From Prevotella sp. (GTDB lineage: Bacteria; Bacteroidota; Bacteroidia; Bacteroidales; Bacteroidaceae): a stretch of 64,000 nt of DNA. The DNA is taken from contig JALEJI010000045.1 in NCBI GenBank assembly GCA_022769825.1, forward strand, positions 22,932 to 86,931. The letters are read 5' to 3'. Made by a program: the position numbers and the translations under genes. This document shows, in pieces, positions 1 through 64,000 of this stretch. How positions within the stretch are numbered: position 1 is the stretch's first letter; each line of letters begins with the position of its first letter. The notes under the pieces are model-generated. The model was not told the DNA's origin. It saw nothing but the letters and a program-made list of their open reading frames with translations, and searched no databases.

Positions 1-2
1 CG

Positions 3-1982
3 CACAAGATTTTCATGGCATACCAGCAACGCCTGAGGCAAGCCAACGCGATGGATTTCGACGACCTGCTCACCGAGACATATCGATTGCTGAAAGAGAA
101 TGAGGAAATAAGGCAGAAATACGCCAACAGGTTTCAATATGTATTGGTGGACGAGTACCAAGACACCAACTACGCGCAGCAAATGATAGTGGAGTTGCTC
201 ACCAAGGACAACCCGCACGTTTGCGTGGTGGGCGACGACTACCAAAGCATTTACGCTTTCCGCGGCGCCAACATCTCCAACATATTGAAGTTCAACAAGG
301 TCTACCCCACGGCAAAACTATTCAAGCTGGAACGCAACTATCGCTCAACGAAGAATATCGTATCGGCCGCCAACTCGCTGATGAAGCACAACCGAAGCCA
401 AATAGACAAGGACGTGTACAGCGAGAACGCCGACGGCGACAAGGTGACTGTCTACGAGACCATATCAGACAAGCGCGAGGCAAGTATAGTGTGCAGGGAG
501 ATAAAACGCCTAATCAAAGAGGAGCACCTGAAATACAGCGACATAGCCATACTCTACCGCACCAACGCCCAAAGCCGCACGTTTGAGGAGGAGATGCGCA
601 AGCCTGAAGTGGGCCTGGGAGCCAACTATCGCATCTACGGCGGACTGAGCTTCTATCAGCGCAAGGAAATCAAGGACATCATAGCCTACTTCAGGCTTAT
701 AGTGAACCCTGACGACGAAGAGGCTTTCAGAAGGATAATCAATTATCCCGCGCGCGGCATAGGCAACACCACCATAATGAAAATAGTGGCGGCTGCCGAG
801 CAAGATGGCGTCAGCCTATGGGAAGTGGTGTCGCGCCCTTCCGAGCACGCCCTCGACGTGAACAAGGGCACCATGACCAAGCTCCTTGGCTTCCGCGCGC
901 TTATCGCCTCATTCATAGAGGAGGCAAAGGAAAAAGACGCCCTGAAGCTCGGACAAGAGATAATTGAGAAGTCGGGAATAAAAGCCGACCTCGGAAAGGA
1001 CCAATCGGCCGAGGGCGACGCAAGGCGCGAGAACGTGGAGTCGCTCATATCCGGCATGGCATCGTTTGTGCAAGCGCAACAAGAGGACGGGGAAGGCGAT
1101 TACATCCACCTCACGGATTATCTCCAGACCGTGTCATTGATGACCGACGCGGACAGCGACGATGGCTCTGACGACAAGGTTACGCTCATGACCATTCACG
1201 CCGCCAAGGGCCTGGAGTTCAACACGGTGTTCGTCGTTGGACTCGAGGAAAACATCTTCCCAAGCTTGATGTCGGTTGACAACATAAAGGACTTGGAGGA
1301 AGAGCGACGTCTTCTCTACGTAGCCATCACGCGAGCCGAGAAGCATTGCTATCTCACATGGGCGCACACCCGTTGGCGTTATGGCAAGCTGGACGCTTTC
1401 GTCAACCCAAGCCGTTTCATCTCTGAGATTAACCCGAAATACCTGCACACCGAAGTCGAAGGCGGCAGGAGCGCCGGCAGTTTCTCGTCGTGGGGCGGAA
1501 ACTCTTCCGCACGAACGTCATGGGGTTCTTCCCGCGATGATGATTATGAGATAAACAAGCCTTATACCGGTTTCAGCGACTGGGGCGACGGCTACTCGCG
1601 TCGCAGTGGACGGATGCAGAACTCAAGGCCCGTGGCTGGACAGTTCATGGCCGACCCCAAGCCAAAGTTGACAACACCACACAAAGCCGAGACAGCCGTC
1701 AATCCTTTCTCTGAGTCGTTCGAGCAGAAACTAAGGCAGACTGGCAGATGGTCGAGGGTGTCAAGGGCAATGGCAAACGGCGGGAGGACAGCCAGCGCGA
1801 GCCCTTCGGCAGAGGCTTCCTCATTGAATGTCGGCAACGTAATTGAGCACCAACGTTTCGGCAAGGGAACGGTCGTGAACATTGAAGGCACGGGAGAGAA
1901 CAGGAAGGCGACAGTGAAGTTTGAGCAGACCGGCACAAAGCAGTTGCTACTGAAGTTCGCTCATTTCAACATTATCTCATAA
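3..1982 (+). CDS. pcrA: ATP-dependent DNA helicase UvrD/PcrA (5'-partial; frame open to the window edge)
   Basis: SF1A motifs VLVDEYQDTN, VVGDDYQSIYAFRGA, LERNYRST, TIHAAKGLEF, EEERRLLYVAITRA; C-terminal Tudor-like HQRFGKGTV domain; Walker A lies upstream of the window. Confidence 0.93.
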   Translation, partial: HKIFMAYQQRLRQANAMDFDDLLTETYRLLKENEEIRQKYANRFQYVLVDEYQDTNYAQQMIVELLTKDNPHVCVVGDDYQSIYAFRGANISNILKFNKVYPTAKLFKLERNYRSTKNIVSAANSLMKHNRSQIDKDVYSENADGDKVTVYETISDKREASIVCREIKRLIKEEHLKYSDIAILYRTNAQSRTFEEEMRKPEVGLGANYRIYGGLSFYQRKEIKDIIAYFRLIVNPDDEEAFRRIINYPARGIGNTTIMKIVAAAEQDGVSLWEVVSRPSEHALDVNKGTMTKLLGFRALIASFIEEAKEKDALKLGQEIIEKSGIKADLGKDQSAEGDARRENVESLISGMASFVQAQQEDGEGDYIHLTDYLQTVSLMTDADSDDGSDDKVTLMTIHAAKGLEFNTVFVVGLEENIFPSLMSVDNIKDLEEERRLLYVAITRAEKHCYLTWAHTRWRYGKLDAFVNPSRFISEINPKYLHTEVEGGRSAGSFSSWGGNSSARTSWGSSRDDDYEINKPYTGFSDWGDGYSRRSGRMQNSRPVAGQFMADPKPKLTTPHKAETAVNPFSESFEQKLRQTGRWSRVSRAMANGGRTASASPSAEASSLNVGNVIEHQRFGKGTVVNIEGTGENRKATVKFEQTGTKQLLLKFAHFNIIS

Positions 1983-2074
1983 TGTAACGCCTCTCCCAAA
2001 ACGCTAAACCACAAAACGGCAAGGCTTCGAGTTTGGGAAGGGGCTATAAAATATTACTTCGGACTTAAATATGC

Positions 2075-2121
2075 AGAACCGTAAAACGGCAAGGCTTCGA
2101 GCCTTGCCGTTTTACGGTTCT
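2075..2121. terminator. Perfect 22-bp-stem hairpin between convergent pcrA and rny (probable bidirectional terminator)
   Basis: AGAACCGTAAAACGGCAAGGCT-TCG-AGCCTTGCCGTTTTACGGTTCT. Confidence 0.7.
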
Positions 2122-2177
2122 CTTGATTTTTAGCCTTTCAAGGTTTTACCCTTGAAGGCATTATTATGATTTCCTTG

Positions 2178-3713
2178 TTACTTCGCGTAAGCCACTGAGC
2201 GAGTCTCACGGATGACCGTAATCTTCACCTGGCCAGGATATGTCATCTCGTTTTGGATCTTCTCCGCTATTTCAGACGACAGCTTGTTGCTCTCCTCGTC
2301 GTTCATCTTGTCGGCACCGACAATGACACGCAACTCGCGACCTGCCTGGATGGCGTATGTCTTTGTCACGCCAGGATAGCTCATGGCGATGGCCTCAAGG
2401 TCGTTGAGACGCTTGATGTAGGCTTCCACTATCTCACGGCGAGCACCTGGGCGAGCACCTGATATGGCATCGCAAACCTGCACTATCGGCGCAAGCAGCG
2501 TCTTCATCTCCGCCTCGTCGTGGTGGGCGGCGATGGCGTTCACGATGTCGGGCTTCTCATTGTATTTCTCAGCCATCTTAGCGCCGAGCAAGGCATGCGG
2601 CAACTCGCTCTCCTCGTCGGGCACCTTGCCAATGTCGTGGAGCAAGCCGGCACGCTTTGCCTTCTTCGGGTTCAAGCCGAGCTCAGCGGCCATGGCCGAA
2701 CAGAGGTTGGCCGTCTCACGAGCATGCTGCAGAAGGTTCTGGCCATAACTTGAACGATATTTCATCTTACCGATGATACGTATCAACTCAGGGTGAAGGC
2801 CATGTATGCCAAGGTCGATAGCGGTGCGCTTTCCGGTCTCTATTATCTCGTTGTCGAGCTGCTTCTTCACCTTTGCCACGACCTCCTCAATGCGGGCCGG
2901 GTGAATACGGCCATCGGCCACAAGCTGGTGAAGGGCCAGACGGCACACCTCACGGCGTATTGGGTCGAAGGCCGAGATGACGATAGACTCAGGAGTGTCG
3001 TCAACGACAATCTCCACGCCGCAAGCAGCCTCCAGGGCGCGAATGTTGCGACCCTCACGGCCAATGATACGGCCTTTCACCTCATCGTTCTCTATGTGGA
3101 ACACGCTGACGGAGTTTTCAATTGCCGTCTCCGTGGCCACGCGCTGAATGGTCTGGATAACAATCTTCTTCGCCTTCATGTTGGCGTCGAGCTTAGCTTG
3201 GTCAACCACCTCGTTGATGTAGCTCGCGGCATCCATCTTCGCCTTGTCCTTCATGCTTTCCACGAGACGTTTTTTGGCCTCCTCGGCCGAGATGCCGGAT
3301 ATTTCCTCCAACTTCTCGCGCTCCTGGCTCTGCATCTTGTCAAGTTCCTGCTGCTTGGCCGCCACGAGCTGCTTCTCATTTTCCATGCGCTGCTGCTCGC
3401 GCTCCATGTCCTGACGTATCTTGGCAAGCTCTTGCTGCTTCTGGTTGAGCGATATCTCGCGCTGCTTGAGCTTGTTGTCGCCAGCCTGCATTCTTTGGTT
3501 ATGGGCCTGAATCTCCTTGTCGAGTTCACTTTTCTTATTGAGGAACTTTTCTTTCACCTCAAGGAGTTTCTTTTCTTTTATGACATCGGCCTCCTTGTTG
3601 GCGGCCTCAATCATCCGGTTGTATTTTCCCTTTATCACATAACGGAAAATATAATAACCCGCCACACAGCCAACAATGAGGGCTACGACAGCGGCAATTA
3701 AAATGTTTATCAT
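2178..3713 (-). CDS. rny: Ribonuclease Y
   Basis: N-terminal TM helix, coiled coil, KH motif [15 protein letters not shown] motif GLLHDIGK, C-terminal [12 protein letters not shown]. Confidence 0.97.
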
Positions 3714-3745
3714 CCTATACTATATTAACGTGTATTTAAATATTA

Positions 3746-4045
3746 TTATTTCTCTTCCAAAAGCTTCTCCATCTCGCCCGTGAGCTCTTTCATCACTTTC
3801 TCGTAAGGCTCAGAGTCGTTGCGCCTCAGTTCCTTCTGCAACCTAAGGCCCAGGTCTATCATGGCATAATAGATTATCTCCTTGTCGGGCTTCTTGTCCT
3901 TGAAATTGGAGAAATACAGGTTCAGCAACTCGTTGATAAGGTCCGCGTCTTTCCTGTAAAGCGGTTCATCATCCTGCGGCACCCTGACAGAGATGAAAGT
4001 ATCGTAAATGCGAAGCTTGATATTTCGCTTGAGCTCTTCTTCCAT
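3746..4045 (-). CDS. zapA: Cell division protein ZapA
   Basis: 99 aa with N-terminal beta hairpin and helix; usual Bacteroidota position immediately upstream of rny. Confidence 0.8.
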   Translation of the reverse strand: MEEELKRNIKLRIYDTFISVRVPQDDEPLYRKDADLINELLNLYFSNFKDKKPDKEIIYYAMIDLGLRLQKELRRNDSEPYEKVMKELTGEMEKLLEEK

Positions 4046-4071
4046 ATTAAAACATTAAATGGAACCCGCGC

Positions 4072-4368
4072 CTACTCTTGTCCGTTGAGCAGCGTGATGC
4101 TCCTGTTGACGTTTTTTATGAGCTTATTGAGCCGTTTCCGCGCCTCTTCTATGTCGCCATCCGTGATTTGCATCATGCGCGCCACTTTCAGCAAGTCGTA
4201 GTCGTGTCGAAGGCGATTGGCAAGCTCTTTCAAGCCCGCAATCTCCTCGTCACGCTCCTGCAGCTTGCCCCTCAGCGCCTCATTCTCTTCCTTCAGCGCC
4301 TTATAGCTAAGCATGAGCTGCCTCACCCTGGTGGTGAAGACATTTAGGTTTTCCGTCTTGGCATCCAT
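4072..4368 (-). CDS. Conserved coiled-coil protein (ZapB-like) upstream of zapA
   Basis: 98-aa coiled coil ending ARKRLNKLIKNVNRSITLL; synteny with zapA-rny. Confidence 0.7.
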   Translation of the reverse strand: MDAKTENLNVFTTRVRQLMLSYKALKEENEALRGKLQERDEEIAGLKELANRLRHDYDLLKVARMMQITDGDIEEARKRLNKLIKNVNRSITLLNGQE

Positions 4369-4411
4369 ATCACGAACCGGTCTTAAAAACGACGCTTGAC
4401 AAGCTGCGACA

Positions 4412-5062
4412 TCAGCCTTTCAGCTTTTTCTCGGCTTCCTTGGCCTCCTCCTGCGATGGCGCCGGCTCTTTCTTGGCGAGCATCACCACCTGGTAGACGA
4501 AGTCGGTGACCCACTTCTGCGAGAAGTTCAGCCTCTGGTTGAACTTGCGCACGGCCATGACCGCCTTGATGACGCTGGCGTCGGTATAGCTGTTCTTCGT
4601 GAAGATGTCGTTCACCGTCTTCTCCGTCATGGCATATATGGTCTTCTTGAAGAAAGAAGGCACGCGGAGCTTGAACTTCATCAGGTTGCCCGTGAGCATC
4701 ATCAGCTCCTGCGAGAAGCTCTGGAACTGTATGAGGTAGACCTGCACGTCTTGCAACTTCCTGCAATTACGACGGATGCTCTGGTCTATTTCCTTGAAGA
4801 AGCTGTCTTCCGTGCCATAAATCTCATGCATCATCTTGCGGCAATGCGACCTCTCGCCCACTCCGAGCTTGTTGTTCTGGGTGGGCACGTGGAGCGTAGA
4901 CTTGAACACGCGCAAGTCTGGGAGCATGGCGAGATTGGTTATGCCAAGCTGAGCGGCGAGCGATGCCTGGAAATAGACCCTCACAAGGGTCATGTAGTCC
5001 TGCATGCCACCAGCCTTCTCCTCGCGTGGCTTCCTGTTGAATATCTTTGAGAATATTCCCAT
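4412..5062 (-). CDS. Conserved hypothetical protein
   Basis: 216-aa ORF with host-like codon usage; upstream -7 box TACATTTG at 5104-5111 (minus). Confidence 0.7.
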   Translation of the reverse strand: MGIFSKIFNRKPREEKAGGMQDYMTLVRVYFQASLAAQLGITNLAMLPDLRVFKSTLHVPTQNNKLGVGERSHCRKMMHEIYGTEDSFFKEIDQSIRRNCRKLQDVQVYLIQFQSFSQELMMLTGNLMKFKLRVPSFFKKTIYAMTEKTVNDIFTKNSYTDASVIKAVMAVRKFNQRLNFSQKWVTDFVYQVVMLAKKEPAPSQEEAKEAEKKLKG

Positions 5063-5205
5063 ATTTTATCAAATATTAATTCACATAGATTAAATTATCA
5101 ATGCAAATGTACGACAATAATGCGATTATTCAAAGAGAAAAACATTATTTTTCCCCTAATACTTATTTATTTATAGAAATTTGGGATAATAAAAACTATA
5201 ATGTG

Positions 5206-5213
5206 TACCTTTG
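5206..5213 (+). promoter_or_regulatory. Bacteroidota sigma-A -7 element for rfbA
   Basis: TACCTTTG matches TAnnTTTG, 25 nt before the ATG at 5239. Confidence 0.65.
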
Positions 5214-5238
5214 CTTCAAATATAAAAATGTATTAACC

Positions 5239-6126
5239 ATGAAAGGCATAGTGCTGGCGGGAGGTTCCGGAACACGCCTCTACCCTATCACAAAAGGCAT
5301 CAGCAAGCAGCTGATCCCCATCTTCGACAAGCCAATGATTTACTACCCCATCTCGGTGCTCATGCTTGCCGGAATTCGCGACATTCTCATCATTTCAACC
5401 CCACAAGACATCGACTCTTTCAAGAGGCTTCTTGGCGACGGCAAGCGAATGGGCGTGAGCTTCACCTACGCGGTGCAGCCGTCTCCCGACGGCCTGGCCC
5501 AGGCGTTCATCATCGGCGAGGAGTTTATCGGCGACGACAGCGCGTGTCTCGTCTTGGGCGACAACATCTTCTACGGCGCCGGCTTCACCAGCCTGCTCGA
5601 GAAGAGCGTCCGCCTCGCAGACGAGGGCACGGCGTCGGTCTTTGGCTATTGGGTCAACGACCCCGAGCGATATGGCGTCGCCGAGTTCGACGCTACAGGA
5701 AAGTGCGTAAGCATCGAGGAGAAGCCCGAAAAGCCAAAGAGCAACTACGCGGTCGTGGGACTGTATTTCTACCCTAACAGCGTGGTGAAGATAGCCAAGG
5801 GCATCAAGCCAAGCGCGAGGGGCGAGCTTGAGATAACATCGGTAAACCAGGAGTATCTCAAGCAGGGACAACTGATGGTGCAGCCCCTGCAACGCGGCTT
5901 CGCGTGGCTCGACACGGGCACCCACGACAGCCTGTCGGAGGCAAGCACGTTCATAGAGGTCATAGAGAAGCGACAGGGGCTCAAGGTGGCTTGCCTGGAG
6001 GAGATTGCCTTCAAGCAAGGCTGGATAGACGCCCAGACGCTACTTGACGACGCCAAGCCGATGGCGAAAAATGATTATGGCAAATACTTGATAAGGTTGG
6101 CGGAAGAGACAGGGAAGAAGGACTGA
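5239..6126 (+). CDS. rfbA: Glucose-1-phosphate thymidylyltransferase
   Basis: [46 protein letters not shown]; start moved to the ATG at 5239. Confidence 0.97.
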
Positions 6127-6190
6127 GCCTCACGCCAACCGCGACACGACAACATCACTTTAACAATCATTACAAAAAACTACAACGATA

Positions 6191-8632
6191 ATGATATCTG
6201 GAAACATTAACAACCCAGAAGAGAACTTGGACAAGAAGCAGGGCACGCAGGCCGAGACGGACAGTATGAAGCAGCTTCTTGTCTCAATGTTGATAAACTG
6301 GAAATGGATCGCCCTCTCGCTCATCGTGTGCTTGGGTATCGGCATGGCATACGTCCGCTACACCAACACCGTTTACAACGTCAACGAGAAGGTGCTCATC
6401 AAGACTGGCAACAACAATTCTGGCAGCAGCAATTATGGCAGCAGCCTCAAATCGCAGACCATGGGCTTCGTGTCCATGTCCGACGGTTTCGACAACGAGC
6501 TGGAGATACTGAGCACCCACTCTCTTGCCAAGCAGGCCGTGAGAGACCTCAACCTCTTCGTGTCTTACTACTCTGTGGGAAATTTCAAGAGCACCTTGGT
6601 CTACAAGGACCAGCCCGTCAACGTGAACGTGAGCATTGGCGAGGCCGAGAGGCTTACGGGCGCGTTCACCGTCGAGGTGGAGCACGCCAACGGCGAATAC
6701 AACATCACCGCGCCGAATGTCGACGTCACGGTGAAGAGCCTGCCTACGACAATCGACGCCAGGGGATGCCGGCTGACGCTCACCGTTAACGACGGCACGG
6801 CGATAGCGCAAGACTGGAAGATGAAAGCGGTCATCACGTCGCCAGACCAAGCCGCTTATGACTTCCAGGGACGCTTCAGCGCCGTCTCCGACTCGCGCAC
6901 CACTTCAATTGCCGTGCTATCGCTCAACGACGAGAACCCCAAACGCGCAAGCGACTACCTACGCCAACTGGTGACTTGCTACAACACGCAGGCCAACGAG
7001 GACAAGAACGAGGTGGCAAGAAGGACCGAGGAGTTTATCAACCAGCGCATAGCCAAAATCAACGATGAGCTCGGAAGCACCGAAGGACACATAGAGAACT
7101 ACAAGCGAAGCCGAGGCATGGTGGAGCTGAAGACCAACGCCACGCAAGCCTTCACCCAGGCCAACAACTATGAGGAGAAGCTTGCCGACTTCAATACCCA
7201 GATAGCGCTCTTCGACGAGATGTCGGCTTTCCTCAACAACCCGGCCAACAGGTACCAGCCCTTGCCAAACAACGTGGGCATAGAAAACGGGGCGGTGACA
7301 TCGCTCATAAACAACTATAACCAAACGGTGCAAAAGCGCAACCTGCTCCTGCAGAGCGCCAGCGAGAACTCACCGGCGGTAACGCCGCTCACGGCACAGC
7401 TCGACCAACTGCACAACTCCATCAGCCAGACCCTGCGACAGGTGAGGAGGAGCATGGACATACAGCGCAGCGGACTGCAACAGCAGTACGGCAAATACCA
7501 AGGCGAGGTGGGACAGACGCCTGAGCAAGAGCGCGTGCTGACACAGATTGGAAGACAGCAGGAAGTGAAGTCGGGACTTTACCTCCTCTTGCTGCAAAAG
7601 CGTGAGGAGAACTCCATCTCGCTCGCCGCCACCGCCGACAAGGGCCGCATCATCGACGACCCGCAGACCAAAGGCGTGGTGAGCACCAAGAGCCGCTCCG
7701 TCATGGGCGTGGCATTCGTGGCGGGCTTGGGACTGCCTATCGCCATAATATACATCATTGGCCTGTTGCGCTACAAGATTGGCGGACGCGACGACGTGGA
7801 GCGACTCACTAAGCTGCCCATCATATCCGACGTGGCCACGGCGTCGAAACACGCCAAGGGCGACGGCGAGATCGTGGTCAGGGAGAACCACAACAACGCC
7901 ATGGAAGAGATTTTCAGGGGCATGCGCTCCAACTTGCTTTTCACGCTGAAGGAGGGGCAGAACGTCATCGTGTGTACCTCATCCATAGCCGGCGAGGGCA
8001 AGACGTTCATTTCCAGCAACCTCGCCATGTCGTTTGCCATCCTCGGCAAGAAGGTGCTTCTCGTGGGCCTCGACATCCGCAAGCCCCGACTGCAAGGCAT
8101 CTTCAGCTTCGGCGAGCAGAAGGTCGGCATCACCAACCTGCTCAAGCTGGAGGACCCCTCATGGGAAGAGATTGAGGGCCAGATAATGCCATCGGGCAAG
8201 CACGACAACCTCCTCGTCATGCCTAGCGGACCCATTCCGCCCAACCCGACCGAGATATTGGCGAGAAAGAGCCTCGACAACATCATAAGCACGGCGAAGG
8301 CCCATTTCGACTACGTGATTATCGACTCAGCGCCAGTCGGCCTCGTGCCCGACACCGTGTCGATAGCCAGGGTGAGCGACGCCACTGTGTTTGTTTGCCG
8401 CGCCGACTACACGCCGAAGCGCGACTTCGACATCATCAACACGCTCTCGGCCGAGGACAGGCTCCACAACGTGAGCATCGTAATCAACGGCATCGACATG
8501 TCGAAGAAGCGATACGGCTATTATTACGGCTACGGACACTATGGCTACGGTCACCACTCCTACGGCTACGGCGGCTACCGCTATGGATACGACAACTATG
8601 GCGACAAGGAAGACAAATCCATAAAGAAATAA
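6191..8632 (+). CDS. wzc: Wzc/GumC-family polysaccharide co-polymerase / BY tyrosine kinase
   Basis: Two TM segments flanking a periplasmic coiled coil; Walker A GEGKTF, A' GLDIRKP, B VIIDSAP; Tyr-rich C-terminal tail. Confidence 0.9.
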   Translation: MISGNINNPEENLDKKQGTQAETDSMKQLLVSMLINWKWIALSLIVCLGIGMAYVRYTNTVYNVNEKVLIKTGNNNSGSSNYGSSLKSQTMGFVSMSDGFDNELEILSTHSLAKQAVRDLNLFVSYYSVGNFKSTLVYKDQPVNVNVSIGEAERLTGAFTVEVEHANGEYNITAPNVDVTVKSLPTTIDARGCRLTLTVNDGTAIAQDWKMKAVITSPDQAAYDFQGRFSAVSDSRTTSIAVLSLNDENPKRASDYLRQLVTCYNTQANEDKNEVARRTEEFINQRIAKINDELGSTEGHIENYKRSRGMVELKTNATQAFTQANNYEEKLADFNTQIALFDEMSAFLNNPANRYQPLPNNVGIENGAVTSLINNYNQTVQKRNLLLQSASENSPAVTPLTAQLDQLHNSISQTLRQVRRSMDIQRSGLQQQYGKYQGEVGQTPEQERVLTQIGRQQEVKSGLYLLLLQKREENSISLAATADKGRIIDDPQTKGVVSTKSRSVMGVAFVAGLGLPIAIIYIIGLLRYKIGGRDDVERLTKLPIISDVATASKHAKGDGEIVVRENHNNAMEEIFRGMRSNLLFTLKEGQNVIVCTSSIAGEGKTFISSNLAMSFAILGKKVLLVGLDIRKPRLQGIFSFGEQKVGITNLLKLEDPSWEEIEGQIMPSGKHDNLLVMPSGPIPPNPTEILARKSLDNIISTAKAHFDYVIIDSAPVGLVPDTVSIARVSDATVFVCRADYTPKRDFDIINTLSAEDRLHNVSIVINGIDMSKKRYGYYYGYGHYGYGHHSYGYGGYRYGYDNYGDKEDKSIKK

Positions 8633-8640
8633 GGAAAGTA

Positions 8641-9054
8641 ATGGCTAAGATAGCTATCGATTTCGACGGCACCATCGTGGAGGACCGCTATCCCGACATC
8701 GGCCCGGAGATAACGTTCGCCACCGACACGCTGCGCATGCTGCAGCAGGAGCACCACCAACTCATACTTTGGACCGTGCGCGAGGGCGAGGCCCTGAGGC
8801 GGGCCGTGGAATGGTGCCACGAGAGGGGCATAGACTTCTGGGCGGTCAACAGCGACTACCCGGAAGAGAAACCATCTGACAGGCATTACAGCAGGAAGAT
8901 AAAGGCCGACTATTTCATCGACGACCGCAACATCGGCGGACTACTCGACTGGGGGCAGATCTACGCCATCATAAGCCAGCACAAGACGCTCAGCGACGTG
9001 CTGCTACATGGCACGATGGTAGAGAAAAAGAAAAAACACTGGTGGAACTTCTGA
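8641..9054 (+). CDS. Small HAD-superfamily phosphatase (BT0820-like)
   Basis: Motif I IAIDFDGTIV, ILWTVR, KIKADYFIDDRN; start at the ATG at 8641. Confidence 0.85.
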   Translation: MAKIAIDFDGTIVEDRYPDIGPEITFATDTLRMLQQEHHQLILWTVREGEALRRAVEWCHERGIDFWAVNSDYPEEKPSDRHYSRKIKADYFIDDRNIGGLLDWGQIYAIISQHKTLSDVLLHGTMVEKKKKHWWNF

Positions 9055-9086
9055 CTCACTGCCGTCACAATTAATCAAACCAAAGA

Positions 9087-10067
9087 ATGGAAAAGAAAGA
9101 CCTTAGGATAATATTCATGGGCACGCCTGAGTTTGCCGTGGGCACGCTCAGCAGGCTTGTGGAAGGCGGCTACAACGTGGTGGCCGTGGTGACACAACCC
9201 GACAAGCCTGTGGGGAGGCATCAAGACAAGCTTCAGGCCTCAGCGGTTAAGCAATACGCTCTCGCCCACTCCATACCCGTGCTTCAACCGGTGAAGATGA
9301 AGGACCCTGACTTCGTGGAGCAACTGGCCGACCTGAAGGCCGACCTACAAGTGGTGGTGGCATTCAGGATGCTGCCGGAGATAGTGTGGGCCATGCCGCG
9401 CTTCGGCACGTTCAACGTCCACGCCGCTCTCCTGCCGCAATATCGTGGCGCGGCACCTATAAACTGGGCGGTGATCAACGGCGAGACGCAAACGGGCGTG
9501 ACAACGTTCTTCATCGACAAGGACATCGACACGGGAAGGATCATCATGAAGAGGACATTCGACATACCCGACGATGCCGACGTGGAATACGTGTACGACG
9601 GGTTGATGAAACTCGGGGCCGACATTGCCGTGGAGACCGTCGACATGGTGCTCGACAAGGATGGCAACGTGCCGGCGCAAGAGCAGGAGGCCCTTATCCC
9701 GACATCCGAGCCTCTGCACCCGGCTCCAAAGATTTTCAAGGAGACGTGCCAGATATGCTGGGACAAGCCAGCCAAGACGGTCTACGACTTCATAAGGGGC
9801 TTGTCGCCTTACCCTGGGGCATGGACAACGCTACACAAAGACCAGAAGGCAACGGAGCTGAAGATCTATAAGGCAGCGAAGACAGGAAAGCCCGTCGGCG
9901 ACGCAAAGCCGGGCAGCATCGAGACCACGAAGAAAGCTCTGTACATGGCTTGCGCCGACGAATGGTTGGAGATTCTCTCTCTCCAGCTCGCCGGAAAGAA
10001 ACGCATGGAAGCCTCAGCTTTCATAAACGGCAACAAGGGCTTGGCAGATTGCACAGTGGGTGCGTAA
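9087..10067 (+). CDS. fmt: Methionyl-tRNA formyltransferase
   Basis: IIFMGTPEFA, VVTQPDKP, NVHAALLPQYRGAAPINWA, IRGLSPYPGAW. Confidence 0.97.
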   Translation: MEKKDLRIIFMGTPEFAVGTLSRLVEGGYNVVAVVTQPDKPVGRHQDKLQASAVKQYALAHSIPVLQPVKMKDPDFVEQLADLKADLQVVVAFRMLPEIVWAMPRFGTFNVHAALLPQYRGAAPINWAVINGETQTGVTTFFIDKDIDTGRIIMKRTFDIPDDADVEYVYDGLMKLGADIAVETVDMVLDKDGNVPAQEQEALIPTSEPLHPAPKIFKETCQICWDKPAKTVYDFIRGLSPYPGAWTTLHKDQKATELKIYKAAKTGKPVGDAKPGSIETTKKALYMACADEWLEILSLQLAGKKRMEASAFINGNKGLADCTVGA

Positions 10068-10114
10068 TCTTATTATTTTCTGACACACATCGTGTGCAAA
10101 ATTTCAAACGCTTA

Positions 10115-10210
10115 GCAGGGGCGGGCCCTGTGCCCGTCCGCAACCAATGTGGACGCATTGACAATTTCTCTGCCATTCGGTATGCGGACGGGCACAGGGC
10201 CCGCCCCTGC
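10115..10210. repeat. REP/REPIN-like doublet: perfect 28-bp inverted repeat with a 40-bp spacer
   Basis: GCAGGGGCGGGCCCTGTGCCCGTCCGCA (10115-10142) and its exact reverse complement (10183-10210); each arm is itself an imperfect palindrome. Confidence 0.75.
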
Positions 10211-10252
10211 AAGATCCGCTGACCCGACATCATTATAAAACATATATACACG

Positions 10253-10298
10253 AAAAAAGACGCATCAAAAGCCCAATGACTTACAATGCGTCTTTTTT
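10253..10298 (-). terminator. Hairpin downstream of tRNA-Pro
   Basis: AAAAAAGACGCAT ... ATGCGTCTTTTTT, T-tracts available on both strands. Confidence 0.6.
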
Positions 10299-10299
10299 G

Positions 10300-10373
10300 T
10301 CGGGGCGACAGGATTCGAACCTGCGACCACCTGGTCCCAAACCAGGAGCGCTACCGGACTGCGCTACACCCCG
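10300..10373 (-). tRNA. tRNA-Pro (TGG)
   Basis: Reverse complement CGGGGTGTAGCGCAGTCCGGTAGCGCTCCTGGTTTGGGACCAGGTGGTCGCAGGTTCGAATCCTGTCGCCCCGA folds as a cloverleaf with anticodon TGG; -7 box at 10397-10404. Confidence 0.97.
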
Positions 10374-10595
10374 TGCTTATTTCTTTTAAGCGAGTGCAAA
10401 GGTAGGCAATAAAAACCACATGGCCAAACTTTTTCATGATTTTCTTTCAATTTTTGCGATAAAAACTGATTTCCCACGATTTAAAGCCAATTTTCAAGTT
10501 GCATTTAGCCGCAATTGGGCAAGATTTATTACTTTTGCAAACAATGAAAACGAACGACGCAAACAGAAAAACATAAACTTATACCATATCATTAA

Positions 10596-11690
10596 ATGAG
10601 AAAAGGATTTTTGATGGCTGGCCTTGCCCTCTGCATGGCCGTCACAGTAAACGCTGAGGTGCCAGACTGGCTGAAGATGTTCAAGATTTCGGGTTACGGC
10701 ATGACCCAATATCAATACAGCGGACAGGAAGGCGCCAAGGCAAACAGCTTCAACATCAGGCTGGGACGTGTGATCGTCGATGCCAAGCCACACAAGGACT
10801 GGACGGCAAGGGTGCAGTTCCAATACAATGGCAACACGTCGGACTTGTCGAGCTCGCTGAAGGTGGTAGACGTGTATGCCGAGTGGCAGAAATACGAGTT
10901 TTTCCGCATCAAGGGCGGACAGTTCAAGCGCCCTTTCACATTTGAGAACCCAATGAACCCCATCGACCAAGGATTCATGGCCAATGCGCAAAACATCACC
11001 AAGCTGGCAGGCTCCTCCGACCGCGACGGTGCCTCGTCGAGCAACGGCCGCGACATAGGCGTGCAGTTCCAGGGCGACTTCCTGAAGAATGCCAACCACC
11101 GCAACCTGTTGCACTACCAGATTGGCGTCTACAATGGCCAGGGCATCAACCAAAAGGATGTAGACCAGCAAAAGGACATCATCGGGGGCGTGTGGGTAAT
11201 GCCCGTGAGAGGCATGCGCATAGGAGCCTTCGGCATGGAGGGATCTTACTCGAGGAAAGATGCCAACAACGTGGTGGTGAAGCTGCCACAGCACCGCTAC
11301 GCGCTCTCGGCAGAATACAAGGTCAACGACTGGACAATGCGCTCTGAGTATATCCACTCCACGGGCAGGGCTTTCAAAAAGACCGAGAACTCAAAGGCCG
11401 ACCGCAACGACGTTACCATCAACGAGGGTCTTGGCTCAAAGGCCGATGGCGTGTATGCCCTGTGCATCGCGCCTGTCGTCAAGCATAAGCTCTACGCCAA
11501 GGCACGCTACGACCTTTACCGCAAGTCGGCAGAATGGAGCTCGGCAAAGACGTTCTATGAGGTGGGCGCCAACTACGTGTTTTCAAAGAACCTGCAACTC
11601 AACATGGAATACGCGCTCGTGAACGACAGGGCCTTGGCCGACAAGCACAACTATAGCATGTTCGACTGCGAGCTCGACTTCCGCTTCTGA
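10596..11690 (+). CDS. Outer-membrane porin (phosphate-selective porin O/P-like)
   Basis: Signal peptide, GQFKRPF, GRDIGVQFQG, GVYNGQG, alternating beta strands and C-terminal Phe; -7 box TACTTTTG at 10530-10537. Confidence 0.8.
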   Translation: MRKGFLMAGLALCMAVTVNAEVPDWLKMFKISGYGMTQYQYSGQEGAKANSFNIRLGRVIVDAKPHKDWTARVQFQYNGNTSDLSSSLKVVDVYAEWQKYEFFRIKGGQFKRPFTFENPMNPIDQGFMANAQNITKLAGSSDRDGASSSNGRDIGVQFQGDFLKNANHRNLLHYQIGVYNGQGINQKDVDQQKDIIGGVWVMPVRGMRIGAFGMEGSYSRKDANNVVVKLPQHRYALSAEYKVNDWTMRSEYIHSTGRAFKKTENSKADRNDVTINEGLGSKADGVYALCIAPVVKHKLYAKARYDLYRKSAEWSSAKTFYEVGANYVFSKNLQLNMEYALVNDRALADKHNYSMFDCELDFRF

Positions 11691-11712
11691 GAAAAACGTC
11701 AGCTAAAACTTT

Positions 11713-11766
11713 AACAGGGCTGGATTCACACTTCACAATGAAGTGGAATCCAGCCCTGTTTTTTTT
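11713..11766 (+). terminator. Rho-independent terminator after the porin gene
   Basis: AACAGGGCTGGATTC...GAATCCAGCCCTGTT followed by a T-run. Confidence 0.8.
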
Positions 11767-11853
11767 GCCTGAGACATGGGTGGCATCGGGTGAGAAACAA
11801 CATTTCAGCCACGTTGAATCTTGGTTGAAAGGCAGCATGCACCCACGCTAAAA

Positions 11854-12234
11854 TGTAAAATATTATTGTCGAAATTTAACACTTGGAAACAGGTGCAAAT
11901 AGAGCGGGAAAAAGGCTTGAAGATACCCTTTGGCAGCACCATCAGCCGGTTTTTGACCAAAATCCATTGCCTTTACGGTGTAATCGCGTCGCGATTTCAG
12001 TGTAACGGCGATGCGATTACACTGTAACGGCAACGCGATTACACCGTAACGGCAACGCGATTGCACCGTAACGGCAACGCGAAATCAGCGCATTGGCAAC
12101 GCCTAAAAACCGTAAAACTTATAGACCTTTAATAATCAGCGGATTATGAAAATTACCCATAATCGCGTCATTTCCACGCAAGCGACGACTTAGTTGAAAA
12201 AAATCGATTCTCAGACGACCATTTGTAAAATATT
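11854..12234 (+). mobile_element. Dispersed non-coding element, copy 1 (four 22-bp tandem units)
   Basis: Aligns end to end with 30019-30378 and the reverse complement of 58646-59005; TGTAAAATATT at 11854 and 12224; units at 11991, 12013, 12035, 12057. Mobility is inferred from dispersal only. Confidence 0.8.
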
Positions 12235-12254
12235 TTACAACATCCCTTCTTGCA

Positions 12255-12290
12255 ATTTCCCCCGGCAGACGTTTTCTCGCCGGGGGATAT
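12255..12290 (-). terminator. Hairpin downstream of the cupin gene
   Basis: TCCCCCGGC ... GCCGGGGGA stem. Confidence 0.5.
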
Positions 12291-12299
12291 TTCTTGCTC

Positions 12300-12641
12300 T
12301 TATTTCCGCTTCTCGTGCTCAGGCACCACGGCAAAGTAGACAGCGTCGTGGTCGGTGAGGTTTTCCATGTAGTGGCTGTGACCCATGGGGCAGTAGTGGC
12401 ACTGACCGGCACGACACTCTTCCACCGTGTCGTCGTAATGGAAAGTCAACGTACCGCTGACGACGAAGATAATCTCCGAGTTGCCCTCGTGGACATGCAG
12501 ACCGCTCGATGCGCCCGGACGAAGCGTGGAATACATTATCTTTACGTTGTCGTCCACATGGTTGCGTGTGTCCAAATGGCCCTTTCCACCCTTGAAACCC
12601 GTGAGATGAGCCTCAGCAATCTTCTCGAAATCAATAATCAT
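12300..12641 (-). CDS. Cupin domain protein
   Basis: Cupin motifs GLHVHEGNSEIIFVVSG and GQCHYCPMGHSH. Confidence 0.88.
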   Translation of the reverse strand: MIIDFEKIAEAHLTGFKGGKGHLDTRNHVDDNVKIMYSTLRPGASSGLHVHEGNSEIIFVVSGTLTFHYDDTVEECRAGQCHYCPMGHSHYMENLTDHDAVYFAVVPEHEKRK

Positions 12642-12668
12642 GGCAAATAGGATTTATGTGATGTAATA

Positions 12669-14660
12669 TTATTCGTTGACGACCTCGCCGTTGGCTGGAG
12701 CCGAGAGCTTGGCCACCTCGTCGAGCCACAATGTGGCCATGGCGTCAGACGGCATGCGCCAATCGCCTCGTGGCGACAGCGACACGGAGCCGACCTTTGG
12801 CCCGTCGGGCAGGCAAGAGCGCTTGAACTGCTGGTTGACAAACCTGCGGCAGAACGTGCCAAGCCAATGCAGGATGACATCGTCGGAATAGTGGCCCACG
12901 CCATCGTCGGTGGCCACGCCGTTGCCAAACGCCTTTTTGGCGAGCACGAATATCTTTCGCGGACTGAAGCCGTTGCGAAGGAAATGATAGAGGAAGAAGT
13001 CGTGAAGCTCGTAAGGGCCCACAAGGTCTTCCGTCTTCTGCCGTATGTTTCCCTCTTCATCGGCAGGTATCAGCTCTGGCGATATTGGCGTGGCAATGAC
13101 ATCGTAGAGTGTCGACGCCGACTTGTCGTCGACGGTCTGCGCCACGAACTTCACAAGGTAGGTAATCAGCGTCTTCGGTATTGACGCGTTGACGCCATAC
13201 ATCGACATGTGGTCGCCATTGTAGGTGGCCCATCCGAGGGCGAGCTCTGAAAGGTCGCCCGTGCCTATCACGAGTCCGTTGAGCTTGTTGGCGAGGTCCA
13301 TGAGAATCTGCGTGCGCTCTCGCGCCTGAGAGTTCTCGTAGGTCACGTCGTGCACGTCGGGATCTTGGCCGATGTCCTCGAAATGCTGCATCACGCTCTT
13401 GGATATGTTCACCTCGCGCATGTCAACGCCAAGACTCTGCATCAAGCTCACGGCATTGCGATGAGTGCGCCCGGTGGTGCCAAAGCCTGGCATGGTGACG
13501 CCCACGATGCCCTTGCGGTCGAGCTTGAGCTTGTCGAAGGTCTTTACGCAGACAAGGAGCGCGAGAGTGGAGTCGAGTCCGCCGCTGATGCCCAGCACCA
13601 CCGTCTTGGCATGAGTGTGCAGTATGCGTTTGGCGAGACCCATCACCTGGATGTTGAAAATCTCGTCGCACGACTTCTGCATGTCGCCATCGGAAGGTAT
13701 GAACGGGTGAGGGTCCACATATCGCTCAAGCGTGAAATTGTGGGGCACGGCGGCGGCCTCGGCACGGCCTATGTGTATCTCCTCGCCTATCATGCGGCGT
13801 TGGGCGTTTACGAAGGTGGTGTTGCTCCGCCTGTCGGCGTTGAGCTTTTCCACGTCGATTTGCGCGAAGACGAGTTGGCTGTCCATGGCGAAACGCTCGC
13901 TTTCGGCAAGCAGCTGCCCGTTCTCATATATCAAGGCGTTGCCACCGTAGACCACGTCCTGCGTGCTCTCGCCAAAGCCCGCGCCACTGTACACGTAACC
14001 GCAAATGGTGCGCGCGCTCTGCTGGCAGAGCAGGCTCTTCAGGTAATCGTGCTTGCCTATGAGCTCATCGCTCGCCGAGAGGTTGAAGATGATTTCGGCG
14101 CCCGCCAAGGCAAGGTGGTTGCTCGGAGGCGTGGGAGCCCAAACGTCCTCGCAAATCTCCACGCCGAACAACACGCCGTCGCCAGTACGGAACAGTTGCG
14201 GGGCCGGGGTGATAAACACTGGGTGACCGGCATAGCGTATCTCTTGGGGGCGCAGGTCTTGCGACGAGGCGAACCACCGCTTCTCGTAGAACTCGCTGTA
14301 ATTGGGAAGGAAGGTCTTGGGCACTATGCCAAGAATCTTGCCACGCTGGATGACGACGGCGCAGTTGAGCAGCAAGTCGCCCGCGACCAATGGCACGCCG
14401 ATGATGGAGATGATGTCAAGCTGCCGGCTGAACTCCAACAGCTGCATCACGCAGTTCTCCGTAGCGTCCAAGAGTAGTTGCTGACGGAAGAGGTCCTGGC
14501 AGGTATAACCCGTGACGCAAAGCTCGGGGAAGACTATAATCTCCGCGCCCTGCCCCTCTGCCATGGCTATTTGCGACTCTATTTCCTTGATGTTGCTCAC
14601 GCAGTCGGCAACCTTCACAGTGGGTACCGCCGACGCCACCTTAACATATCCGTACTTCAT
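12669..14660 (-). CDS. nadE: Glutamine-dependent NAD(+) synthetase
   Basis: CN-hydrolase domain ([18 protein letters not shown]) followed by synthetase domain ([30 protein letters not shown]). Confidence 0.96.
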
Positions 14661-14668
14661 ATAGGCAT

Positions 14669-15886
14669 TTATCTAATAGTGACCTGAGTGGCGCCATATC
14701 CATATTCCTGGAACGACGCGTCTTGCCACTGGTAAGACTTGTGTTTATAGGTCAGCTCGTTGATGAGGGCTCGCCTCAACACCCCGGCACCCTTGCCGTG
14801 GATGAAGATGAGCTTCTGGCCTTTCTTGTTACCGTATTGTTTCAAGGTGTCGCGAAACACCTTCATCTGGTATTCGAGAATGTCGCCAGCCTGCATTCCC
14901 TGCGTGGTGTCGAGCAGCGTCTCGGCGTGCAAGTCGACGACAAGCGCGTCGTCGAGGCCGCGATTGCGCACATACGGCGCGTTCTTGGCGTTGCCCTTGC
15001 TCTGGTTGTCCTCGTAGCGGCGCACGAGTTGCTTCCTCTGGTCAGCGGTAGCCTCGTCTCGGCCCTGGGCGTCGGCATGGCTGTACATTTCCTTCTTCAG
15101 TTCCTTGGCATCCACCACAAGCGGGCGGACGGCCTTGTCGTTCTCCACGATGGTATAAAGCAGCACCGGGGTCTCGAAGAAAGGCGTGTCCTCGAAGGTG
15201 TGGGTCTTGTAAAACTTCAATGGCTCAAGCCTCAGCTCCACGTTGACAGGGGCCTTCACGATGAAGTTCTTGTCGCGCTTGTAGGCCAGGAGCTGCACCA
15301 CGAGCCTGCCCACGTGGTTGATGTCCTGGGCGTTCATCTCCTCGATAAACACCTTGGTGTTGGGCTCTGCCTCGCCCTCGTTCTTGACGGAGCAGCTGTT
15401 GCCCTCGACCGAGAGGATGACATAGCGGAGGTAATAGTTGCTGTCGTTGACGAAATAGCACTCAAAGTGTGGCGTGTCCAGGCTGCTGTCGCTTGTCGGG
15501 GCGAAGGCTATGTAAGCTGACAGCTGGTTGCCGCCCTTGCGTTCCTCAGCCTTGGGGCGGAAGGTGACATCCTTTGAGAGGTCAACCGTGTCGGGCGCCG
15601 ACATGTCAACCTCCTCGTCTTGCCCCTCCTGCATCATCGCCTTCACTGAGCGATGGCCACGCAGCAGCGGTGTCTCGGCGGCCTTCTGCTCCTGGGCCTC
15701 GGCACGACGGTTTATGACATTGGCCGTGCTGTAGTCCTCGCTCTCGACCACCACCACCTCATTGACGGGAGTTGGAATCTGGAAACCGTCCTCATCTTCC
15801 ACCAACACGATGTTCTTGCCTTGGAAACCGGCGACCTTTCCACCACCGGTCTCGCTAAGAAACTTTACTTTATCTCCTATCTTCAT
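14669..15886 (-). CDS. DUF2027 / Smr-MutS2 domain protein
   Basis: N-terminal MKIGDKVKFL; C-terminal Smr domain VDLH...FIHGKGAGVLR...YGYGATQV; start moved to 15886. Confidence 0.85.
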   Translation of the reverse strand: MKIGDKVKFLSETGGGKVAGFQGKNIVLVEDEDGFQIPTPVNEVVVVESEDYSTANVINRRAEAQEQKAAETPLLRGHRSVKAMMQEGQDEEVDMSAPDTVDLSKDVTFRPKAEERKGGNQLSAYIAFAPTSDSSLDTPHFECYFVNDSNYYLRYVILSVEGNSCSVKNEGEAEPNTKVFIEEMNAQDINHVGRLVVQLLAYKRDKNFIVKAPVNVELRLEPLKFYKTHTFEDTPFFETPVLLYTIVENDKAVRPLVVDAKELKKEMYSHADAQGRDEATADQRKQLVRRYEDNQSKGNAKNAPYVRNRGLDDALVVDLHAETLLDTTQGMQAGDILEYQMKVFRDTLKQYGNKKGQKLIFIHGKGAGVLRRALINELTYKHKSYQWQDASFQEYGYGATQVTIR

Positions 15887-15906
15887 ACTGATTTTCTTTA
15901 TTCTTT

Positions 15907-17190
15907 TTATGGTATAAGCAGGTTGGCGTCGCCATAGCTCAAGAAGCGGAAGCCATGTGACAACGCATAGTCGTAGACCACGCGCCAATCACCCTTGAGG
16001 AACGCGCTCACCAACAAGAGCAACGTGCTCTTGGGCTGGTGGAAATTGGTGACAAGCATTTTCACTATCTTGTAGACATATCCCGGAGCGATGATGATTC
16101 GCGTGGACGTGTGCAACGCCTCAAGGCCATCACGGTCGAGATAGTCGAGTATCGCCTTTATCGAGTCGCACACTTGCACGGGCTTGCCGTCCACGACGAC
16201 GAGGCCTGCCTCGTCGTGGGGCAAGTCGTAAGGCTCCCACTGCTCCACGCTCAGTTCCTCCTCGGTGGCATTGGGATTGCGAAGAATCTTCACGCCGACA
16301 TAGTACAGGCTCTCAAGCGTGCGGACGCTCGTGGTGCCCACGGCTATTGCGTTGCCTTCGTGTTGCAGCAGCCGCTCAAAGGTGTGGCGATGCACCACGA
16401 TATACTCAGAGTGCATCTTGTGGCCTTCTATCTCCTCCGTCTTCACCGGCTTGAACGTTCCGGCGCCTACATGCAACGTCACCTCGTCGCGAGTGATGCC
16501 ATGGGCGTCGATGTCTTTCAGCACCTTGTCGGTAAAGTGCAAGCCTGCCGTGGGAGCCGCCACGCTGCCCTTAATCTTGGAATAAACCGTTTGGTAAGTG
16601 GTCTTGTCGCTCTCCTCGGTCTTGCGGTTGAGGTATGGCGGAATGGGAAGCTCGCCCACGGCGTCAAGAATCTCGGCGAAGTTGACCTCGGCTGCGTCCC
16701 ACTCGAAATCGACCCAATAGTTGGTGCCCCCACTCTTCTCTATGGTCTTGCTCCTGTCCATCGTTGCCGACAGGGTGAGCTTGTGGCCTTTTATCTCAAA
16801 GTCACGCTTCAGCGCGCCATCCTTCCATTTCTTCAGGTTGCCTATCATGCAGAGCCAACTGCAACGTGCCGTCGACTGGAACATCTGCTCGTAGTCGACG
16901 GGCTGCGCGGGCTCCATGAGGAAGACCTCTATCAGCGCGCCAGTCTCCTTGCGGAAGTGCATGCGCGCCTGGATGACCCTCGTGTTGTTGAACACCATAA
17001 GCGCGCCCTTGGGAAGGTATTGCGGAAGATTATAGAAGACATCATCCGACAGCTTGCCCTTGTTGTATACCAACAGCTTGCTGTGGTCGCGTTCCTTCAA
17101 TGGGAACTTTGCTATACGCTCATCTGGAAGACAATAGTTATAATCGTCTATTCTTATATGTTTTGTATCCATGTCTGTGTTTTGATTCAT
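15907..17190 (-). CDS. queA: S-adenosylmethionine:tRNA ribosyltransferase-isomerase
   Basis: VFNNTRVIQAR, PIPPY, YQTVYS, GSVAAPTAGLHF, TLHVGAGTF, VGTTSVRTLES, TNFHQPKSTL; true start may be 17172. Confidence 0.96.
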   Translation of the reverse strand: MNQNTDMDTKHIRIDDYNYCLPDERIAKFPLKERDHSKLLVYNKGKLSDDVFYNLPQYLPKGALMVFNNTRVIQARMHFRKETGALIEVFLMEPAQPVDYEQMFQSTARCSWLCMIGNLKKWKDGALKRDFEIKGHKLTLSATMDRSKTIEKSGGTNYWVDFEWDAAEVNFAEILDAVGELPIPPYLNRKTEESDKTTYQTVYSKIKGSVAAPTAGLHFTDKVLKDIDAHGITRDEVTLHVGAGTFKPVKTEEIEGHKMHSEYIVVHRHTFERLLQHEGNAIAVGTTSVRTLESLYYVGVKILRNPNATEEELSVEQWEPYDLPHDEAGLVVVDGKPVQVCDSIKAILDYLDRDGLEALHTSTRIIIAPGYVYKIVKMLVTNFHQPKSTLLLLVSAFLKGDWRVVYDYALSHGFRFLSYGDANLLIP

Positions 17191-17891
17191 ATCGAGATGT
17201 TACCAAACGCCAATAGCGCGACGATGGCAATGGTGAACACGAGTGTCGCCACTACAACGTCAATATCGGCCTTGGCATAGCCCGATGCCGTGTATTGTGA
17301 AGATATGTATTGGAATTTGATGTTGAACTTATAAAACAACTTGTAGAACGCCAAGTAGACAACGACTCCCACAAAAGAGCCGTAAAGCATGCCGCAAAGA
17401 ATGTCGGACGGGTAATGCACGCCAAGGTAAAGCCGCGTCCAGCAGTTGAGCAACGCCCAAAGAAACATTACAATCGTGAAAAGTCTGTCTCGCACAAGCA
17501 AACTGAAAAACATCGCCAACGAGAACGTGTTGGCGGCATGCGACGAGAAGAAACTGTAGCTCTCGCTCAACGTGCCAGCCACGAGGTTCAACTGCGCCTT
17601 GACCATTGGGTCGTTGCACGGACGCAACCTCCCGACCATGGGCTTGACGATGAAGTCGCCAATGCCGCCGGCAAGACAAACGCACACCACTGCCGTGGCA
17701 ACGATAAGCCCTATCTGCGCCATGGTCTCATGGTTTTTCACGACAAGATAGAACAAGGCAATATAAAGGGGAATCCACGTCAGCCCGGATGTCAACATCG
17801 GGACTAACGCGTCAAAATAAACGGAGTTGCCGCTATTAAAGAAGCGCAACAGCGAGAGGTCTGCCGATAATATACATTCAAGCATCGTCAA
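17187..17891 (-). CDS. PAP2-family membrane phosphatase
   Basis: KPMVGRLRP, FFSSHA, TRLYLGVHYPSDI. Confidence 0.9.
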   Translation of the reverse strand: MTMLECILSADLSLLRFFNSGNSVYFDALVPMLTSGLTWIPLYIALFYLVVKNHETMAQIGLIVATAVVCVCLAGGIGDFIVKPMVGRLRPCNDPMVKAQLNLVAGTLSESYSFFSSHAANTFSLAMFFSLLVRDRLFTIVMFLWALLNCWTRLYLGVHYPSDILCGMLYGSFVGVVVYLAFYKLFYKFNIKFQYISSQYTASGYAKADIDVVVATLVFTIAIVALLAFGNISI

Positions 17892-18649
17892 ATCTTTTCT
17901 ATCATGCCCGACTTTATCCAGCCTTCCCTTCCGTCGCCAAGCTCCACTTGCTTCCAGCCTTTCAGGCCATCATCTATGATGTCCACTCGCGTGCCTTCGT
18001 GGATGACGAAAGCATCGGGACTCTTGTCCTCGGGAGTGGCCTTGACATTGATGGACGGTGACATGACGATGGCTCCGCAACCATGCTGAAGCCAATATTT
18101 CTGTTGCCAGGCAAACAATGTGGAAAACACGAACACCGCCAAGAAAGAGGCACTGCCAAAGAAGCCTGTCTTGCGCAGCCATAGCGGCGAGGCGAAAAGG
18201 TAGCAAAGCATGAGGACGAGCGCCACCACGATGCTGCCTATGCTCCACGACGCCCATGTGTCGACATTGGCGAATGTGACCACGTCGCGGTATAACGCCA
18301 CGAAGAAATTGTCTGACTCTGGGGTTATCTTGTCTATTGTCTTGGAGCGCGCGAACTGGAGGTTGAACTTCACGTCGGCGTCGCTCGGAGAAAGCCTGTA
18401 AGCTCGCTCGTAATTAAGGATGGCTTGGGCAAGGCTGTCGGAACGGTAATAAGCATTGCCGAGATTATAGTATAAGTCTGACGACACTCCCTGCCGCAAC
18501 AAAGCCTTGTAATCCGATATGGCTTGTTGGTAATTGCCCTGCCGATAGCAACTGTCCGCAATCTCCTTGGTGAGCGCGAAACCCGATAGCGGATTAAGGA
18601 ACACCAACAATAGCGTGACGACAAATATATTGAAATGGTGCTTTATCAT
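17888..18649 (-). CDS. batE: BatE, TPR + SH3 protein
   Basis: TPR YYNLGNAYY..AILNYERA, two TM segments, C-terminal SH3 IHEGTRV..GREGWI; last bat gene. Confidence 0.88.
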   Translation of the reverse strand: MIKHHFNIFVVTLLLVFLNPLSGFALTKEIADSCYRQGNYQQAISDYKALLRQGVSSDLYYNLGNAYYRSDSLAQAILNYERAYRLSPSDADVKFNLQFARSKTIDKITPESDNFFVALYRDVVTFANVDTWASWSIGSIVVALVLMLCYLFASPLWLRKTGFFGSASFLAVFVFSTLFAWQQKYWLQHGCGAIVMSPSINVKATPEDKSPDAFVIHEGTRVDIIDDGLKGWKQVELGDGREGWIKSGMIEKI

Positions 18650-20475
18650 TTTCTTTTCTTCATTACATCTTCTATGTTCTCGATGGCTGTCATGGCCGAA
18701 CGGAATGTCTTCTCCATGTTGCCGGCCTCGTCGCCTGGGGCGTAACGCTCGAACTCACACTCCTCAAGGGCAGACATGAACTTGCTTATTGTGTCGTCGT
18801 CGACTTCTCGTTGAGCAAGCTTTTCCTTTATGTTCTCACGCGAGAGACTTTCCACGGGCATGTTCAGCTTATAGCTTACATATCCCCACAATGTACGGAG
18901 AACCTCGTCATAGAACTCTGCGGTGTTGTGCTCAAACATCAGCTTGCTGGCCCTCTTCAAGCGTTTTCTCGCTATCTTGTTGGCTCGCTTGCCACGCATC
19001 TTCACCACGTCGCCATTCTCTATGGCGCGGCGACGGAACACTATGAGAAGCACGATGAAAGACAACAAAGGCAACAACAGGCAAATCCAATATGCCGCAC
19101 TGTCAAAGAAGACCTTGCCAGAAGCGGAACTGCTTGTCTCGCCACTCTTTATGGAATGTATGTCGTTGTCGATTATCTTGTCAAAGCTCTCTGTTGTCCC
19201 CTTGCCGTCGCCAGGCGTCACGTTGACGACAAACGGCTGGGTATGCAACGTTTTGTAGGCGTTGGCGTCAACATCATAATATATGAACGACACCGACGGA
19301 ATGGTGTACTTGCCTTGGTTGCGAGGCACGGCAAGGAAATCGTATACCATGTTTCCACCTACTCCGGCATTGGTGAGTTTTGTCTTGTCCGTCACCTTCG
19401 GGTCGTACTTGTCGAATCCCTTCGGGAACTCCACTACAGGCTGCTTTATGAGCTTCAGGTTTCCCGTGCCTCCCACGACAACCCTAAGAGTGATTGGAGA
19501 GCCAGCCTTTACCTCCTTGCTGCTGACGCTCGCGGTGATGTTAAACTTGCCTACGCCACCTGAGAAACCCAAAGGCTTTGCCGGCAACGGGTCAACCTGG
19601 ACAGTCTGGCCCGGCGCGACGATATTGCGCTTCACCTCCACATACCCTGAGCCACCGTTGAAGAAAGCCTCGAAAGGATCAACATTACGGTTCTGCTGAA
19701 CCACTATTCCCTTGAAGGTAATGGATGGTATCTGTAGCGAGCCTGTCATCTGTGGATACATCAGATACTGGCTCCACGTGACGCAACGATATGGACGGCC
19801 ATTGACTCTCTCCACATGGAAGCTCTTTTGCTGTGGCAGTGGTATCTCCTGGCTGTGGAATCCCGTCAAGTCTGGCATCTTGCCTTCCAGCTGGGTAAGG
19901 TCCACGAGAGTGTAAACCTTATACGTGAGAAGCACAGGCTCCTGCTCATGAACCCTCCTCTTATTGGCTGTCACCTTGATAAACAGGTCCTTGCCCGTGA
20001 TTTCCGAGCCGGCCTGCGCCATCCTTGGCTGTTGGCCTCCACCATCTTGATGCATCTGCGGAGCGCCTCCATTGCTCCTGGCACGTCCGCTGACGGCAAT
20101 GCGCACTGGCCTTGAAGCCACGTTGCGGCCCCTTACACGCGCGTGCGCCGCCGGAATGGTGTAGACACCGTTCCTCGCGGCGAAAACCGTGAAGGTGAAC
20201 GTGATTGACGATGAACTTGACGTATGGCCATTTATCATCTGGTAGCTGCTCTGCTGCGATGTGTACGGGCCAGCTATGAGCTCCAATCCCGACGGAATGT
20301 TCCCCGCGCGGAAATCATCCACGTCCTGGGTATTGATGGTATAAGCTATCCGGAAGTTCTCACCCGCCGACACTTTCGATGGCGCCGACACTGATATTTG
20401 CGCGTTGGCATTGCCCACGCCCCCTATCAGGAAGCCTAAGATAAACGAGATATATAAGAGTAAACGTTGCGTCAT
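18646..20475 (-). CDS. batD: BatD family protein
   Basis: Signal peptide, repeated Ig-like modules, C-terminal TM helix and CEFERYAP; operon position. Confidence 0.9.
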   Translation of the reverse strand: MTQRLLLYISFILGFLIGGVGNANAQISVSAPSKVSAGENFRIAYTINTQDVDDFRAGNIPSGLELIAGPYTSQQSSYQMINGHTSSSSSITFTFTVFAARNGVYTIPAAHARVRGRNVASRPVRIAVSGRARSNGGAPQMHQDGGGQQPRMAQAGSEITGKDLFIKVTANKRRVHEQEPVLLTYKVYTLVDLTQLEGKMPDLTGFHSQEIPLPQQKSFHVERVNGRPYRCVTWSQYLMYPQMTGSLQIPSITFKGIVVQQNRNVDPFEAFFNGGSGYVEVKRNIVAPGQTVQVDPLPAKPLGFSGGVGKFNITASVSSKEVKAGSPITLRVVVGGTGNLKLIKQPVVEFPKGFDKYDPKVTDKTKLTNAGVGGNMVYDFLAVPRNQGKYTIPSVSFIYYDVDANAYKTLHTQPFVVNVTPGDGKGTTESFDKIIDNDIHSIKSGETSSSASGKVFFDSAAYWICLLLPLLSFIVLLIVFRRRAIENGDVVKMRGKRANKIARKRLKRASKLMFEHNTAEFYDEVLRTLWGYVSYKLNMPVESLSRENIKEKLAQREVDDDTISKFMSALEECEFERYAPGDEAGNMEKTFRSAMTAIENIEDVMKKRK

Positions 20476-20526
20476 ATATTATTTGATCATTAACTCCTTA
20501 GAATCCATACAAGCGGTCATGGGCCG

Positions 20527-21216
20527 TCACCAGTTCTTTTCCAGGCGTTTCCGCTGTGGCTGCATCTCATGCTTCTTGAGCCTCTGCTGGGTTTGCCTTT
20601 CCTCTTGCTCGGCATAGTTGAGAAGTTGCTCGGCGTTGTCCTTGCTCATCTTCTCCTGCTGCTTCTGCTGTTGTTGCTGGTTTTGGTTCTTGTCCTTGTT
20701 GTTTTTATCGTTCTTGTTTTGTTTTTGCTTCTGTTTCTGCTTGTCCTTGTTCTTGTTTTGTTGCTTGTCTTGATTCTTCTGGTTCTTTTGCTGCCTCATG
20801 CACAAGGCGAGGTTATACCTTGTCTCGTTGTCCGAGGGATTATTTCTCAAGCTCTCCTCGTATGCCTTAATGGCATCAGAGAACAGCTTGTGCTTCTGAC
20901 AGGCCACGCCGACGTTATGCCACACCTTCGCCTTTCTGAGCTTGGAAGTCTCACACTTTGCCGCGTTTTGCAATTGTGCCACGGCCGCGCTGTCCTTCTG
21001 CTGCATGAGCAATGCCGTGCCCAAGTTGTACAGAGCCTGTGGGTTCGACGGATTCTTGCTCAGGGCCTTCCGGTATTCTATCTCCGCCTTGGCATAGTTT
21101 TGCTGGCGATACAGCCGGTTACCATTCCTGATAAACTGCCTGTCGCTTTGAGCATTGGCATCCGCGAATGCCAACACGCACATGACCAACAACAAGATGT
21201 ATTTATAGAATCTCAT
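20527..21216 (-). CDS. batC: BatC, TPR protein
   Basis: TPRs, Q/K/N-rich linker, C-terminal MSKDNAEQLL...EKNW. Confidence 0.9.
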   Translation of the reverse strand: MRFYKYILLLVMCVLAFADANAQSDRQFIRNGNRLYRQQNYAKAEIEYRKALSKNPSNPQALYNLGTALLMQQKDSAAVAQLQNAAKCETSKLRKAKVWHNVGVACQKHKLFSDAIKAYEESLRNNPSDNETRYNLALCMRQQKNQKNQDKQQNKNKDKQKQKQKQNKNDKNNKDKNQNQQQQQKQQEKMSKDNAEQLLNYAEQEERQTQQRLKKHEMQPQRKRLEKNW

Positions 21217-21217
21217 A

Positions 21218-22243
21218 TTACTTTCTTTTCTTGAACAGCTTGATGTTTTTCAACTTGGGGTTCCTTGACTCCAACACACATACCTCCACGATAAGGATGA
21301 GCAAGGCCAATATGGCGAAAGCCTGGAACTGCTCATTATACTCACTGTAAATCACGGAATCGGTGTCGCCTTTCTGCAATTTCGTTATCTGGTCGTTCAG
21401 TTCTTCCTGCGCGTCGGCGGTGTTGTCAACATGTATGTAAGTTCCGCTGCCCGCCTTCGCGACCTCCTTGCACATCTGCTCGTTGAGGGCCGACATCACG
21501 GTCTGCCCGCTGGCGTCCTTCATGTAGTTGCCGTCTCCCAATGGTATTGGCGCGCCCTTAGGACTTCCCACACCAAGGATAAACACGTTGATGCCCTGCT
21601 TCTTGGCAGCCGCGGCGGCTTCCTCGGCGCCACCCTCATGGTCCTCGCCATCAGTGATTACGATTATGGCGCGTCCCACCTTGTCTTGCTTGGTAAAGCT
21701 GTGCATGGCCACGGTGATGGCCCTGCCGATGTCGGTGCCTTGAGTCTGGATAAGCGATGGGTCAGTGTTCTGCAAGAACATCTTGGCCGACACGTAATCG
21801 CTCGTTATAGGCAGTTGCACGAAAGCATCACCGGCAAACACCACCAAGCCTACCTTGTCGTTGGTGAAATGGTCTACAAGATTCTCCACAAGCATCTTGC
21901 TCTTGTCGAGACGGCTTGGCGCCACGTCCTGGGCGAGCATCGAGTTGGATATGTCCATGCAGATTATCGCCTCGATGCCATTGCGCGACTCATGCGATAT
22001 TTTCGCGCCCATCTGTGGGCGTGCCAACATGACGATGAGCACGGCGAGAGCAGAGTTGAGCAGCCAAAACTTCACCGACGGACGAAACTTCGACACGTCT
22101 GGCATCAGTTGTTTCACCAAGGCCGGGTCGCCGAATTTCCGCAACTTAGCCTTGCGCTGTCGCCACATCACCAACCTTACCAATGCCAGCACCGGTATCA
22201 GCCACAACAGCCACAGATATATAGGATCTTCAAATCGAAGCAT
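21218..22243 (-). CDS. batB: BatB, VWA domain protein
   Basis: N-terminal BatA-type TM, MIDAS DISNSM, PSRLDKSK, ITDGEDHEG. Confidence 0.9.
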   Translation of the reverse strand: MLRFEDPIYLWLLWLIPVLALVRLVMWRQRKAKLRKFGDPALVKQLMPDVSKFRPSVKFWLLNSALAVLIVMLARPQMGAKISHESRNGIEAIICMDISNSMLAQDVAPSRLDKSKMLVENLVDHFTNDKVGLVVFAGDAFVQLPITSDYVSAKMFLQNTDPSLIQTQGTDIGRAITVAMHSFTKQDKVGRAIIVITDGEDHEGGAEEAAAAAKKQGINVFILGVGSPKGAPIPLGDGNYMKDASGQTVMSALNEQMCKEVAKAGSGTYIHVDNTADAQEELNDQITKLQKGDTDSVIYSEYNEQFQAFAILALLILIVEVCVLESRNPKLKNIKLFKKRK

Positions 22244-22317
22244 ATCGTTAAGTTCTTACTCTATATTTAATTCTCAAATAAAACGAAGCCAAACACGATG
22301 GTATTTTCCTTCACACT

Positions 22318-23316
22318 CTAAGGCAGACGCCTCAGCACCGTGTTGCGGAGGAGTATCTCCAAAAGGAGCAGAAGCACCGCGGCAAGGGCGAAAGGCTGGT
22401 AAGCCTCATAGCGTTTCGAGAACTTCTTCACGTCCATCTTGGTCTTCTCCAGCTGGTCGATGTCTTTGTATATCTTCTTCAATTGCGCCGTGTTCGTAGC
22501 CCGGTAGAAGTTGCCGTCGGTCGTGGCGGCAATGTCGCCAAGCGTCTTCGTGTCAATGTCTACCGGCATGTTCACATACTGCACCGTTCCTCCCACTGGC
22601 ATCGGGTACGGCGCCACCTTGTTGGTACCCACCGCGATGGTGTAGACACGTATGCCAAGCGACTTGGCTATCTGCGCCGATGTCATTGGCGATATGTCAC
22701 CCATGTTGTTAGAGCCGTCGGTAAGCAATATCACGACCTTGCTCTTCGCCTTCGAGCCTTTCAGTCGCGAGATGGCGTTGGCGAGTCCCATTCCTATGGC
22801 GGTTCCGTCTTGTATCAGCCCCCTTGCCGCTATGTCGGTCCTCACGTTTTGCAGCAAGTTGAGCAATGAGGCGTGATCCGTGGTCATGGGGCACTGTGTG
22901 AACGCCTCGCCGGCGAATATTGTCAATCCGATGTTGTCGTCGGGCCTGCCTGATATGAAGTCGGCCGCCACATCCTTCGCCGCCTCTATGCGGTTAGGTT
23001 TCAAATCCTCGGCGAGCATCGACGTCGACACGTCCATGGCAAGCATGATGTCAATGCCTTCCACGGTCTTGCTTCCCCACGAGTTGTGTGTTTGGGGGCG
23101 TGCAAGGACGATGACAATGAGCGTGAACGTGATGCAACGCAGCAGCATTGGCAGGTTCATGATATGCTCTCGCCAGCTTTTCGGGGCATTGAGATACGCC
23201 CTGGTGTCGCTCATACGCATCGTGGGCTCACTCTTCTTCCTACCGAGGAAATACCACAACACGTAAGGAATAAGCAGCAACAGCAGCAAGAAATATTCTT
23301 TATTCGCGAATTCCAT
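22318..23316 (-). CDS. batA: BatA, VWA domain protein
   Basis: LARPQ, MIDAS DVSTSM, PNRIEAAK, GTAIGMGLA, LLTDGSNN. Confidence 0.92.
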   Translation of the reverse strand: MEFANKEYFLLLLLLIPYVLWYFLGRKKSEPTMRMSDTRAYLNAPKSWREHIMNLPMLLRCITFTLIVIVLARPQTHNSWGSKTVEGIDIMLAMDVSTSMLAEDLKPNRIEAAKDVAADFISGRPDDNIGLTIFAGEAFTQCPMTTDHASLLNLLQNVRTDIAARGLIQDGTAIGMGLANAISRLKGSKAKSKVVILLTDGSNNMGDISPMTSAQIAKSLGIRVYTIAVGTNKVAPYPMPVGGTVQYVNMPVDIDTKTLGDIAATTDGNFYRATNTAQLKKIYKDIDQLEKTKMDVKKFSKRYEAYQPFALAAVLLLLLEILLRNTVLRRLP

Positions 23317-23350
23317 TTTTCACATTATTATATATAGCCACTCACAAGGC

Positions 23351-24427
23351 CTACACCAACAGCATATACACATTATGTATAATGTAAGCCAGGAGCAGGG
23401 CCGCCACCACTCCACCAATCCACAACAGCGTCTTGATGGTGATGCGGTTCGACCTGACCTTCTTGTCGTCGTCTGAGAGTTGCGGCACTATCTTCTCCTC
23501 CACGGCCTGGCCTTCCTGTTTGGTCTCGTCGATGAAGTTGACAGCCTTGACAAGGTTCATGTCGTTCTCATTGAGCTGCGTGGAGTATTTAGCGAACTTC
23601 ACGAGGTCGGCCGTCTGGAACAGCTGCCTTAGCTCATCTATCATCTTCCGGTCGCCGGCGGCTTGCAGGTGCTCGATAATCTGGTCGGTGGTCATCTCAA
23701 GGGCATTGAAGCCAAAGCGCTCCTTGATATACTGGCGCAAGGTATCGGTAAGCTGCGTGTAATACGTCTTTTGGTCATCGCTCACCTGCAGATGCTCCTT
23801 CTTGATGTTTTCTATCTTGCTCAACGCGCGCTGGTGAGGCGGCACATGGCGCACGATGCGCACCTTAGTGATGATAGGCTTGTTCTCTTTCAAGCGCACG
23901 AACAGATAGGCACCTCCAACCAATATCAGCAGCATCAACACCGAGAGCCAGAAATAAGGGCTCCACTCCGCCCATTGGAACGGATTGTCCTGCACGTCCT
24001 TTGGCGGGAAGAACTGGTTGGGGTGCAACGTGTCCACGTCTACCGTTATGACTTTCAGTGCCGACGTGCCGCCCTTGTAGGGCTTGCCGTTCACTTTCAC
24101 CGTCAAGGCAGGTATGGCATAGAGGCGCTCTCCAAACGAGGTGATGACGTAGGCTTTCTCTACCTTCATCTCGCTGCCTGAGCTCAACGTGTCGGGGAGC
24201 GGCGATTCCACCACTTCCACGCCAGGCACTACATGCTGGCGTTCTTTCAACCTTGGCCATTGCAGCGTAGAGCCTTTGGGGAAGGTGACCGTAAGCCTCA
24301 ACTTGGTCTGCTCGCCTATGAGCATGGCCACGGAGTCTACTGTCTGCTCTACCGTCACCTGGGCTTTCAACCCCACCGACAGCAACAGCAGCAAGAGCGT
24401 CAATATATGTTTAGCATTTCTGTTCAT
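23351..24427 (-). CDS. Conserved membrane protein of the bat locus
   Basis: Signal peptide from the ATG at 24427, central TM, ADLVKFAK motif; lies between DUF58 and batA. Confidence 0.8.
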   Translation of the reverse strand: MNRNAKHILTLLLLLLSVGLKAQVTVEQTVDSVAMLIGEQTKLRLTVTFPKGSTLQWPRLKERQHVVPGVEVVESPLPDTLSSGSEMKVEKAYVITSFGERLYAIPALTVKVNGKPYKGGTSALKVITVDVDTLHPNQFFPPKDVQDNPFQWAEWSPYFWLSVLMLLILVGGAYLFVRLKENKPIITKVRIVRHVPPHQRALSKIENIKKEHLQVSDDQKTYYTQLTDTLRQYIKERFGFNALEMTTDQIIEHLQAAGDRKMIDELRQLFQTADLVKFAKYSTQLNENDMNLVKAVNFIDETKQEGQAVEEKIVPQLSDDDKKVRSNRITIKTLLWIGGVVAALLLAYIIHNVYMLLV

Positions 24428-24438
24428 CGTAATGTCAA

Positions 24439-25308
24439 TTATGCTCTTTTCTTGAAGAGAAGCATCAGCGACTTGGCGAAGTCCTCGTTGGTTGCCACCG
24501 ACACCCAGTCGACCTTGCCCTTGGCAAACGTCGTCTTCAGTTGTTCCTCGCGTTTCAGCCAATAGGCGGTGTGCGCGCGGCGCAGCTTCTTGCTCGACGT
24601 GTCGATATACATCTCGTGGCCCGTCTCGGCGTCGCGCACCTTCAGCAGGCCTATGTCGGGCAAGGTCTTTGCCCGCTGGTCGTAGACCTGTATGGCCACC
24701 ATGTCGTGCTTCCGATTGGCTATCTCCATCTCCTTCTCGAAGTCCTTGTCGTCATAGAAGTCGCTGATGATAAACGATGTGCACCGCCGCTTCATCACGC
24801 GTGTCAGGTAAGCCGTGGCGGCGGCTACGTCGGTCTTGTGGCTCACGGGATGGAAGTCGAGCATCTCCCTTATGATGTAAAGGATGTGCTTCCGTCCTTT
24901 CTTTGGTGGGATGTACTTCTCAATTCGGTCGGAAAAGAAGATCACGCCTATCTTGTCGTTGTTTTGCATGGCGGAGAAGGCCAACGTGGCCGCTATCTCC
25001 GTGGCCATATCGCGCTTCGTCTGGCTTGCCGTGCCGAAGTCGAGCGAGCCTGACACGTCGACAAGGAGCATGACCGTAAGCTCACGCTCCTCCTCAAAGA
25101 CCTTCACGTAAGGGCGGTGCAGCCTCGCCGTGACATTCCAGTCGATGTCGCGAACGTCGTCGCCAAACTGGTACTCCCTCACCTCGGCAAACTCCATGCC
25201 CCTGCCCTTGAAGGCGGAGTGGTATTGCCCGGCGAAGATGTTTTGGCTCAGCCCGCGGGTCTTTATCTCTATCTTCCTTACTTTTCCAAGAATCTCAGAA
25301 GTATCCAT
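24439..25308 (-). CDS. DUF58 domain protein
   Basis: GRGMEFAEVREYQFGDDVRDIDWNVTAR, DVSGS, ISDF. Confidence 0.93.
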   Translation of the reverse strand: MDTSEILGKVRKIEIKTRGLSQNIFAGQYHSAFKGRGMEFAEVREYQFGDDVRDIDWNVTARLHRPYVKVFEEERELTVMLLVDVSGSLDFGTASQTKRDMATEIAATLAFSAMQNNDKIGVIFFSDRIEKYIPPKKGRKHILYIIREMLDFHPVSHKTDVAAATAYLTRVMKRRCTSFIISDFYDDKDFEKEMEIANRKHDMVAIQVYDQRAKTLPDIGLLKVRDAETGHEMYIDTSSKKLRRAHTAYWLKREEQLKTTFAKGKVDWVSVATNEDFAKSLMLLFKKRA

Positions 25309-26303
25309 TAAGGCACCTCCACCTTATTGATGATTTGACTTACTATTTCCTCACTTGTCACGTTGGCAGCCTCGGCCTCATACGACAAGCCTACGCGATG
25401 GCGCATCACGTCGTGTGCGACGGCCCTCACGTCCTCCGGCACCACATAGCCGCGATGCTTGATGAAAGCGTAGGCGCGCGACGCCTTGGCGAGGTTGATG
25501 CTCGCGCGGGGCGAACCGCCGAAGGTAATCATGTTTTTCAGCTCCGACAAGCCGTAGCGCTCGGGGAAACGCGAGGCGAACACTATGTCGGCGATATACT
25601 GCTCTATCTTCTCGTCGATATAGACCTGTCCCACCACCTCGCGGGCCTTGAGAATGTCGTTGGCGGTGCACACGGGCTGCACCTTGGGGAACGTCTTTTG
25701 CACGTTCTCCCTGATGATTTTCTTCTCCTCCTCAATCGTGGGGTAGCCTATGACCACCTTCAGCATGAAACGGTCCACCTGCGCCTCGGGCAACTGGTAG
25801 GTACCCTCTTGCTCGATGGGGTTCTGGGTGGCGAGCACGAGGAACGGCTTTGGCAGGTCAAAGGTCTGGTCGCCGATGGTGACCTGATGCTCCTGCATGG
25901 CCTCGAGCAGCGCGCTCTGCACCTTTGCCGGGGCGCGGTTTATCTCATCCGCCAATACGAAGTTGGCGAACACGGGACCTTTCTTCACATGGAAGCTCTC
26001 GTCTTTCTGCGAGTAGACCATCGTGCCCACGACATCGGCAGGAAGGAGGTCTGGCGTAAACTGTATGCGTGAGAAATCGGCGTCAACGAGTTGCGAAAGG
26101 GTCTTGATGGCCAACGTCTTGGCCAAGCCCGGCACGCCCTCCAAGAGGATGTGGCCATCGCTAAGAAGGGAGATGAGCAGTGAGTCGACCAAGTGCGACT
26201 GGCCGATAATCACCCTGCCCATGCCCATAGACAAGTCATTGACAAAGCCGCTCTGTTGCTCTATAAGGATGTTCAGTTCACGAATATCTACTGATTCTGC
26301 CAT
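25308..26303 (-). CDS. moxR: MoxR-family AAA+ ATPase
   Basis: EGVPGLAKT, RIQFTPDLLPAD, ADEINRAPAKVQSALLEAM, ATQNPIEQEGTY; start 26303; -7 box at 26352-26359. Confidence 0.95.
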   Translation of the reverse strand: MAESVDIRELNILIEQQSGFVNDLSMGMGRVIIGQSHLVDSLLISLLSDGHILLEGVPGLAKTLAIKTLSQLVDADFSRIQFTPDLLPADVVGTMVYSQKDESFHVKKGPVFANFVLADEINRAPAKVQSALLEAMQEHQVTIGDQTFDLPKPFLVLATQNPIEQEGTYQLPEAQVDRFMLKVVIGYPTIEEEKKIIRENVQKTFPKVQPVCTANDILKAREVVGQVYIDEKIEQYIADIVFASRFPERYGLSELKNMITFGGSPRASINLAKASRAYAFIKHRGYVVPEDVRAVAHDVMRHRVGLSYEAEAANVTSEEIVSQIINKVEVP

Positions 26304-26461
26304 AATTGAGAAATTTGACTTTTGTATATTCTGTATTAATTTTTCAATTCGCAAAAGTACAAATTTCTTTTCGAGAAGCGCAACGGAGCGACCTAAATTA
26401 TATTAAAAAGGATATGAAGACGTTTATTTTAAGAAAGTTTTGACATAGCTCATGCCATACC

Positions 26462-27085
26462 TTACAGTAAGTCAAAGCCTTCACGCTTGAGCGCGGCCTT
26501 CGCCAGACGCTCGAACACGAGCCCCAAGTCGGCGAAACGTGTCAAGGCGTTCATGGCGGCATGGCGCAGCCCAGCCGACGGCGACTTCAGCGCCGTAACC
26601 GCCTGGTCTATAAACTCGTTGATGCCTCGCTCGTTGGGTTCCTGCCCTTTCATGAAGAGGCGGCCCAAGATGTCGTATGCGCATATTTCCTTCACCGTGT
26701 CGTCGAGTGCCATCCAACGGTAGGCGAGCTTTGGCGCGTAGCTGACATACTGGTAGAGGTTGAACGCCTGCATCTCCGCCATCTCCTGCGAGTGGGTCTG
26801 CTCCATCCATATCTCCGCCACCTCCTCTGGCATCTTGTCGTGCGGCATGAGCAACGTGGCGAGAATCTTGCACTCGCGTATGTCCTCTTTCCACAAGGCT
26901 ATGGCGAAGTCGTAGTCGTGGGGCAAGTCGGCTGCCATCTGCTTCAGCTGTATGAACGGCACGCCCCAATTGAGGCGATAGTCGAGACCCTTCTCGCGCA
27001 TCGACTGCGAGGCCGGGCCGTTCATCACCAACCTGAAGCCACGCTTCAGCTCTTTTATCTTGCTTTCTATTTCTTCTTTTGTCAT
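26462..27085 (-). CDS. DNA alkylation repair (AlkD-like HEAT-repeat) protein
   Basis: MNGPASQSMREKG..NWGV, LWKEDIRECKILA; helical repeats. Confidence 0.8.
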   Translation of the reverse strand: MTKEEIESKIKELKRGFRLVMNGPASQSMREKGLDYRLNWGVPFIQLKQMAADLPHDYDFAIALWKEDIRECKILATLLMPHDKMPEEVAEIWMEQTHSQEMAEMQAFNLYQYVSYAPKLAYRWMALDDTVKEICAYDILGRLFMKGQEPNERGINEFIDQAVTALKSPSAGLRHAAMNALTRFADLGLVFERLAKAALKREGFDLL

Positions 27086-27142
27086 TGTCGTTTTATATTG
27101 TTGTCGTGATTATCGATAATCCTTGTTCACACGGATTTTTTC

Positions 27143-29092
27143 TCACAACAGGCCGTATTCATCGGAGTATCTCATCATCTGTTGCGAATAGCCTTCAGTG
27201 TAGTCGAGCGTCACGTCCACGATGTTGCCCTCGGCATCCACCACGGGGTTCATCCTCGGGTTTATGAAGCCCTTGTATGGCGCGATGTGCAGCTTCTCGT
27301 ACCGGCCGAGTATCTCCTTGTGCAAGTCGGCGTCCACCTTCACGCCATAGCGTTCCACCATCGCCTTCGCCGCTTCGTAGTCGCCCTCGCTCTTGATGCG
27401 CTGTATCTCGGCGAGCAGCGAGCCGAAGACCTGGCGCAGGCGCGCGTAGTCGTTCACCCTCACATAGGTCTTGCCGTCCACCGCCACGAGCTCCACGCTT
27501 CCCTCAGCGTGTTCCAGGCACCACCGTGCTATTATGGCCCTGTTGCGCATGTGGGCTTCCTCTATCTGGTCGCCGGGCTTGATTCGCACGAGCTGCGTGA
27601 GCAGGCCGTTCATCAGATAGTGGTAATACTGGCTCTTGTAAGCCTCGGCATCTGGCACCAGGCCAAGCTCCACGAGCTTTTGGTCGGCAAGATAATACAG
27701 GCCGAACAAGTCGGCACGGGCTTCCTCTATGGTACTGCCGTAGGCTTTCAGCGCGTCGGGCGACACGCCGGGCAGCAACTGTCCACTGCCATGGCCGAGA
27801 CACTCGTGAAGGTCGGTGTGGAGGTCGTCGCACAAGTCGCCGTATTCTCTTATCATCTCTCGCGTGGCCTCGTCTATCACGAACTCGTCGTTGAAGCCGT
27901 TGTCCCTCGCCGCCTTGTTGTAGGCGTCGGTAAGGTTGCCTATCGTGACGCTCTTCGAGCCATAGCGCGCCCTTATCCAGTCGGCGTTGGGCAGGTTGAT
28001 GCCTATCGCCGACGACGGGTATTCCTCGCCGCCAAGCATCGCCGCCTGCACCACGTGGGCCGACACGCCCTTCACCTTTGGCTTGCGGAAGCGCGGGTCC
28101 ACGGGCGAATGGTCCTCAAACCACTGCGCGTTGTCGGCGATGGCACGTGTGCGGCGCGTGGCGTTCTCGTCTTTCAGCTCCACTATGCCCTCCCACGTGC
28201 CTTTCAAGCCGAGCGGGTCGCCATAGACCTCTATGAACCCGTTGATGAAGTCGACAGTGCCCTCCTGCTCCTTCAGCCACTCCATGCTGAACTCGTCGAA
28301 ACGTCGCAAGTCACCCGTGGTGTAATAGTCGGTGAGCAGGTCTATCAGCTTCGCCTGCAGGTCGTTCTCGGCCACGCCTTTCGCCTTTTGCAGCCAATAG
28401 ACTATTTTTTTTAGCGCCGGGCCGTAAAGCCCGCGCGTGGTGTATTTTTCTTCTTTCAGCTCGCCGCCGACTCGTGCCAACTTGGAGTTAAGCCCCCACG
28501 ACGGCTGGCAGTCGCCCGCCTCCGGGTCGCGCTTCGAGGCGTAGAAGCTTTCCGCCTCGGCCTGCGTCACGCCATCATAGAAGTTGCATGCCGACGTGAG
28601 CACGAGGTCCTCGCCATCGGCCTGGTTGACGCGCTTGGGCAGCACGGTAGGATCGAACATGACGGGGCAAATGGCGGCAAGCAGCGACGTGGCGTCGGCA
28701 TATCCGCCGATGGGGAAGCTGCCCGACGGCAACGTGCCGACAGCCTCGCGGAACCATGCCTCGGAGAAGCCAGGGACAAACTTCTCGCAGCCATAATGAT
28801 GATATATGCCATTGGAGAACCACACTCGCTTCATGTACACTTCCATCTGCCGGAAGTCGTCGGAATCGTTGGCGGCGCGGTGGCGCGCCACGCTCTCAAG
28901 CGTCTTCCTTATCACGAGGTTGAACCTTCCATATTGATCGGTGGTGATGTCGCGCCCCGCGAGCGTGGCCTTGGCCAGGTAATACACATAAGCTTTCCTC
29001 TTCGCGTCCAGCTCGTCGAAACCGTCTATGCGGTATCTCAGCATCTGTATGTCCGCGAATCGCTCGTCAGAATAATTAAAAGTGTTATCCAT
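27143..29092 (-). CDS. Dipeptidyl peptidase III (M49)
   Basis: HECLGH hexapeptide zinc motif, EEARADL, IGINLPN. Confidence 0.93.
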   Translation of the reverse strand: MDNTFNYSDERFADIQMLRYRIDGFDELDAKRKAYVYYLAKATLAGRDITTDQYGRFNLVIRKTLESVARHRAANDSDDFRQMEVYMKRVWFSNGIYHHYGCEKFVPGFSEAWFREAVGTLPSGSFPIGGYADATSLLAAICPVMFDPTVLPKRVNQADGEDLVLTSACNFYDGVTQAEAESFYASKRDPEAGDCQPSWGLNSKLARVGGELKEEKYTTRGLYGPALKKIVYWLQKAKGVAENDLQAKLIDLLTDYYTTGDLRRFDEFSMEWLKEQEGTVDFINGFIEVYGDPLGLKGTWEGIVELKDENATRRTRAIADNAQWFEDHSPVDPRFRKPKVKGVSAHVVQAAMLGGEEYPSSAIGINLPNADWIRARYGSKSVTIGNLTDAYNKAARDNGFNDEFVIDEATREMIREYGDLCDDLHTDLHECLGHGSGQLLPGVSPDALKAYGSTIEEARADLFGLYYLADQKLVELGLVPDAEAYKSQYYHYLMNGLLTQLVRIKPGDQIEEAHMRNRAIIARWCLEHAEGSVELVAVDGKTYVRVNDYARLRQVFGSLLAEIQRIKSEGDYEAAKAMVERYGVKVDADLHKEILGRYEKLHIAPYKGFINPRMNPVVDAEGNIVDVTLDYTEGYSQQMMRYSDEYGLL

Positions 29093-29136
29093 CAGTATCT
29101 GAAAATATGAGAATCTTCTTTGTCAGCCTTCCCGCG

Positions 29137-29622
29137 TCACGCCTTGGGCTTGTTTTTAGACCCGGCCTTCCGCCCTCTCTTCTTGGGCTTGCCGTCTTGG
29201 GATGGCAAGGTGGCGACTCTCGTCTTGCGATAGTCGCGCGGCGTGACGCCGTTCAACCTGAAGAACGCCGCGTAGAACGACTGGCGGTTGGAGAAGCCCA
29301 CCAAGTCGGAAATCTCTTCCATGTTAAGTTCTTGATAACGCTTGTCCACGAGCATGGACATAGCCTCCTGGATGCGAAACTTGTTTACATAAGAAGTATA
29401 ATTCATGTGAAACCGCACGTTTACCACCGCGGAAATGTATCTCGTGTTGGTGTTGAGATCTTCCGCGAGCTGTTTCGCCGAATAGCTTTTATCCCTAAAT
29501 TTCTTCTGGACAATTATTATATCATTTATACGACGTTCAAGCTCATCCATAAGTTTAGGGTTCACCAAAGCTCTATAAGCGGCATCCTTTTCCTTTTTCT
29601 CTGTGATATTATACTTTGCCAT
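29137..29622 (-). CDS. Stand-alone AraC-family HTH regulator
   Basis: QLAEDLNTNTRYIS, VGFSNRQSFYAAF..GVTPRDYR; basic C-terminal tail. Confidence 0.88.
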   Translation of the reverse strand: MAKYNITEKKEKDAAYRALVNPKLMDELERRINDIIIVQKKFRDKSYSAKQLAEDLNTNTRYISAVVNVRFHMNYTSYVNKFRIQEAMSMLVDKRYQELNMEEISDLVGFSNRQSFYAAFFRLNGVTPRDYRKTRVATLPSQDGKPKKRGRKAGSKNKPKA

Positions 29623-29956
29623 AAGCTAAAGAGGTCTTGTCATTCACAATTTGATTTAAGTTCCATTCGCAAAAATAATGAAAAATAATGTACTTTGCCC
29701 TTTTTCCAAAAATTATTTTCGCGTGGATAATATTTTTTAACATTATCTTGGGATTTATGCCGTCATTCACCGCTCACGCCATTGACCAGGCCCGTGACAG
29801 GCCGTGCGTGGAAAGGGTTGGCGCGCGATTCGCACGCCGCCGCGTCGCCATTGTCGTGACATGAAAATCTTGGACAAATCGCCCTCAAACGATTAATGCC
29901 GCAAAGAGCCTTGTCGCTCATTACGACCAAAGACGCTACGACAGCCACGCCCCCAA

Positions 29957-29985
29957 CCCCTGACCATTCCTACCCACCCCTGCAA
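29957..29985. repeat. REP-like arm, inverted relative to 30412-30441
   Basis: CCCCTGACCATTCCTACCCACCCCTGCAA versus the reverse complement of 30412-30441, CCCCTAACCATCCCTACCCGCACCCTGCAA. Confidence 0.6.
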
Positions 29986-30018
29986 CATGGTTGCGTGACA
30001 AGCTCGCTCATGGCAAAA

Positions 30019-30378
30019 TGTAAAATATTATTGCCGAAATTTAACACTTGAAAGCCAGTGCATTTAGAACGGGAAAACAGCTCAAAGGTGCCCCTTTGTC
30101 AGCATAATCAGTCGGTTTTTGGCCAAAAGCCCTTGCCGTTACAGTGTAATCGCGTCGCCATTTCACCGTAACGGCAACGCGATTGCACTGTAACGGCGAC
30201 GCGATTGCACTGTAACGGCGACGCAAAATCAGCGTTTTGGCAACGCTCTAAAACCGTAAAATTCATAAATTCCTAATAATCAACGATTTATCAAAACGGC
30301 TCATAATCGCGTTATTTTCGACCAAGAGACTGCTTGGTTGAAAAAAATCGATTCTCAGACGACCATTTGTAAAATGTT
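30019..30378 (+). mobile_element. Dispersed non-coding element, copy 2 (three 22-bp tandem units)
   Basis: TGTAAAATATT at 30019 and TGTAAAATGTT at 30368; inverted unit from 30133; direct units at 30157, 30179, 30201. Confidence 0.8.
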
Positions 30379-30411
30379 ATTACCCGATTTAACAGATGTG
30401 CGTCGCCTGCT

Positions 30412-30466
30412 TTGCAGGGTGCGGGTAGGGATGGTTAGGGGCCGTCCGCAACCAATGTGGATGCAT
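30412..30466. repeat. Degenerate member of the REP-like family at 10115
   Basis: Begins TTGCAGGG; CCGTCCGCAACCAATGTGGATGCAT (30442-30466) matches 10134-10158 with one mismatch. Confidence 0.6.
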
Positions 30467-30672
30467 GGGGAAACACGAGGCATTGTGCCATCGCTCCAAA
30501 TCCCGGAAGACCCTTTTATTATATAATAATGTACACGCGAAAGTCAGCGCGCGAATCCGGCACGACGACGAGGCAAAAAAGTTGCTATTGCATACACAGC
30601 TAACTATCAACCACTTAACCGCATTACTCCAATGACACGAGATAAATTGTTCAAAAAAAACTTCACGAAAGT

Positions 30673-30703
30673 TTTGTCAGAATCACAAAAAGCAGTACCT
30701 TTG
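30673..30703 (+). promoter_or_regulatory. Canonical Bacteroidota sigma-A promoter for the tRNA-Lys pair
   Basis: TTTG (30673-30676), 19-nt spacer, TACCTTTG (30696-30703). Confidence 0.8.
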
Positions 30704-30757
30704 CAACCGCAAAACAGAAAAGAGGTCGTCTAGGTCTTGAATATGTTTTCACAGAAT

Positions 30758-30830
30758 GCGTCCTTAGCTCAGCTGGTAGAGCAACTGACTCTTAATCAGT
30801 GGGTCTAGGGTTCGAATCCCTAAGGACGCA
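30758..30830 (+). tRNA. tRNA-Lys (CTT), copy 1
   Basis: GCGTCCTTAGCTCAGCTGGTAGAGCAACTGACTCTTAATCAGTGGGTCTAGGGTTCGAATCCCTAAGGACGCA; anticodon loop CT-CTT-AA. Confidence 0.97.
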
Positions 30831-30853
30831 CTTCTTCTTTATTAAAAAGGCGG

Positions 30854-30929
30854 GCGTCCTTAGCTCAGCTGGTAGAGCAACTGACTCTTAATCAGTGGGT
30901 CTAGGGTTCGAATCCCTAAGGACGCACCA
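30854..30929 (+). tRNA. tRNA-Lys (CTT), copy 2 with encoded CCA
   Basis: Identical 73 nt to copy 1, followed by CCA. Confidence 0.97.
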
Positions 30930-30931
30930 AG

Positions 30932-30967
30932 AAAGACTGATCTTCAAATGGAGGTCAGTCTTTTTTT
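30932..30967 (+). terminator. Rho-independent terminator after the tRNA-Lys pair
   Basis: AAAGACTGATCTTC-AAAT-GGAGGTCAGTCTTT followed by a T-run. Confidence 0.8.
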
Positions 30968-30996
30968 GGTTATTGCCTTCCACGATTTAAGAATAA

Positions 30997-32643
<1,647 letters not shown>

Positions 32644-32698
32644 GCCACCTCGTGGCACGGTTTTTGTTACCTCTGAATAACAAAAAGGTTATAGCATT

Positions 32699-33298
32699 AT
32701 GGCAGAGAAAGAAAACAAGGAAAAAGACATAAAAGCACAGGCGCAACAACCTGAGGCCGAAACCAAGGAGGCAAAAGATTCCGACAAAAAGGAGAAACAA
32801 GCCGAGGGGCAAGCTGAAGAGGCTGGCGCCAAGGCCGAGGAAAAGAAGGAGGAAGACCCCTTGGAGAAGGCCAACAAGGAGATTGCCGAACTGAAAGACA
32901 AGTATCTCCGCACGCTCGCCGAGTTTGACAACTACAAGAAGCGCACGCTGAAGGAGAAGGCTGAGCTGATACTCAACGGCGGCGAGAAGACCGTGAAAGC
33001 CGTGCTGCCCGTGCTCGACGACTTTGAGCGCGCGCTCAAGGACAAGAGCGACGACCCGAAGGCCATCAAGGATGGCGTCACCATGATTTTCAACAAGTTC
33101 GTGAAGACCTTGGAGAGCCTTGGCGTGAAGAAGATAGACACCACCGACAAGGACTTCGACACCGACTTCCACGAGGCCGTGGCCATGGTGCCTGGCATGG
33201 GCGACGACAAGAAGGGCAAGGTCATCGACTGCGTGCAGACAGGTTACACCCTCAACGACAAAGTGATACGCCACGCCAAAGTAGCAGTAGGACAGTAA
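32699..33298 (+). CDS. grpE: Nucleotide exchange factor GrpE
   Basis: [47 protein letters not shown]. Confidence 0.97.
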
Positions 33299-33302
33299 TA
33301 TC

Positions 33303-34490
<1,188 letters not shown>

Positions 34491-34706
34491 GAAGCAATAG
34501 GGAAAGCTTCGTTCAAGCAGATAACATTACTTATTTTCATATCAACTTCAATGGTGACAATTGCAGACGACAATCAATCTCTATTGTCACCATTGTCGTT
34601 AAATTCCCACGTAGGGCCCATAAATCCGGTTCGGGACGCTTGCCTGGCAAGGCTGAACCTGGGCATTACTTTTTACGGAAGCTATTATATAAGAGGAAAG
34701 GGTGAC

Positions 34707-35984
34707 ATGAATTATCAGGAAACGGTTTCGTATCTTTTCAACTCAGCTCCAGTGTTTGAGCACGTAGGGGCTTCGGCTTATAAACCTGGGCTCCAGACCA
34801 CCAAGGCGCTGGACGAGCATTTCAACCACCCACACACCGCCTACAAGACCATACACATAGCCGGCACCAATGGCAAGGGCTCGTGCTCGCACAGCATAGC
34901 GGCCATCCTGCAAGAGGCTGGCTACAAGGTCGGCCTGTACACATCGCCCCATCTCGTAGACTTCCGTGAGCGCATACGCGTCAACGGGGAGATGATTCCC
35001 GAACGGCGAGTCATCGACTTCGTGGAGCAGGAGCGCGAGTTCTTCGAACCCCTCCACCCTTCTTTTTTTGAGCTTACCACGGCGCTGGCGTTTATCTATT
35101 TCAAGGAGCAAAAGGTCGACGTGGCGGTAATAGAAGTCGGCCTCGGCGGCAGGCTCGATTGCACCAACATCATCACGCCCGAACTGTCGGTAATCACCAA
35201 CATCAGTTTCGACCACACACAGTTTCTCGGCAACACCCTCGCGCTGATAGCGGGAGAGAAGGCCGGAATAATAAAGCCTCACGTGCCCGTGGTCATCGGC
35301 GAGGACCTGCCAGAGACCCGTCCGTGCTTCCAAAGGAAAGCCGACGAGTGTGGCGCGCCAATAGTCTTCGCCAAAGACCATCCAGTGGTGGCATCGTCAA
35401 GACCTCGCGTGGACGGTGGCAGAGACTACCAGACCACTATTCTTGGCAACATTCATGGCGACTTGGGAGGCGACTACCAAGAGAAGAACATGAACACGGT
35501 GCTCACCGCCACGCGCTTCCTGAAAGAGACGTTCACCATCAGCGACGAGGACATAACGCGCGGCCTTGCCAACGTCTGCAAGCTCACGGGCCTGCGCGGC
35601 AGGTGGGAGACGCTATGCGAGAAGCCTCATGCCGTTTGCGACACGGGCCACAACGTGGGGGGGTGGCAATATCTCGCGCCGCAAATAAAGCGGCAACCCT
35701 GCAAGACCCTGAGAATAGTCTTCGGCATGGTAGACGACAAGGACATAAACACCGTGATGAGCCTGCTGCCCAAAAACGCCGTGTATTATTGGGCACAGCC
35801 CACGTCGAAAAGGGCTTTCCCGGCTGACAAAGTGGCAGAGCTGGGCAAGCGACACCACCTGGAGGGCACGAACTGCGCATCAGTGGCCAACGCGTACCAT
35901 AAAGCCATGGCAGACGCCGCCCCCGACGACTTCGTGTTCATAGGCGGTTCAAGCTATGTAGTGGCCGACCTGCTCGCGCTGTAA
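34707..35984 (+). CDS. folC: Folylpolyglutamate/dihydrofolate synthase
   Basis: IHIAGTNGKGS, YTSPHL, EVGLGGRLDCTN, IAGEKAGIIK, DTGHN; start moved to the ATG at 34707. Confidence 0.96.
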   Translation: MNYQETVSYLFNSAPVFEHVGASAYKPGLQTTKALDEHFNHPHTAYKTIHIAGTNGKGSCSHSIAAILQEAGYKVGLYTSPHLVDFRERIRVNGEMIPERRVIDFVEQEREFFEPLHPSFFELTTALAFIYFKEQKVDVAVIEVGLGGRLDCTNIITPELSVITNISFDHTQFLGNTLALIAGEKAGIIKPHVPVVIGEDLPETRPCFQRKADECGAPIVFAKDHPVVASSRPRVDGGRDYQTTILGNIHGDLGGDYQEKNMNTVLTATRFLKETFTISDEDITRGLANVCKLTGLRGRWETLCEKPHAVCDTGHNVGGWQYLAPQIKRQPCKTLRIVFGMVDDKDINTVMSLLPKNAVYYWAQPTSKRAFPADKVAELGKRHHLEGTNCASVANAYHKAMADAAPDDFVFIGGSSYVVADLLAL

Positions 35985-36077
35985 ATTCATTACCACCCGC
36001 CAAGACTTCACATAACATCAAGCGTCTATCCAGCATGATCTCAAGCCAAGCCACACGGCTCAGCTACCGACAATTTC

Positions 36078-36476
36078 CTAAGCAATGCCAAGCAGCTCTA
36101 TCTCGAATATCAGCGTAGAGCCAGCAGGGATGCCTGGCTGCGAAAACTTGCCGTATCCCATGCTGGCAGGGATATACACCTCCCACTTGTCGCCAACGCA
36201 CATCTGCTGCATGGCGATAATCCAACCCTCAATCAGGTCGCAGAGGCGTATGGCCAACGGCGCGCCGCCACGACTTGAGTCGAACTTCTTTCCGTTGATA
36301 GTGCGACCTGTGTAGTGGGCGGTCACTATGCTGCGCGGCGTGGGATGCTTGCCGTCGCCGTTGCCCTCTGACAACACCTTATAATAAATACCACAAGGAA
36401 GAACCTTCACGCCTTCTTCCTTGGACTTCTCGGCAAGCCAATCGAGGTTTGCCTTGGCGTATTCACGTTTGTTCAT
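36078..36476 (-). CDS. FKBP-type peptidyl-prolyl isomerase
   Basis: HYTGRTINGKKFDSS, LIEGW, IPASMGYG..GIPAGSTLIFEIEL. Confidence 0.93.
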   Translation of the reverse strand: MNKREYAKANLDWLAEKSKEEGVKVLPCGIYYKVLSEGNGDGKHPTPRSIVTAHYTGRTINGKKFDSSRGGAPLAIRLCDLIEGWIIAMQQMCVGDKWEVYIPASMGYGKFSQPGIPAGSTLIFEIELLGIA

Positions 36477-36711
36477 TATCTATGTATTTGAGTGCAAAAT
36501 AAATAAGCTTGTAATGCAAAGTTAATAAATTGCATAACCATTGTCGAGGGTTTCGGCAAGAAAAACGCCTTGGACAACCAGGAACACACGTCCCTTAAAT
36601 AATATTTAACACAGAGGGTGTTATATTATTTCGCATTTTAGTTGTCATTCTCAATTATTTTTACTTACTTTGCAAAAGACTATAAGAAACAACAACTAAA
36701 GACACATCCAT

Positions 36712-37803
36712 ATGGCAAACTTTGAAGAAACACCAAATGTATGCGGTCTGAGGCGTGAAGACTTTCAGACTACAGTGAATGGCAAGAAGACGGACCTCTT
36801 CGTCTTGAGAAACAGCAAGGGCAATGAAGTTGCCATTACCAACTATGGCGGAGCTATCGTGGCCCTCATGGTTCCAGACAAAGACGGCAATATGGGCAAC
36901 GTCATCATGGGACACGACAATATTCAAGATGTCATCAACTCGCCCGAACCATATCTATCAAGGCTAATCGGACGTTTCGGCAACCGCATCGCCAAAGGCA
37001 AGTTCACCTTGCACGGCAAGCAATACCAGGTGGCCGTAAACAACGGGCCAAACTCCTTGCACGGCGGCAAAAACGGATTCAACGTAAAGGTCTGGTCGCC
37101 TGAGCAGATGAACGACCACGCCCTCGCGCTCAACTACGTCTCACCCTATGGCGAGGAAGGCTACACTGGCGAGCTGAAGGTAACGGTGGTGTACACCTGG
37201 ACAGACGACAACGAGCTGCACATCGACTATCTCGCCACGACAAACAAGAAGACCATCATCAATCTAACAAACCACGCTTTCATCTCCTTGGCAGGCATCG
37301 CGGACCCAACACCTTCGGTTGAGAACGTTGAGCTGCAAGTCAACGCCGACTTCTATCTCCCGATTGACGACGTGTCTATCCCCACAGGCGAGATAAGAAA
37401 AGTGGAAGGCACTCCTTTCGATTTCAGGACCGCGAAGCCAATAGGACGCGACATCAACGCCGACGACGAGCAAGTGAAAAACGGTACAGGCTTTGACCAC
37501 AACTTCGTGCTCAACAAGAACGAGGAAGGCGAGCTCTCATTGGCAGCCAAAGCACACGAGCCCGTCAGCGGCCGCACCCTCGAAGTGTATACCACCGAGC
37601 CTGGCGTACAACTCTACACCGGCAACTTCCTGTCCGGCTTCAAGGGCACTCACGGAGCCACTTACCCTAAGCGCTCAGCTTTCTGCTTGGAGTGCCAACA
37701 CTTCCCCGACTCTCCTAACCGTCCTTACTTCCCGTCGGTAGTGCTGAACCCGGGAGAGAGATACAAGCAGACAACCATTTACAAGTTTGGTGTTAGCAAA
37801 TAA
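36712..37803 (+). CDS. galM: Aldose 1-epimerase (mutarotase)
   Basis: GRFGNRIAKG, NSLHGG, NLTNHA, GFDHNF, FCLECQHFPDSPN. Confidence 0.95.
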   Translation: MANFEETPNVCGLRREDFQTTVNGKKTDLFVLRNSKGNEVAITNYGGAIVALMVPDKDGNMGNVIMGHDNIQDVINSPEPYLSRLIGRFGNRIAKGKFTLHGKQYQVAVNNGPNSLHGGKNGFNVKVWSPEQMNDHALALNYVSPYGEEGYTGELKVTVVYTWTDDNELHIDYLATTNKKTIINLTNHAFISLAGIADPTPSVENVELQVNADFYLPIDDVSIPTGEIRKVEGTPFDFRTAKPIGRDINADDEQVKNGTGFDHNFVLNKNEEGELSLAAKAHEPVSGRTLEVYTTEPGVQLYTGNFLSGFKGTHGATYPKRSAFCLECQHFPDSPNRPYFPSVVLNPGERYKQTTIYKFGVSK

Positions 37804-37866
37804 TCGCTTTCACTGACTCAACATTGACTAAAAACATTTAACCATAACTTTAAATTAACCGTAACT

Positions 37867-39027
37867 ATGCAGATAGATTTCGTAAGAAGCCGTTTCCTGA
37901 AACATTTCGATGGGGAGACAGGCAACATCTACGCCTCACCAGGCCGCATCAACCTAATTGGTGAGCATACTGACTATAATGGTGGATTCGTGTTCCCAGG
38001 AGCCGTAGAGCAGGGCATCATGGCCGAGATACGCCCCAACGGGCAGAAGAGCGTGAACGTCTACTCCATCGACTTGAAAGACATGGCCCACTTCACTCTT
38101 GACGACCCCAAAGGCCCTTCCGCTACATGGGCACGCTACATCTACGGCATCTGCCGTGAGATGATAGAGCGTGGCGTGGACGTGAAGCCTTTCAACGCCG
38201 CTTTCGCTGGCGACGTGCCATTGGGAGCGGGAATGTCGTCGAGCGCGGCTTTGGAAAGCTGCTTCGCGTTCGCCTTGAACGACCTCTTCGGCGACAACAA
38301 GGTGTCGAAGTGGGATCTCGCCCTTGCAGGACAGGCTACCGAGCACAAATACATCGGCGTGAACTGTGGCATCATGGACCAGTTTGCCTCTGCCTTCGGA
38401 ATGAAGGGCAAGCTCATGCGCCTTGACTGCCGCAGCCGCGAGTTTGAATACTTCCCATGGGAGCCTAAGGGCTACAAGCTCGTGTTGCTCAACTCAAAGG
38501 TTAAGCACGAGCTGAAGGGTTCTCCTTACAACGACCGCCGCAACTCATGCGAGAACGTGGTAAAGGCACTGAACGCCAAGTTCGCCGACCGCCATTTCGA
38601 CACGCTGCGTGACGCCAACTGGGATGACCTTGAGGCCGTGAAGGGTGAGGTCAGCGCGGAAGACTACAAGCGCGCCCACTTCGTCCTCGGTGAGGTTGAC
38701 CGCGTGCTGGCTGTCAGCGAGGCTTTGCAGAAAGGCGACTACGAGACCGTGGGACAGAAGATGTATGAGACCCACTACGGACTCAGCAAGGAATACGAGG
38801 TGAGCTGCGAAGAGCTCGACTACCTCAACGACCTTGCAAAGGAGAACGGTGTCACGGGCAGCCGCATCATGGGCGGTGGCTTCGGTGGTTGCACCATAAA
38901 CCTCGTCAAGGAAGAGGTATACGACAAGTTCATCGGGAACGCGAAGGCAAAGTTCAACGAGAAATACGGCCATGAGCCACAAGTCATCGATGTGGTAATA
39001 GGCGATGGCTCTCGCAGAATCTGCTGA
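37867..39027 (+). CDS. galK: Galactokinase
   Basis: PGRINLIGEHTDYN, VPLGAGMSSSAA, CGIMDQF, GSRIMGGGFGG. Confidence 0.97.
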   Translation: MQIDFVRSRFLKHFDGETGNIYASPGRINLIGEHTDYNGGFVFPGAVEQGIMAEIRPNGQKSVNVYSIDLKDMAHFTLDDPKGPSATWARYIYGICREMIERGVDVKPFNAAFAGDVPLGAGMSSSAALESCFAFALNDLFGDNKVSKWDLALAGQATEHKYIGVNCGIMDQFASAFGMKGKLMRLDCRSREFEYFPWEPKGYKLVLLNSKVKHELKGSPYNDRRNSCENVVKALNAKFADRHFDTLRDANWDDLEAVKGEVSAEDYKRAHFVLGEVDRVLAVSEALQKGDYETVGQKMYETHYGLSKEYEVSCEELDYLNDLAKENGVTGSRIMGGGFGGCTINLVKEEVYDKFIGNAKAKFNEKYGHEPQVIDVVIGDGSRRIC

Positions 39028-39050
39028 TAAGCTTATCAATATCTCATAAA

Positions 39051-39089
39051 GACGCCCTCTCCAGCCTTTCGTCGACAGGAGAGGGCGTC
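39051..39089 (+). terminator. Hairpin after galK
   Basis: GACGCCCTCTCC ... GGAGAGGGCGTC. Confidence 0.6.
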
Positions 39090-39110
39090 ACTATTTACCG
39101 TTTTCTTCAC

Positions 39111-39998
39111 ATGTGGGCATTATCTCTTCTTCTTTCTATCGTGGCGCAACTGCTTCCGCAACATCATTTCTCGAGCATTCCGCCGGGCAACTACAGCGGC
39201 ATCACTTGGATGGGCGGCAACAGCTACGCCGTGGTCAGCGACAAGTCGGCTGAGGACTGTTTCTTCGTCTGGACATTGGACATTGACTCCGTAAGCGGTG
39301 AGGTCAAAGCCGCCAAAAACGAGGGATTCCGCTCTGCCTCTCGCCCTAACCGCGACAGTGAGGGCATCGCCTTCAACCCAAGCTCTAACACGATATTCAT
39401 AAGTGGGGAAACGGATAATTACATTAAGGAGTACTCTCTGGATGGCAAGCTGACAGGCAGGGAGATTCCCCCTACCACATTTTTCCAACAACTTGCCGGG
39501 AATCTTGGCCTTGAGGCCTTGAGCTATAACGACGCCACGCGCTTGCTATGGACTTGCAACGAGAGTGGGGAAATACGCATACAAAACTATACCGCTGACC
39601 TCAAGCCGCAAGACCATTATGCCTACACGCTCGACAAGCCCATCGCCAACAGGGCAAAAGCACAATTCTACGCCCACGGCATAGGCACGATTTGCGCGCT
39701 CGACGATGGTTCGCTGTTGTTGTTGGAAAGGGAGTTTTACGTGCCCCACAAGAAAATAGGCTCGTTTGTCAACTGCAAGCTGTTCCATCTCGTCCCGGGC
39801 AAAGGCGACAAGCAACTTCTCGCCCAGTGGCGCACATCGCTCACGCTCACCAGAAGAAACATAGCCAACTATGAAGGCATGTGCCTTGGCCCTAAACTGA
39901 AAGACGGCTCACGGATCCTCGTTCTCGTGGCCGACTCTCAAGACCAATACGGCGGCGTATTGAAAGACTGGATAAAGACCATACGGCTTTACCTGTGA
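39111..39998 (+). CDS. Secreted esterase-like activity of phytase / beta-propeller protein
   Basis: YSGITW, DSEGIA, NLGLEAL, LLLERE, NYEGMCLGP..LVLVADS. Confidence 0.75.
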   Translation: MWALSLLLSIVAQLLPQHHFSSIPPGNYSGITWMGGNSYAVVSDKSAEDCFFVWTLDIDSVSGEVKAAKNEGFRSASRPNRDSEGIAFNPSSNTIFISGETDNYIKEYSLDGKLTGREIPPTTFFQQLAGNLGLEALSYNDATRLLWTCNESGEIRIQNYTADLKPQDHYAYTLDKPIANRAKAQFYAHGIGTICALDDGSLLLLEREFYVPHKKIGSFVNCKLFHLVPGKGDKQLLAQWRTSLTLTRRNIANYEGMCLGPKLKDGSRILVLVADSQDQYGGVLKDWIKTIRLYL

Positions 39999-40160
39999 AC
40001 CCTCAAATACAAGACCACGCCGATTTACCCGTGAACGACTCCATGCGGAAGTTCGCATTCATCATTCACGAAGAACTAGCGTCATGGTCGCGATGGATAG
40101 AATCATGGCTTGCAAAAATCAAACGCGCTTATGGGCTTGCAAGAAACCTGCTTATGGGCT

Positions 40161-41426
40161 TTATGGCTTGCAAAGAATATAGCAAACCTTGTCTTGGAAG
40201 TTTCTTCCGTTTGAGCCGTGCATCACACCCTGGTTGATAATGGAGAAACACAGACGATGACCATTGGCCGCTGTGCAATAACCGCAGAGGCTCGCAATGC
40301 CTTCAAGCGTTCCGGTCTTGGCGTGCACATTGCCACGCGTGAACTGTGAACGCATGCGCTTTTTCAGCGTACCGTCAACGCCGGCAATGGGAAGCGCCGG
40401 CAGCAGGTGGTTATAGATGTTCTGATTCTCAAAGGCATAGCGCAAGAGCTTCACTTCCAGCTCGGGCGACACATAGTTGTAGAGCGACAATCCACTGCCG
40501 TCAGCGAGACGATAGCGCGAGGCGTTAAGCCCAACACGAGTGATGAGTTGGCGTTCGATGTTCTTCGCGTCTTTCGCCGTGGCCGGCCTGTTGCCCGTCG
40601 ACGCGGCTATCTGGTAATACATTGACTCCGCATACAGGTTGTCGCTTTGCTTTAGCATGCGCATCAATACCTGGTCGATGGTATGGAAGCGGCTCACGAT
40701 GCAATTGACGTCGTGCGGCTTACGCTTCTCCGACACATTGCCGAGAACCGTAATGCCGGCACGGTGTATGGCTTCGAGAAACTTGTCCATGAAAATGTCC
40801 TTACGCTGGAACACCAATGGCGAAAGCACTGGGTTGTCATCGTCCCAGCACCAGCCTTCACCAAGCCTGTCGGCATCCTTCATGGAACAGTCGGCATAGA
40901 GGTTTCCACGAATGGTGTCGACGCCCATCTTGCGCAACGCCTCGGCAAAAGCCTGCATATCGTCACGGTTGAAACGCGGGTCAAAGCCACCCACGCAATA
41001 CACGTCGCCGTTGAGCGACGTGGAATCGACCCTGCCTGTATAGCACAGTTCCGTCTTGAACTGGTAACTGCCACCGAGGCGGTCGAGCGCCGTGATGGCG
41101 GTGATGGTCTTCATGGTAGAGGCGGGGCGCATCAGCTGTCTCTCGTTGTGCTTGAATATGGTGGAGTCGGCATCGAGGTCGTAGACCATGATGCCCACTT
41201 GTGACGTCTTGAACATGTCGCTCTTGAGCAGTTGCTCAATCTCAGCCTGGACATTCTTAGGCCAGACAAGCGTGTCGCTTCGGTGGACAAGCGAGTCAGG
41301 CCAAGCCGAATCGGCCACAAGAGTGGTGTCGTTGTCATCGTTATCATCCACGACATCGGTCTGCGCCATGACAGGCACGACCGAGAAAAGCAGGAAGAGC
41401 AGCAAGGCATACAGCTTATTAAGCAT
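40161..41426 (-). CDS. dacB: D-alanyl-D-alanine carboxypeptidase/endopeptidase (PBP4, S13)
   Basis: PASTMK (SxxK), SDNLYAE (SxN), DGSGLS, AKTGT; signal peptide from 41426. Confidence 0.94.
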   Translation of the reverse strand: MLNKLYALLLFLLFSVVPVMAQTDVVDDNDDNDTTLVADSAWPDSLVHRSDTLVWPKNVQAEIEQLLKSDMFKTSQVGIMVYDLDADSTIFKHNERQLMRPASTMKTITAITALDRLGGSYQFKTELCYTGRVDSTSLNGDVYCVGGFDPRFNRDDMQAFAEALRKMGVDTIRGNLYADCSMKDADRLGEGWCWDDDNPVLSPLVFQRKDIFMDKFLEAIHRAGITVLGNVSEKRKPHDVNCIVSRFHTIDQVLMRMLKQSDNLYAESMYYQIAASTGNRPATAKDAKNIERQLITRVGLNASRYRLADGSGLSLYNYVSPELEVKLLRYAFENQNIYNHLLPALPIAGVDGTLKKRMRSQFTRGNVHAKTGTLEGIASLCGYCTAANGHRLCFSIINQGVMHGSNGRNFQDKVCYILCKP

Positions 41427-41835
41427 CGCAAGCCTCCTTTTCCTTTTTAAGCGTGGCAACGAACGCGATCTCGTTGGCGGGCTGCACCGACACCATTACA
41501 TTATCAGAGCCATAAGTAATGAGCAGGTAGCGCACAAGGCCAAAGACCGAAGTCATGGGGCGGCACGAATTGATTTGCCCAATCTCTATAATCTTATTCC
41601 TTGAAAGCTTGCCATTATCTATAATGAGCTTTCCATCGGAAATGACATATTCGCTATGCAGGGTTCTCTCTGTGAGGACAATAAGTAGAAATGCCATGAG
41701 AAGTCCCAAGATGACATTCTTAATCCAAAAAGCGTAGACGGCAAGCAAAAGGAAAAGCACTATGCCACACACGGCGCCAAGGGTCGTCCTATGATGGAAT
41801 GAACGGGTCATAAATTCAGTAAAAACAATCTTCAT
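41419..41835 (-). CDS. Small membrane protein (two TM helices plus PH-like domain)
   Basis: Two hydrophobic helices then a beta-rich tail; overlaps the dacB start. Confidence 0.65.
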   Translation of the reverse strand: MKIVFTEFMTRSFHHRTTLGAVCGIVLFLLLAVYAFWIKNVILGLLMAFLLIVLTERTLHSEYVISDGKLIIDNGKLSRNKIIEIGQINSCRPMTSVFGLVRYLLITYGSDNVMVSVQPANEIAFVATLKKEKEACDA

Positions 41836-41954
41836 CTTATAATATGTGCAAAGTTACCACTTTTATTCGAGCTTTTCAGGCTAAAACGAAAAAAATGCTT
41901 GTCAACCTGTCACAAACCAGCTACCTTTGCGTATATTAGTTGAACAAGAAAAAA

Positions 41955-42437
41955 ATGACGCCAGAGGAATTTCAAAACGAAGCGACCAGCCTGCGCCCCG
42001 ACTTGCTGGGCGAAGCCTTGCGATATGTCCGTCGACAAGACGTAGCCGAGGACATCGCGCAAGACTGCCTCATGCGACTTTGGACGATGCGCGGAGACCT
42101 GCACAGTCCCATGGCCCCATTGGCCCGTGTCGTGACGCGCAACCTCTGCCTCGACTTCCTGAGGCGCAACCCACACGTTGACGACGTGGCACTGATAGGG
42201 AACACCGACGACACGGAGACAGCACAGCGCCACGAGGCCGTGGAACGCATGATGGACATCGTGACCGAACTGCCCGTCGTGCAACAAACGGTGCTCAGGC
42301 TACGCCATATCGAAGGACGCGAGATGGCCGACATAGCCAACACGTTAGCCATGAGCGAGGCTGCCGTGAGAAAGGCTCTCAGCAGGGCACGAATGGCCGT
42401 GAGGGAAATGTATCTGAAACGTTATCATCAAGAATAG
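41955..42437 (+). CDS. ECF sigma-70 factor
   Basis: AEDIAQDCLMRLW, RNLCLDFLRR, region 4 LP..QQTVLRLRHIEG..IA..VRKALSRAR; alternative TTG start at 41940. Confidence 0.92.
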   Translation: MTPEEFQNEATSLRPDLLGEALRYVRRQDVAEDIAQDCLMRLWTMRGDLHSPMAPLARVVTRNLCLDFLRRNPHVDDVALIGNTDDTETAQRHEAVERMMDIVTELPVVQQTVLRLRHIEGREMADIANTLAMSEAAVRKALSRARMAVREMYLKRYHQE

Positions 42438-42439
42438 AC

Positions 42440-42877
42440 ATGAACGACAATAAAGCTATACAACTGACCGACAGGTTTTTCAATGGCGAGACAACTCTCG
42501 GCGAGGAGCAAGAGCTATACGCTTACTTCCTCTCGGGCAAGGTCTGCCCGCAACTCATGCCATTGCGACAAATGTTTCTCGACATGAGTCAACTGCAAGG
42601 CATTGAGCCAACGCAAAAGGCAAAGGTGGTGAGCATCAACCGTCGGAAACGCTGGCTACGCGTGGCAATAGCCGCCGCGGTCGTGGCAACAGTCGGCATC
42701 ACGGCAACAATGTGGACGACACAACACGACCACGACTACGAGATGATGGCATACGGACAACGACAGGTCAACCGCGAGGCCGTGATGCGCGAAGTGGAGC
42801 GGACGCTGGACGACGCGCGAAGCGGCACGCCAAACGTCGGGGCGGAACTGAAAGACGCATTCAAGCAATTTCAATAA
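42440..42877 (+). CDS. Putative membrane anti-sigma factor
   Basis: N-terminal RFFNGETTLGEEQELY..F and a single TM helix; directly after the ECF sigma gene. Confidence 0.7.
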   Translation: MNDNKAIQLTDRFFNGETTLGEEQELYAYFLSGKVCPQLMPLRQMFLDMSQLQGIEPTQKAKVVSINRRKRWLRVAIAAAVVATVGITATMWTTQHDHDYEMMAYGQRQVNREAVMREVERTLDDARSGTPNVGAELKDAFKQFQ

Positions 42878-42894
42878 ACAACAATATACATGAC

Positions 42895-43347
42895 ATGAAA
42901 CTCAAGCTATTCATTTACATACTGTTGACGATGGTCTCTACAGCCGTCAACGCGCAGTCGGCTAACTTGAAAGTCAACCAGATATTCACCGGCAAGGTCA
43001 TCCCGCTGGAACGCATGGTCGTGACCAAGGTCAAGGGACGCGCCCTCAGCAAGTACGGGCTCAACTACTATCGCAGCGCGCGCTTCGTGGCGAGCCGGAA
43101 GGAACGTTACAGGTGCATCAACGCGGTGGAACAAGACATGAGGGCTATGGGCAGCGGCTCCACGGCGCAGAAACGGTCTGAAAGGCACACGGCCATCGCC
43201 TTCATGCTAAGACCTCAAGGCGCGAGCAACCGGTTCATAACCTTGGTATGCAACAAGGAAGACGATGACCAATACGGCATCACCCTAATCTACATGGAGG
43301 GAACGGTGAAGAGCCTCAACGAACTGAACAAACTGATAAACAAATAA
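42895..43347 (+). CDS. Exported protein (DUF6108-like)
   Basis: Signal peptide MKLKLFIYILLTMVSTAVNA from the ATG at 42895; C-terminal TLIYMEG. Family name is from recollection only. Confidence 0.6.
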   Translation: MKLKLFIYILLTMVSTAVNAQSANLKVNQIFTGKVIPLERMVVTKVKGRALSKYGLNYYRSARFVASRKERYRCINAVEQDMRAMGSGSTAQKRSERHTAIAFMLRPQGASNRFITLVCNKEDDDQYGITLIYMEGTVKSLNELNKLINK

Positions 43348-43355
43348 GAAAAAAC

Positions 43356-44222
43356 ATGATAGGCATGAAACAATTCATTCTCTTGGCGGCAATGATGACC
43401 GCCTCCATCGCTTACGCCTCAGAGCCTAACGACACCATAACCGTGAACAACGCCCACAAGGTGACAATCGTAAACTCCGACTCCCTGCTTCAGGTGGAAG
43501 TGAATGGCAAGGACGGCAAACCCGGTTTCCACTATATGGCCACGCTTCGCAACACCGATGGCAACTACGAAAGCTCATCCATGGGCGGCCTGTTCAACTT
43601 CAGCATCGTCAACAAGTTTGGCAAGAACAAGAAACGCCCACCTCTCTACTACTCCAACCTGCACGTCTTCTTCGGCTTCAACGGCGCGGCGGGCAACGAC
43701 GACGTGGTGAATACCAACATGTGGCAGGGCATCAACATCGGCACATACATAGACTGGGGCGTGAACCCCTGGCGCGACGGCCACCGGTTCTCGGCCGGCA
43801 TAGGCTTGGAATGGAAAAACTACAGGATGACATCAAGGAAGCAGTTTGTGAAAGCCGACAACGGCAACGTCACGGTGGAACCTCTCGGAGATAACGTGGA
43901 GCCCAAGTTCTCGCGCATCAAGACCTTCAGCCTCATCTTCCCCATCATGTACAGTTATCAGCAATCTGGCTGGGGCTTCTCGTTAGGGCCTGTCATAAAC
44001 TGCACCACACACTCTTCAATAAAGACGCGTTACAAAGTCAACGGCGAGAAGCACAAGGACAAGTACAAGGACTTGCACCCCAGCGCCGTCACCGTGGACA
44101 TCATGGGAACCATCATCACGCCATGGCTGCTCAACTTCTACGTCAAGTATAACCCGTGCGACATCCTCGACACGGAATACGGCCCAAAGTTCCACAGCCT
44201 GTCGGTTGGCTTCATGATATAA
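43356..44222 (+). CDS. Outer-membrane beta-barrel protein
   Basis: Signal peptide, amphipathic strands (FSAGIGLEWKNY, FSLGP, FYVKYNP), terminal LSVGFMI. Confidence 0.72.
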   Translation: MIGMKQFILLAAMMTASIAYASEPNDTITVNNAHKVTIVNSDSLLQVEVNGKDGKPGFHYMATLRNTDGNYESSSMGGLFNFSIVNKFGKNKKRPPLYYSNLHVFFGFNGAAGNDDVVNTNMWQGINIGTYIDWGVNPWRDGHRFSAGIGLEWKNYRMTSRKQFVKADNGNVTVEPLGDNVEPKFSRIKTFSLIFPIMYSYQQSGWGFSLGPVINCTTHSSIKTRYKVNGEKHKDKYKDLHPSAVTVDIMGTIITPWLLNFYVKYNPCDILDTEYGPKFHSLSVGFMI

Positions 44223-44370
44223 GAACTGCCCTTCGCGAGAAGGAGTCTCAGACCGTCAGCAAATCGCACGACGCGCCTGCGCTTTACGCCAAAACACTCA
44301 CCGACATTACGCTTCACGGGCCAATGGTCCGCAACCGCGGTTGGTGTTCCATTCTGGTTGCTGATGGCCA

Positions 44371-45102
44371 TTAAAGAATGGCCTCGACACGTTTCACTTG
44401 CTCAGCCGAAGGCGGCTGCACGTCGCCAAGGGTGTATTTCAATCCGAGCTGTTCCCACTTGTAAACGCCAAGCGTGTGGTAAGGCAACACCTCCACGCGC
44501 TTCACGTTGTCGAGCGAGTCGATAAACGATCTCATACGGCGCAGATGGCCTTCATTGTCGGTGATGCCCGGCACGAGCACATGGCGGATCCACACCGGCA
44601 CGCCAAGCTCAGACAAGCAACGCGCGCAATCGAGTATGTTCTCGTTGCCATGACCCGTAAGCCACTTGTGCCTGTCGCTGTCGAGATGCTTCAAGTCGAG
44701 CAACACGGTATCAGTGGCTTTCATCAGTCTCACGAACTTTCCGAAGAACGGCTCCGTCCGCGAGAACGGTTGCGCGGCCGTGTCAAGGCAGGTGTTTATG
44801 CCACGACGATGGGCCTCCTCGAAGAGGTCTATCAAGCCGTCCATCTGCAACAGCGCCTCGCCACCGCTCACGGTGATGCCGCCATCCTCGCCCCAATAGG
44901 CACGGTAGCGTTCGGCCTTGTCGAGCAATTCATCGACCGACACGGCCTCGTCGTCGCCATCCGCCATTCGCCACGTGTCCGGGTTGTGGCAATAGCGACA
45001 CCGCATGAGGCATCCTTTCAAGAATATGATAAAGCGAATCCCTGGCCCGTCTACCGAGCCAAAGGATTCTATCGAGTGTACGTTCAGCTTAGAGACGCTC
45101 AT
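44371..45102 (-). CDS. pflA: Pyruvate formate-lyase activating enzyme
   Basis: [15 protein letters not shown], radical SAM motif [21 protein letters not shown]. Confidence 0.97.
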
Positions 45103-47335
45103 GGGCCTGACGCGCTATGACATCAAGTTGCTGCTCCCTGGTGAGGTCGATGAACTTCACTGCATAGCCACTCACGCGAATGGTGAAGTTGGCATATTCC
45201 GGCTTCTCCGGATGCTCCATGGCATCCTTGAGCTTGTCCACGCCGAAGACGTTGACGTTCAGGTGGTGGGCACCCTTGTTGAAATAGCCGTCCATGACAC
45301 CCACGAGTGTCGTGGCGCGCTGCGAGTCGTCGTGTCCCAATGCGCTTGGGCTGATGGTCTGCGTGTTGGATATTCCGTCGAGGGCATACTTGTAAGGCAA
45401 CTTCGCGAGCGAGTTGAGCGAAGCCAGCAGACCGTTCTTCTCGGCGCCATAACTTGGGTTTGCCCCTGGCGCGAGAGGCGCGCCAGCCTTGCGTCCGTCG
45501 GGCATGTTGCTCGTGTACTTGCCATAGACCACGTTCGACGTTATGGTCAGTATCGAGGTCGTTGGCTCAGAATCGCGGTAGGTGTGGTGCTTCTTCACCA
45601 TACCGACAAACGTCTTGAGCAGCCACACGGCTATGTCGTCGGCACGGTCGTCGTCGTTACCGTAGCGCGGGAAGTCGCCCTCGGTCTTGAACTCCAACGG
45701 GAAGCCGGTCTCGTCGCGCACGATGTTCACCTTGGCATACTTGATTGCCGAGATAGAGTCGACCACATGCGAGAAGCCCGCTATGCCCGTGGCGAAGGTG
45801 CGGCGCACGTCGGTATCGATGAGGGCCATCTCCGCGGCCTCGTAGAAATACTTGTCGTGCATGTAGTGGATGAGGTTGAGCGTCTTCACGTAAACGGCAG
45901 CGAGCCACTCCATCATGTCCATGAACCTTGGCATGAACTCCTCGTAGGTCAGCACGTCGCCCTCTATCGGACGGTATGCCGGGCCCACCTGCTCGCGCGT
46001 CTTGCTGTCCACACCACCGCTTATGGCATAGGTCAAGCACTTGGCGAGGTTGGCGCGCGCGCCGAAGAACTGCATCTCCTTGCCCGTCTGAGTAGCGCTC
46101 ACGCAACAGCAGATGCTGTAGTCGTCTCCCCATACAGGACGCATCACGTCGTCGTTCTCATACTGTATACTGCTGGTCTTCACGGAGATGAGTGCCGCAT
46201 ACTGCTTAAACGACTTTGGCAGGCGGCTGCTGTAAAGCACCGTGAGGTTAGGTTCGGGCGACGGCCCCATGTTCTCCAACGTGTGGAGGAAGCGAAAATC
46301 GTTCTTGGTGACCATGTGGCGACCGTCCTGGCCTATGCCGCCCACCTCCAACGTGGCCCAAACGGGGTCGCCGGAGAAGAGCTGGTTGTAGGATGGTATG
46401 CGGGCGAACTTCACCATGCGGAACTTCATCACCAAGTGGTCGATGAGCTCCTGGGCGTCCTGCTCTGTCAGTGTGCCCTCGTTGAAATCGCGCTGTATGT
46501 ATATGTCGAGGAAAGTGGAGACACGTCCCACCGACATGGCCGCGCCGTTTTGGGTCTTCACCGCGCCGAGGTAACCGAAGTAGAGCCATTGCACGGCCTC
46601 GCGCGCGTTTGTCGCGGGCTTAGAGATGTCGAAGCCATAGAGCGCCGCCATGTCTTTCAGTCCCTTGAGGGCCTTTATCTGCATGGCCACTTCCTCGCGC
46701 AAGCGTATCACGTCGTCTATCATCTCGCGCTCGCCCATGTTCAAGAGGTCGTTGTGCTTCTCCTGGATCAGGAAGTCGATGCCATAGAGTGCCACGCGAC
46801 GGTAGTCGCCCACGATGCGACCGCGCCCGTAGGTATCGGGCAGGCCAGTGAGGATATGGTTGTGGCGCACGCGCTTCATCTCCGGGGTGTAAGCGTCAAA
46901 CACGCCGTCGTTGTGGGTCTTCACATAGTTATGGAATATGTCATGCAGCTTCTCCGAGGGTTGGTAGCCGTAGGTGGTGCAAGCCTGTTCGGCCATCTTT
47001 ATGCCGCCATAGGGCATAAAGGCACGCTTGAGAGGCTTGTCGGTCTGCAGGCCTACCACCTTCTCCAGGTCTTTCGTCTTGTCGTTGATGTAACCGGGGC
47101 CATAGGCCGTAAGACCTGAGACCACTTCCGTCTCCATGTCGAGCACGCCGTTCTTGGCTCGCTCCTCCTTCTGCAATTGCTGCAGTTCGCCCCAAAGGGT
47201 GTCGGTAGCTTCAGTGGGCCCTACAAGGAAACTCTCGTCGCCATCGTATTGGGTGTAGTTATTCTGAATAAAATCCCTAAGATTGATTTCTTCCTTCCAT
47301 TGTGTGCCATGGAAGTCGCGCCATGCGTTTTTCAT
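45089..47335 (-). CDS. pflB: Formate C-acetyltransferase (pyruvate formate-lyase)
   Basis: [28 protein letters not shown], glycyl-radical motif TIRVSGYAV. Confidence 0.98.
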
Positions 47336-47502
47336 AAATAAAACTTTGGTGTTGGTTTATAAAACTTAGGCATGCAAAGTTAGGCTTTATTTCCCTAACA
47401 AAAGAATTTTTTTGACTAATTAAAGTGACAAAAACGACAATTTAGCGCACTGCCATGTCTCGAAGACATGAGCGTCAAGGCATGGCAGCACGTGAATCCC
47501 AA

Positions 47503-47872
47503 CATGAGTCGTGCTGCTTCTGGATACCACAGGTCCCACAACACACGAGCACGCCAAGTCGACCCACAGAGGTGTCGATGGGATGGAAGCCCAGGTCGCC
47601 GGGCGTGAAGTAAAACTTCTCGTAATAGGCTGGGTCGTCGGGGATGTGCATCTTACGGTATTTGCCGGCAATGGAGCCGTCGCTTTCTATCACCACCGCA
47701 GTGTTGTGACACAGTCCCGCGGCACGCTTCTCGAAGAGCGAGGTGACGATGACCACGCCAAGCTCGCGCGCCTGTTGCCCGAAAAGCTCGGTGGATGGCC
47801 CGGGAATGGTCTCGGCAAGGTCGAATAGGTCCACGTTCTCCGTCTGGCAGAAATAAATACTGTTGTGAAGTT
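47503..47872 (-). pseudogene. Diverged internal fragment of aguB (about residues 42-164), frameshifted near the catalytic Cys
   Basis: Aligns to 48933-49300 with scattered, mostly synonymous substitutions and a net +2 nt; lacks both termini. Confidence 0.85.
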
Positions 47873-47875
47873 TAC

Positions 47876-48364
47876 TTAAAAGTTTACGCAAACTCCTACG
47901 GCGTGTCGTGTTTGTTTCATGCCATTTGGCAAATCCAAATATACATTTGAACCCCTTAACGAAAACTCAACGCTTTCCTTAGCCTTTTTTTTGTTCTTAT
48001 GCGAGATAACAAATAGTGGAATACTGGAGACTGTTAAGCCTATACCAATCCCCAAGACTACGTCCCATGCTTTCCCGTCATCTTTCCAATTAATATTAGT
48101 GTACGCATTGTTACCCACATCTCCTATCAAACCGACTATTGTACCACAAAGACCCACTCCAAGTGTAGTAAATGCACACGTTTTGAGCTTCTTGTACCTT
48201 TTCCAATAAATAGTATGTTCATACCCCTTTTGAGAGTTTATCTTTGCCACATCTTTATACATTGGAAAGGGAGATGACAAACATCTTACAGAATACGATT
48301 CATATTCTTTCGCATTTGCCAATAGCGCACAAAACAAGAACATAAGAGTATATATGTATCGCAT
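47876..48364 (-). CDS. AT-rich hypothetical exported/membrane protein
   Basis: Signal peptide, two Gly-rich hydrophobic helices, basic patch, C-terminal strand ending in Phe; visibly more AT-rich than its neighbours. Confidence 0.75.
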   Translation of the reverse strand: MRYIYTLMFLFCALLANAKEYESYSVRCLSSPFPMYKDVAKINSQKGYEHTIYWKRYKKLKTCAFTTLGVGLCGTIVGLIGDVGNNAYTNINWKDDGKAWDVVLGIGIGLTVSSIPLFVISHKNKKKAKESVEFSLRGSNVYLDLPNGMKQTRHAVGVCVNF

Positions 48365-48381
48365 AGCTGGATTGAGAATTA

Positions 48382-48408
48382 AATAGTGGGGGCTTTCACC
48401 CCACTATT
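48382..48408. terminator. Hairpin just upstream of the AT-rich gene
   Basis: AATAGTGGGG-GCTTTCA-CCCCACTATT. Confidence 0.5.
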
Positions 48409-48542
48409 ATATTGTTTTATTTATCTATCCGGATATATCCTTGATAATAGGTGGTTTTTCCATTTTTTTGCTAATATTGGCACATAATGTTGGAGATATT
48501 GGGGCATCCACCACCAAGCATTGGCATCATGAATACCGTCAT

Positions 48543-49424
48543 TCAGTCTACAAATCGCCTCAATATGTCTTCGTACTTGTCTATCCTGCGATCCCTGAGG
48601 AAGGGCCACCAACGCCTCACCTGCTCAGAGCGGGCAAGGTCTATCTCCACCACTTGCTCACACTCGTCGTCGTTGCCGGCACGGAACACCAGCTCTCCCT
48701 GCGGCCCAGCCACGAAACTGGAGCCCCAAAACTGTATGCCACCGGTCTGATGGCTTGGGTCTGGCTCGAAGCCCACGCGGTTTACGGTTATCACGGGCAG
48801 GCCGTTTGCCACGGCATGGCCGCGCTGCACCGTTGTCCACGCCTCGCGCTGGCGTTCCTGCTCCTCATTGGTGTCAGAAGACTCATAGCCTATCGCCGTG
48901 GGATAGATGAGCATCTCAGCGCCTTGCAACGCCATGAGGCGCGCTGCCTCAGGATACCACTGGTCCCAGCAAACCAAGACGCCAAGGCGGCCCACAGAGG
49001 TGTCGATGGGATGGAAGCCAAGGTCGCCGGGCGTGAAATAAAACTTCTCGTAATAGGCTGGGTCATCTGGGATGTGCATCTTACGGTATTTGCCGGCAAT
49101 GGAGCCGTCGCTTTCTATCACCACCGCAGTGTTGTGACACAGTCCAGCGGCACGCTTCTCGAAGAGCGAGGTGACGATTACCACGCCAAGCTCGCGCGCC
49201 AGTTGCCCGAAAAACTCGGTGGATGGCCCGGGGATGGTCTCGGCAAGGTCGAAGAGGTCCACGTTCTCCGTCTGGCAGAAATAAAGACTGTTGTGAAGTT
49301 CCTGCAACACTATGAGCCGCGCGCCCTTCCCAGCGAGCTGCCTGCACTTGTCGGCAAGGCGCTTCTTGTTTTGGTCAATGTCGGCAGTGTTGTGCTGTTG
49401 TATAATACCTACTTTCAATTTCAT
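48543..49424 (-). CDS. aguB: N-carbamoylputrescine amidase (CN-hydrolase)
   Basis: Glu-Lys-Cys triad: LQELH, YRKMHIPDDP, VCWDQWYPE; follows agmatine deiminase. Confidence 0.9.
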   Translation of the reverse strand: MKLKVGIIQQHNTADIDQNKKRLADKCRQLAGKGARLIVLQELHNSLYFCQTENVDLFDLAETIPGPSTEFFGQLARELGVVIVTSLFEKRAAGLCHNTAVVIESDGSIAGKYRKMHIPDDPAYYEKFYFTPGDLGFHPIDTSVGRLGVLVCWDQWYPEAARLMALQGAEMLIYPTAIGYESSDTNEEQERQREAWTTVQRGHAVANGLPVITVNRVGFEPDPSHQTGGIQFWGSSFVAGPQGELVFRAGNDDECEQVVEIDLARSEQVRRWWPFLRDRRIDKYEDILRRFVD

Positions 49425-49442
49425 GTTCGTAAAGGTTTTAAC

Positions 49443-50498
49443 TTACAAGTTGTTTTTTATCAAGCCCTTGGGCAATTGCATCGTGAGGCAGTGTATGGAG
49501 CCGTGCTGACGCACTATGACAGACGCGTCCACGGCGACGATTTCCCTGCCCGGGAAAGCCTCGGCCACCAATGCCTTCGCCTGTTCGTCTTTTTCCCGCT
49601 GCCCATACACTGGCACGATGACCGCGCCGTTAATGACAAGGAAGTTGGCATAGGTAGCGGGCAGCCGCTCGCCGTCGAATACCATCTCGTCTGGCATGGG
49701 CAACTTGAGCAACCTGTATGGCTTGCCCTCAACGGTTGTCAAGGCTTGCAGCTCCGTCTCCAGCGCCTTGAAGTCGGCGTATTGCTCATCAGCCTCATCG
49801 TCGCAACCCACATATAACAATGTGTCGTCGGGGCATATCCTCACAATGGTGTCGATGTGACCGTCGGTATCGTCGCCCACGAGGTTGCCATGCCGCAGCC
49901 ATACCACGCGGTCGGCGCCAAGGTCGCCCTTCAGCCTCTCGCCTATCTCCGCCTCGCTTAAAGGCTGGTTGCGACGCGGGGCGAGCAGACACTGGGCGGT
50001 GGTGAACACCGTGCCCTTGCCGTCGCTCTCTATTGAGCCGCCCTCAAGCACGAAGTCGTCGTGGCTCTCCAATGCGGCCGAGAACAGGCCTTTGCCATGA
50101 AGCGCAGAAGTGATGGCATTGTCTTTCTGCCAGCTGAACTTCTCGCCCCAGCCGTTAAACCTGAAGTCGAGCAGCTTGAGGCTGCCATCCTTGCCGCTTC
50201 GCAAGATTATGGGTCCGTGGTCGCGCGCCCACGTGTCGTTGATGTCGCACGCCACCACCGTGACACGTGCCACCTCCGCCTCCGTCAGCGAATCACTAAG
50301 CAGAGTCTTGACATAGGCTGCGTCTTTTGCCGCAATGACGAGCCGCTCACGCGCGGCTATCACCTTTGAGAGCGTCAAGTATGTAGACGTTATCTCGTCG
50401 ATATAAGGTCGCCAATCGGTATCCGGGTTTGGCCAAGTGAGCATTACGCCATCTTGTGGCTCCCATTCTGCCGGGAGCGTGTATTCGGGTTGTGCCAT
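49443..50498 (-). CDS. aguA: Agmatine deiminase
   Basis: PAEWEPQ, DTWARDHGP, LEGGSIESDG, DTDGHID, ATYANF, GSIHCLTMQ. Confidence 0.93.
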   Translation of the reverse strand: MAQPEYTLPAEWEPQDGVMLTWPNPDTDWRPYIDEITSTYLTLSKVIAARERLVIAAKDAAYVKTLLSDSLTEAEVARVTVVACDINDTWARDHGPIILRSGKDGSLKLLDFRFNGWGEKFSWQKDNAITSALHGKGLFSAALESHDDFVLEGGSIESDGKGTVFTTAQCLLAPRRNQPLSEAEIGERLKGDLGADRVVWLRHGNLVGDDTDGHIDTIVRICPDDTLLYVGCDDEADEQYADFKALETELQALTTVEGKPYRLLKLPMPDEMVFDGERLPATYANFLVINGAVIVPVYGQREKDEQAKALVAEAFPGREIVAVDASVIVRQHGSIHCLTMQLPKGLIKNNL

Positions 50499-50762
50499 GA
50501 ATGTTATTTATTTGTTGTATGCAAAAGTAAGCAATAACACTTAAAAATCAAAGCTCATCAAGCAAATAGTTGATTGCCAAGCGCCACTATTTTATCCTTG
50601 GGGCAACCAATTTGACACAAACATGGTATGGGGGCCCATCAACAGTGCCATAGGATATGCGGGCATTCCTCCTCCTGATAGGCGCGCATCAGCGTGAGCG
50701 CCTGCTCCATGTCGCCTGCTATCACCGACTTCACGAACTTGGTCACGACATCCTCATTATCC

Positions 50763-53700
50763 TTACGGATACACCTCAATATGACTACTGCCTGAACTGC
50801 CGTTCTTTATTATTCGTATCTGCGTGGTTATGCGCTCGCTCATGGTATCGGTGTGGCTTATCACGCCCACCTTCTTGCCTTGCGACGACTGCAGCATGGC
50901 GAGCGAGTCGATGACCGTGGAAAGGGTGTCGGGATCAAGCGTGCCAAAGCCCTCGTCAATGAAAAGGTTGTCGAATGAAATGTTGCGCGACGAGAGTGCC
51001 GACAAGCCAAGAGCCAGTCCGAGACTGACGATGAATGTCTCACCGCCCGACAGCGACGTCGTGTCGCGTATGTCGTCGGCACGATCGTGGTCAATAACCC
51101 TTATGCCAAGCGAGTGTTTCACCTGCACCAGCTCGTAGCGCGTGTTAAACTTTCGTATCTCCGCGTTGGCATGAGCTATGAGGAAACGCAGCGTGTAGCA
51201 TTGCGCTATCTTGCGCAGCGTGCGTCCATCGGTACCAATGGCGTCGGTTATGGCAGTCCACTCGCCTGCCGTCCTCTCCGCCTGCATCTTGCGGTCGTGC
51301 ATGATGCCCATCTGCCGCCGCGCGTGGTCATAGCGTTGCTTTCGCGATTTTGCCTCTACGAGTTCCGTGTCGGGTTGCGCTTCCAGCTCTGCCTTGCGCC
51401 TTGCGAGGTCGTCGCGCGAGGCATCAGGCTTCGTCGCCTGATGTTCGGCGTGCTCCTTGGCCGCCTTGTCAAGTAGCGTTTGTGCCTTTGTCAGCGCGTC
51501 ATCCTTCGCCTGTACGCATTTCCTCATCCGTTCCCAGTTGTCGGTAGCGGAATAGAGCGAGACTATGTCGGCCACTGTCATGGAGTTTTCGCCATTCTTC
51601 TCGTTGTAGGCTGCAACCCACGCTGAAAGCTCGTCGGTGCGCCGCCCTACGGTTTTCTCCGCCGAGCGCGACTGTTTCTTGCAAGCCTCCATCTTGCCCG
51701 ACAACGCGCTGAGGTTATTGCTTAGCTTTGCTATATCTTCAGTCTTGGCAGTCACCTTGTTGTCGGCTTGCTTCACTTTCTCCGCAAGTTGTGCTTCATA
51801 TTTGTCAGGGTCTTTGTCACCCACCTCGGCTTTCATGTCCCCGTGCAAGCGTTCCGCCGCGGCTTTGGCATCGTTGTAGACTTTCAAGGCCGTGGCCAGG
51901 GCGTTTTTCTTTTCCTTGAGTTGCGACAGCAGGTTCTCCGTCTTGCCCTTGGCGGTGGCAAGCTGCGTCATGGCGACATTCCTTGCCTGTTCAGCCAACT
52001 TCATCCGCTTGTCTGAATCCTCCTTATATTCATTCAGTTTTTTCTCGGCACGCTCTTTCGCCTTGCGCGCGTTCTCAACCCTCTTCACCAAGGCGTAGTA
52101 GCTGTCAAGGGCCTTAGTTGCCTCTTGCGCCTTCCGCTCAACGATGGGCAGCGACTCGCCGAGAGCCTCAGCCGTGGCCTCCCATTCAGGATGCCTGCCG
52201 TGCATGGTGTCCCAGTCGGCGGTGGCCCGCTTTACGTCAGCCTCAAGAGAGGCTATGCCCTTCCCTATCTGCTTCATGCTCCCGTCTATGCTTCCCTGCT
52301 CCTTTGTCAGGTCGGTCAAGGTTCGCGTCTGCCTGTCAAGCTCTTTTTCCTTGTCCTGTATGAGCATGGCAAGCTCCGACATCACGGGGGCAAGTGTGGC
52401 GTCGTCGACAAAAGGATGATGAGTGGCGCCACACAGCGGGCACGGCTCGCCGTCGTGCAGGCCATGGCGGTGAGCCTGCCAATCGTCGCTTGTCATGAGC
52501 GTGTGCGTACGGCGCAAGGTGTCCAACTCTCTTTTCAGGCTTTCGGTATCAATGCCGCCTATTGCCGCCTTTATCTCTTCACTTCGCTTCTTCAGGACCT
52601 CCAGCTCCATGACGTTCTTTTCGAGGCGCGTCTTTTTATCATCAAGGTCTTGCAGCGTCTTTATGGCCGACTTGATGTCGCCAAGATTTGCGTCAGCCTC
52701 CGTCTTCGCGTTTTGAAGGGTCTCGACATCCAAGCCGTCTGCCTTTGCGGCCTCGGCCGTATAAGCATCGGTCAAGGAAGCCACCGCCTCTGCGAGCCGC
52801 TTGGTCTGGCTCTCTGTCTCGGCAGCCGATGCCTCATAAGCATCTTCGCGTGTCTTTACATCATCCTCCGCACGTGATATATCCGCTAAATTGCCATCAA
52901 GGGACCTTTGTGCCGCCACGACTGCTTGCTCGCCACGGTCTGCTTCGGCCTTTTTCTCAGCCACGCCCTTTTCCGAGGCCTTCAGCTCCGCCTTTATGGC
53001 TCGCGCGCGGTTTATGTGCGGCTTCTGCTTGTCATGCTCATCGAGTGCGGCTTGGCGAGCCTCTTTCAGATGTTTAAGCGTGACGGCCTCCTTGTCTACA
53101 TTTGCCTTAATCGTCCCTATTTGCGCCTCGGCTGATTTGATGTCGGCGTTGAGCCTGTCTATGTCGCGCCCTGTTTTCCTTATGTCCTTGTAAATGTCCA
53201 CCGCTTCGGTAGTGGCATCGTGCAGCTCGAGTCGCGCCTTCTGCCCTGCCATGGCGTCAACCTCCTTTTTGGCGAGTTCAAGGCTTTCGCCGCAATCTTT
53301 CAAGTCCTTGCTGATGTCATCCTCACGCGCGTACCAGTCGAGAGCCGTTTTTATGTTGTTTAGCTCCTTACGGTTCTGCGCGGCACGCTGCTCAAGTTCG
53401 GCAACGCGCGCGTTAAGTTCGGCCAACTGCTCATCGGTCAGGTCGTCTTGCTCATAGGCAGAGAGCTTCGCGCGTATCTCGTTGAGATTTTCTACGGCGG
53501 CGCGACGGTGCTCTGCTATCTTCTCCGATACACGCGTGTAGGTGCCGTCGTCTCCGATGAGCTTCTCCAGCAGTTCATAGCGTTCGTCCTCCTTGGCATT
53601 GAGGAAGTTGGCAAACGACCCTTGGGCAATGAGCACCGTCCGCAGGAACTGCTCATAATCAAGGCCTATGATGTCTGGCAGCGAGCTCCAGTCCACGGGT

Positions 53701-54152
53701 TCCTCCGTCTGCTTGCCGTCTTTCACGCCAATACGGTAAAGCGACGTTTGGGCGTTATCGTATTTCACGCGCAGGAAGCGGACATGCCATTCGGCGCGAT
53801 ACACCATGCCGTTATTGGCCAGGAAGGTGAGCTTGCTGTATCCCGACTTTCTGCCACGTGTCAGGATGTTGCGGCTGTCGGTCGGCGCGAGCCGGTTGTT
53901 CTCGCCCTCCTCCGGACTGCCGAATATCTCTATGTTCTGGTTGCGGTCGCCCTTCCTGCGCGGATAGCGCGGGGCACGGTTGTAGAGCGCAAGGCAGATG
54001 GCGTCGAGCAGGGTCGACTTGCCGCTGCCCGTAGGTCCCACGATGCTGAATATCGTGCTGTCGGCAAGTGACCCGTGCTCAAAGTCGATTACCTCTCCTT
54101 CCTGACGGTCGAGCGAGGCGAGGTTTAGTATCTCAAGTTTAAGAAATCTCAT
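50763..54152 (-). CDS. sbcC: SbcC/Rad50 SMC-like ATPase
   Basis: GPTGSGKST, Q-loop IAQGSF, long coiled coils with CPLCG zinc hook, LSGGE, LFIDEGFGTLD, VISH. Confidence 0.95.
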   Translation of the reverse strand: MRFLKLEILNLASLDRQEGEVIDFEHGSLADSTIFSIVGPTGSGKSTLLDAICLALYNRAPRYPRRKGDRNQNIEIFGSPEEGENNRLAPTDSRNILTRGRKSGYSKLTFLANNGMVYRAEWHVRFLRVKYDNAQTSLYRIGVKDGKQTEEPVDWSSLPDIIGLDYEQFLRTVLIAQGSFANFLNAKEDERYELLEKLIGDDGTYTRVSEKIAEHRRAAVENLNEIRAKLSAYEQDDLTDEQLAELNARVAELEQRAAQNRKELNNIKTALDWYAREDDISKDLKDCGESLELAKKEVDAMAGQKARLELHDATTEAVDIYKDIRKTGRDIDRLNADIKSAEAQIGTIKANVDKEAVTLKHLKEARQAALDEHDKQKPHINRARAIKAELKASEKGVAEKKAEADRGEQAVVAAQRSLDGNLADISRAEDDVKTREDAYEASAAETESQTKRLAEAVASLTDAYTAEAAKADGLDVETLQNAKTEADANLGDIKSAIKTLQDLDDKKTRLEKNVMELEVLKKRSEEIKAAIGGIDTESLKRELDTLRRTHTLMTSDDWQAHRHGLHDGEPCPLCGATHHPFVDDATLAPVMSELAMLIQDKEKELDRQTRTLTDLTKEQGSIDGSMKQIGKGIASLEADVKRATADWDTMHGRHPEWEATAEALGESLPIVERKAQEATKALDSYYALVKRVENARKAKERAEKKLNEYKEDSDKRMKLAEQARNVAMTQLATAKGKTENLLSQLKEKKNALATALKVYNDAKAAAERLHGDMKAEVGDKDPDKYEAQLAEKVKQADNKVTAKTEDIAKLSNNLSALSGKMEACKKQSRSAEKTVGRRTDELSAWVAAYNEKNGENSMTVADIVSLYSATDNWERMRKCVQAKDDALTKAQTLLDKAAKEHAEHQATKPDASRDDLARRKAELEAQPDTELVEAKSRKQRYDHARRQMGIMHDRKMQAERTAGEWTAITDAIGTDGRTLRKIAQCYTLRFLIAHANAEIRKFNTRYELVQVKHSLGIRVIDHDRADDIRDTTSLSGGETFIVSLGLALGLSALSSRNISFDNLFIDEGFGTLDPDTLSTVIDSLAMLQSSQGKKVGVISHTDTMSERITTQIRIIKNGSSGSSHIEVYP

Positions 54153-54171
54153 GGTTCGATTGCGTGTGTCA

Positions 54172-55446
54172 TCAGTTGTCGGCAGACAGCTCGTTCATTA
54201 CCTCCTTTATCATCTCCTCTTGCTCTTCCGACATCTTCGAGCCGTGCCTTATGGCGAAAGCCTCGCGCAGGGTGTCCATGGGGTCGCGGTTCAAGATGTC
54301 GTCTATGCTGCCAATGCGCCGCGAGTCGGTGATGGTTGTGATGTCGAGCTTCGGAATCACCTTCTGCGTCTTGCACAGCACGGCGTCCTTGGTGGCCATC
54401 AGGCTCTCCAGCTCCCGGATGGCTTCTGGCGCCGGCTTGTCGAGCAAGACGCGCAGCTCCACATACTCGAACGCCTCGCTTGGCTTGTCGCCCTGGCGGT
54501 CGGCGAGCTGCTTGACGATGAGCTTTTGCAGTTTCTTGGGTGGCAGGGCCTCATCGCCCTCAGGCAACACGCGCAGAGGATGCTGCGGACGATATTCCAC
54601 GAACTCCACCTCTGGTTGCCTGTCCTGGCCTATGGTCAGCAGGTCCACGCCGTGCCGATAGTCTTTCTCCGCAAACGACATTGGCAGTGCGCTGCCCGTA
54701 TAGCGTGCCCAGTCGGTGCCCCAGACGCGTTGGCGCTTGTGTATGTGTCCGCAGGTCATGTAGTCGGGATGCCCTTCCCACTTGTCGATGTTCACCTCCT
54801 CCTGTCCGCCGATGATTATCTTCTCGCTCGCGTCGTTATCGGCAATGTCGGTGCCATGGGCGTAGAGGTGCGCCATCATTACCGTCGGCTTGTCGGGATA
54901 GAGCTGGCGGGCACGGTCGGTGAGCTGCCGCAGAAAGCGGTTCACGCCATGCGAGTAGCTCTCGTCGGCCACTACATCTGAGCGCAGATAGGGCACCGCA
55001 AGCACCACCATGCTGTCGCCGCCACGGCCTTGTATGGGTATGATGAGGTCATCGTAGTCGGTCTGCCAACTGCCCGACGCGCCTTCCTCGTCGTCCGACG
55101 GCACCCACGTGCGCCTCACGTTGCCGCGTATCTCTACATTATAGCGTTCGAGCAGCGGACGCGGGGCCTCAAGTCGGTTAGACGAATCATGGTTGCCGGC
55201 TGTTATCACGACGGTCATGTCCTGACACGCCCGTGTCGCTTCGGCAAGAAACTCATAATAGGCATGTTGTGCCGCGGCCGAGGGGTTGCCGTTGTCGAAG
55301 ATGTCGCCAGCCACGAGAAGTGCGTCTGGTTGGCGCGTCGTGATCTGGTCCAACAGCCAGTTGAGGAAATGGCGGTGCTCGGGCAGACGGTCGTTGCCAT
55401 GGAAGAGGTTGCCCAGGTGCCAGTCGCTTGTGGATATTATCTTCAT
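54172..55446 (-). CDS. sbcD: SbcD/Mre11 nuclease
   Basis: SDWHLG, AGDIFD, AGNHDS, CGHIHK; start moved to the ATG at 55446. Confidence 0.95.
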   Translation of the reverse strand: MKIISTSDWHLGNLFHGNDRLPEHRHFLNWLLDQITTRQPDALLVAGDIFDNGNPSAAAQHAYYEFLAEATRACQDMTVVITAGNHDSSNRLEAPRPLLERYNVEIRGNVRRTWVPSDDEEGASGSWQTDYDDLIIPIQGRGGDSMVVLAVPYLRSDVVADESYSHGVNRFLRQLTDRARQLYPDKPTVMMAHLYAHGTDIADNDASEKIIIGGQEEVNIDKWEGHPDYMTCGHIHKRQRVWGTDWARYTGSALPMSFAEKDYRHGVDLLTIGQDRQPEVEFVEYRPQHPLRVLPEGDEALPPKKLQKLIVKQLADRQGDKPSEAFEYVELRVLLDKPAPEAIRELESLMATKDAVLCKTQKVIPKLDITTITDSRRIGSIDDILNRDPMDTLREAFAIRHGSKMSEEQEEMIKEVMNELSADN

Positions 55447-55579
55447 CGGATATCTATATATATAAGGTGGTCTAAGACAGAAAACGCTTGCTTCGCGCCA
55501 CATTGATATAACGCAATGCAAAAATAGCAATTATTTGGCTCTGTAAAACTTAGAGAGTGATATGCAATAACCCCATTTC

Positions 55580-56947
55580 TTAAATTCTATCTTTTAATAT
55601 TAAAGCAATATTCTCAACAATACCAGTCACAAGCGCATTGCCCATAAGGAAAGCACGGCGCAAGTCGGACGAGCCAAAGGTATGGTTGTCGGGGAACATA
55701 TTCAAACGTTCCAATTCCACAGGCACAAGTCGGCGATAACGGCCGCTCTCTGTCTTGATGATATGCTTGAAGCGTGAAGGACCAGCACCGCCTTCACCTG
55801 TGATGATGGTTCTTGAAGCACGGTCAAGATAGTCAGGAAAAGCCATTGCACCCTCGCTATAATTATACTCAAACCCTGTAGCCTTGTTGATACGTTTTAA
55901 TGACTTTGAACCTTTCTGATACTCCCATTTAGGTAAGTCTTCGTCTGAAATAAAGAACTCTTTAGGTACTGTTATCTCATCAACAAGTACATCGCCAAGT
56001 GTGATGTAAGGACCATCATACTTAGGAAGCGTGTCAAGAGTATAAACCTTACCATTTGCCATTACACCAGAGTTTTTGAATGGGCTTTCCTTTTTGCCTT
56101 TGTTGAAGTTATCTGAAACCTCGGCTATGTCATCACTAATATCAAAAGAGTTTGTCTTGCCATCTTTTTCCTGGCAGCTGAAAGCCTGTGGCATGATTCC
56201 TTCTTCGAGAATCCAATCAAACTTATTGCTCAATTCTTCAAATTGTGCAGCAAGTTTCGTTCCTTGATGATAAGCAACCATATATGTACGACGTCGGCGT
56301 TGTGGCATTCCGTAATCAGCAGCGTTGATGATACGCCATTCCACAATATAACCGAGACTTGACAAAGAAGAGAGGATGATGGCGAAATCACGACCACGCT
56401 GTTTGGCTGGTGAATTAAGCAGACGGTCAACATTCTCCAACATCAGATAGTTCGGACGCTTGTCACCCTTTTCTTTCAATATGCGATAGATTTGCCACCA
56501 AAGCACGCCTTTTTTGCCCTCAATACCACCAGAACGTTGTAATGTAGTGGCTACGGAATAATCTTGGCAAGGGAAACCGCCACAAAGCAAATCGCTGTCA
56601 GGTATTTCATCCGTAGGTACAGTTGCAATGTCTTCATTGGAATGTCCATCTGCACCAAAATGTCTGCAATAAATAATACTTGCATCTTGGCGTTTAGTGG
56701 ATGGCTCCCATTGGTTGCTCCAAATTGTTTTGAAATGCTTAGAAGCACGTTCTAATCCTACTCTAAATCCACCGACACCAGCGAATAGTTCTACAACTTT
56801 TATATCGTTGGCTTCCACATCGGGGCGAATGTTGTCAAACAGTCCAAGTTCTCTCACTCGCTGATGTGTTATCTCGGAATATCTTGCGATTGGCTCGCAC
56901 AACATCCAATTGCCACCCATTTCTGTATCTTCTATCTTATAATTCAT
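55580..56947 (-). CDS. DNA (cytosine-5) methyltransferase, M.Sau3AI-like
   Basis: Motif I VVELFAGVGG, IV GGFPCQDYS, VI ENV, VIII QRRRR, X GNA; NQWEPS, GKKGVL.WQI, ENVDRLL.SP..QRGRDFA and YSEG.M resemble M.Sau3AI as recalled; ATG at 56947 overlaps the endonuclease stop. Confidence 0.92.
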   Translation of the reverse strand: MNYKIEDTEMGGNWMLCEPIARYSEITHQRVRELGLFDNIRPDVEANDIKVVELFAGVGGFRVGLERASKHFKTIWSNQWEPSTKRQDASIIYCRHFGADGHSNEDIATVPTDEIPDSDLLCGGFPCQDYSVATTLQRSGGIEGKKGVLWWQIYRILKEKGDKRPNYLMLENVDRLLNSPAKQRGRDFAIILSSLSSLGYIVEWRIINAADYGMPQRRRRTYMVAYHQGTKLAAQFEELSNKFDWILEEGIMPQAFSCQEKDGKTNSFDISDDIAEVSDNFNKGKKESPFKNSGVMANGKVYTLDTLPKYDGPYITLGDVLVDEITVPKEFFISDEDLPKWEYQKGSKSLKRINKATGFEYNYSEGAMAFPDYLDRASRTIITGEGGAGPSRFKHIIKTESGRYRRLVPVELERLNMFPDNHTFGSSDLRRAFLMGNALVTGIVENIALILKDRI

Positions 56948-58349
56948 TTTCAATGATATTCTTTACGTATTCCTGATTAAACCAATAACAATATTTCTTG
57001 ACCATTCCTCCATTCGGATTCTCTGTCATGTCATTTGCAACCCTCGCCTTTGGACGGACATGGAAGTTCTTGTTATCCTTAGCACTCCAAAAATATTGTG
57101 GAGCGATGTGATTGTCCAAAACACTTTGCCGTATGTTGTTCCAATATCGTTGAGCCATTTGTAAATCTTCTTGTGGCATAGTCCAAAAGGCAATCTTTTC
57201 CAATTTGTACTCAGGTTCGGCCTTTCCATTTGGTAACTGCAACATATTGTCTGTCTCACGGAATATAACAAACAAAAAACGATTTGTGAAAAGTTCATAC
57301 AATCTTGAATCCGTCCATTCCTCACAGTCGAAAACTTCTTGATAGTCTATATTCTCGAAAGACATGGCTTCCTTGATGCTTCCTGTTTTCTTTATTCGGA
57401 TTGTCTTCATCGTCAAGCCGGACTTCTCAAATTCTTCCGACTTATTGACATTGCCCACATTGCCCTTTCCTGCTATCGTGTTGGAAATGATAAAGTACTT
57501 TGACTTTGAGGTTGACGGTTCAATATTGAGCATGGCACATATTTGCCGATATGTTTTACCACAATAATTTTTGAATCTACCCAACAGAATTTCATCAACA
57601 GACTTATTCTTCAATTCCTCAACAGAGAACATAGTTTCCATTGTAGGCTTGGGGAGTTCATAGTTGCAATAAGCACCGTCTTGATTATTCTTCTTCACCT
57701 CATCGAGTACGATGCGCATGTATGCAGTTTTCAAACTCCATGCGCGGCGAGGTGCTTTAATCTCGTTATTGTGCTGTGGCATAAGCGAATCGCCTTTTTG
57801 CCCCTTTCGACAAGCACCGAGATACATCGTGTCACCCTCAGACAAGGTATGCGCCTGCCCATTCCTTATCTTCGTGATAATAGTATCGTAATCCTTACGG
57901 ATAATCAACAAGTCTTTCTCAGGAATCTTCCACAACACAGCGAAAAGAAACTGTAAGTCAAGTTTTGAAACCTTAGGATTATGCAAATAGAACATGATGA
58001 GCATAATCAAGCATTTGTGGTAGAAGTGTGATTCCTCAAAGGACTTGTTCCAGTCTGACGTATAATTTATCAAGCTGCATACAAGCCTTTCCTTTATCAG
58101 CAATTCTTCCTTTGCGGATTTTTTCAATGGAGTGCACTTCAACTCTGCATTAACGAAAGCAAAGTCTGCCTCCTGCCGAGAATTGAGGTCATACTTGAAG
58201 AACAGTTCTTCCACTAATTGTCCCAAGCTACCTTTGCCCTTATGTACTTCGGCATCGGGTGCAAAATCTCGCAAGCACTTGTTCACCAACTGCTTGCTAT
58301 AATTGAATATTGATGTAATGTCCTTTTCGTTGTATGGTAAATTTGCCAT
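56937..58349 (-). CDS. Type II restriction endonuclease, Sau3AI/MutH family
   Basis: KGSLGQLVEE, ADF...ELKCTP, KERL, LSEGDTMYLGACRKG, then a second MutH-like half (KTIR, KEAMSF, HVRPKA, YWFN). Confidence 0.9.
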   Translation of the reverse strand: MANLPYNEKDITSIFNYSKQLVNKCLRDFAPDAEVHKGKGSLGQLVEELFFKYDLNSRQEADFAFVNAELKCTPLKKSAKEELLIKERLVCSLINYTSDWNKSFEESHFYHKCLIMLIMFYLHNPKVSKLDLQFLFAVLWKIPEKDLLIIRKDYDTIITKIRNGQAHTLSEGDTMYLGACRKGQKGDSLMPQHNNEIKAPRRAWSLKTAYMRIVLDEVKKNNQDGAYCNYELPKPTMETMFSVEELKNKSVDEILLGRFKNYCGKTYRQICAMLNIEPSTSKSKYFIISNTIAGKGNVGNVNKSEEFEKSGLTMKTIRIKKTGSIKEAMSFENIDYQEVFDCEEWTDSRLYELFTNRFLFVIFRETDNMLQLPNGKAEPEYKLEKIAFWTMPQEDLQMAQRYWNNIRQSVLDNHIAPQYFWSAKDNKNFHVRPKARVANDMTENPNGGMVKKYCYWFNQEYVKNIIENEL

Positions 58350-58466
58350 TGTCTAAATCTATTTCTATTATAAATGAGCCTTCTTAATTTGAGGGAAATA
58401 CTATCCACAATTCCTAAGGAGGAATATCTAAGCTATCTTGTTCCTACATCATAGAGATTAACAACT

Positions 58467-58500
58467 CAAAGGTAATCATTTCTTTTGAAAAGCGATCATA
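58467..58500 (-). promoter_or_regulatory. Predicted promoter of the R-M operon containing a GATC site
   Basis: -7 box TACCTTTG (58467-58474, minus); GATC at 58494-58497 lies at the expected -33 position. Confidence 0.55.
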
Positions 58501-58645
58501 AAAAACATTTTTCTTTATTGTTTTGGCAAAACAATACAAAAAACTACGATTTTTTGAGCAAATCACAACAGTCGGAAAACATGGACGAAATAGCATAATA
58601 GGCAAAACAGGGGGGCGGTATTTGGCGTGATGCTTTGCACATCAA

Positions 58646-59005
58646 AATATTTTACAAATGGTCGTCTGAGAATCGATTTTTTTCAACCAAGCAGTCTCTT
58701 CGCTCGAAATAACGCGATTATGGGCCGCTTTGGTAAATCGTTGATTATTAGAAACTTATGAATTTTACGGTTTTAGAGCGTTGCCAAAACGCTGATTTTG
58801 CGTCGCCGTTACAGTGCAATCGCGATGCCGTTACGGTGTAATCGCGTTGCCGTTACGGTGAAATGGCGACGCGATTACACTGTAACGGCAACGCCTTTTG
58901 GCCAAAAACCTACTGGAGACGCTGCCAAAGGGGCACCTCGAAGCCATTTTTCCGCTCTATTTGCCCATGTTTCCAAGTGTTAAATTTCGGCAATAATATT
59001 TTACA
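58646..59005 (-). mobile_element. Dispersed non-coding element, copy 3 (three 22-bp tandem units)
   Basis: Reverse complement aligns with copies 1 and 2; AATATTTTACA at 58646-58656 and 58995-59005. Confidence 0.8.
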
Positions 59006-59145
59006 ATTCTACGCTAACGCATGGTGTTGTTTTTCCGAACACGGCCACTTTTTCATGACCTTTTCACGACTATTGGTTCGTTATTCATGGATTTTGGCTA
59101 AATTTGCAGCCAAAAGAACCTTATTCGCGAATATTAAACAACACC

Positions 59146-59694
59146 ATGCTTGAATTCAAGAATGTTAGCGTCTCACTGCCCGACGGCAACCAGTCGGTTC
59201 CTTTCTCGCTGATAGCCGAGGAAGGCGAGCAGGTGTGCATACATGGCGGGAAGCACACGGGGAAGAGCGAGGTGCTCCTCTCCATTCTTGGGTTGTGCCC
59301 ACTGCAGTCGGGCTTCATAACCTTCGACGGGGAGCTCATCACCCACGAGGCGTCTCCCTATTTCAGGAAGATGATGGCCTACATTCCGCAATACATGCCG
59401 GAGGGGGACATAAAGATTGGAGAACTGTGCCGATACCTGCGCCTGGACATCCCCGCCGAACTGAAAGACATGAAAGACAAGCCCGTGTCGTCGTTCAGCC
59501 AGCAAGACCTACAGGCCACGCTACTGCGCTTGGCCCTGGAGATGAAGCGGGAAGTGGTGCTCGTGGACAACGCCTTCGCCACGCCCGAGACCCAGGGGCT
59601 CTTGTGCAAGCTTGCCGAGAACGGGGCCGAGGTGATATTCACGCATGAGGACGACACTCTACCATGTGATAAACTCATAAACTTGGAACAATGA
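59146..59694 (+). CDS. Short, degenerate ABC ATP-binding protein (FetA-like)
   Basis: Walker A-like GGKHTGKS, SGFITFDG, Q-loop AYIPQ; signature and Walker B decayed; -7 box TAAATTTG at 59099. Confidence 0.7.
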   Translation: MLEFKNVSVSLPDGNQSVPFSLIAEEGEQVCIHGGKHTGKSEVLLSILGLCPLQSGFITFDGELITHEASPYFRKMMAYIPQYMPEGDIKIGELCRYLRLDIPAELKDMKDKPVSSFSQQDLQATLLRLALEMKREVVLVDNAFATPETQGLLCKLAENGAEVIFTHEDDTLPCDKLINLEQ

Positions 59695-60455
59695 ACATAT
59701 CTTCGCTTGGCATATTTTTCGGGGTGCTGCTCGCTGCCCTCCCCGTCTTCATCATCATTCGCTTCCGCCTGAACCTGACGCGCCGTTTCCTGATGTCGCT
59801 CGTGCGCATGGTGGTGGCTACGGGCTTGCTTGCCGCGCTGATGACGCTCGCCACGTGGGCGCAGAGCATCACGCTCAGCATAGCCATATCCATAATCATC
59901 GGCCTCTTCACCGCCCTGACGACGACAGTGAAGGCACGGCTGAAACCAGGCCGCGACTACTTGCCGATAGCGGCAGGCTCGCTGGCGGGAGTCATCATCG
60001 TGGCCTTCTATTTCATCTTCCTCGTCCTCGGGACGCGCGACCCGTTCGCCATCAACGTCTTCCTGCCGGTGACGGGCCTGTTGGCAGGTAGCATCACGGG
60101 CGCCAACACCAAGGCAATGATTGCCTACAACGACAGCCTCGTGCACCATGGCCAGCTCTACAACTACCTGCTGGGCAACGGCTGCACCCAGCGCCAGGCC
60201 CTCGACTATTTTGCGCGCCGGAGCCTGCGCGCCGCCATCGTGGAGGTGAGCAAACGCATGTCGCGCTTAGCCATCATCGAGGCTCCCGTGGCTTTCTTCG
60301 TGGCGCTGATGGGCAACATGAGCATCTTGACGGCCGCCGCGCTTCAGGCGCTGCTCCTCGTGGCAACGGCAAGCGCTTCCGTCGTCGCGGTCTTCATAAC
60401 GTTGACCATCAAACGGAAGCGCTCAAAACAAACGGCCCTGACAATCGAGGCTTAG
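59691..60455 (+). CDS. ABC permease, FetB/UPF0014-like
   Basis: Multiple TM helices; SLVRMVV, LPVTGLLAG, YNYLLGNG; ATGA overlap with the ATPase gene. Confidence 0.75.
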   Translation: MNISSLGIFFGVLLAALPVFIIIRFRLNLTRRFLMSLVRMVVATGLLAALMTLATWAQSITLSIAISIIIGLFTALTTTVKARLKPGRDYLPIAAGSLAGVIIVAFYFIFLVLGTRDPFAINVFLPVTGLLAGSITGANTKAMIAYNDSLVHHGQLYNYLLGNGCTQRQALDYFARRSLRAAIVEVSKRMSRLAIIEAPVAFFVALMGNMSILTAAALQALLLVATASASVVAVFITLTIKRKRSKQTALTIEA

Positions 60456-60538
60456 CGGTAGCCGCGCTTTTTCCAGAACATGCTTATCCCCTCAAGGGTC
60501 TTGCCCTTGGTCTCGGGCACGAGACGCCACACGAACAT
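60452..60538 (-). pseudogene. C-terminal remnant of an MFS sugar-porter (XylE-like) gene
   Basis: Minus strand translates MFVWRLVPETKGKTLEGISMFWKKRGYR*; PETKG+TLE is the sugar-porter C-terminal signature. Confidence 0.75.
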
Positions 60539-60569
60539 TAGTCTACCGACATGGCAATGACAAAAACAC

Positions 60570-60607
60570 GAACGCCTGAGCTTGAATCCTATCAAGCCCA
60601 GGCGTTC
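60570..60607 (-). terminator. Terminator after nhaD
   Basis: GAACGCCTGAGCTTGA ... TCAAGCCCAGGCGTTC, with a T-tract following on the minus strand. Confidence 0.7.
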
Positions 60608-60628
60608 GCCTTTTATCTCTCCAATCTC

Positions 60629-62035
60629 TTACAGCGGCGTGGTGAAGATATACTCGCGAAACACATAGTAGCACAGTATGCCTGCTATATATCCCACGAA
60701 AGCTATCCACGACACGTGCTTCATATACCAGCCGAACGTTATCTTCTCAAGGCCCATGACCACCACGCCGGCGGCGGAGCCGATGATGAGCATTGAGCCG
60801 CCCACGCCAGCGCAATAGGCCAGCAACTGCCAGAACACGCCGTCGGTGGCGAAGTCGCCCACGGCCTGCACGGGGTACATGCCCATGCATCCTGCCACGA
60901 GGGGCACGTTGTCTACTATCGACGAGAGCACGCCAATGATGCCTGTCACCATGAAGTGGTTGCCGTCGAACACCACGTTCAAGCCCTTGCCCAGCAACGT
61001 GAGGGCGCCAATCTCCTCAAGGCAGCTCACAGCCATGAGAATGCCGAGGAAGAAGAGTATGGTGCTCATGTCGATGTTGCGGATAAGGCTCACCACGCGC
61101 TTTTTCCTCGCGCCCTTGTCGCTCTTGAGATGAGCGTAGAACACCTCGGTGACTATCCACAGCAAGCTGAGCACGAGCAAGATGCCCATGAACGGCGGCA
61201 GATGGGTCAAGCTCTTGAATATGGGCACGAACACCAAGCCGCCCACGCCGACCCAGAACACCACCTTGCGCTGGAAGTCGCTAAGCTCCTGCTCGGGCAA
61301 GGCCACGGCAGCGGCCTGTGTCGCGTCTTCGTCGAGGTTGCCTTTGAGCGCCATCTGGATGATGAGGGCTGGCACTACCATCGACACTAACGACGGAATC
61401 AATATCTCGCTTATCACTCCTGCGGCGGTGATGAGACCCTTGTTCCACAGCATTATCGTCGTGACGTCGCCTATTGGCGAGAACGCGCCACCACTGTTGG
61501 CGGATATTATGACCAAGGCGGCATACAAGACGCGATCCTTGTGCTGGGACACAAGCTTGCGCAGGATCATGATCATCACGATGCTGGTGGTCATGTTGTC
61601 GAGGATGGCGGAGAGGATGAACGTCATGAACGCTATACGCCACAACAGCACACGCTTGCTCTTTGTGTGCATCACGCGGCGCACCCAGTCGAAACCGCCG
61701 TTCTGGTCCACCACCTCTACGATGGTCATGGCTCCCATGAGGAAGAAAAGCGTGGTGCCCGTGTCGCCAAGATGGCCCTGGATGATGTCGGTCACGAAGA
61801 CCATGACAGGGTTCACGGTGCTGCCAAGCCCCGGATGCTGCAAGCTAAGGACATCCATGAACTGGGGATGTATCAAGGAGACAAAATAACCGGGGTTTAT
61901 CATGTAGAGCGTCCACACGACCACGAACATGAGCAGTGCCACGGCAGCCTTGTTGACCTTTGTCACGCTCTCCAAGGCTATGAACAGATAGCCCACGACA
62001 AACACGATAATAATCGCGATAGATAGTGTTGACAT
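60629..62035 (-). CDS. nhaD: Na+/H+ antiporter, NhaD family
   Basis: KAAVALL, FFLMGAMTIVE, LDNMTT, GGAFSPIGDVTT, VDNVPLVA, GGSMLIIGSAAG; start 62035 (ORF extends to 62068). Confidence 0.9.
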   Translation of the reverse strand: MSTLSIAIIIVFVVGYLFIALESVTKVNKAAVALLMFVVVWTLYMINPGYFVSLIHPQFMDVLSLQHPGLGSTVNPVMVFVTDIIQGHLGDTGTTLFFLMGAMTIVEVVDQNGGFDWVRRVMHTKSKRVLLWRIAFMTFILSAILDNMTTSIVMIMILRKLVSQHKDRVLYAALVIISANSGGAFSPIGDVTTIMLWNKGLITAAGVISEILIPSLVSMVVPALIIQMALKGNLDEDATQAAAVALPEQELSDFQRKVVFWVGVGGLVFVPIFKSLTHLPPFMGILLVLSLLWIVTEVFYAHLKSDKGARKKRVVSLIRNIDMSTILFFLGILMAVSCLEEIGALTLLGKGLNVVFDGNHFMVTGIIGVLSSIVDNVPLVAGCMGMYPVQAVGDFATDGVFWQLLAYCAGVGGSMLIIGSAAGVVVMGLEKITFGWYMKHVSWIAFVGYIAGILCYYVFREYIFTTPL

Positions 62036-62221
62036 TAGCGTAATGAAATGTTTATTAGTAATATTCAATTAAATATCGCACAAAATTACAAATTATACTT
62101 TAAAGATAATGTTCGTTTCAAAATAAAATTCACCTTTTGTTTGAATCTTCAAGTCCTTTTCATTATCTTTGCATAAAGATAAGGCTATACCTTATACTCA
62201 CAAGACACATAAACCATAAAG

Positions 62222-62839
62222 ATGAACCCACAAGAAGCGAGCAACGTAAAGCTAAGCGAGAACGTCATCCTAGCCGACGCCGACTATATAGACTATGTGG
62301 CATTCCAACTCTCGGTGCAGTTTGAGCGCATGATAGGCCGGCGCATAGGCAAGGCCGACCTCAGCCAATGGGCCGTGGACATAGCCTTGGACGGCGGACT
62401 GAGAGCGGACGGCAAGCCACACGAGACGCAACTCGTGCTCGTGCATGAGAAGCACGCCGCACGGCTGGAGAATTTCAACCCCTCGACCTTTGAGACAGAA
62501 CTCAACGGGCAGGCTTTCAACGACAAGAACCTCGGAGAGTTTCTTGTCAATTCATACGCGGCTAACGACACGTTCGGCAAGGACGACTACATGCTCGACA
62601 CCATCAACATGATTCTCGGGCACGACGAGGTGAAACGCCTGATGATAGTGCCCAACGGTGAGGAAGGCACTATCTATGAGGAGATAGCCAACGCCATGCG
62701 CAACGCCCCGGAAGACAAGCACATAACGCTCTTCGCCATGCAGCCAATGCCGGGTGGCAACTTCAGGCAAGAGATATTGGGCTACTCGCTGATGAACGCC
62801 TTGGGCATCAGGGGTGACGAGATAAAACCAAGACAATAA
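62222..62839 (+). CDS. Conserved Bacteroidales protein (DUF6621-like, possible PIN-like fold)
   Basis: ENVILADADYID...LGYSLMNALGI; -7 box TATCTTTG upstream. Family name is from recollection only. Confidence 0.65.
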   Translation: MNPQEASNVKLSENVILADADYIDYVAFQLSVQFERMIGRRIGKADLSQWAVDIALDGGLRADGKPHETQLVLVHEKHAARLENFNPSTFETELNGQAFNDKNLGEFLVNSYAANDTFGKDDYMLDTINMILGHDEVKRLMIVPNGEEGTIYEEIANAMRNAPEDKHITLFAMQPMPGGNFRQEILGYSLMNALGIRGDEIKPRQ

Positions 62840-62905
62840 AACCCAACCACAACACAGACTTTGAACTGGAAACGGCAACTATAAACATAAAACAAAGCAT
62901 AAGAC

Positions 62906-64000
62906 ATGAGCAATAGAGTTTTAATGATCGGAGCTGGAGGCGTAGCCACGGTATGCGCCTTCAAGATAGCACAAAACACCGACGTGTTTGGCGAACTGAT
63001 GATAGCCTCGCATCACAAGGAGAAATGCGACCGCCTGGTCGACGCCATACACGCTAAGGGATACAAGATGGACATCAAGACCGCCGAGGTGGACGCCGAC
63101 AGTGTTGAGCAACTCACGGAGCTGTTCAACAGCTACAAGCCCGACTTGGTAATCAACCTCGCCCTGCCCTATCAGGACCTGAGCATCATGGACGCTTGCC
63201 TGGCTTGCGGCTGCAACTATCTCGACACGGCCAACTATGAGCCAAAAGACGAGGCACATTTCGAATACTCTTGGCAGTGGGCCTACAAGGACCGCTTCGA
63301 GAAGGCAGGCCTCACGGCAATACTCGGCTGCGGCTTCGACCCGGGTGTGTCGCAGGTGTTCACGGCATACGCCGCGAAGCATCATTTCGACGAGATACAA
63401 TATCTCGACATCGTGGACTGCAACGCCGGCAACCACCACAAGGCTTTCGCCACCAACTTCAATCCGGAAATCAACATCCGTGAGATAACGCAAAAGGGCC
63501 TCTACTATGAGGACGGCAAATGGATAGAGACGGCGCCTCTCGCCGTGCACCGCGACATCAACTATCCTAACATCGGCCCCCGCGACAGCTACCTGATGCA
63601 CCACGAGGAGCTGGAGAGCCTCGTGAAGAACTATCCCACCATCAAGCGCGGACGCTTCTGGATGACTTTCGGACAGGAGTATCTCACCCACCTGCGCGTA
63701 ATCGAGGACACTGGCATGGGCCGCATCGACCCCATCACCTACGAGGCGCCACTCGCCGACGACCCCACGAAGACCGTGAAGGTGAGCATCGTGCCGCTGC
63801 AATTCCTCAAGGCCGTGTTGCCTAACCCGCAAGACCTTGGCGAGAACTACGACGGCGAGACGAGCATCGGCTGCAGGATTCGCGGATTGAAAGACGGCAA
63901 GGAGCACACATATTATATATATAACAACTGCAAGCACCAGGATGCCTACAAGGAGACAGGCATGCAAGGCGTGAGCTACACCACTGGCGTGCCGGCCATG
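62906..64000 (+). CDS. Carboxy(nor)spermidine dehydrogenase (saccharopine dehydrogenase family), 3'-partial
   Basis: Absent from the ORF track because it runs off the window; translates MSNRVLMIGAGGVA, INLALPYQDL, YLDTANYEP, GCGFDPG, FATNFNPEINIRE, HEELESL, VSYTTGVPAM. Confidence 0.9.
   Translation, partial: MSNRVLMIGAGGVATVCAFKIAQNTDVFGELMIASHHKEKCDRLVDAIHAKGYKMDIKTAEVDADSVEQLTELFNSYKPDLVINLALPYQDLSIMDACLACGCNYLDTANYEPKDEAHFEYSWQWAYKDRFEKAGLTAILGCGFDPGVSQVFTAYAAKHHFDEIQYLDIVDCNAGNHHKAFATNFNPEINIREITQKGLYYEDGKWIETAPLAVHRDINYPNIGPRDSYLMHHEELESLVKNYPTIKRGRFWMTFGQEYLTHLRVIEDTGMGRIDPITYEAPLADDPTKTVKVSIVPLQFLKAVLPNPQDLGENYDGETSIGCRIRGLKDGKEHTYYIYNNCKHQDAYKETGMQGVSYTTGVPAM

What the first reader, a model, noticed from the sequence alone, without database searches (positions are those of the whole stretch)
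11854..12234. Dispersed ~360-380 bp non-coding element with the same 11-bp direct repeat at both ends (three copies)
Seen: three intergenic copies (11854-12234 +, 30019-30378 +, 58646-59005 -) align end to end despite many substitutions, and their wider flanks are unrelated. Each begins and ends with TGTAAAATATT, except the right end of copy 2 (TGTAAAATGTT). Repeat-to-repeat distances are 370, 349 and 349 bp. There is no conserved ORF, no long terminal inverted repeat, and no transposase or integrase in the window. Established: IS-derived MITEs usually have terminal inverted repeats and target duplications that vary by site, whereas an invariant direct repeat is typical of an att core or a sequence-specific target. 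Inference: this is a non-autonomous, site-specifically inserting element that could excise as a ~349-bp circle, or a dispersed protein-binding or RNA module. I do not recognise it as a described family.
Basis: partly seen in the sequence, partly recalled or inferred. Interest (0 to 1): 0.82.

Follow-up and report, generated by a model that had tools for sequence, protein, structure and literature searches.

The report
Phase-locked mobile repeat of gut Prevotella
The three stretches are copies of a 380-base non-coding repeat present about 85 times between the genes of this pig-gut Prevotella; it resembles the known but unexplained Prevotella repeat PINSR and is likely a passive mobile element moved by enzymes encoded elsewhere, some copies probably by an ordinary insertion-sequence transposase.

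Summary
The 11-bp repeat is not a duplicated target. It is exact at both ends in only 43 of 75 copies, and the ~110 copies in a sister genome have unlike ends. Each end is part of a 27-28-bp dyad site. Between them lie a 22-bp palindromic minisatellite and an IHF-like motif, and length changes mostly in steps of 11 or 22 bp. The same frame occurs in 24 of 330 genus genomes with lineage-specific array units and shows weak sequence similarity to PINSR (Naito 2016). Signs of mobility: a site filled in a sister species holds one 11-mer here; 21 copies lie next to ISL3-type inverted repeats, and one such composite sits at a site empty in this genome. No circle junction, no core-only new insertion and no cognate recombinase was found. 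Verdict: a new, longer variant of PINSR/BrickBuilt-type repeats, probably a non-autonomous element moved in trans. This scan noted related 22-bp-array and PINSR-type repeats in other Prevotella genomes before.

The parts
11854..12239 (+). Copy 1 of the repeat core (381 bp to the end of the second 11-mer; the five further bases complete a palindromic right site)
11854..11881 (+). Left 28-bp dyad site (TGTAAA-N16-TTAACA), the most conserved part; motif found in 24 of 330 genus genomes
11966..12077 (+). 22-bp near-palindromic minisatellite of copy 1 (units carry TTRC-N3-GYAA); gains and loses whole units between strains
12134..12146 (+). IHF-consensus-like motif (consensus recalled, from no call); present in 43 of 75 copies
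12224..12239 (+). Right end site of copy 1, a 16-bp palindrome that reads both as direct and as inverted repeat of the left end
   Evidence: D4, I5, I8
11831..11853 (+). Remnant of the recurrent left arm beside copy 1
30019..30378 (+). Copy 2 of the core, one 22-bp unit shorter
30368..30394 (+). Right 27-bp dyad site of copy 2 (TGTAAA-N15-TTAACA), an imperfect direct repeat of the left site
30409..30453 (+). REP-like sequence in the right arm of copy 2, of the type that flanks the RAYT gene on contig C74
30488..30513 (-). ISL3-type terminal inverted repeat closing the right arm of copy 2
58646..59005 (-). Copy 3 of the core, 90% identical to copy 2

Best explanation
This is a non-coding intergenic repeat, amplified to about 85 copies in one species, that resembles PINSR and is likely a non-autonomous mobile DNA element: two dyad end sites, probably held in helical phase around a predicted host-factor bend and a 22-bp palindrome array, would be brought together and moved by a recombinase supplied in trans, most likely a Bacteroidales CTn/MTn-type tyrosine integrase. 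Both end sites belong to the element; neither is a duplicated target. Shown: copy number, frame, length steps, gain and loss between species, one filled/solo pair. A second engine is better documented: a subset of cores is bracketed by ISL3 terminal repeats and has probably moved as composite MITEs by ISL3 transposase. After insertion copies persist for long times; their interiors change faster than synonymous sites, probably by gene conversion among copies, while the end sites stay nearly fixed. Inferred and untested: protein binding, the synapse, any circle, and the identity of the enzyme (tyrosine integrase about 0.35 on its own).
For: 75 complete copies, none overlapping a called gene. Ends 0.5-1.2% variable between strains vs 2-5% inside. 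Array indels are mostly multiples of 22; six sites carry a net 11-bp loss outside the array; A+T period 10.5 bp in the left arm, 0 of 500 shuffles. Left site in 24 of 330 genomes, reversed control 0; best period 22 in 23 of 30 loci with unlike units, and a second TGT site 345-413 bp on in 23 of 30; in L317/L321 both 11-mers changed together. PINSR profile scores 68 of 75 cores over 5 bits and 28 over 10 bits, vs 1 of 300 shuffles and 0 of 248 other intergenic regions over 10. Presence/absence between species; filled in G417, solo in G000; second solo spanned in 4 of 4 runs. No flanking duplication of 3 bp or more in at least 74 of 75 copies under each of seven end definitions, as expected of tyrosine-recombinase elements (established knowledge). 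Array units match the att core of MTnPi1/2, TT(A/G)C-N5-AA (PMC4755523 Table S3). PINSR-rich G166 has no ISL3-type repeat, so the class can amplify without it. ISL3 layer.
Against: No autonomous partner found: no left end followed by a long ORF in 30 genus loci or in the metagenome loci with enough sequence; G000 holds only XerC/D-sized proteins, one integrase at a tRNA with other arm sites and one fragment. No circle or empty-site joint in four runs among 15 rows shown, 41 hidden. Of 117 strain loci 90 are shared with G000, 19 unmapped, and only one (L130, a composite) is a clean new insertion. A solo 11-mer can arise by slippage between 11-15-bp repeats without any enzyme. The att-core match is a 6-base pattern and fails for the G418 array and several others. 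PINSR similarity is weak, lies mostly in the palindromic array, hits both strands (39 plus, 29 minus) and is near noise for G418 copies, so convergence is possible. 1-bp indels are common, so the phase rule is not strict.
Confidence: 0.55

Rival explanations
1. The only mobile unit is a ~580-bp ISL3 MITE; the 381-bp core is its cargo, and copies without terminal repeats are eroded relics.
For: 21 of 28 ISL3-like repeats in G000 lie 36-178 bp from a core end; same association in G418. The repeat equals the ends of a 1314-bp IS with an ISL3 transposase and 8-bp duplication. Composite inserted at a site empty in G000; a 94-96% identical composite in G469, whose genes are 76-81% identical. Repeat-bearing cores are scattered over the tree (13 changes for 15 rows; 163 of 500 shuffles as low). 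L263 is a 711-bp ISL3-ended unit with perfect 8-bp duplication and a core homolog inside.
Against: Core borders are sharp while 49 of 75 copies keep no recognisable left arm and 38 no right arm; left and right arm retention are independent (Fisher p=1). Arms and repeat types differ between G000 and G418, pointing to separate captures. 28 of 30 genus loci had no such repeat except L319 and L333. None of seven units with both repeats visible has a perfect 8-bp duplication. PINSR amplified without these repeats.
Confidence: 0.2
2. The copies are kept by the host as DNA-architecture or regulatory modules (docking arrays for a nucleoid protein such as an HU-HIG protein), spread by ISL3 and conversion, and are not mobile on their own.
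For: Sites are stable: 90 of 95 mappable strain loci shared; some loci shared across species at 84-90% gene identity (6 of 15 mapped G417 copies, 7 of 33 G418 copies). Column-specific conservation and helical periodicity. 22-bp arrays precede several HU-HIG genes, also in G000.
Against: Copy number ranges from 1-5 to over 100 among relatives; most orthologous sites are empty in sister species. The array upstream of the G000 HU-HIG gene has another unit. No preferred orientation to genes: 23 convergent, 17 divergent, 25 tandem.
Confidence: 0.15
3. The core is a long linker of a REP/RAYT mosaic repeat (BIME/REPIN-like), moved by the genome's RAYT nuclease.
For: G000 has a RAYT gene flanked by REPs; 44 of 75 cores have a REP-like motif within 100 bp on the right, 16 on the left; 48 of 102 REP-like starts lie within 150 bp of a core.
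Against: The core holds no REP of that type; 31 of 75 have none on the right; G418 cores and PINSR copies show no such flank in the loci read. Shared intergenic space may explain part of the link.
Confidence: 0.07
4. The repeat is a structured non-coding RNA family.
Against: The fold comes from the palindromic array; the consensus structure over 40 copies from four genomes is -1.4 kcal/mol with a positive folding term; no Rfam match; periodicity and length steps fit double-stranded DNA.
Confidence: 0.03

Closest known systems
[quoted passage not shown]
   Same: Non-coding, intergenic, amplified to over 100 copies, mostly shared between strains, no long terminal inverted repeat. Copies found with the published primer show TGTAAA at one end and TTTACA at the other, a 22-bp TTGC-N3-GTAA array and the IHF-like motif in the same order; profile similarity above shuffles and intergenic controls.
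   Different: About 186-188 bp vs 381; the published primer has no match in G000 at three mismatches; host lies outside the group named; the longer arms, the second dyad site in direct orientation and the ISL3 arms are not described for PINSR.
BrickBuilt MITE of Porphyromonas gingivalis (Klein et al., PMC4596501)
   Same: Intergenic, leader-minisatellite-tail layout, whole-unit gain and loss between strains, long predicted hairpin, patchy retention of ends.
   Different: 23-nt unit of other sequence, 1-23 units, 19 copies, IS5-type 12-bp terminal repeats. Here unit number is nearly fixed, ends are 27-28-bp dyads, and captured ends are ISL3-type.
ISL3 family IS and its ~256-bp MITEs in Prevotella
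   Same: The 24-26-bp repeats beside 21 cores match the ends of a 1314-bp IS encoding PF01610/PF13542/PF14690.
   Different: The core itself has no ISL3 sequence; most cores lack these repeats; 8-bp duplications were not seen at the G000/G418 composites.
Bacteroidales mobilizable transposons MTnPi1-3 (tyrosine integrases; PMC4755523)
   Same: No target duplication; 11-bp att core TT(A/G)C-N5-AA recurs in the array units of G000, G417 and PINSR.
   Different: MTns are 16-18 kb and encode their integrases; here the match lies inside the array, not at the ends, and no integrase is linked.
REP/BIME/REPIN mosaics with RAYT
   Same: REP-like hairpins adjoin 44 of 75 right ends; a REPtron is in the genome.
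   Different: The core is ten times a REP's length, holds no such REP and has its own conserved ends.

Membership tests
PINSR | 188-bp consensus, detectable with primer PINSR-F | tested here: not met
   0 matches in G000 at three mismatches, 78 in G166; length 381
PINSR | Intergenic, non-coding, high copy, no long terminal inverted repeat | tested here: met
PINSR | Sequence homology to PINSR copies | tested here: inconclusive
   68 of 75 over 5 bits, 28 over 10, best 23.8; controls 1 of 300 and 0 of 248 over 10; hits on both strands
ISL3-derived MITE (composite form) | Terminal inverted repeats shared with an autonomous ISL3 | tested here: met
   8 left and 13 right repeats beside cores in G000; IS with same ends and ISL3 transposase. 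Not met for most copies.
ISL3-derived MITE (composite form) | 8-bp target duplication | tested here: not met
   0 of 7 G000/G418/G469-type units with both ends visible; met only in L263 of G394
ISL3-derived MITE (composite form) | Insertion polymorphism at the repeat boundary | tested here: met
   L130 vs G000 C57:9832, left junction only
Site-specific integrative element with duplicated att core | Identical core at both ends derived from the target | tested here: not met
   exact in 43 of 75; unlike ends in G418 family
Site-specific integrative element with duplicated att core | Empty site with a single core | tested here: met
   two solo sites, one filled in G417, one spanned in 4 of 4 runs; direction of the event unknown
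Site-specific integrative element with duplicated att core | Circular intermediate | tested here: inconclusive
   no such joint among 15 rows shown, 41 hidden; contigs only
Site-specific integrative element with duplicated att core | Cognate recombinase acting on the ends | not testable with these tools
   no linked gene found
BrickBuilt | IS5-type 12-bp terminal repeats and 23-nt unit | tested here: not met
   paper Table 2 vs ends and 22-bp unit here
REPIN/BIME | Built from the REPs that flank the RAYT gene | tested here: not met
   REPs lie in flanks, not in the core
Structured ncRNA | Conserved secondary structure with covariation | tested here: not met
   Rfam none

The most novel reading that the evidence does not exclude
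Prevotella carries a genus-wide class of minimal mobile elements, PINSR included, that consist only of a recombination substrate: two dyad sites locked in helical phase (spacing near 349, 359, 370, 381, 403, 412 bp), a host-factor bend and a lineage-specific 22-bp docking array. A borrowed tyrosine recombinase excises and reinserts them as 350-410-bp circles, and they double as hubs for gene conversion and genome rearrangement.
Probability: 0.3. Interest if true: 0.75.

Novelty: new variant of a known kind. Interest (0 to 1): 0.5.

Why it matters
PINSR was described as a repeat of unknown source and function. This family supplies what PINSR lacked: defined end sites conserved across the genus, a length rule in helical turns, a filled/solo pair and an ISL3-captured form with a polymorphic insertion. 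That turns an unexplained 1% of a gut bacterium's genome into a testable substrate for recombinases and nucleoid proteins. The copies also break short-read assemblies and are fast strain markers. If only ISL3 moves them, the finding is a routine composite MITE.

Tried and rejected
Rfam at gathering level: only tRNAs. Plasmid and phage collections, blastn: no match. 69 viral-contig loci with a 16-mer match: none scored with the element profile. IS110 transposase in G000: none, assembly 86% complete. BLAST of one copy against 40 relatives: two weak hits only; the family is too diverged for single-sequence search. Xer/dif reading of the 28-bp site: inner motifs do not fit the dif pattern (recalled; no call). 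MTnPi att core at the element ends: fails, conserved positions fall in the N5 part (profile). HU-HIG upstream arrays as source of the unit: period 22 present, unit different. C18:69089, arms joined without a core, as the ancestral target: the whole 140 bp is absent from three sister genomes, so direction is open. Strand bias to GC skew: 42 vs 33, none. Sigma-70 scan is not informative for Bacteroidota promoters. PINSR primer in ten chosen genomes: none. A profile search of whole genomes with the DNA alignment was not available, so genus counts rest on short patterns and are lower bounds. ISfinder was not available. Supplement file 1 of PMC4755523 could not be searched and its Fig. 4A consensus is not held as text; PINSR copies were located by the primer instead.

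Full report
Observation. The 370 vs 349 spacing is one unit of an internal 22-bp near-palindromic array. The window has no Rfam match but three tRNAs. The genome holds 75 complete copies over 100 bp (three of 78 pairs dropped: two spurious 11-bp pairs, one cut by a contig end) and 85 left ends, 1.2% of the assembly; 45 of 78 pairs are 381 bp. Median pairwise identity is 77%. None overlaps a gene of my crude caller; of 65 with two neighbours 23 are convergent, 17 divergent, 25 tandem. DNA runs that hold the region are pig gut by their record; close homologs lie in records titled Prevotella.

The ends. The left 11-mer is exact in 70 of 75 copies, the right in 46, both alike in 43; no flanking duplication of 3 bp or more occurs in more than one copy under any of seven end definitions. 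The left end is a 28-bp dyad, TGTAAA-N16-TTAACA; many right ends continue into a 27-bp version or a palindrome. In G418 (113 motif hits) the two 11-mers differ and the right end closes in TTTTTCA; G417 (22 hits) has G000-type ends. So both sites belong to the element, and the 11-mer is not a duplicated target.

Length rule. In 131 copies (75 of G000, 56 from other strains) array indels were -22 (17), -44 (6), -66, -88 and +22 (5), with a few exceptions (-36, -96, +10). Outside the array six sites carry a net 11-bp loss, two of them perhaps one event; one copy lost 237 bp; 1-bp indels are common. A+T content has a 10.5-bp period in positions 33-112 (0 of 500 shuffles; 44 full-length copies). 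An IHF-like motif (consensus recalled) is in 43 of 75. A 40-copy alignment from four genomes gives no consensus RNA structure, although single copies fold. This reads as a double-stranded, protein-bound architecture (inference).

Spread in the genus. An 18-mer of the right end is in 8 of 400 other genomes, two of those loci being chance hits in a gene. The left-site pattern is in 24 of 330, reversed control 0. Of 30 loci read, 23 have their best period at 22 bp with lineage-specific units, and 23 show a second TGT site 345-413 bp on, clustering near 349, 359, 370, 381 and 403; in L317/L321 both 11-mers changed together; none has a long ORF right behind the left end. G272/G420 and G418/G477 give identical coordinates and count once.

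Relation to PINSR. Naito et al. (PMC4755523; I read passages, section 3.2 part 1, section 3.4, primer rows of Table S2 and Table S3) describe a 188-bp intergenic repeat in 177-184 copies, about three quarters shared between strains, source unknown. The published primer found it in 3 of 200 genomes, not in G000. Read on the other strand its copies run TGTAAA end, 22-bp TTGC-N3-GTAA array, IHF-like motif, TTTACA end, the order seen here. A profile of 24 copies scores 68 of 75 cores over 5 bits and 28 over 10; 1 of 300 shuffles and 0 of 248 other intergenic regions pass 10. Hits fall on both strands and are weak for G418. Common descent is likely, convergence not excluded. BrickBuilt (PMC4596501; parts 1-4 of 9 read) shares the leader-array-tail plan but has IS5 ends. 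PMC5771137 was seen as passages only. Five searches (listings only) showed no paper on this 381-bp family.

Mobility of the core. A weight matrix of flank-11-mer-flank found two solo sites, C37:3553 and C85:11218. The first is spanned as solo in 4 of 4 runs. At the second, G417 has a full core after the same left flank (its right side is cut by a contig end). Between species most sites differ: G000 has a core next to the orthologous gene for 6 of 15 mapped G417 copies, 7 of 33 G418 copies and 0 of 5 G419 copies; several syntenic gaps are clean of any core. Within the species sites are stable: copies 1 and 2 are present in four runs, with no skipping or circle joint among 15 rows shown and 41 hidden; of 117 metagenome loci 90 are shared, 19 unmapped, 3 too short, 1 at a contig end and 4 lack a core in G000, of which three are flank rearrangements and one a clean insertion. 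A solo can come from slippage, so enzyme-driven excision is not shown.

The ISL3 layer. Recurrent arms beside the cores end in a 26-bp repeat: 8 left and 13 right of 28 hits in G000, copy 2 included; 7 have no core. The repeat matches the ends of a 1314-bp IS with a 404-aa ISL3 transposase and an 8-bp duplication, and of ~256-bp MITEs; the pattern is in 76 of 300 genomes. L130 has the composite at a point that is empty in G000. G469 has a composite 94-96% identical in its core while its genes are 76-81% identical: transfer between species or a misplaced contig. Against ISL3 as sole engine: 49 of 75 copies keep no left arm and 38 no right arm by my score; arm retention is independent; G418 has other arms; none of seven two-ended units has a perfect duplication; PINSR-rich G166 has no such repeat. 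Repeat-bearing cores are not clustered on a poorly resolved tree of 73 copies. The ISL3 fragment in G000 has another end.

Evolution in place. Against other strains the elements differ at 3.05% of sites, four-fold sites at 2.0%, other intergenic DNA at 1.6%; 33% of successive changes lie within 5 bp vs 14% expected (72 alignments). The first 33 bp differ at 0.5%, the segment after the array at 5.1%; 77% of 242 variants are alleles common among paralogs vs 24% in a simple null (30 loci, 22 sites). This suggests conversion among copies; uneven constraint between columns could give part of the signal.

Partner. G000 has two XerC/D-sized recombinases, one integrase beside a tRNA with other arm sites, one integrase fragment, a RAYT and no IS110. 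REP-like motifs adjoin 44 of 75 right ends. The absence of target duplication, the IHF-like motif and array units matching the MTnPi1/2 att core make a tyrosine integrase in trans the best guess; it is an inference.

Verdict. A real, species-amplified member of a genus-wide class of phased repeats that works like a non-autonomous element, is akin to PINSR without meeting its definition, and is in part a cargo of ISL3 ends. New variant of a known kind; interest 0.5.

Noticed in passing
L042:1426-1971 (G000 C74, about 27180-27725): RAYT (Y1_Tnp) gene flanked on both sides by inverted REP-like repeats; about 100 REP-like starts in the genome.
   Followed up: partly
G000 C14:38454-38709; L268, L269, L275, L277, L282-L284, L286: ISL3-ended MITEs keep a length of 254-258 bp across species although most interiors look unrelated, suggesting a length constraint.
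   Followed up: no
L382, L383, L384, L392, L397, L402, L411 upstream regions: 22-bp-period arrays with differing units upstream of HU-HIG genes in G000, G418 and G166.
   Followed up: partly
G000 C24:1190-1440 (L369): A tyrosine integrase 3' fragment fused to a left arm with an ISL3-type repeat but no core.
   Followed up: partly
L028 (G000 C18:3590-3960): A single copy of another subfamily, with ends like those of G418/G419 copies.
   Followed up: partly
L050, L073, L076: Copies in records titled Lachnospiraceae and E. coli; flanking genes are 81-88% identical to G000, so the contigs are probably Prevotella DNA binned elsewhere.
   Followed up: partly
L115, L129, L138, L143, L154, L175, L193: Strain contigs in which the DNA beyond one arm of a shared copy is replaced, hinting at rearrangement or insertion hot spots (assembly chimeras not excluded).
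   Followed up: partly
window 56937-58349 (-): 470-aa protein with MutH-type nuclease domains next to copy 3, probably a restriction endonuclease.
   Followed up: no
window 30758-30926 (+) and 10300-10373 (-): Two tandem tRNA genes 250 bp beyond the ISL3-type repeat of copy 2, and one upstream of the porin-like gene before copy 1.
   Followed up: no
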